A DNA stretch of 24,162 nucleotides from positions 1 through 24,162 of the forward strand of contig JBHIBM010000001.1 of NCBI GenBank assembly GCA_046759085.1, given 5' to 3'. This DNA is from Candidatus Zixiibacteriota bacterium (GTDB taxonomy: Bacteria; Zixibacteria; MSB-5A5; DG-27). Position 1 is the first letter of the stretch; every line of letters starts with the position of its first letter. The notes below the pieces were generated by a model that made no database searches, had not been told where the DNA came from, and saw only the letters and a list, made by a program, of their open reading frames with translations. Below are positions 1 to 24,162 of the stretch, piece by piece. A program made the position numbers and the translations under genes.

Positions 1-30
1 CTCTGGGGAAAGATTGTGCTTTTGAAATAA
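1..30 (+). CDS. 3' end of an upstream gene (partial), probably a T9SS/FlgD-type CTD protein
   Basis: Frame 1 reads ctc tgg gga aag att gtg ctt ttg aaa taa = LWGKIVLLK*, resembling the CTD endings KMVLLK*/RMVLLK* elsewhere in the window. The stop abuts the AGGAG RBS (31-35) of the next gene. Only 9 codons are visible. Confidence 0.5.
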   Translation, partial: LWGKIVLLK

Positions 31-40
31 AGGAGAGAAG

Positions 41-1066
41 ATGAATAGAGTTTTCATATACCCGCTGCTTATCCTCACCTTCTTCGCAGGTGCGACCTGC
101 CTCGCCGACAGCGAAGATGGTGGATATGCGGGAGTATTCACGACTATGGGGATTGGAGCCCGTCCGATCGGTCTAGGCGGGGCCTTCACCGGGCTGTGCG
201 ACGATGTCAACGCCGGCTACTGGAACCCGGCGGGGATTTCCAGGATAGGAGAGTTCACGATCGGGGGAATGTATCGCCGGCTGGACTTGGACAGAAGGTA
301 CAATTTCTTCAACCTGGCAACACCCATCATGGGCGATGCCAGTCTGGGGCTGTCGTGGATCAACGCTGGAGTGAGCGACGTCCAGGGGCGGGATTCTGAT
401 GGACTCCCCACCGAGGAAATCAAGAACCGCAAGAATGCCATATTCTTATCCTTTGCTCGCCGCCTGGTTCAAAAAGAGCCGCTGGAGATGCTCTCTCTGG
501 GCGTGAACGTGAAGTATATTCAGGAAGATTTGGCCAACCTCAACGCTTACGGGGTGGGCTTCGATTTGGGAGTTTTCCTGCAGATGACTGAGGAGTATGC
601 GGTCGGTTTGGCAGTGCAGAACATCGGCAGTCGCTACAACTGGGACAGCGGGAGCTACTACGCACTGTACGGGTCCCAGGGTAGTACCTATAAGGAGACC
701 TTCCCGGTCAACTTCCGTTTCGGGGCCTCCGGCTTGCTTCTCGATAAACATCTGGTGCTGGCCTCCGATATCGAGAAAAGCAACAAGCAGGAGGCCAGAG
801 TCCACTTCGGAGGTGAGTATTGGCTCTTCAGGGAAGTGTTGAAGGAGGTAGAATCTGAAGAGGGATCGGACGAAGCGACTGTGAGACTCCTGGTTGAGGA
901 CAGGTGGGTCGGCATTCGAGCCGGCTACGACGATGGTCGTCTCACCTTCGGTGGCTCTTTGTGGCAAGAGGTCAAGTGGTTCGACCTGGGAATCGGGTAT
1001 GCTTTCGTCACCGCGAAGGTGAACGAGGATCCCGAACATGTCATATCGATAGAGCTACAGTTTTGA
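41..1066 (+). CDS. PorV/PorQ-like (UPF0164, FadL-superfamily) outer-membrane beta-barrel, paralogue 1
   Basis: Signal peptide; family motif GARPIGLGGAFTG..DD..A.YWNPAG; alternating beta-strands; C-terminal Phe (ISIELQF); AGGAG RBS at 31-35. Confidence 0.85.
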   Translation: MNRVFIYPLLILTFFAGATCLADSEDGGYAGVFTTMGIGARPIGLGGAFTGLCDDVNAGYWNPAGISRIGEFTIGGMYRRLDLDRRYNFFNLATPIMGDASLGLSWINAGVSDVQGRDSDGLPTEEIKNRKNAIFLSFARRLVQKEPLEMLSLGVNVKYIQEDLANLNAYGVGFDLGVFLQMTEEYAVGLAVQNIGSRYNWDSGSYYALYGSQGSTYKETFPVNFRFGASGLLLDKHLVLASDIEKSNKQEARVHFGGEYWLFREVLKEVESEEGSDEATVRLLVEDRWVGIRAGYDDGRLTFGGSLWQEVKWFDLGIGYAFVTAKVNEDPEHVISIELQF

Positions 1067-1084
1067 GCGATTGGGACTTGAATT

Positions 1085-2035
1085 GTGAGCATGAAGAATA
1101 ATCTCAAGCTGGCCTTTATATCTCTTTTTATCTTCGGACTGGCGACTTCCGCGGTTGCGGACATCCACGACCGGGCCGGCACCTCCGGTCTGCTCTTTCT
1201 GAGATATGGAGTGGGAGCAAGGGCTTTGGGGATGGGAGAGGCCTTCACCGCTGTCTCCGATGATGCCTCCGCCCTCTACTGGAATCCCGCCGGTCTTGGT
1301 TTCTCCGATGGTGTCCACCTTCTTCTGATGCACAACGAATTCATACAGGACATACGCCAGGAATATCTTGGGGGGTCTTTTCCTCTGGGTAGGCAGCGTT
1401 TCGGTCTCTCGATTAACATCGCCACGGTGGCAGACATTGAGAGGCGCGAGACCGCCGGTCCACCGTTGGGCACCTTCGACGCTCATGACTTCGCTATTTC
1501 GCTCACCTGGGGAATGAGGGCCACAAAGAACTTATCTCTTGGTCTTTCCGGAAAAATCATATACGAGAAGATTGACGTGGAAGACTTGACAGCCTACGCT
1601 GCCGACTTAGGAATCTTATATCATCTGCCAATGGATTTGAGGGTGGGTGCAGTGGTTCAGAACCTCGGGGGAAAGGCTAAATTCATCGTAGAGGAGTTCA
1701 ATCTCCCCTTACAGTATAAGCTGGGTTTCGCATACCGTCCCGAAGAGGAGATTCTATCCGGCAAAGTTATCCTGGCAGTCGATGTGGCCAAACCCAATGA
1801 TGGGGATGTCAAGTTTCACGCCGGATTAGAATACGGTTATGCCGACATGATCTTCCCGCGCTTGGGTTACATGTCTGGTTACAGCGATAAGGATATAACT
1901 TTCGGTCTGGGGATGAAGTTCAAGAGGGCGAGCTTCCAGCTACCCTTTGATTTCTTGAGAATCGATTATGCTTACATTCCCTTCGGCTCTGACTTGGGCA
2001 AGTCTCACCGTTTTTCATTGTCAGCGCATTTTTAA
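1085..2035 (+). CDS. PorV/PorQ-like (UPF0164) outer-membrane beta-barrel, paralogue 2
   Basis: GVGARALGMGEAFTAVSDDASALYWNPAGL motif; typical ending IDYAYIPFG.DLG.SHRFSLSAHF. Start is GTG 1085 or ATG 1091; 18 bp after paralogue 1. Confidence 0.88.
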   Translation: MSMKNNLKLAFISLFIFGLATSAVADIHDRAGTSGLLFLRYGVGARALGMGEAFTAVSDDASALYWNPAGLGFSDGVHLLLMHNEFIQDIRQEYLGGSFPLGRQRFGLSINIATVADIERRETAGPPLGTFDAHDFAISLTWGMRATKNLSLGLSGKIIYEKIDVEDLTAYAADLGILYHLPMDLRVGAVVQNLGGKAKFIVEEFNLPLQYKLGFAYRPEEEILSGKVILAVDVAKPNDGDVKFHAGLEYGYADMIFPRLGYMSGYSDKDITFGLGMKFKRASFQLPFDFLRIDYAYIPFGSDLGKSHRFSLSAHF

Positions 2036-2070
2036 CTGTCTTCAATCAGTCTCGGAGTTCATCCGTCCTT

Positions 2071-4017
2071 TTATTTCACCAGCATCATCTTCCTTGCCTG
2101 GGTAAAATCTCCAGCGGTCAGCTTATAAATGTAGATGCTGGAGGAAACCTTTGAAGCATCCCAGATGAACGACCGGTATCCAGCCTTCTGTTCTCCCTCC
2201 GCCAGGGTTGCCACTTTTCGACCGAGGAGGTCATAAACCTCCAAACGAACGTAGCAGTCCACCGGGAGCTGGTATTGGATCACGGTTGAGAGGTTGAAAG
2301 GATTGGGATAGTTTCCCTGCAGGGCAAAAGCCTTGGGCAGAGAGCTCAATTTCTCAGGAGAAGCAAACCTTTCGCCAATCACCTCCAGATACCACTCGTG
2401 GCTGGTCAAAGATCTGCCATCGGAGACATTGACCTGGACGGTGTCGTAGCCCACATGTTGGGGTTCTGCAACGAAAAGGAGACTGTCCCCCTGTGCGACC
2501 TGCTGCCCGTTCAGAAGCCACCAGGTGAAGGTAGAGTCACCATCGTAGTCAAGAGATTCAATCCAGAAGAGGAGGGAATCGCCAACATACAAGGTCGTTT
2601 CTGCACAGGTGGGGAAATAGCTGAGGATGTGTGGTGGTTCGTTCTCCAGTATAGAGTTGTCACGCCAAAAGCGGGTGTCCCAGTTCTCAGGTGGAGCAAC
2701 GCGGGGTCGTTGTGGAGTCCCGTCAAAGTAGTTGAAGGTGGCGGTCAAGGTGTCGCGACAGTCAAAACAGCCGAGCTCATCGCCACTAAGGCTAGCAGAA
2801 TTCCCGTAAATGTCGTTGCCACCACCAGGTTCCCCACCGATGACAATCTCGCCAGCCCAACGACCGTTGACGCAAACCCCACCCCCATAACCGATAACGT
2901 GGTTGCCGGTAATTATGTTCTTTTGCAGGTTGCCTTCCGCATAGAAGTCAAAAAACATTCCGCCGCCCCCGGACTCGTAAGCATCAGAGATTGTCCTGTT
3001 CTGCTCGATCCTGTTTCGCCTGATAATCACATTCGCGGCAGAATACCCAGCAAATATCCCGCCACCGCGGGAGATTGCCAGCTCGCTTGAAGCAGCCGAC
3101 AGGCGATTGTGGGAGATCAGATTACCTCTGATTTTCACAGCCTCACTCCCTCCAACGTACACTCCCCCTCCGTAACTGAAAGCAGCTACTCCGCCCACGG
3201 TGTTGCTGATATCCACCTCATTTCCGGTGATAGTGTTGCCGAGCAGAGTAATGTTATATGAATCACGTACCGAAATCCCGCCACCTTTGCCGGTAGCGTC
3301 AGCTTCGCCGTGATACGTCAGTTCGTTCTGACCAATAACATTTCCATTAATCGTTATGCCTCTGCTGCTCAGAATCGAGATGCCGCCACCTACGAGTTCC
3401 TTAGAATATGGCGGCCCTATAGCTTTCCCTGAGTTCATGGTAATAGTGTTCCCAGTGATAAGAATCTGCTTTCCGTGCTGGATTACAAGTCCTCCGCCGG
3501 TGTTGGAAGCTATCGCGTTCTCCAAAATCTTGAAGCGTTTGTTGCCTCTTATCTTCAAACCACGACCCCGGTTGTGGTGAACTCTGTTGTTGTAGATGCA
3601 GAAATCTGAGCATCGCTTCAGAAAGATGCCAATCACTCCCTCTGTGATTTCGAGATTCTCGATCCAGAATGCGGTCTCCTCGAGGACTCCGATCACCGGC
3701 AGAGTATCGCTGTTTGCCTCCAGGACCACACCGGTATCGACCCCGATCAGAGCGGTGTAACTGCGGACCATCACCGGGAAGGTTTCACCTGCCCCCGGAT
3801 TGTAAACTCCGGGAAAGATCAAAACGCTGTCCGGGTCTGAAGGGTCATTCCCCACCTGCTGGGTGGCGTAGGAGACGTTTCTCCAGGCAGTTTCAGGGGT
3901 TCTGCCGTTGTTATTGTTGTTTCCCTCGGGAGAGACGTAGTAGAGGCTCGAATACGACGGCAGGTAGACCACGATAATAAGAAGAATTGAGACTGATAAG
4001 AGTTTTGAGAACTGCAT
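2071..4017 (-). CDS. Secreted right-handed parallel beta-helix protein (DUF1565-like N-terminus, Ig-like domain, T9SS-type CTD), paralogue A
   Basis: AAGGAGG RBS supports ATG 4017 rather than 4035; signal peptide; YYVSPEGNNNNNG..P..AW motif; GGGI..N repeats; CTD LQGNYPNPFN...KMMLVK*. Confidence 0.85.
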   Translation of the reverse strand: MQFSKLLSVSILLIIVVYLPSYSSLYYVSPEGNNNNNGRTPETAWRNVSYATQQVGNDPSDPDSVLIFPGVYNPGAGETFPVMVRSYTALIGVDTGVVLEANSDTLPVIGVLEETAFWIENLEITEGVIGIFLKRCSDFCIYNNRVHHNRGRGLKIRGNKRFKILENAIASNTGGGLVIQHGKQILITGNTITMNSGKAIGPPYSKELVGGGISILSSRGITINGNVIGQNELTYHGEADATGKGGGISVRDSYNITLLGNTITGNEVDISNTVGGVAAFSYGGGVYVGGSEAVKIRGNLISHNRLSAASSELAISRGGGIFAGYSAANVIIRRNRIEQNRTISDAYESGGGGMFFDFYAEGNLQKNIITGNHVIGYGGGVCVNGRWAGEIVIGGEPGGGNDIYGNSASLSGDELGCFDCRDTLTATFNYFDGTPQRPRVAPPENWDTRFWRDNSILENEPPHILSYFPTCAETTLYVGDSLLFWIESLDYDGDSTFTWWLLNGQQVAQGDSLLFVAEPQHVGYDTVQVNVSDGRSLTSHEWYLEVIGERFASPEKLSSLPKAFALQGNYPNPFNLSTVIQYQLPVDCYVRLEVYDLLGRKVATLAEGEQKAGYRSFIWDASKVSSSIYIYKLTAGDFTQARKMMLVK

Positions 4018-4127
4018 AATTACAACCTCCTTCAAGTTCTATATCAGACGCACGGTATCCAACAGCTAATGATTCCTCGCTCCCCACATTACAATTGCGT
4101 CAAAAGTTAGCTCAAAGAAGTGAAAAT

Positions 4128-4156
4128 AATATATGTTTACGAAACAGCGATGTTTA
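4128..4156 (-). promoter_or_regulatory. Putative sigma70-type promoter for paralogue A
   Basis: Minus strand TAAACA (4156-4151), 17-nt spacer, TATATT (4133-4128), in an AT-rich intergenic region. Confidence 0.35.
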
Positions 4157-4192
4157 GCTGTCTAACGAAAATGTGGAAAGATACCTTTCGAC

Positions 4193-5755
4193 CTATTTCA
4201 TCAGAGCCACTCCCCGGGTTTTCGAGATTTTACCGTCTACATTTAATTTAATAAAATAAAGTCCGGAAGTCAAGTCACCTGCGTTCCAGTTGATTCTCTT
4301 GAGTCCCGCAGATTGCTCACAGTCAAGCAGGGTTTCCACCCTCTGTCCCGTGAGATTGAAGACCCCAAGGTTCACGTGTCCGAACCGGGGAAGGACATAT
4401 TCAATTGTTGTCTGGCTGTTGAAAGGATTAGGATAATTCTGATGTAGCACCAATTGCGTCGGCAACGGTGTCGTCTCGGCCTCCGCTACCCCGGTCACAT
4501 AGAAGTCGGAGACTTTTAACGTCGGATCTCCGATCAAGGTCATTCCGTAAAACCAGGGACGACTCTCCTCCATATTTCTGACCGCCCAGTATTCAAAAGC
4601 CTCTCCGTACGTCATCCCCCAGCCCAAGGGCACATAGAAATCCAGAAAATTCAGCATCGAGCCGGTCTTGGTGCTACCGACGGAGAGAAGACCGTAGTCG
4701 GTCTGGAAGACATACCACCCACCCATGTAGTTGTTCTCAGAATAGCGGGAGTTGGAACAGGCGAAGAGGTTGTAAAAGTGAGCCTGGACCACGGTGGTGT
4801 CGATCTGATGGGCGTAGAAATAGGAATAGATATGCCCGCGCTGGAACTGATGTAATAGTGGGGAAGAGTGAGCACAAACTAAGATGTGTTCGTAGCGTTT
4901 GTCGGTCGATTCCCGGATGCGATAGCGATAGTTCGGCGCCGTGGTGGAATCAGGATGAGTAACGTCATCACAATCGGGATAGGCGGCGGGCACCGCTGCT
5001 TGAAAGCCGCTGGTGTGCCAGTCGTCGTCGATGAAGGCTAAGGCTTTGTAGTCCAGTCGCTCCTGCCCGGTGCGATAGAGGTGGTTCTTCTCGAAGTAGC
5101 GTTCCATCAGGCTGACCTCGTCAGCCCCGTGATAGGTCAGATTATGAGCGTGAAGCCTGCCCACCCAAATGTCGGCTTTGTAGTTGTATCCGTAATGCTC
5201 ATCGAAGAGGCCGTTGCTGTCCGAATCGACCCAATTGCCATCCAGATCCATGAAGTAAAGATCAATGGGGAACTCCTCATGTCCCCAGGGCGAGGGGTTG
5301 TCCATCTCATACCAGGCGAAGGGGAGATCGCCGATGAATATCACTCCCTCGATGGAGTTGTTTTCCCACTCCTCGACTATGATCTCTTTTAACGCCACCG
5401 GGTCGTTGTTATTCAAGACCGCGTAGACCGCAGGCTCGTATCCCTCCCTCTCCAGATCCTCCTTGAAGGCCTGAAAGGAGCTATCAATCTGCCAATAGAG
5501 CAATTGGTTGATCACGATCATCATCGGTCCCCCCTGAGTCGTTAAACCTCGATAGATCAATTCGGGATTGAGGTTTTCCGCAAAGGTGCGGCTGGAAATA
5601 TACTCCTGGTAGCTCGTGGGCTTCGTGGTGGGGTCGGCCCAGCGGGTGACAACGATGTCCCCGTAGTCGACTCCCTCCTGTGCGAAAAGAGACAGGGGAG
5701 AGAGAATAATCAAAAGAGCTACAAAGATGCAAACTTCATTTCTCAGAGGACTCAT
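4193..5755 (-). CDS. Peptidase C25 (gingipain-like) cysteine protease with T9SS-type CTD
   Basis: Signal peptide; GVIFIGDLP and DIWVGRL motifs; candidate catalytic His296 (CAHSS) and Cys333 (NLFACS); terminal LIGDP motif; CTD LHQNYPNPFN; AGGAG RBS. Confidence 0.8.
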   Translation of the reverse strand: MSPLRNEVCIFVALLIILSPLSLFAQEGVDYGDIVVTRWADPTTKPTSYQEYISSRTFAENLNPELIYRGLTTQGGPMMIVINQLLYWQIDSSFQAFKEDLEREGYEPAVYAVLNNNDPVALKEIIVEEWENNSIEGVIFIGDLPFAWYEMDNPSPWGHEEFPIDLYFMDLDGNWVDSDSNGLFDEHYGYNYKADIWVGRLHAHNLTYHGADEVSLMERYFEKNHLYRTGQERLDYKALAFIDDDWHTSGFQAAVPAAYPDCDDVTHPDSTTAPNYRYRIRESTDKRYEHILVCAHSSPLLHQFQRGHIYSYFYAHQIDTTVVQAHFYNLFACSNSRYSENNYMGGWYVFQTDYGLLSVGSTKTGSMLNFLDFYVPLGWGMTYGEAFEYWAVRNMEESRPWFYGMTLIGDPTLKVSDFYVTGVAEAETTPLPTQLVLHQNYPNPFNSQTTIEYVLPRFGHVNLGVFNLTGQRVETLLDCEQSAGLKRINWNAGDLTSGLYFIKLNVDGKISKTRGVALMK

Positions 5756-5913
5756 CGGGAACTCCTGTTATTGTCATGTTAGCCTAGGTTCGTTTCCTGA
5801 ACCTCTCAAGATTGACGCTCAGCGCTCAATCAAGGAGGTCAGAAGCTCACATTGCAATATAACGCATTCCGCGCCACTTTGCAGCAATTTTTCAGAATTT
5901 GGATGGGTTTTTT

Positions 5914-5951
5914 GGTGAGTGGTGAGTAGTGAGTAGTGAATGGTGAATAGT
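5914..5951. repeat. Tandem heptamer repeat (RGTGART)x5 plus a partial unit
   Basis: ggtgagt ggtgagt agtgagt agtgaat ggtgaat agt, read directly from the sequence. Confidence 0.9.
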
Positions 5952-6025
5952 CCGTGATCAATGGTTGAAATACTGAACAGAGTTGGCTATGTTACCGGTT
6001 GGATTTCTGCCTCTTACGAGGTCAT

Positions 6026-8272
6026 CTAGCGTAAGCCTCTTCTGGGCAACTCCTCGGCGGTGAGCGACTCCAGCATTTCGCCTATGTCAGTAGTTGGGAG
6101 CCTGCAATTGTAGTTCAGGCATACGTAAGCGGTCGCTTCACCGTCGATGCTGGTCTGGTATCTGGTGAATTCCGCAAATCGGACGATCTCAGGCAATTCC
6201 TCTTCGCTCGAACGAAGGAGCACCACCTTGTTGGGTATGAACTGTCTCCTCAGCGCCCTCAACATCGCCTTGGTGTCCTCTGCCTGAAGGTTGCCAGCGA
6301 TGACGACCTCATAAGAAGGCCCTAGCCCGAAATCGACTGCTGCCAAGAGTTGGGTATAGGCTGAGGGCATCTGCCTGACAGTTCCGGAAAAGGCGGTTCC
6401 AATCCGTGATGCTTTCTTCTCAAGGTCAGGACTTGCAGTTATACGCCCGAGACGAAGCAGGTTCAACATCGCCACAGAGTTGCCGGAGGGGATGGCGCCA
6501 TCGTATATCTCCTTCTGCCTGGCGAGAAGCTTCTCGCCATCGTCAGCGGTGAAGTAAAAGCCACCGCCTTCATCATCCCAGAAATGCTCCAGCAAGTCGT
6601 TGTTCAGTTCAAGCGCATTCTTGAGATAGGAGACTACGAAGGTGCTTTCGTACAGTTCAATCAATCCCCAGATGAGGAAGGCGTAATCGTCCAGGTAAGC
6701 TGATATGCCGGATTTCCCCTCCCGATAGCGATGCAGAAGCCTCCCGTCAGAGGTGCGCATATTCTTGAGCACGAAATCCGCCGCCCGCCGGGCAACCTCA
6801 GAATAGCTGGGTTCATCCAGGACCCGTGCACTTTTTGCCAGTGCTGCGATCATGAGGCCGTTCCAGTCCGCCAATACCTTGTCGTCCTTATGAGGATGAA
6901 TTCTTTTCTCGCGGGCCTCGAAGAGTTTTTCTCTGGCATTTTCGAGACGACTTCGCAGCTCTTGGTCCGACACTTTCAGCTTCGCAGCAGTCTTCGGAAG
7001 GGACTCCTTTAGGTGCAGAATGTTGGCACCGGTTCTCGATCCGCCGGCCTCCTCGGTGAAATTCCCATCCCTTTCGACATTAAACAGTTCAACAAATAGA
7101 GCGGCTTCTTCTGCTAGGGTCTGTCGGATTTCCGCCTCCGTCCACAGATAGAATTTTCCTTCTTCGCCTTCGCTGTCGGCGTCCTCGGCGGAATAAAACC
7201 CACCCTCCGGTGAGGTCATATCGCGCAAGACGTAGGCGAAAATCTCCCGCACAGTTTTTTCATACTCTTCCTTTCCGGTCGCCTGATAGGCTTCTGTATA
7301 GGCCATCGCCAGTAGCGCCTGATCGTAGAGCATTTTTTCGAAATGCGGCAGCAGCCATTTCGAGTCGGTGGAGTAACGGTGAAACCCGAAGCCGATATGA
7401 TCATATACACCACCGACTCGCATCGACTGCAGGGTTTTTTCCGTCATCTTCAACGCATTGTCATCGCCAGTGCGTGACCAATAGCGAAGCAAGAAAAGAA
7501 GATTGTGGGCAGTCGGAAATTTGGGAGCACCGCTGAAACCGCCATAGTCCTCATCGAAGCGGCTGCCCAGCTCCTGGTAGGCGCTCTTCAAGGTCGATCT
7601 CTCCAGCTCGCCGGCGGAGGAGTCAACTGAAGTCTGTTGCAGCGCGGCGGCGATTTGATCGGCAGAGTTCAGGAGCTTGTCGCGATCTGTGGTCCAGAGT
7701 TCCTTGATTCGGGGTATGAGAGCCAAAATCCCCATGCGCCCGAGCCTGTTTTCCCTGGGAATGTAAGTTGCGGCGAAGAACGGCTTCTTATCGGGGGTCA
7801 TGATGATGGTGAGCGGCCAGCCTCCGCTGCCGGTCATCATCTGGCAGACTCTCATGTAGATATTGTCCAGGTCCGGCCGCTCTTCCCGATCCACTTTTAT
7901 CGAGACGAACACCTCGTTCATCAAGTTGGCCACCTGGGGGCCTTCAAAGGACTCGTGTTCCATTACGTGACACCAGTGACAGGTCGAATATCCGATGGAG
8001 AGGAAGATCGGTCTATCTTCCTTTCGAGCCTTCTTGAAGGCCTCCGCTCCCCAGGGGTACCAATCTACGGGGTTGTCGGCGTGCTGAAGGAGATAGGGGC
8101 TCTTTTCGTTTACCAGGCGATTATGTCGCTCTGCTCTCATCTCGTCCACAGAGTTTCTACCCTCCGGAGCCTCCTTAGTCTTGCACTGGCTTGTCAGAAG
8201 AGCCGCCAATGTGACAGCTGTGATTGCACCAGCTAGAAGTGGTCCGGGTGAATTTGTTCTCATCAGTCTCAT
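6026..8272 (-). CDS. yyaL: Thioredoxin-domain protein of the YyaL/SSP411 (DUF255) family with an (alpha/alpha)6-barrel domain
   Basis: [56 protein letters not shown] and [11 protein letters not shown] motifs. Start uncertain (8302, 8272 or 8263). Confidence 0.93.
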
Positions 8273-8385
8273 GGTTCCAGTCCTGCTCAGGAAGATTGGC
8301 ATTCATCGTGTAGAATAACCTCCCACGGAGACAGTAGTTCCCGGATGAGCCCCGGAGGAGTGTTCAATGATGAATCTTACGATGC

Positions 8386-8757
8386 TTAGAAGCCGTATCT
8401 GACCCCTATCTGGTTGAACGGTTTCTCCAAGAAGGTTCCATCGACTCTCTGGTAGTTGAGCGAGATTTTCCTCCACACTGGTTTTACCACGCCCAGCTCA
8501 TAGTAATAATCGTCCTTTCCCTTCCAGGCCAAATCGCGGTTGAAATCGTAGGTGAACTCGATGTTGAACCAGGTGAGAATCTTTACAGAGTTGATGGAGA
8601 CAATCTGGAGGGTCTGTCCGGCATCTTCTCCATCGTCAAAGAGGTTCTGGTAAACCGAGATCTCATTGGCAATCTGTTGAAAACCCAGCTCTCCGGCCTG
8701 AAGGCTTAAAGCCCAGAGGAGCAAGAGAGTCAGCGATATCGCCTGCAATTTGCTCAT
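8386..8757 (-). CDS. Small secreted hypothetical protein, probably outer-membrane beta-stranded
   Basis: GAGGG RBS before ATG 8757; signal peptide ending LQA; amphipathic strands; ends QIGVRYGF. Confidence 0.65.
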   Translation of the reverse strand: MSKLQAISLTLLLLWALSLQAGELGFQQIANEISVYQNLFDDGEDAGQTLQIVSINSVKILTWFNIEFTYDFNRDLAWKGKDDYYYELGVVKPVWRKISLNYQRVDGTFLEKPFNQIGVRYGF

Positions 8758-8965
8758 TTTTTCCCTCATTAGAGAAATGTCCGGTGAATGTGTTAAGATG
8801 CCTTTCTATTTTCAACGCCCGGAACTCCAATCCATAGATAATACTTCTAGCACTAACGACTCACCACTACGTCCTTGCTGTTTTTCCCGTGAACAGCCAA
8901 TTCAGTGCAAGAACCTCTTGCCGATAAAGATAGCGTTTGCACTCCAAATTGAAGGGGGAACCAAA

Positions 8966-9397
8966 ATGTTGAAATCGAAAGCCGCAATCATCGTCTTCAT
9001 CTCCCTTTTTTTTACCCTCCCGGTTCTGGGAGGAGTCGACTCCGAGGAAGAAGCTATTCCAGAGCGGTTCCGGTTTAAAGTCCAGGTGGAGGAGGTCTCC
9101 ACCCACCTGTCCAAGACTATTGTTTTTTGCACCCACATGCCGAAGAAGATAGAGCCGGAAAGCTGGGCATTCTACATTTTCGATTCTCCACCGCATCCTG
9201 AGAACTTCCGACACTTCACCGGTAAAGCCCTTCGCATTTTGCTGGGCCTGGGACGGGTCCCTCGCCTGATGAGCTGGGACTGCAAGACAAAGAGGGGGGT
9301 GCTGGTCCCGAGGGGCAAATACTACCTTTTGCTCTGGATAAAAGATAAAGAGGGGAAAAGGTGGATCTCATACTGGCAATCTTTCAAGGTAAGCTAA
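8966..9397 (+). CDS. Secreted hypothetical protein with a FlgD-Ig-like domain
   Basis: GAAGGGGG RBS (8951-8958) before ATG 8966; signal peptide MLKSKAAIIVFISLFFTLPVLG; WDCKTKRGVLVPRGKYYLLL resembles the FlgD-Ig consensus WDG.d..G..v..G.Y. The track's start at 8750 is likely over-extended. Confidence 0.65.
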   Translation: MLKSKAAIIVFISLFFTLPVLGGVDSEEEAIPERFRFKVQVEEVSTHLSKTIVFCTHMPKKIEPESWAFYIFDSPPHPENFRHFTGKALRILLGLGRVPRLMSWDCKTKRGVLVPRGKYYLLLWIKDKEGKRWISYWQSFKVS

Positions 9398-9414
9398 GCC
9401 CGATTTCTCCGCCC

Positions 9415-10203
9415 CTAGAATTTCTTGGTTATCGTTAACTTGCAGATCTTGTCGGCGTCTCGATCTTCAATTCGGAAATCTATCGCTACCTCCTCCTCTG
9501 AGAGTTTATCGAAGTTGTACAGGTGGGCATTGACATAGGCATCGAACATGGAAACGAATACCCACGTCGCGGTTATCCATAGATAGAAATTGCGTTTGTC
9601 CTGAAACCGCTGATAGAGATCAAACTCCTTCTGCTCTTGAGGGATTTCTGGAACTTGAAACTGCGTGCCGCGGGGTAGAATTGTCACCCCGGAGGTGTGC
9701 AAGAAGTCTCCGCGACTATACTTTTGGGCGAACTCGAATCTCTCCTGGTGCTTGTTGGTCAGGCTCCAGAAGTTGCAAATTGCCCCGATGAAGATGACTT
9801 CCCCGATCCCGTATATGGTGGCTCTCATATAGTTGCGGGTGTAAATCTGCCCCCAGCCGGGCAATGCCAGGGAGCGAAAGAGAGCACCGGTGGGGCTTTT
9901 CTCCAGAAGTTGTGTCTCCAGAGCCTGGATGACAGGGGAGCTTTCCTCTTCGCTCCTCTTCGGGCTTTCCTGGAGTCTGGTGCTGTCAGGGAGACTCTTT
10001 GGGCTGTCTCCCTCGCTGACGTACGAGGCGAGGAAGAAGCTGGACGGTTTCGGGAATGTGTGAACGTGACCAAGGAGAACAGATTCCCCTCCGGTCGCTT
10101 GTCCTCCCGGGGCTATCTTAGCAGCGCATAAAATCAGAAAGAGGGGAAAGAAGAGCCTAATGACGTTGAACTTCGAATTGGACCGATTCGCTTCCCTGAT
10201 CAC
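9415..10203 (-). CDS. DUF5683-like membrane/outer-membrane protein
   Basis: KSPTGALFRSLALPGWGQIY and W..S.FDAYV.AHL motifs; hydrophobic N-terminus; C-terminal strand ending in F. Start uncertain. Confidence 0.75.
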   Translation of the reverse strand: MIREANRSNSKFNVIRLFFPLFLILCAAKIAPGGQATGGESVLLGHVHTFPKPSSFFLASYVSEGDSPKSLPDSTRLQESPKRSEEESSPVIQALETQLLEKSPTGALFRSLALPGWGQIYTRNYMRATIYGIGEVIFIGAICNFWSLTNKHQERFEFAQKYSRGDFLHTSGVTILPRGTQFQVPEIPQEQKEFDLYQRFQDKRNFYLWITATWVFVSMFDAYVNAHLYNFDKLSEEEVAIDFRIEDRDADKICKLTITKKF

Positions 10204-10212
10204 TGTGGAGTC

Positions 10213-11106
10213 TTACAGTTTGGAGATCACCTTCAGTTTCTTGGGGAGGAGGTCGGCGCGGAGGCGATGTAGGTCTGTGCCCAGGATTTCCCCGTCGAGG
10301 TGAGCTGTGAATGGGGTTTCCGATTCCACCTCCACCTTGCGGCCCCGAAACATCTTGACCGATCTTAAGTGGGGAATATTCCCCTTCGAGAGCCTGGGCA
10401 GATAGTAGAACATCTTCAGTTTGCTGACTCTTTCGATCAGACAGATATCCAAGAGTCCGTCATCCGCGGAGGCGAAGGGCGTCAATTGAAAGCCGCCTCC
10501 GGTGGAGGCTCCGTTGCCGACGGCAATCAGAGTTGTTCTACCCTGCAGTTCGTAATCTTCGATTCTCACCTTCATCTGCGGGGGATGATAAAGAGGGATG
10601 GTCTTCAAGGTTGCGTAGAGGTAGAGGGGGGATCCCCTCAAGAGGTGAGTTCTGCTTGCCCTTCTGGCGATGGTGCCATTCAGGCCAACTCCCAGAGCGT
10701 TGAAGAAGAATCTGTTATCTCCCAGACTCCCGACATCGATTCTGCGAAATCTTCCCGCCGTCAGAGCCTTACAGCATGCCAGGAGGCTTGAATCGATTCC
10801 GGTTATTCTGAAGAAGTCGTTGCCATTACCCGTCGGTATGACTCCCAGGGCGACCTCGGTTCCCACCAGTGAGGTAGCGACCTCGTTGACAGTGCCGTCC
10901 CCTCCGACCGCAACCACAACCCCACAGCCAAGCTTGACCGCCAGATGGGCAATCGCCTTTGCCTCTTTGGGCTTGGAGGTGATTTGGAGATCGAGGTCCC
11001 CTCCCAGTTCCCCCAAGAATCTCTGTATTTTGGGGATGGCCCTTAAACCCGCTCCCCCTCCGGCAACCGGATTCACAATCAATTTCATCCTTTGACGTCT
11101 GGGCAA
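10213..11106 (-). CDS. Diacylglycerol/lipid kinase family protein (YegS/Rv2252/BmrU)
   Basis: IVNP.AG, GGDGTVNEV, PTGNGNDF, DDGLLDI and LDGE motifs. TTG 11106 has a GGAGAGG RBS; ATG 11088 is the alternative start. Confidence 0.93.
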   Translation of the reverse strand: MPRRQRMKLIVNPVAGGGAGLRAIPKIQRFLGELGGDLDLQITSKPKEAKAIAHLAVKLGCGVVVAVGGDGTVNEVATSLVGTEVALGVIPTGNGNDFFRITGIDSSLLACCKALTAGRFRRIDVGSLGDNRFFFNALGVGLNGTIARRASRTHLLRGSPLYLYATLKTIPLYHPPQMKVRIEDYELQGRTTLIAVGNGASTGGGFQLTPFASADDGLLDICLIERVSKLKMFYYLPRLSKGNIPHLRSVKMFRGRKVEVESETPFTAHLDGEILGTDLHRLRADLLPKKLKVISKL

Positions 11107-11108
11107 AA

Positions 11109-11297
11109 GACCTCTCCGCTTAGTCAGGTATGCCTTAAGTAATATAGGTCCGCACCTTTTCACAAGTTAAAATTGAGCTTCGCTTAGGCCCCCGGTTTCT
11201 CTGCACCCGAGGTGAACGAGAAACGTCTAGCGGTCGTGCTCTACGCCTCCCCAGGTGCGCATTTTCAGGTCAGGTGTGAGATTGAGGTTAAGAGGTC
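11109..11297 (+). ncRNA. Candidate 6S RNA (SsrS-like): 189-nt rod with a central bubble
   Basis: Nested helices found by eye: 11109-15/11291-97, 11119-25/11280-86, 11129-35/11272-78, 11151-57/11253-59, bubble 11158-74/11242-52, 11175-78/11238-41, 11181-89/11225-32, 11195-201/11218-24, 11204-07/11211-14. Six G-U pairs favour the + strand, but the strand is not certain. Confidence 0.55.
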
Positions 11298-11446
11298 AAA
11301 CCATTTGACGATAAATTTGAAGAACAGATTAAAGTTCTCTTTGTTTGAAATGGAAGTTTCCCCACAAAATCCGACGATTCATCTGACAAACTTCTCAACT
11401 TCATTTACAGAGGTGATTGTCGCCGGGCAAAGGAGGTGAAGGTTTG

Positions 11447-11650
11447 ATGCCCACGGGAAAAGTGAAATGGTTTAACGACCGCAAGGGATACGGTTTCATC
11501 GAGGGAGAGGAGGAAGACAAAGACATTTTCGTCCATTTCTCCGTAATCCAGGAAAATGGTTTCAGGACCTTGCTGCCTGGCCAGGAGGTGGAATACAGCA
11601 TAACGGAGGGACCCAAAGGACCGCTGGCAACCAAGGTGGTGAAACTCTAA
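11447..11650 (+). CDS. csp: Cold-shock protein (CspA family)
   Basis: [18 protein letters not shown] (RNP1) and DIFVHFS (RNP2); AGGAGGTG RBS at 11431-11438. Confidence 0.97.
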
Positions 11651-11668
11651 CAGATAGGGTAGAGGGGG

Positions 11669-11695
11669 AGCCCCGGAAATCCCGGGGCTTTTTTT
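11669..11695 (+). terminator. Rho-independent terminator of csp
   Basis: AGCCCCGG-AAATC-CCGGGGCT stem-loop followed by a T-run. Confidence 0.88.
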
Positions 11696-11983
11696 GTTTG
11701 CCCGAATCAGCAGGCCGCTCTGCCAAACGTGATCTGCGACAGAGAGCCACCTGATCTACGAGAATACCTTTCGCCAAAGGGATGGCAGAAAAAAACCACA
11801 AGGGACACTTCAACAGCCTCAAGAAAAGCTGATAGAGGCATCGTTTTGGCTGCAATCTTGTTTTCTGCACGCTCCCGCAGAACACTCCCTGTTCTATCCT
11901 CTTTTTGACCAGAACTGAAGCCACACGACTGGCTGACAAAGCTGTCTGGTATCAATCACGATCATGTGCGCCAAGGATTTTCC

Positions 11984-12011
11984 TTGACAATACAGACCGA
12001 GCAGTTATATT
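11984..12011 (+). promoter_or_regulatory. Putative sigma70 promoter for beta-helix paralogues B and C
   Basis: Perfect TTGACA (11984-89), 16-nt spacer, TATATT (12006-11). Confidence 0.55.
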
Positions 12012-12080
12012 AATATAGATTACTGAGCTTTTATGGGTGGGGTTTACATTTTCAATAGCTTTAACCAGGGGAATGCGAAG

Positions 12081-14048
12081 ATGTTAAGAAATCTTTTAGT
12101 AGTAACGGTTTTGGTCAACCTCGGTCTGTGCCTCCAGATCGGTGCCACCACTTATTATGTTTCTCCAGACGGGGAGAACAGCTACAATGGGCTTTCGCCG
12201 GATAGCGCCTGGAGAAACGTTTCTTGTGCTACCCTTCAGGTTGGGAATAATCCCGCAGACCCCGACACCGTCTTGGTCTATCCAGGCCTGTACGACATGG
12301 AGGCAGGCGAGGTCTTTCCGGTGCGGGTGCGGAGTTACACCACCTTAGCTGGGCTGGATACCGGTGTCGTTCTCTCTGCAGCGGACACTGTCAACGTTGA
12401 GGTCATCCGCATCAAACGACACCAACTGGTTCAGATCGAAAACTTAGAGATAACCGCTGGAGACGGGGGCATAAACGCTCAAACTTGCTCCAAGCTGATA
12501 ATAAAGGATAATTATATTCACCACAACCAGCGTCGCAGTCTTCTGGACAACCCCTTCGGTGGTGGCATCGCGGTTCTGGGATCTGGAGAGGTTACGATTA
12601 AGGGCAATCTCATCAGTGAGAACGAGATTTCTCAGACTCAGAGGGTATATGCCGGGGGCGGGTTAGGAGTTATTCAAAGCGACCTGGTCACAATAGACAG
12701 CAACACGGTGTCCTCCAACACTGTTGAGTATGCCGGGATAGCCTGCGGTGGGGGAATGGCCCTGGCTGAATGCGATCTGGTGAATATCACCGACAACACC
12801 GTAGATAGTAACCTGGTGAAAAGCATTACTGACAAGGCCGAGTCCTCCGGCGGAGGTCTCTATCTGACGGGGTGTCGAGAGCTCTTAATCCAGGGGAACA
12901 GTATACGCCAGAATGCTCTCTACCGGTGGACGCCTCAAGATACCTGCCTCAGCCATGGTGGTGGAATCTACATCGTCGACGGTTCTGGTCAGGCTACCCT
13001 AAGCGAGAATCTGATTTCAGGCAACTACTCTATCGGCAACTGTGAGTTCGCCCGGGGCGATGGCGGAGGGGTAAAGGTAGATAACGCCTCTGCCATCTTC
13101 ATCGACAACACCATTGTCGGCAACGAGGCTGAGTATGGAATCGGGGCCGATGGTTGGGGGGGAGGGGTATGTGTGGATTCTCAATCTGTATGTTCCTTCT
13201 CTGGCAACCGTATATACGGTAACCGTGCTGGCAGTGGGGGAGGCATCGGCGTCTACTTCCCGGACAGTTTGATGGTCGGTGGTTCTCCTGGCCACGGGAA
13301 TGATCTCTACGATAACGTTGCCGAGAGGGGTGATGACCTCTGGAGATACTATTACGCCCCGCCCGAGACCATCCTCGCCACTTTCAACTACTTCGGGGGA
13401 GAGCCCAACGAAAACCGGGTTTATCCCTTCGAATATTGGGATGTCGGTTTCTGGCGCGATAACCCCATCGATGAGAACGAACCTCCGCGGATAATGGACT
13501 ACTCTCCCGCCTTTGTGGAGACGACGCTGGACATTGGTGACACGCTCCTTTTCTGGGTCGAAGTCCTGGATTACGACGGAGACTCAACCTTGACTTCGTG
13601 GCTTTTGGACGGTGAGCACCTTGCGGATGGTGACAGCTTCCTCTTCATAGCTGACTCTCAGTATGCGGGCTACGATACCCTCCGGGCTGCGGTGGCTGAC
13701 TTTGAGGATACCACCAGTCATTACTGGTATATGCAGGTGGGGCCCACCTCGGTGCCATTTGGAGAGGGAGACAAAAACCTCCCGGAGCAGTTTGCCCTTT
13801 TAGACAACTACCCGAATCCGTTTAACGCCTCAACGGTGATAAGATACCAACTGCCGCGGCCTTGTCCTGTTCGCCTGGAGATATTCGACATCTTGGGGCG
13901 AAAAGTCACCACTCTGGTGGACCGGAGAGAGAAAGCTGGCCATAAGTCTGCGGTCTGGTATGCTGAAGATGTTGCCACTGGTTTTTACTTTTGCAGGTTG
14001 ACTGCGGGCGACTTCAGTGCCACGGAGAGAATGGTGCTTTTGAAGTAG
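12081..14048 (+). CDS. Secreted parallel beta-helix protein with T9SS-type CTD, paralogue B
   Basis: AGGGGAA RBS supports ATG 12081 (the track starts at 12033); signal peptide; same architecture as paralogue A; CTD LLDNYPNPFN...RMVLLK*. Confidence 0.87.
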   Translation: MLRNLLVVTVLVNLGLCLQIGATTYYVSPDGENSYNGLSPDSAWRNVSCATLQVGNNPADPDTVLVYPGLYDMEAGEVFPVRVRSYTTLAGLDTGVVLSAADTVNVEVIRIKRHQLVQIENLEITAGDGGINAQTCSKLIIKDNYIHHNQRRSLLDNPFGGGIAVLGSGEVTIKGNLISENEISQTQRVYAGGGLGVIQSDLVTIDSNTVSSNTVEYAGIACGGGMALAECDLVNITDNTVDSNLVKSITDKAESSGGGLYLTGCRELLIQGNSIRQNALYRWTPQDTCLSHGGGIYIVDGSGQATLSENLISGNYSIGNCEFARGDGGGVKVDNASAIFIDNTIVGNEAEYGIGADGWGGGVCVDSQSVCSFSGNRIYGNRAGSGGGIGVYFPDSLMVGGSPGHGNDLYDNVAERGDDLWRYYYAPPETILATFNYFGGEPNENRVYPFEYWDVGFWRDNPIDENEPPRIMDYSPAFVETTLDIGDTLLFWVEVLDYDGDSTLTSWLLDGEHLADGDSFLFIADSQYAGYDTLRAAVADFEDTTSHYWYMQVGPTSVPFGEGDKNLPEQFALLDNYPNPFNASTVIRYQLPRPCPVRLEIFDILGRKVTTLVDRREKAGHKSAVWYAEDVATGFYFCRLTAGDFSATERMVLLK

Positions 14049-14061
14049 GGGGAGATTCAAG

Positions 14062-16011
14062 ATGTTTACGAGGTTCTTAGGGGGAGCGATATTGAGCCTA
14101 CTGCTGTTCGTTCCGAGCTTTGCTACTGTCTACTATGTTTCTACAGAGGGGGACAATGGCAATAACGGGCTTTCTCCGGACAGTGCCTGGCGGAATGTCT
14201 CATATGCCACCCAGCAGGTGGGGAATGACCCCGGTGACCCTGACACCGTCTTTGTCTATCCAGGTCTTTACGATTCTGGGGCTGGGGAGACCTTTCCGAT
14301 AGATGTACGGAGCTACACTTCGCTCATTGGGCTTGACAGCATAGCTGTCCTTTCGGGAGACAGCTATGATTGGCCGGTAGTCAGCGTCTCTGAAGAGAGG
14401 GAGATACTGATCGAGACCCTTGAGATAAGGAATGGCGGTGGAGGCATCCAAGCGGAAAACTGCACCACGTTGGTTCTATACAGGAATCATATTCATGACA
14501 ACAAGCGCTACAAACCGAGGCTGAGTCTATACGGTGGCGGAATGAGAATAGCGGAATGCAAGAGCGTCAGCATACTGGATGTCGTTGCGGAGTCCAACGA
14601 AGTGCTTCTTGAAGATGCTACCATCGACGCAGGGGGAGGAGGCATAGCAGCTGCAGGAAGTGACTCAATCCTGATAGATGGTTGCACGATCTCTGGCAAT
14701 ATCGTTTCAACAAAGGGCGACGCTATGGGAGGGGGACTATACATGTCTGGAGTTGATTCTCTGTATGTCATCGGAAACGTTATAGAAGACAATCTGGCAA
14801 AGTCGATAGGCCGCCCTTGGCCGGAGGCTTACGGAGGTGGCGTATATCTCAACGCCTGTGGGGAGACAAGCATTAGTGGGAACGTCGTATCCGGCAATGA
14901 AGCCGAAGCTTTCGCACAGGAGGAGTGCGGTGGTGCGGGCGGTGGAGTCTACTTGTCCGCCTGCCGCACGACGGTGGCGTTTTCGAGCAATCTTATCTCG
15001 CACAACGAAATGGATGTATCCTGTCGGACCGGCCATGGCGATGGCGGCGGCGTCTATGTTGGCAACTGCCCAATCATATTCACGGACAACATTATCAACG
15101 ATAACGGTGCTGACTATGGTGGCGGGGTATTTGCGCCCAATTCGAAGACATGTTCTTTCTTCCGCAATCAGATACATGCTAATCATGCATACGATGGTGG
15201 TGGCATCGGTGCTGTGACAGCCTCGCCGGAATCGCTAGTTGTCGGTGGTTCGCCTGGTTGGGGAAATGACATATATGGAAACACTGCTGGCGCAGGCGAC
15301 GAGCTTCGTAGATACTCTCCGATATACGGGATGGCTTCAGCGAATTTCAACTACTTCGATGGTGAGCCGGACGAAAGCAAGGTCTATCCGGCCCACGGTT
15401 GGGATACCCGTTTCTGGCGGCTGAACCCCATAGGCGAGAATGAGCCCCCGCATATCATTGATTACTTTCCTGCCGTTGCTGAGACCACTCTCAACATCGG
15501 TGACTCTCTTCTCTTCTGGGTGGATGTGCTCGATTACGATGGTGACACTACTTCGAGCTGGTGGCTCTTAAATGGAACCCAAGTCGCCGATGGTGACAGC
15601 TTCTTGTTCATTGCGGATTCTCAGTATGCCGGTTATGATACCATTCAGGCTGCGGTGACAGATTACATAGACACTACCACTCAGGATTGGCTGGTTTTTG
15701 TGGGTCAGACGGGAGTGACATCTGAGGAGACAGAAAGGAATCTGCCTAGACAGTTTGCTCTTCGGGACAATTACCCGAATCCGTTCAATGCTTCGACTAT
15801 CATAAGATATGAGCTTCCTCGAGACTGCCATGTTTGTTTGGAGATCTTCGACCTTTTGGGGCGAAAGGCGGCTACGCTTGTGAATGGAAAAGAGAAGGCG
15901 GGCTACAAGCTGGTCATCTGGAATGCGAGGACAGCCGCTACAGGATTTTACTTCTATAGACTATCTGCTGGAGATTTCTCTGATACCAAGAAGATGGTGT
16001 TGTTGAAATAA
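14062..16011 (+). CDS. Secreted parallel beta-helix protein with T9SS-type CTD, paralogue C
   Basis: GGGGGAG RBS; 13 bp after paralogue B; signal peptide; GGG(I/V)..N repeats; CTD LRDNYPNPFN...KMVLLK*. Confidence 0.87.
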   Translation: MFTRFLGGAILSLLLFVPSFATVYYVSTEGDNGNNGLSPDSAWRNVSYATQQVGNDPGDPDTVFVYPGLYDSGAGETFPIDVRSYTSLIGLDSIAVLSGDSYDWPVVSVSEEREILIETLEIRNGGGGIQAENCTTLVLYRNHIHDNKRYKPRLSLYGGGMRIAECKSVSILDVVAESNEVLLEDATIDAGGGGIAAAGSDSILIDGCTISGNIVSTKGDAMGGGLYMSGVDSLYVIGNVIEDNLAKSIGRPWPEAYGGGVYLNACGETSISGNVVSGNEAEAFAQEECGGAGGGVYLSACRTTVAFSSNLISHNEMDVSCRTGHGDGGGVYVGNCPIIFTDNIINDNGADYGGGVFAPNSKTCSFFRNQIHANHAYDGGGIGAVTASPESLVVGGSPGWGNDIYGNTAGAGDELRRYSPIYGMASANFNYFDGEPDESKVYPAHGWDTRFWRLNPIGENEPPHIIDYFPAVAETTLNIGDSLLFWVDVLDYDGDTTSSWWLLNGTQVADGDSFLFIADSQYAGYDTIQAAVTDYIDTTTQDWLVFVGQTGVTSEETERNLPRQFALRDNYPNPFNASTIIRYELPRDCHVCLEIFDLLGRKAATLVNGKEKAGYKLVIWNARTAATGFYFYRLSAGDFSDTKKMVLLK

Positions 16012-16120
16012 TATTACGGTCTGACTTCGATTCATACGGATTCGAGATAATCAGATATCACAACCCAAACACGATCTACATCGTTTCTTCATAGATTTGA
16101 AGATTCATTTCGGGGCTCAA

Positions 16121-19051
16121 TTACTGCCATCCCTTGCTGAAACCGATTATCCAGCGGAACTTCCAGCTACCCTCCCCGGAGGGATGACTGATCCATAGCG
16201 GAAAATCAACTCTGAAGATGAAGAATCTGAAGCCTATCCCGAAATCGGATTTGACAGTCTTGATGTGAAGCTTGCTCCATCCTGCATACACATTGCCTAC
16301 ATCAAGGAAAAGATACGCCGGCAGATAGGGGAGGCTGTTCTCTAACGACATAGTCGTAATCATCTTCCCCTTCAGATGTCTTCCGAAATAGCCCCTCAAG
16401 TTTCCGTCACCCCAGAGGTGCCACCTCTCTTGAGGCGAAAGCTCTCCGGTAGATTCCCAGGTGAAACCGAGCATGCCCTCGGGAATCAGTTTCCCGGAGA
16501 GGAAGAAATACTCCTGTAAGGGCATATCTCCCCAGCCATAACCGCCATACAATCGCAGTTCGGTCTTGATTTTCTGTGACCAGCGGTAATAACTCTGTGA
16601 TTCCAATGACCATTTCCCAAATTGATAAATATCGTCATCGAGGTCTTTAGCGAGGGTCACGGTGCTCTTGATATTGCCGCCGTAACGGAGGCATCGCTCT
16701 TGGAAACTGTATGCCAAATCCACGCCGCTGTACTGGCCCAGGCTGAAATCCCGGGGGTCCTGATCCGAGATCGATTTCACCTGGCGATGCTGTAACGACA
16801 CCTCGAAAGTGTGTGTTGGCCCACGGAGGAGTTTTTCTCTTTTCTCGAAGCTCACTCCCGCATATGCACGGGAATAATCCCAGGATCTAGACCATCCCAA
16901 GGATAGTTTTGAGAAAGATCCCCAGAAACCGAGCGGAGTCTGGTAGCTACCGCTGTGTCTCAAGGTCTTTTTCCCGGATGAGTATATCGGAGCGAAGCTC
17001 CATTGATGTTTTCCCAAGACGGGGCCGGCCAAGATGAACTGTCGCCCCATAAGAAGACCGCCAACTTGCAACCGTGTGCTGGGGCTGTAGAATATATATG
17101 GGATAAAGAAAAGCTGGTAGGTATCGAATGAGGGCTTGTCGAAGAAGAGGCCGAAAGAATACTTCCTCGGTTTGCAGTTGTTCCAACGATAGTAATCCAG
17201 GATTTTCTTTTCAGGATCGACTGCAACGCGCTTTGTTTTTTCCCAGCTGTGGAACGTTATGGTGTTCTCTGGCTCCCTTCCGTTCCAGAAGAAGCGGTAT
17301 TCTCTTCCACTATCGGTATAAGAAACCACCTCCACGGGCATGACAATCGGTTCATTTCTTCTGAGGGTGATTTCGTTTCGATAGCCACCCCCAGGATTCT
17401 CCTCGTGGGGCGACCTTCTTATCTTTCTGCTCTTAAGGCCTGTGACTTCATAGTCACATCGCTTCGTGGTCGTCAACCACTGCTTGAAAAACCAATCCAA
17501 CTCCTCTCCGCTGACCTCCTCGCAAACCGAGACGAAGTCCTCGATCCTGGGATGTTTGAACATGTATCGCTGGTAGTAGGTCTTCATCGCGGTGTCAAAG
17601 GTGCCATGGCCTAAAAGGTCTCTAAGCATATACAGAATCAAGGCGCCCTTGTAGCATGCCAGCTGGTGTGTATACATTCCCTCTGTGTACTCATATGCAG
17701 GCTTCGACAGAATCTCCTCACGTTGGGCAGAGGCGTACATATAGTAATAAACATTTGCGACATAGTTGTCGTCGAACTCCGGGAAATAGGGAAGGTCGAA
17801 GGGGAGTTCGAGAAGAGAGTAATCCTCTCCGTATTTCTCCTCTAAGTATCTAAGCTCGCAGAAGGTGGCGAAGGCTTCATCGAGCCAGGGGGAGTCGATT
17901 TCATTGTTGCCCAAAACTCCATAGAACCACTGCTGCGCGAGAAGGCGTGCCACTACCAGCTCCAGCAATTTCGTATGAGAGGGGAGATCGCTAGGAATGA
18001 CTATCAAGCTCGGTGCTGCCATGCCTGGGGTCATAAAATCGGCGCCGTCAACGATTGTCAATCTTCTGTAAGGGTAGGGCCCGAACCATTCCCGGTACAA
18101 TTCCATTGCCTCTCTCGTATATGTGCCGATCTCCCTCATCTTTTTCTCATCCTGAGGCAGCAATAGAAGATCGATTTGGATGCTGTTGGTGTATTCCCTC
18201 TTCAATAGATAGTCTGGGCTTGCAGTCCAAGCGAAATCGTGGACGTTCTCGGCATGAAAAACCAGGGTCTTGTAACCATATTGAGATGCAGGATCGTCAT
18301 AAGGATGTTTGACTTGACGGCGTTGGCGTTTGGACAGTCTTGAGTAACGGTCTAAAGGATCCAGTCTTCTGAGCTCATCAGGAGGGCCGATCAGTTCCCC
18401 GGTTGCGCCGACTATGCATTCCCGCGGCAGGGTGATAGCCACATCGAAGGTACCGAACTCTCCGTAGAAACCGGGGATGAAATGATAACCATCAGGGTGC
18501 CAGCCCCGCTGGTCATACACGACCATCTTCGGATACCAATGAGCTATCTGATAGCGATTTCCTTTATGACCGAGCCGGTCAAATAGATATGGCAATTTGA
18601 GCAGGAAATCTATCTCACATGTGACGGTGTCACCAGGCTGAATCGGAACCGGCAGGTTCACCCTCATCTCAGTACCGGCGGCCTCAGGGATTAAAGATCG
18701 GCCGTTGCACTCGAGAGAGATTATCTCAATGTAGCCTCGGTCTTCGGGGGATGAGAAATAGAGGTCGCTCTTCCCTGCTTTGTATTGCTCCCTGGCGAAT
18801 TCGGTGTCGCGGTCTTTGTAAGCATTCGGATATAGGTGGAACCAGACGTAATTCAAAGTGTCAGGCGAGTTGTTGACGTAAACGACTATTTCATTACCCA
18901 TCAGGGTATGTTCTTCGGTGTCTAAAAGGACATCAATACGGTACGACACCACTTGTTGCCAGGAATGGCCGAGCTCGAAAGGAAAAAGCGCGAAGATTAT
19001 CAGGGTCAAATAGTAGAGGTAATACTGACGCATGGGCGCAAGAGAGCTCAT
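16121..19051 (-). CDS. M1 aminopeptidase homologue with a degenerate zinc site, fused to a C-terminal Omp85-like beta-barrel
   Basis: M1 scaffold motifs YVNNSPDTL, FHLYPNA, WYPK..VYD, AENVHDFAW, WLDE.F, YKG and V.VDP...LD...NN. HEXXH reads RLLAQ. The last ~345 aa are beta-stranded with LRGY and SDFGIGFRF..RVDFP. Confidence 0.8.
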   Translation of the reverse strand: MSSLAPMRQYYLYYLTLIIFALFPFELGHSWQQVVSYRIDVLLDTEEHTLMGNEIVVYVNNSPDTLNYVWFHLYPNAYKDRDTEFAREQYKAGKSDLYFSSPEDRGYIEIISLECNGRSLIPEAAGTEMRVNLPVPIQPGDTVTCEIDFLLKLPYLFDRLGHKGNRYQIAHWYPKMVVYDQRGWHPDGYHFIPGFYGEFGTFDVAITLPRECIVGATGELIGPPDELRRLDPLDRYSRLSKRQRRQVKHPYDDPASQYGYKTLVFHAENVHDFAWTASPDYLLKREYTNSIQIDLLLLPQDEKKMREIGTYTREAMELYREWFGPYPYRRLTIVDGADFMTPGMAAPSLIVIPSDLPSHTKLLELVVARLLAQQWFYGVLGNNEIDSPWLDEAFATFCELRYLEEKYGEDYSLLELPFDLPYFPEFDDNYVANVYYYMYASAQREEILSKPAYEYTEGMYTHQLACYKGALILYMLRDLLGHGTFDTAMKTYYQRYMFKHPRIEDFVSVCEEVSGEELDWFFKQWLTTTKRCDYEVTGLKSRKIRRSPHEENPGGGYRNEITLRRNEPIVMPVEVVSYTDSGREYRFFWNGREPENTITFHSWEKTKRVAVDPEKKILDYYRWNNCKPRKYSFGLFFDKPSFDTYQLFFIPYIFYSPSTRLQVGGLLMGRQFILAGPVLGKHQWSFAPIYSSGKKTLRHSGSYQTPLGFWGSFSKLSLGWSRSWDYSRAYAGVSFEKREKLLRGPTHTFEVSLQHRQVKSISDQDPRDFSLGQYSGVDLAYSFQERCLRYGGNIKSTVTLAKDLDDDIYQFGKWSLESQSYYRWSQKIKTELRLYGGYGWGDMPLQEYFFLSGKLIPEGMLGFTWESTGELSPQERWHLWGDGNLRGYFGRHLKGKMITTMSLENSLPYLPAYLFLDVGNVYAGWSKLHIKTVKSDFGIGFRFFIFRVDFPLWISHPSGEGSWKFRWIIGFSKGWQ

Positions 19052-19911
19052 CTCAGAGAGGATGGTTGCTCCGCTGGCTGTTCAATTCGTCTGGCATCTT
19101 CGGGGATCCGAAGTTCAAAGAAGCTGTCAGGAATCTCTACGTTAATCATTTCTTGACGCAGTTTTATTCTAATTCTGAACCCCTTGGCCGGGCAAAGCAG
19201 CGTGATTATCTTAGGACGCCAGCGACCATCCATTCTATGGAAATCATAGTAACTGATCCAGAGGTCGTAAGATTCGTCACGATGTCGCCAGTGGCATTTG
19301 GCCACCGTGAGGGTGGCGGGGTTTACCCAGAATTTCTTATCCCAGACGGTATCCGCCATCTCGTACAGATAGAAACCCTCTTGCCTGCCGATGAATCTGC
19401 TGTCGTTTCGGTCGAACCCGAATTTCCCCATTGAGAACTGAATGGTGCTTACAAGGTCAAATCTCTGCTCGCCAAATTCTACAAACCTCCCCTCCTGTAG
19501 GTTTTGCTCGAAGTACGAGTTCGTGAATGGAGAGAAGACCCTGACGGTATCATTACGCAGAACTCCCTTGGCCACATCAATCCCCAGAATCATCTCGAGT
19601 GTGAAGGCAAGCTCCGAGGCTTCACGATAATACAACTCCATACCGAAAGAGAGGTTCATCTTTTCGCTGTGAAGATCTACGTCTATGTCCCCGGCGTATG
19701 TGTTGATGTGTGCATCTTGCTCCGCAAGGAGAGCGACCACTTCCTCAGGGCTTCTGACCTTCGGGGGCGGCTTTATGATCTTCCGGGGGGCGCAGGAGGC
19801 GAAGATCAATAGTGACGCTAAGGTGCAGATTGTAACGGGGAAAAGTGGGAGCTTTGAACCGGACCACACGTTTGGAGATGGGGTTTGTGATTGGGTGATA
19901 CGCCGTTCCAA
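19048..19911 (-). CDS. Lipoprotein, DUF4292-like (LolA/LolB-like fold suspected)
   Basis: Lipobox FASC followed by a K/P-rich linker; beta-rich domain ending F.L.IP.DA..I; stop overlaps the next start (ATGA). Start codon uncertain. Confidence 0.65.
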   Translation of the reverse strand: MERRITQSQTPSPNVWSGSKLPLFPVTICTLASLLIFASCAPRKIIKPPPKVRSPEEVVALLAEQDAHINTYAGDIDVDLHSEKMNLSFGMELYYREASELAFTLEMILGIDVAKGVLRNDTVRVFSPFTNSYFEQNLQEGRFVEFGEQRFDLVSTIQFSMGKFGFDRNDSRFIGRQEGFYLYEMADTVWDKKFWVNPATLTVAKCHWRHRDESYDLWISYYDFHRMDGRWRPKIITLLCPAKGFRIRIKLRQEMINVEIPDSFFELRIPEDARRIEQPAEQPSSLR

Positions 19912-19938
19912 TGTTACAATGTCATTGAGATATGCGCG

Positions 19939-20586
19939 CTACAATGGCAATCCCGTGAACAGGTAACCGAAAAGCCTCACGAACGGAGAAAATATGTACG
20001 CAAAGAGATTAACTCCGAATATATATCCGCCCATGATTATCCCCACCAAGACTAGCGGACCGTAGCGTTCCATTCGATAGTAGAATCTCTCTTCCTGGGG
20101 AGGCAGGAGCCCGAAGAGGATCTTGGAGCCGTCCAGAGGGGGAATCGGGAACATATTGAATATCGCCAGAATGATATTGATCTGAACCGCGAATATCAAC
20201 ATCCTCAGGAACACCCCCACAAAAGGTGTCTGGAAATCCAGGCCCCCGCCGGTGCCAAGATAGACGCGCAAGATGAGACCGAAGAAGAACGCAGAAAGCA
20301 GGTTGGCAAGAGGTCCGGCGAAGGATACCCAGATCATGTCCCCTTTGGGATCGCGAAGGTTGTAGGGATTTACCGGCACCGGGCGGGCCCAGCCGAAACC
20401 GACGAAGACTAACATTATCGAACCGAGGATGTCCAGATGAACCAGAGGGTTCAACGAAAGCCGACCCATCATCTTGGCGGTGGGGTCTCCACGACGATAA
20501 GCTATGTAGCCGTGAGAGAACTCGTGAATGGTGATGGCGAAAAGAAAGCCGGGAACCATTATGGCTATTTGCTCGAGGCCATACAT
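19939..20586 (-). CDS. Site-2 protease family (M50) intramembrane zinc protease, YwhC-like
   Basis: HEFSHG (HEXXH), GRLSLNPL.H.D, FGWARPVPVNP and FNMFPIPPLDG motifs. Confidence 0.95.
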   Translation of the reverse strand: MYGLEQIAIMVPGFLFAITIHEFSHGYIAYRRGDPTAKMMGRLSLNPLVHLDILGSIMLVFVGFGWARPVPVNPYNLRDPKGDMIWVSFAGPLANLLSAFFFGLILRVYLGTGGGLDFQTPFVGVFLRMLIFAVQINIILAIFNMFPIPPLDGSKILFGLLPPQEERFYYRMERYGPLVLVGIIMGGYIFGVNLFAYIFSPFVRLFGYLFTGLPL

Positions 20587-20596
20587 CGTCAGCTAA

Positions 20597-21442
20597 TCAC
20601 CCTTTCTCGGCCAAGACCACAGTTGGCAAACTCAACTCCAATCCAAAATCCGTTAGTGAATCGTTCGCCCTCTTGATTTCGTATCCGACCTCCTCCGGGT
20701 GGTGTGCATCCGAGCCCAAGACGGCGACCTTCACCCCGTACTCCTTGATCAGTTCCAGAATCTCTTTGGAGGGATAGAAATCTTTGAATCCTCGGCGGAG
20801 GGCGCCGGTGCTCACCTCTGTCCCCAGATCGTGGGAGCTCATGAGCTCTAAAACCGGCTCGATATAGTCGCGATGGGCAGTGAAGATTTTCTCCCCGTAA
20901 TAGGTGAACCCGTATTTCTTGTAACCATCGAGATGGGCGACGCAATCGAAAAGATCTGATTTCACCAGCGCCGCCAGATTCTCGAAATACTTCCTGGACA
21001 TCTCCCTGACGCTTTTTCCCTGAAAACACCTCTCGTATTCCCTGCGGTCGGTGAAGGCAACCCCCTCCAAACAGTGGATTGAGCCGAGAAGGAAATCGAC
21101 CTCAATTCCGGATAGGGCCTGACGCAACTGGTCTTCGAAGTGGGGAGCATAGTCGGCCTCCAGGCCTAGCCTCACCAGAAGTCCCATGTCCTCATATCTT
21201 CTCTGAGTCTCCTTTACCTCCCGGAAGTATCTGGGAAGTCCCTTCTCCAGGGGCAGGCGTTTACCGTCAACTATCATAAAAGGATCGACTTTTTTTCTCC
21301 GGGGGTCGGTATCGAAATGGGTGGTGAAGCAGATCTCCTTCAATCCTTTCTTCAACGCCTCCTGACAGAACGCTTCGATGCTGCCGGTGGCGTCCAGGGA
21401 GTATCCGGGATGAATATGGTAATCGATCAAATCCACAGTCAC
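20597..21442 (-). CDS. Histidinol-phosphatase, HisJ/PHP family
   Basis: DYHIH, FTTHFD, GLEADY, GSIH, AHLD..KK and GSDAH motifs. GTG start overlaps the upstream stop (GTGA). Confidence 0.88.
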   Translation of the reverse strand: MTVDLIDYHIHPGYSLDATGSIEAFCQEALKKGLKEICFTTHFDTDPRRKKVDPFMIVDGKRLPLEKGLPRYFREVKETQRRYEDMGLLVRLGLEADYAPHFEDQLRQALSGIEVDFLLGSIHCLEGVAFTDRREYERCFQGKSVREMSRKYFENLAALVKSDLFDCVAHLDGYKKYGFTYYGEKIFTAHRDYIEPVLELMSSHDLGTEVSTGALRRGFKDFYPSKEILELIKEYGVKVAVLGSDAHHPEEVGYEIKRANDSLTDFGLELSLPTVVLAEKG

Positions 21443-22074
21443 GGCCTCAGAGCCTCAAGCACGAAGGGGTTGAATCTTCTCTCCTGCCCGATGGTCGATT
21501 TGGGTCCGTGTCCGGGATAGATGGTGGTGTCATCGGGAAGGTTCATGAGTTTCTCGCGAATGGACCTCATAAGGGTTTCATAATCGCTCCCGGGGAAGTC
21601 GGTGCGACCGATGGAGCCGGCGAAGAGGGTGTCGCCAGTGAAGACAATCTTGTCTGATATAAGACAGATTCCCCCTGGAGAATGCCCCGGAGTGTGAAGG
21701 ATTTGAAACTCCAGATTGCCGACTGATACAACCTCTCCGTCCTCGAGCAATCTGTCGGCCTCTGGGGCTTTCATGTTCTCGCCGCTGAAGGCGGAGAGAT
21801 TCTCTCGGGGGTCTGTCAGCATCCGAGCATCTTGGCGGTGAATGAGAAGCTCGGCGCCGGTCTTTGACTTCAACTCTCCCACCGCTCCGATGTGATCCAG
21901 GTGTCCGTGGGTGAGAACGATCTTCTCGATTTTCAAGTTTAGAGACCGGATTCCCGACTGGATAGCTCCGGCCTCGAAGCCGGGGTCGAGGATCATTCCG
22001 ACTTCGGTGGCTTCGTCTCCAACCAAGTAACAGTTCGACAGATAGGGTCCGACCTCGAAGACCTTTATTAGCAT
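21439..22074 (-). CDS. MBL-fold metallo-hydrolase (glyoxalase II-like, YcbL type)
   Basis: THGHLDHIG, HTPGHSPG, FTGDTLF.GSIGRTD and YPGHG motifs. Confidence 0.95.
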   Translation of the reverse strand: MLIKVFEVGPYLSNCYLVGDEATEVGMILDPGFEAGAIQSGIRSLNLKIEKIVLTHGHLDHIGAVGELKSKTGAELLIHRQDARMLTDPRENLSAFSGENMKAPEADRLLEDGEVVSVGNLEFQILHTPGHSPGGICLISDKIVFTGDTLFAGSIGRTDFPGSDYETLMRSIREKLMNLPDDTTIYPGHGPKSTIGQERRFNPFVLEALRP

Positions 22075-23895
22075 CTACTCACCTTCCGGATGAAAATGGC
22101 CGTAGATCGTTCCCGCCACCTTGGCCGGGATGCCCGACGTTTCCAGGAGTTCCGAAAGCTTCGCCTTTCTTATCCTCTCAACGGAACCGAACTTCGCCAA
22201 TAGATCCAGCCTCCTCTTCTCGCCGACTCCCCTTATCGCCTCCAACTCCGATTTGAAGCTCTCCTTTTTTCTCAACTTCCGGTGGTAGGTTATTGCGAAA
22301 CGATGAGCCTCATCTCGAACCATCTGTAGAAGCTTAATAGAGGAGGAGGTCTTGGGAATCATCAAGGGTTCTCTTCTGCCGGGCAGGAAGACCTCGTCTA
22401 ATCTTTTGGCCAAGGCGAGAATGTTGACATTTGCGATCTTGAGCTTCCTCAAAACCTGCCGGGCGGCGTTTAGCTGTCCCTTTCCCCCGTCGACCAGAGT
22501 CAGATCCGGGAAGTGCCTTTTCTCCTCGATCAGCCGACGGAAGTATCGCTCCACAACCTCCGCCATCATGGCGTAGTCGTCCTGACCCTCCACGGTCCTT
22601 ATTTTGAAATGGCGATACTCCCCCTTCCGCGGTTTACCGTCAACGAAGAACACCAGAGAACCGACGGCCCCGTTGGAACCCAAATTGGAGATGTCGAAAG
22701 CGGCGAGCCTGCGGGGGGGATTCTTCAGGTATAAGTCCCTCTTCAAGGAATGAATTGAGCGCGGTAGACCTCTCTTCATCTCACTCTTCTGGGCAAGTAG
22801 CTCCTCCAAGAGCAAGTTCGCATTCTGAGAGGCCAGATCCAACAGGCGCGCCTTTTGACCCCTTCGAGGTACAGTGAGTTCCACCTTAGATTCTGCCCTC
22901 CGAGAGAGATACCTGCCCACCAGGGGCTCGTCTTTGGGCTTGGAGGGGAGCAGAATCTGCGGAGGGATGGCCTCGGCGGTGTTGTAGAAACGCATCAGGA
23001 AGGTCTTGAGCAGCTCCCCATCCTCGGAGGTTTTGGAAGCCACCAGGTAGAAGTGCTGCCTGCCGATTAGGACCCCCTCTCGCACCTGCATGGTCACACA
23101 ACAGGCATCGACACCCTCCCGGCTGAAGGCGATGAGGTCGCGGTCGGCCATGTCGGGATTCAACACTTTCTGGCGGGCGATGAGTCCCTCTAAGTTCTGC
23201 AGTTGGTCCCGAACTCTGGCGGCGGTCTCATACTCCTCCGCCTCCGCCAGGCTCTTCATTCGGGAGCGGAGTTCTTTCAAGAGCTCCACCTTACGACCGG
23301 CGAGAAACCGCCCGACTCCATCGGCAATCTGACGGTATTCCTCTTCGGAGATGCGGTTCTCGCAGGAACCGAAACAACGTCCGATGTGGTAGTTCAGACA
23401 GACCCGATTTTTCCTTCTGGAGGGGAGCTTGAGGCCGCAGGTACGCAAGGGAAAGATCTGCCGGATCAACCTCAGGGTCTGGCGCATCAGTTTCACCTCG
23501 GTGTATGGCCCGAAATATCTGCCGCCATCCTTCTTCAAGACCCTGGTCACTAAAAGTCGAGGAAAAGCCTCATTCGTGATTTTCAGATAGGGATATCTTT
23601 TATCATCTTTCAGGTTGACGTTGTAGCGGGGACGGTGCTCCTTGATGAGATTGTTCTCCAAGATCAAAGCCTCCATCTCGCTGTCGGTGACTAAGACCTC
23701 GAAATCGGAGATCTTCGACCGCAGGACGTCAGTTTTCAAATCCCGCCGCGGTGTTTTGTGGAAATACGACCTCACCCGGTTTTTCAGTGTCTTGGCCTTG
23801 CCGATGTATAGAATCCTCCCACCAGAGTCCTTCATCAGATAGACCCCGGGCCCCCGGGGGAGGTTCGTCAACTTCGTCTGCAACTTCTCTTTCAT
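22075..23895 (-). CDS. uvrC: Excinuclease ABC subunit C
   Basis: GIY-YIG region PGVYLM...YIGKAK.L..RV.SYF; LE.NLIK...PRYN; DISN; DGG.GQL; RDEAHRFAI.YHR; C-terminal HhH. Confidence 0.98.
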   Translation of the reverse strand: MKEKLQTKLTNLPRGPGVYLMKDSGGRILYIGKAKTLKNRVRSYFHKTPRRDLKTDVLRSKISDFEVLVTDSEMEALILENNLIKEHRPRYNVNLKDDKRYPYLKITNEAFPRLLVTRVLKKDGGRYFGPYTEVKLMRQTLRLIRQIFPLRTCGLKLPSRRKNRVCLNYHIGRCFGSCENRISEEEYRQIADGVGRFLAGRKVELLKELRSRMKSLAEAEEYETAARVRDQLQNLEGLIARQKVLNPDMADRDLIAFSREGVDACCVTMQVREGVLIGRQHFYLVASKTSEDGELLKTFLMRFYNTAEAIPPQILLPSKPKDEPLVGRYLSRRAESKVELTVPRRGQKARLLDLASQNANLLLEELLAQKSEMKRGLPRSIHSLKRDLYLKNPPRRLAAFDISNLGSNGAVGSLVFFVDGKPRKGEYRHFKIRTVEGQDDYAMMAEVVERYFRRLIEEKRHFPDLTLVDGGKGQLNAARQVLRKLKIANVNILALAKRLDEVFLPGRREPLMIPKTSSSIKLLQMVRDEAHRFAITYHRKLRKKESFKSELEAIRGVGEKRRLDLLAKFGSVERIRKAKLSELLETSGIPAKVAGTIYGHFHPEGE

Positions 23896-23935
23896 ATCTT
23901 AAGGAGTTAAACGGCGAGGCCTGGGGAAAGTTTCC

Positions 23936-24160
23936 TCAATCGAGGAGCCTCCTTCCCCCCTTATATCTTCTGCGGTAATAATCCTCACTCAGATCGGAGA
24001 TGATGGTGCCACGGGATTTGGAGACGTGCACGAACTCTCCGGAACCGAGATAGATCCCGACGTGGCTCACTCTGGAACCGGAGGTGGCAAAGAAGACCAG
24101 ATCTCCGTAGGAGAGGTCTCTTTTACCCGTCGGCTTCCCGATCCGGTAGAGTGTTTCGCA
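23936..24160 (-). CDS. NlpC/P60 (C40) peptidoglycan peptidase, C-terminal part (gene runs off the window; not in the ORF track)
   Basis: Hand translation: CETLYRIGKPTGKRDLSYGDLVFFATSGSRVSHVGIYLGSGEFVHVSKSRGTIISDLSEDYYRRRYKGGRRLLD*, with GDLVFF, HVGIY and F.H motifs. Confidence 0.93.
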   Translation of the reverse strand, partial: CETLYRIGKPTGKRDLSYGDLVFFATSGSRVSHVGIYLGSGEFVHVSKSRGTIISDLSEDYYRRRYKGGRRLLD

Positions 24161-24162
24161 GC

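Follow-up and report, generated by a model that had tools for sequence, protein, structure and literature searches.

Omp85 proteins are central to outer-membrane biogenesis, and the few designs that have been studied are BamA, TamA, TpsB and PlpD. The patatin-like PlpD/FplA type, formerly called type Vd secretion, consists of an N-terminal domain with an enzyme fold and, C-terminal to it, a 16-strand Omp85 barrel, an arrangement that recurs in the protein described here. The enzyme domain of PlpD stays in the periplasm, as was shown experimentally (PMC11116518). Omp85 barrels with an N-terminus other than a POTRA array, again as in the present protein, were placed by Heinz & Lithgow (2014, PMC4104836) in non-POTRA classes named 'Metallo' (PF00149), WD40-like and noNterm, for which periplasmic roles were proposed. 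An M1 class is absent from the ten Omp85 classes of that survey (a text search of it found neither 'peptidase' nor 'aminopeptidase'), and our literature search found no paper on M1-Omp85 fusions. An M1 fold kept as a binding or scaffold domain has a precedent in TAF2 of TFIID, whose M1-like domain is inactive. TAF2, which has an aminopeptidase-like domain (PMC4309443 and others), is eukaryotic and nuclear, lacks a membrane barrel and is not specifically related to the fusion. The same end-to-end architecture is found in unstudied proteins annotated 'M1 family metallopeptidase' in Zixibacteria, KSB1, TA06, Krumholzibacteriota and Bacteroidota. These live fusions align as homologues along 96-100% of the length, with 31-41% identity, and share the predicted shape (TM 0.77-0.86). 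They keep GxMEYP, HEXXH, the third-ligand Glu and E194, whereas the clade described here, the dead clade, has lost these motifs and retains only the third ligand, E392.

The window, meaning the whole stretch of 24,162 nucleotides that was analysed, derives from a Candidatus Zixiibacteriota bacterium. It contains a gene for a four-part protein composed of a signal peptide, M1 domains I-III and a 16-strand Omp85 barrel, with POTRA absent:

16121..19051 (-), whole fusion gene, 976 amino acids plus stop (open reading frame without internal stops)
18965..19051 (-), Sec-type signal peptide, aa 1 to about 29 (hydrophobic, without Cys; predicted helix 6-29)
18182..18964 (-), M1 domain I, the N-terminal beta domain, aa 30-290 (Foldseek; DSSP of the model)
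17462..18181 (-), M1 catalytic (thermolysin-like) domain, predicted inactive, aa 291-530 (Pfam PF01433; PDB phmmer)
17177..17461 (-), all-beta sandwich resembling M1 domain III plus short linker, aa 531-625 (DSSP; not POTRA)
16124..17176 (-), Omp85-type 16-strand beta-barrel, aa 626-976 (AF2, Foldseek, VIA-align)
16388..16402 (-), NLRGY, the Omp85 loop-6 (V/I/L)RG(Y/F) motif, aa 884-888 (alignment, model)
16295..16309 (-), FLDVG, the FxDxG motif on strand 13, aa 915-919 (strand 912-922 by DSSP)

The full-length AF2 model has a pLDDT of 91.4 and a pTM of 0.88; the NCBI gene call begins at Met7 and gives 970 amino acids. The signal peptide is predicted to be of the Sec type and not of the lipoprotein type, because its hydrophobic helix contains no Cys. 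A WQQ motif conserved across the fusion family begins at aa 31, just after it. Both the N-terminal beta domain and the thermolysin-like domain of the M1 family are present by homology and fold: Peptidase_M1 (PF01433) matches aa 312-525 above cut-off (E 2e-16), phmmer against PDB sequences retrieves ERAP2, IRAP and others (best 1e-6), and Foldseek aligns the M1 part with IRAP/ERAP1/PSA over about 625-650 columns (E 3e-25). The following segment, aa 531-611, is predicted to be all-beta, with six strands and zero helices assigned by DSSP to aa 534-611 of the model, and a linker of about 30 residues (aa 612-643) leads into the barrel. A Pfam scan found no POTRA in the protein, aa 531-643 being accounted for by the beta sandwich and the short linker. 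M1 domains I-III take the place of the POTRA arm found in ordinary Omp85 proteins and also of helical domain IV, which ordinary M1 enzymes possess. The sequence-only reading had proposed that an M1 module with a dead catalytic site is joined to an Omp85-type barrel, with no POTRA-like segment evident, and Pfam, phmmer, Foldseek and VIA-align agree with it.

When aa about 630-976 were modelled with AF2, 16 barrel strands were obtained at a pLDDT of 90.8, so that the C-terminus does model as an Omp85 barrel, as the same reading had expected. VIA-align superposes the entire barrel on BamA, TamA and Sam50 (Z 18-20 over 270-300 residues), with residues 29-357 of the barrel model corresponding to BamA 423-808, and the top Foldseek matches are TamA/BamA (E 1e-8). 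Sequence identity to BamA, TamA and Sam50 is only 13-16%, and the barrel profile searched against PDB sequences gave only a chance match (E 0.11); a fold search was needed because the barrel sequence is too divergent. PF01103 scores 15.5 bits on the fusion protein itself against a cut-off of 24, while it matches 23 of 71 homologous C-termini (best 1.2e-13), and several relatives carry a precomputed PF01103 match. Since the protein's own Pfam score lies below threshold and the profile finds no PDB relative, assignment to Omp85 rests on the 16-strand fold, the two motifs and the relatives. The NLRGY motif sits in a long loop (843-896) between strand 11 (829-842) and strand 12 (897-906), and the family shows no variation at G887 and 94% conservation at Y888. 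This motif had been recognised from the letters as GNLRGY but placed at 16399-16388, which holds LRGY only; GNLRGY spans 16405-16388. On strand 13, which carries the (F/Y)xDxG motif, F915 and D917 are conserved in at least 94% of the family and G919 in at least 90%. Barrel fold, loop-6 RGY and strand-13 FxDxG are common to the fusion and the BamA/TamA/Sam50 insertases, but the fusion lacks POTRA and no insertase activity is implied. BamA/TamA insertases carry three to five POTRA, and the OMP insertase of this genome is a separate BamA gene (at least four POTRA plus Omp85, contig C187). PlpD, in turn, combines an active patatin lipase domain with one POTRA, whereas the fusion has an M1 module with a dead site and neither of these domains, making it an analogue in design only.

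The altered and the retained positions of the active site in the M1 part are the following:

17933..17947 (-), RLLAQ at the HEXXH position, aa 369-373; neither zinc-binding His remains, nor does the general-base Glu
17876..17878 (-), E392, third zinc ligand, kept at the exact spacing of 18 residues from position 373
18011..18025 (-), GMAAP at the site of the exopeptidase motif (GMEYP/GxMEN), aa 343-347 (alignment, codons)
18470..18475 (-), P193-G194 where the family has an invariant G-E, in the GEFYG loop (alignment, codons)
17651..17653 (-), Y467, retained family-invariant Tyr, aligned next to the Tyr of YxKG in M1 enzymes (MAFFT alignment)

The HEXXH-X18-E signature thus reads RLLAQ-X18-E, with H369, E370 and H373 replaced (codons cgc ctt ctc gcg cag at 17947-17933). 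In the phmmer alignment, VIAHELAHQWF of ERAP2 lies opposite VVARLLAQQWF, and LNEGFA opposite LDEAFA. In the GxMEN-type motif, which is GxMEYP in the M1-Omp85 subfamily, E345 and Y346 are replaced. The RLLAQ codons, the exact spacing to E392 and GMAAP at 18025-18011 had all been located correctly beforehand. By comparison, 110 live relatives are 100% H/E/H/E/Y at the HEXXH, third-ligand and GMEYP positions. E194 is likewise present in 100% of these relatives and in 141 of 142 live cluster representatives, and it is gone from every dead lineage but one; its role is read only from this coupling to the live or dead state. A full-length profile against the PDB, which aligns from profile position about 259, gave no mapping of E194 onto the known N-domain Glu of PepN/ERAP1. 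The Glu of GxMEN in M1 enzymes holds the free amino group of the substrate. With E345 and E194 gone and the zinc-site residues drifting, the suggestion that a peptide N-terminus-binding cavity has been kept is not supported. Because both His, the Glu base, the GxMEN Glu and Tyr and E194 are all replaced, we infer that the protein cannot be a zinc aminopeptidase; to judge from its sequence, it is a non-peptidase homologue and not an active M1 member.

The homologue search with the fusion protein gave 1965 matches, and the best 150 representatives of 50%-identity clusters are without exception full-length fusions (150/150). ESM Atlas clusters of the same overall shape (TM 0.77-0.86) include Bacteroidota clusters with thousands of members, and the design is widespread. 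HEXXH...E is read in 142 of 151 sequences (about 94%). The fusion family, a context absent from the sequence-only reading, is large and, by these motifs, mostly catalytically intact, with the present clade as a small dead branch. HEXXH is missing from every relative with at least 62% identity, so the loss, which the earlier account had left to be checked in close orthologues, is clade-wide and accompanied by purifying selection (omega about 0.2). The dead members form a monophyletic group with support 100, whose sister, also with support 100, consists of the live Zixibacteria-type orthologues P0007/P0008, and among 151 genomes of the phylum the dead site occurs in its own genus only. The zinc site was lost once in this clade. 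Across the family, catalytic death has occurred at least four to six times, always in an intact fusion; two samples each gave a minimum of four independent losses.

Within the dead clade, the former zinc-site motif varies between and within the two subclades (RLLAQ, RLVAH, YQVAR, HQVAR), with R/Y/H at position 369, L/Q at 370 and Q/H/R at 373. This variation looks like drift, not like the conservation of a newly gained ligand site. Where the live sister has GAG, at position 370, one subclade has CAG (Q) and the other CTG/CTT (L), and individual members still retain H369 (L002) or H373 (P0003). These codons and survivals suggest that E370Q came first and that the His ligands were lost later, in parallel.

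The fusion gene lies in an operon with two genes upstream of it:

19048..19911 (-), DUF4292 (LolA/LolB-like) probable lipoprotein, directly upstream (Pfam PF14125, E 1.5e-10)
19939..20586 (-), small M50 (site-2-type) membrane metalloprotease (Pfam PF02163; HEFSH and LDG intact)

The DUF4292 stop overlaps the fusion ATG (ATGA), and its product has a lipobox-like FASC; its orthologues weakly match PF17131. The order M50-DUF4292-fusion is conserved in L002, L003 and L004 and shared by the nearest live fusions (P0007, P0008, G066), and in the live sister the shared order extends to uvrC-MBL-PHP-M50-DUF4292-fusion. A DUF4292 homologue is also found upstream of live orthologues in L004 and L015, and phmmer of fetched flanks found none beside the fusion genes of L005-L008 or of further fetched loci. 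DUF4292 was therefore rejected as a family-wide partner, being upstream only in the own clade and its nearest live relatives. The association with DUF4292 and M50 is conserved in the near lineage only and may simply reflect a gene order passed on by descent. Neither of the conserved neighbours, the M50 protease and the LolA/LolB-like lipoprotein, is a secretion gene, and BamA is encoded separately in this genome; a substrate receptor or chaperone in a non-canonical export or assembly system, which the sequence-only reading had considered possible, is therefore a weak conjecture. A run search for RNA evidence yielded DNA metagenomes only.

We postulate, with a probability of roughly 0.62, that the product is an outer-membrane Omp85 protein with a non-catalytic, periplasmic and POTRA-free M1 scaffold that is kept under selection. 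The Sec signal peptide would export the protein, the C-terminal 16-strand barrel would sit in the outer membrane, and the N-terminal ~600 residues (M1 domains I-III) would most likely hang on its periplasmic face. Peptidase chemistry is probably gone in this lineage, and the retained job would be non-catalytic, because the catalytic site has been lost repeatedly while the fusion was always kept. The barrel may go on with its own function while the M1 fold provides a rigid scaffold or docking platform in the periplasm; alternatively, the M1 fold may bind something without cleaving it. The gene has kept its ancestral operon position after the M50 protease and the LolA/LolB-like lipoprotein.

The competing reading that survives best, though we consider it unlikely, is that the M1 module is a functionless relic: only the barrel would be needed, and the ~600 residues would persist since a misfolded or truncated appendage harms barrel biogenesis. 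The recurrence of inactivation across the fusion family and the drift of former active-site residues between subclades are compatible with this, as is the fact that the catalytic domain ranks lowest in conservation among the parts of the dead-clade proteins and highest in live relatives. In the dead clade its conservation falls below that of the barrel (-0.08 to -0.13), against an average of +0.09 in live pairs of like divergence; the same pattern is seen in 8 of 136 live pairs (6%), all from one clade contrast. The M1 part may thus be partly relaxed, a suggestive sign only. Against a relic, omega is 0.19-0.20 in all four domains versus L001 (dS 0.23) and 0.12-0.31 between L002 and L003, these two close pairs being the only ones usable for dN/dS, as dS is saturated across the subclades. 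The values for the N-terminal and catalytic domains (0.19-0.31) are no higher than those of the barrel or of neighbouring genes (0.07-0.40). In addition, 82 of the 95 structural M1 positions that are invariant in the family are kept, and within our samples no lineage has deleted the M1 module and kept the barrel. Substitution patterns thus indicate that the whole protein, including the M1 fold, is maintained by purifying selection.

The periplasmic placement of the M1 module in the preferred reading is suggested by its junction with the barrel. Omp85 N-termini are periplasmic, as is the PlpD enzyme domain, and in VIA-align the pre-barrel linker of the fusion aligns with the BamA POTRA5 region (351-423). 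It is improbable that the module is instead passed through or around the barrel and shown on the cell surface, in a type V-like manner, as a non-catalytic binder or adhesin, which is what the export-type interpretation in the sequence-only reading would imply. The layout does resemble that of a passenger, with an N-terminal globular domain before a C-terminal barrel, the ~30-residue linker (aa 612-643) is long enough for a membrane span, and PlpD was once classed as type Vd secretion. However, loop 6 fills the lumen of Omp85 barrels, and RGY and FxDxG are both retained here; the linker superposes on a periplasmic part of BamA, and no route is known by which a folded M1 module of 600 residues could cross a 16-strand barrel. 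This genome also uses T9SS C-terminal domains to export surface proteins, including another M1 paralogue. Export of the M1 part is further argued against by PlpD, which is now reported with a periplasmic enzyme domain (PMC11116518).

It is highly improbable, and we reject the notion, that the protein is still a hydrolase via other residues, e.g. E392, E364 and Y467 with a different metal or water. These three are conserved in 5/5 members of the dead clade and might allow some residual ligand binding. Y467 aligns with the family-invariant Tyr in MAFFT; phmmer sets the ERAP2 Tyr opposite C466, and a one-residue deletion adjoins Y467 in the dead clade. The two His ligands, the general base and the two Glu that anchor the substrate are absent, the replacements vary within the clade, and no M1 enzyme is known to us that functions in the absence of HEXXH. 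Nothing but the lost motifs speaks for a decaying pseudogene or for an artefact of sequencing or assembly, and both can be dismissed, as the sequence-only reading had already argued: the 976-codon frame is unbroken in numerous independent assemblies, which come from vents and sediments, every 90%-cluster member covering the site reads ARL[LV]AQ and GMAAP (independent NCBI, JGI, ENA and Logan assemblies), omega is about 0.2, and operon position and ATGA coupling are conserved.

The dead clade is a natural experiment, in which the zinc site was destroyed, apparently with the general base first, and the whole 976-amino-acid protein is still selected in its operon. Loss of the zinc site in a protein under selection over its whole length implies that at least part of the family function is independent of peptide cleavage. 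A bolder and rather doubtful extension is that M1-Omp85 proteins form an undescribed functional Omp85 class, in which the M1 module serves as a periplasmic arm replacing POTRA, with a cleavage-free core job such as docking or handing over envelope clients together with the LolA/LolB-like lipoprotein, and with catalysis as a repeatedly lost accessory. If this were true, the dead clade would be a natural catalytic knockout of M1-Omp85 proteins. Practical value is modest until topology and partners are determined. By sequence, the clade provides a ready-made catalytic-null orthologue for comparison with live ones that share 41% identity and the same gene neighbourhood. The genome holds only one copy of the fusion, and it carries a separate PlpD-like gene on another contig (C264).

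The gene at 16121-19051 on the minus strand is an uninterrupted open reading frame whose product consists of 976 amino acids. Pfam places Peptidase_M1 at residues 312-525 (E 2e-16); an Omp85 match of the fusion protein at residues 810-970 falls below threshold. When aligned to PDB chains with phmmer, VVARLLAQQWF lies opposite VIAHELAHQWF of ERAP2 and LDEAFA opposite LNEGFA, so that the HEXXH-X18-E site corresponds to R369-L-L-A-Q373...E392 with its spacing kept. The exopeptidase motif is replaced by GMAAP (residues 343-347). The sequence-only reading had described precisely this dead site, with RLLAQ for HEXXH and GMAAP for the exopeptidase motif, and its codons and coordinates proved exact. 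Judged from these residues, the fusion protein is predicted to be unable to act as a zinc aminopeptidase. We rejected assembly error as a source of the lost motifs, since ARL[LV]AQ and GMAAP recur in all site-covering members of the 90%-identity cluster, which derive from metagenomes of hydrothermal vents and marine sediments that were assembled independently (NCBI, JGI, ENA and Logan).

Structurally, the full-length fusion was modelled with a pLDDT of 91.4 and a pTM of 0.88 (88-sequence alignment), and a separate model of the C-terminal 359 amino acids reached a pLDDT of 90.8. Residues ~30-625 match IRAP, ERAP1, ERAP2 and PSA over ~630 columns (Foldseek, E 3e-25) and are, according to the model, M1 domains I-III; they lack the helical domain IV typical of ordinary M1 enzymes. 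Residues 531-611 are modelled as a β-sandwich throughout, and the fusion has no POTRA, as judged from the lack of a Pfam POTRA match and of a β-α-α-β-β unit within this sandwich. The C-terminus forms a barrel of 16 strands, for which TamA and BamA hold the top Foldseek ranks (E 1e-8). VIA-align superposes the barrel on BamA, TamA and Sam50 with Z of 18-20 over 270-300 residues; barrel-model residues 29-357 span BamA 423-808, and the POTRA5 region of BamA falls on the short linker preceding barrel strand 1. NLRGY, within the long strand 11-12 loop, and FLDVG, on strand 13, are the two Omp85 signature motifs and are both conserved across the fusion family. The GNLRGY noted from sequence is present, but its true span is 16405-16388, the range first assigned to it covering LRGY only. 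Taken alone, 23 of 71 homologous C-termini match PF01103 (best 1e-13). Pfam, Foldseek, VIA-align and the signature motifs thus bear out the proposal of an M1 module on an Omp85 barrel without POTRA. The protein is best described, from sequence, as an Omp85 protein whose arm is not POTRA but derives from an enzyme, in this case a predicted pseudoenzyme.

A word-indexed search returned 1965 matches to the fusion, and nearly all of the best 120 of these are 890-1020 amino acids long and align end to end. An exhaustive profile search yielded 5768 cluster representatives (50% identity) at E <= 1e-30, a set that may include barrel-less M1 proteins; the best 150 of the 5768 all align over the full profile. 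Several clusters of the same shape occur in AlphaFold DB and the ESM Atlas (TM 0.68-0.86), some of which belong to Bacteroidota and comprise thousands of members under the name 'aminopeptidase'. The residues H, E, H and E are kept in 110 of 120 relatives and in 142 of 151 representatives. By these sequence counts, the M1-Omp85 fusion is not rare, and the majority of its members appear catalytically intact. Our literature search turned up no publication describing this design. Heinz and Lithgow, surveying Omp85 architectures, distinguish ten classes, 'Metallo' (PF00149), WD40-like and noNterm among them, but no M1 class (PMC4104836). A KSB1-type relative encodes a DUF5686-Omp85 protein (L005/L006:1-2130) 3 kb upstream of a live M1-Omp85 gene, live and dead denoting members with and without an intact HEXXH...E site.

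A maximum-likelihood tree built from 116 full-length relatives recovers P0001, P0002, P0004 and P0005 as one monophyletic dead clade, with support of 100. Its sister, also with support of 100, is the live pair P0007/P0008, of which P0007 is labelled Zixibacteria. The fusion gene follows directly on two genes, with which it forms one tight operon together with uvrC, MBL-fold and PHP genes:

19048-20586, minus strand: M50 protease and DUF4292 protein, directly upstream of the fusion

The live sister has the same operon, running uvrC, MBL-fold, PHP, M50, a DUF4292 homologue and then the fusion. The window's genome (89% complete) holds a single fusion copy, and among 151 genomes sampled from the phylum the dead version occurs only in its own genus. 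The single copy, the matching operon of the live sister and this restriction indicate that an orthologue was inactivated in place, and argue against a spare duplicate. Site loss is here limited to one small lineage.

At the site, the live sister carries CAT-GAG-...-CAC codons (H, E, H). In the window's subclade, position 369 is R, 370 is L (CTG/CTT) and 373 is Q, with the exception of P0003, which retains H373; in the other dead subclade, 369 is H or Y, 370 is Q (CAG) and 373 is R. The most parsimonious ancestor of the dead clade would be H-Q-x-x-H, in which the general base was gone first, the zinc ligands decaying later and independently in each subclade. Y346A, G193P, H166R and D278S are fixed in 5/5 dead-clade members and are therefore placed on its stem. 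Two other family representatives, P0194 and P0197, have lost only the general-base Glu (HQLGH and HGLGH) and keep both His residues and the third ligand; they may stand near the start of the decay path proposed for the dead clade.

Losses of the site recur. The close-relative tree requires at least four (the dead clade, P0058, P0117 and P0114/P0115/P0121), as does a tree of 141 cluster representatives (the dead clade, P0115, P0182/P0199/P0238 and P0197); P0194 and P0272 are also dead, both being fragments. In both trees, the M1-barrel fusion is kept in every lineage that lost the site. The family is large and without a published description that we found, and its recurrent natural knockouts are informative.

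Further residues were lost with the site. Across the N-terminal and catalytic domains, 13 of 95 positions conserved at >=90% in live relatives are replaced in the dead clade, against only 1 of 28 in the sandwich and barrel. E194 sits in the invariant GEFYG loop of domain I. Among the representatives, 141 of 142 live ones carry it and 7 of 8 dead ones lack it, from which we infer that it belongs to the substrate site. Other M1 enzymes use a domain-I carboxylate to help hold the substrate's amino group, and E194 may be that carboxylate. E345 of the GxMEN-type motif is lost in the dead clade as well. The sequence-only reading had proposed a preserved N-terminus-binding cavity; this is not supported, because E194 and E345 are gone and the clade is variable at positions 369, 370, 373, 345 and 194.

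Selection on the remaining fold was estimated by Nei-Gojobori. Against the orthologue at L001 (89% identical, dS 0.23), omega is 0.20 in domain I, 0.19 in the catalytic domain, 0.17 in the sandwich and 0.20 in the barrel; between L002 and L003, the second close dead pair, the values are 0.18, 0.31, 0.12 and 0.19. Neighbouring genes in the same two pairs range over 0.07-0.40. Since omega is low in all domains, as in neighbouring genes, the M1 fold is still constrained, and the expected conservation of the loss within a clade under purifying selection holds (omega 0.12-0.31 across domains, two close pairs). Across the two dead subclades, catalytic-domain identity lies 8-13 points below that of the barrel, whereas catalytic minus barrel averages +9 points in live pairs of equal overall divergence. 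This is consistent with a degree of relaxation in the catalytic domain once the site was dead, but it does not decide the matter, as the same pattern is seen in 6% of live pairs, all of which come from a single contrast.

The small M50 protease has intact HEFSH and LDG motifs. The DUF4292 protein is LolA/LolB-like with a lipobox-like motif, hence a probable lipoprotein, and its stop overlaps the fusion start codon (ATGA). The M50-DUF4292-fusion order is common to the window and the live orthologue at L004, and a DUF4292 homologue lies upstream of the fusion at L015 as well; more distant family members do not conserve the order. The arrangement hints at an envelope module.

We observed further Omp85 and M1 paralogues in the window's own genome:

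Contigs C187, C264, C253, C43 and C92 (loci L042, L044, L045, L046, L047): Omp85 paralogues, all cut by contig ends
C249:109-1971 (L011), minus strand: barrel-less M1 paralogue of 620 amino acids with a signal peptide and intact GMELP/HEVVH/E
C8 (L012:2-1765): second M1 paralogue, contig-cut, with He_PIG and a T9SS C-terminal sorting domain

The Omp85 set comprises a BamA-like protein with at least four POTRA, a patatin-POTRA-Omp85 (PlpD-like) protein, two PD40/WD40 propeller-Omp85 fusions and one more POTRA-Omp85 protein. Given the genome's own BamA, PlpD-like gene and two WD40-Omp85 fusions, the M1-Omp85 fusion is one of several specialised Omp85 paralogues and not the insertase. The M1 paralogue at L011 terminates exactly where the fusion's barrel would start. 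In two other genomes of the phylum (L022 in G093, L027 in G124), barrel-less M1 paralogues of ~625 amino acids read G-A-A-S-P for GxMEYP and keep HEXXH...E, the exopeptidase motif alone being lost.

We postulate that the fusion protein is exported via Sec and then inserted as an Omp85 barrel. Omp85 N-termini face the periplasm. For this reason, and because the linker aligns with POTRA5 and the enzyme domain of PlpD, the closest studied design, stays in the periplasm (PMC11116518), the rigid M1-fold module would most likely lie on the periplasmic side. Its retained role would be non-catalytic. This role may centre on the barrel, with the M1 fold as scaffold or docking surface; alternatively, the M1 fold may bind without cleaving. 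The part in export or as a chaperone that the sequence-only reading put forward is a hypothesis.

Convergent to the fusion lie two further genes:

12033-16011, plus strand: two tandem β-helix proteins of 671 and 649 amino acids with T9SS Por_Secre_tail domains

The 649-amino-acid protein shares 52% identity with its L001 counterpart (dS 1.9), a far faster divergence than that of its neighbours.
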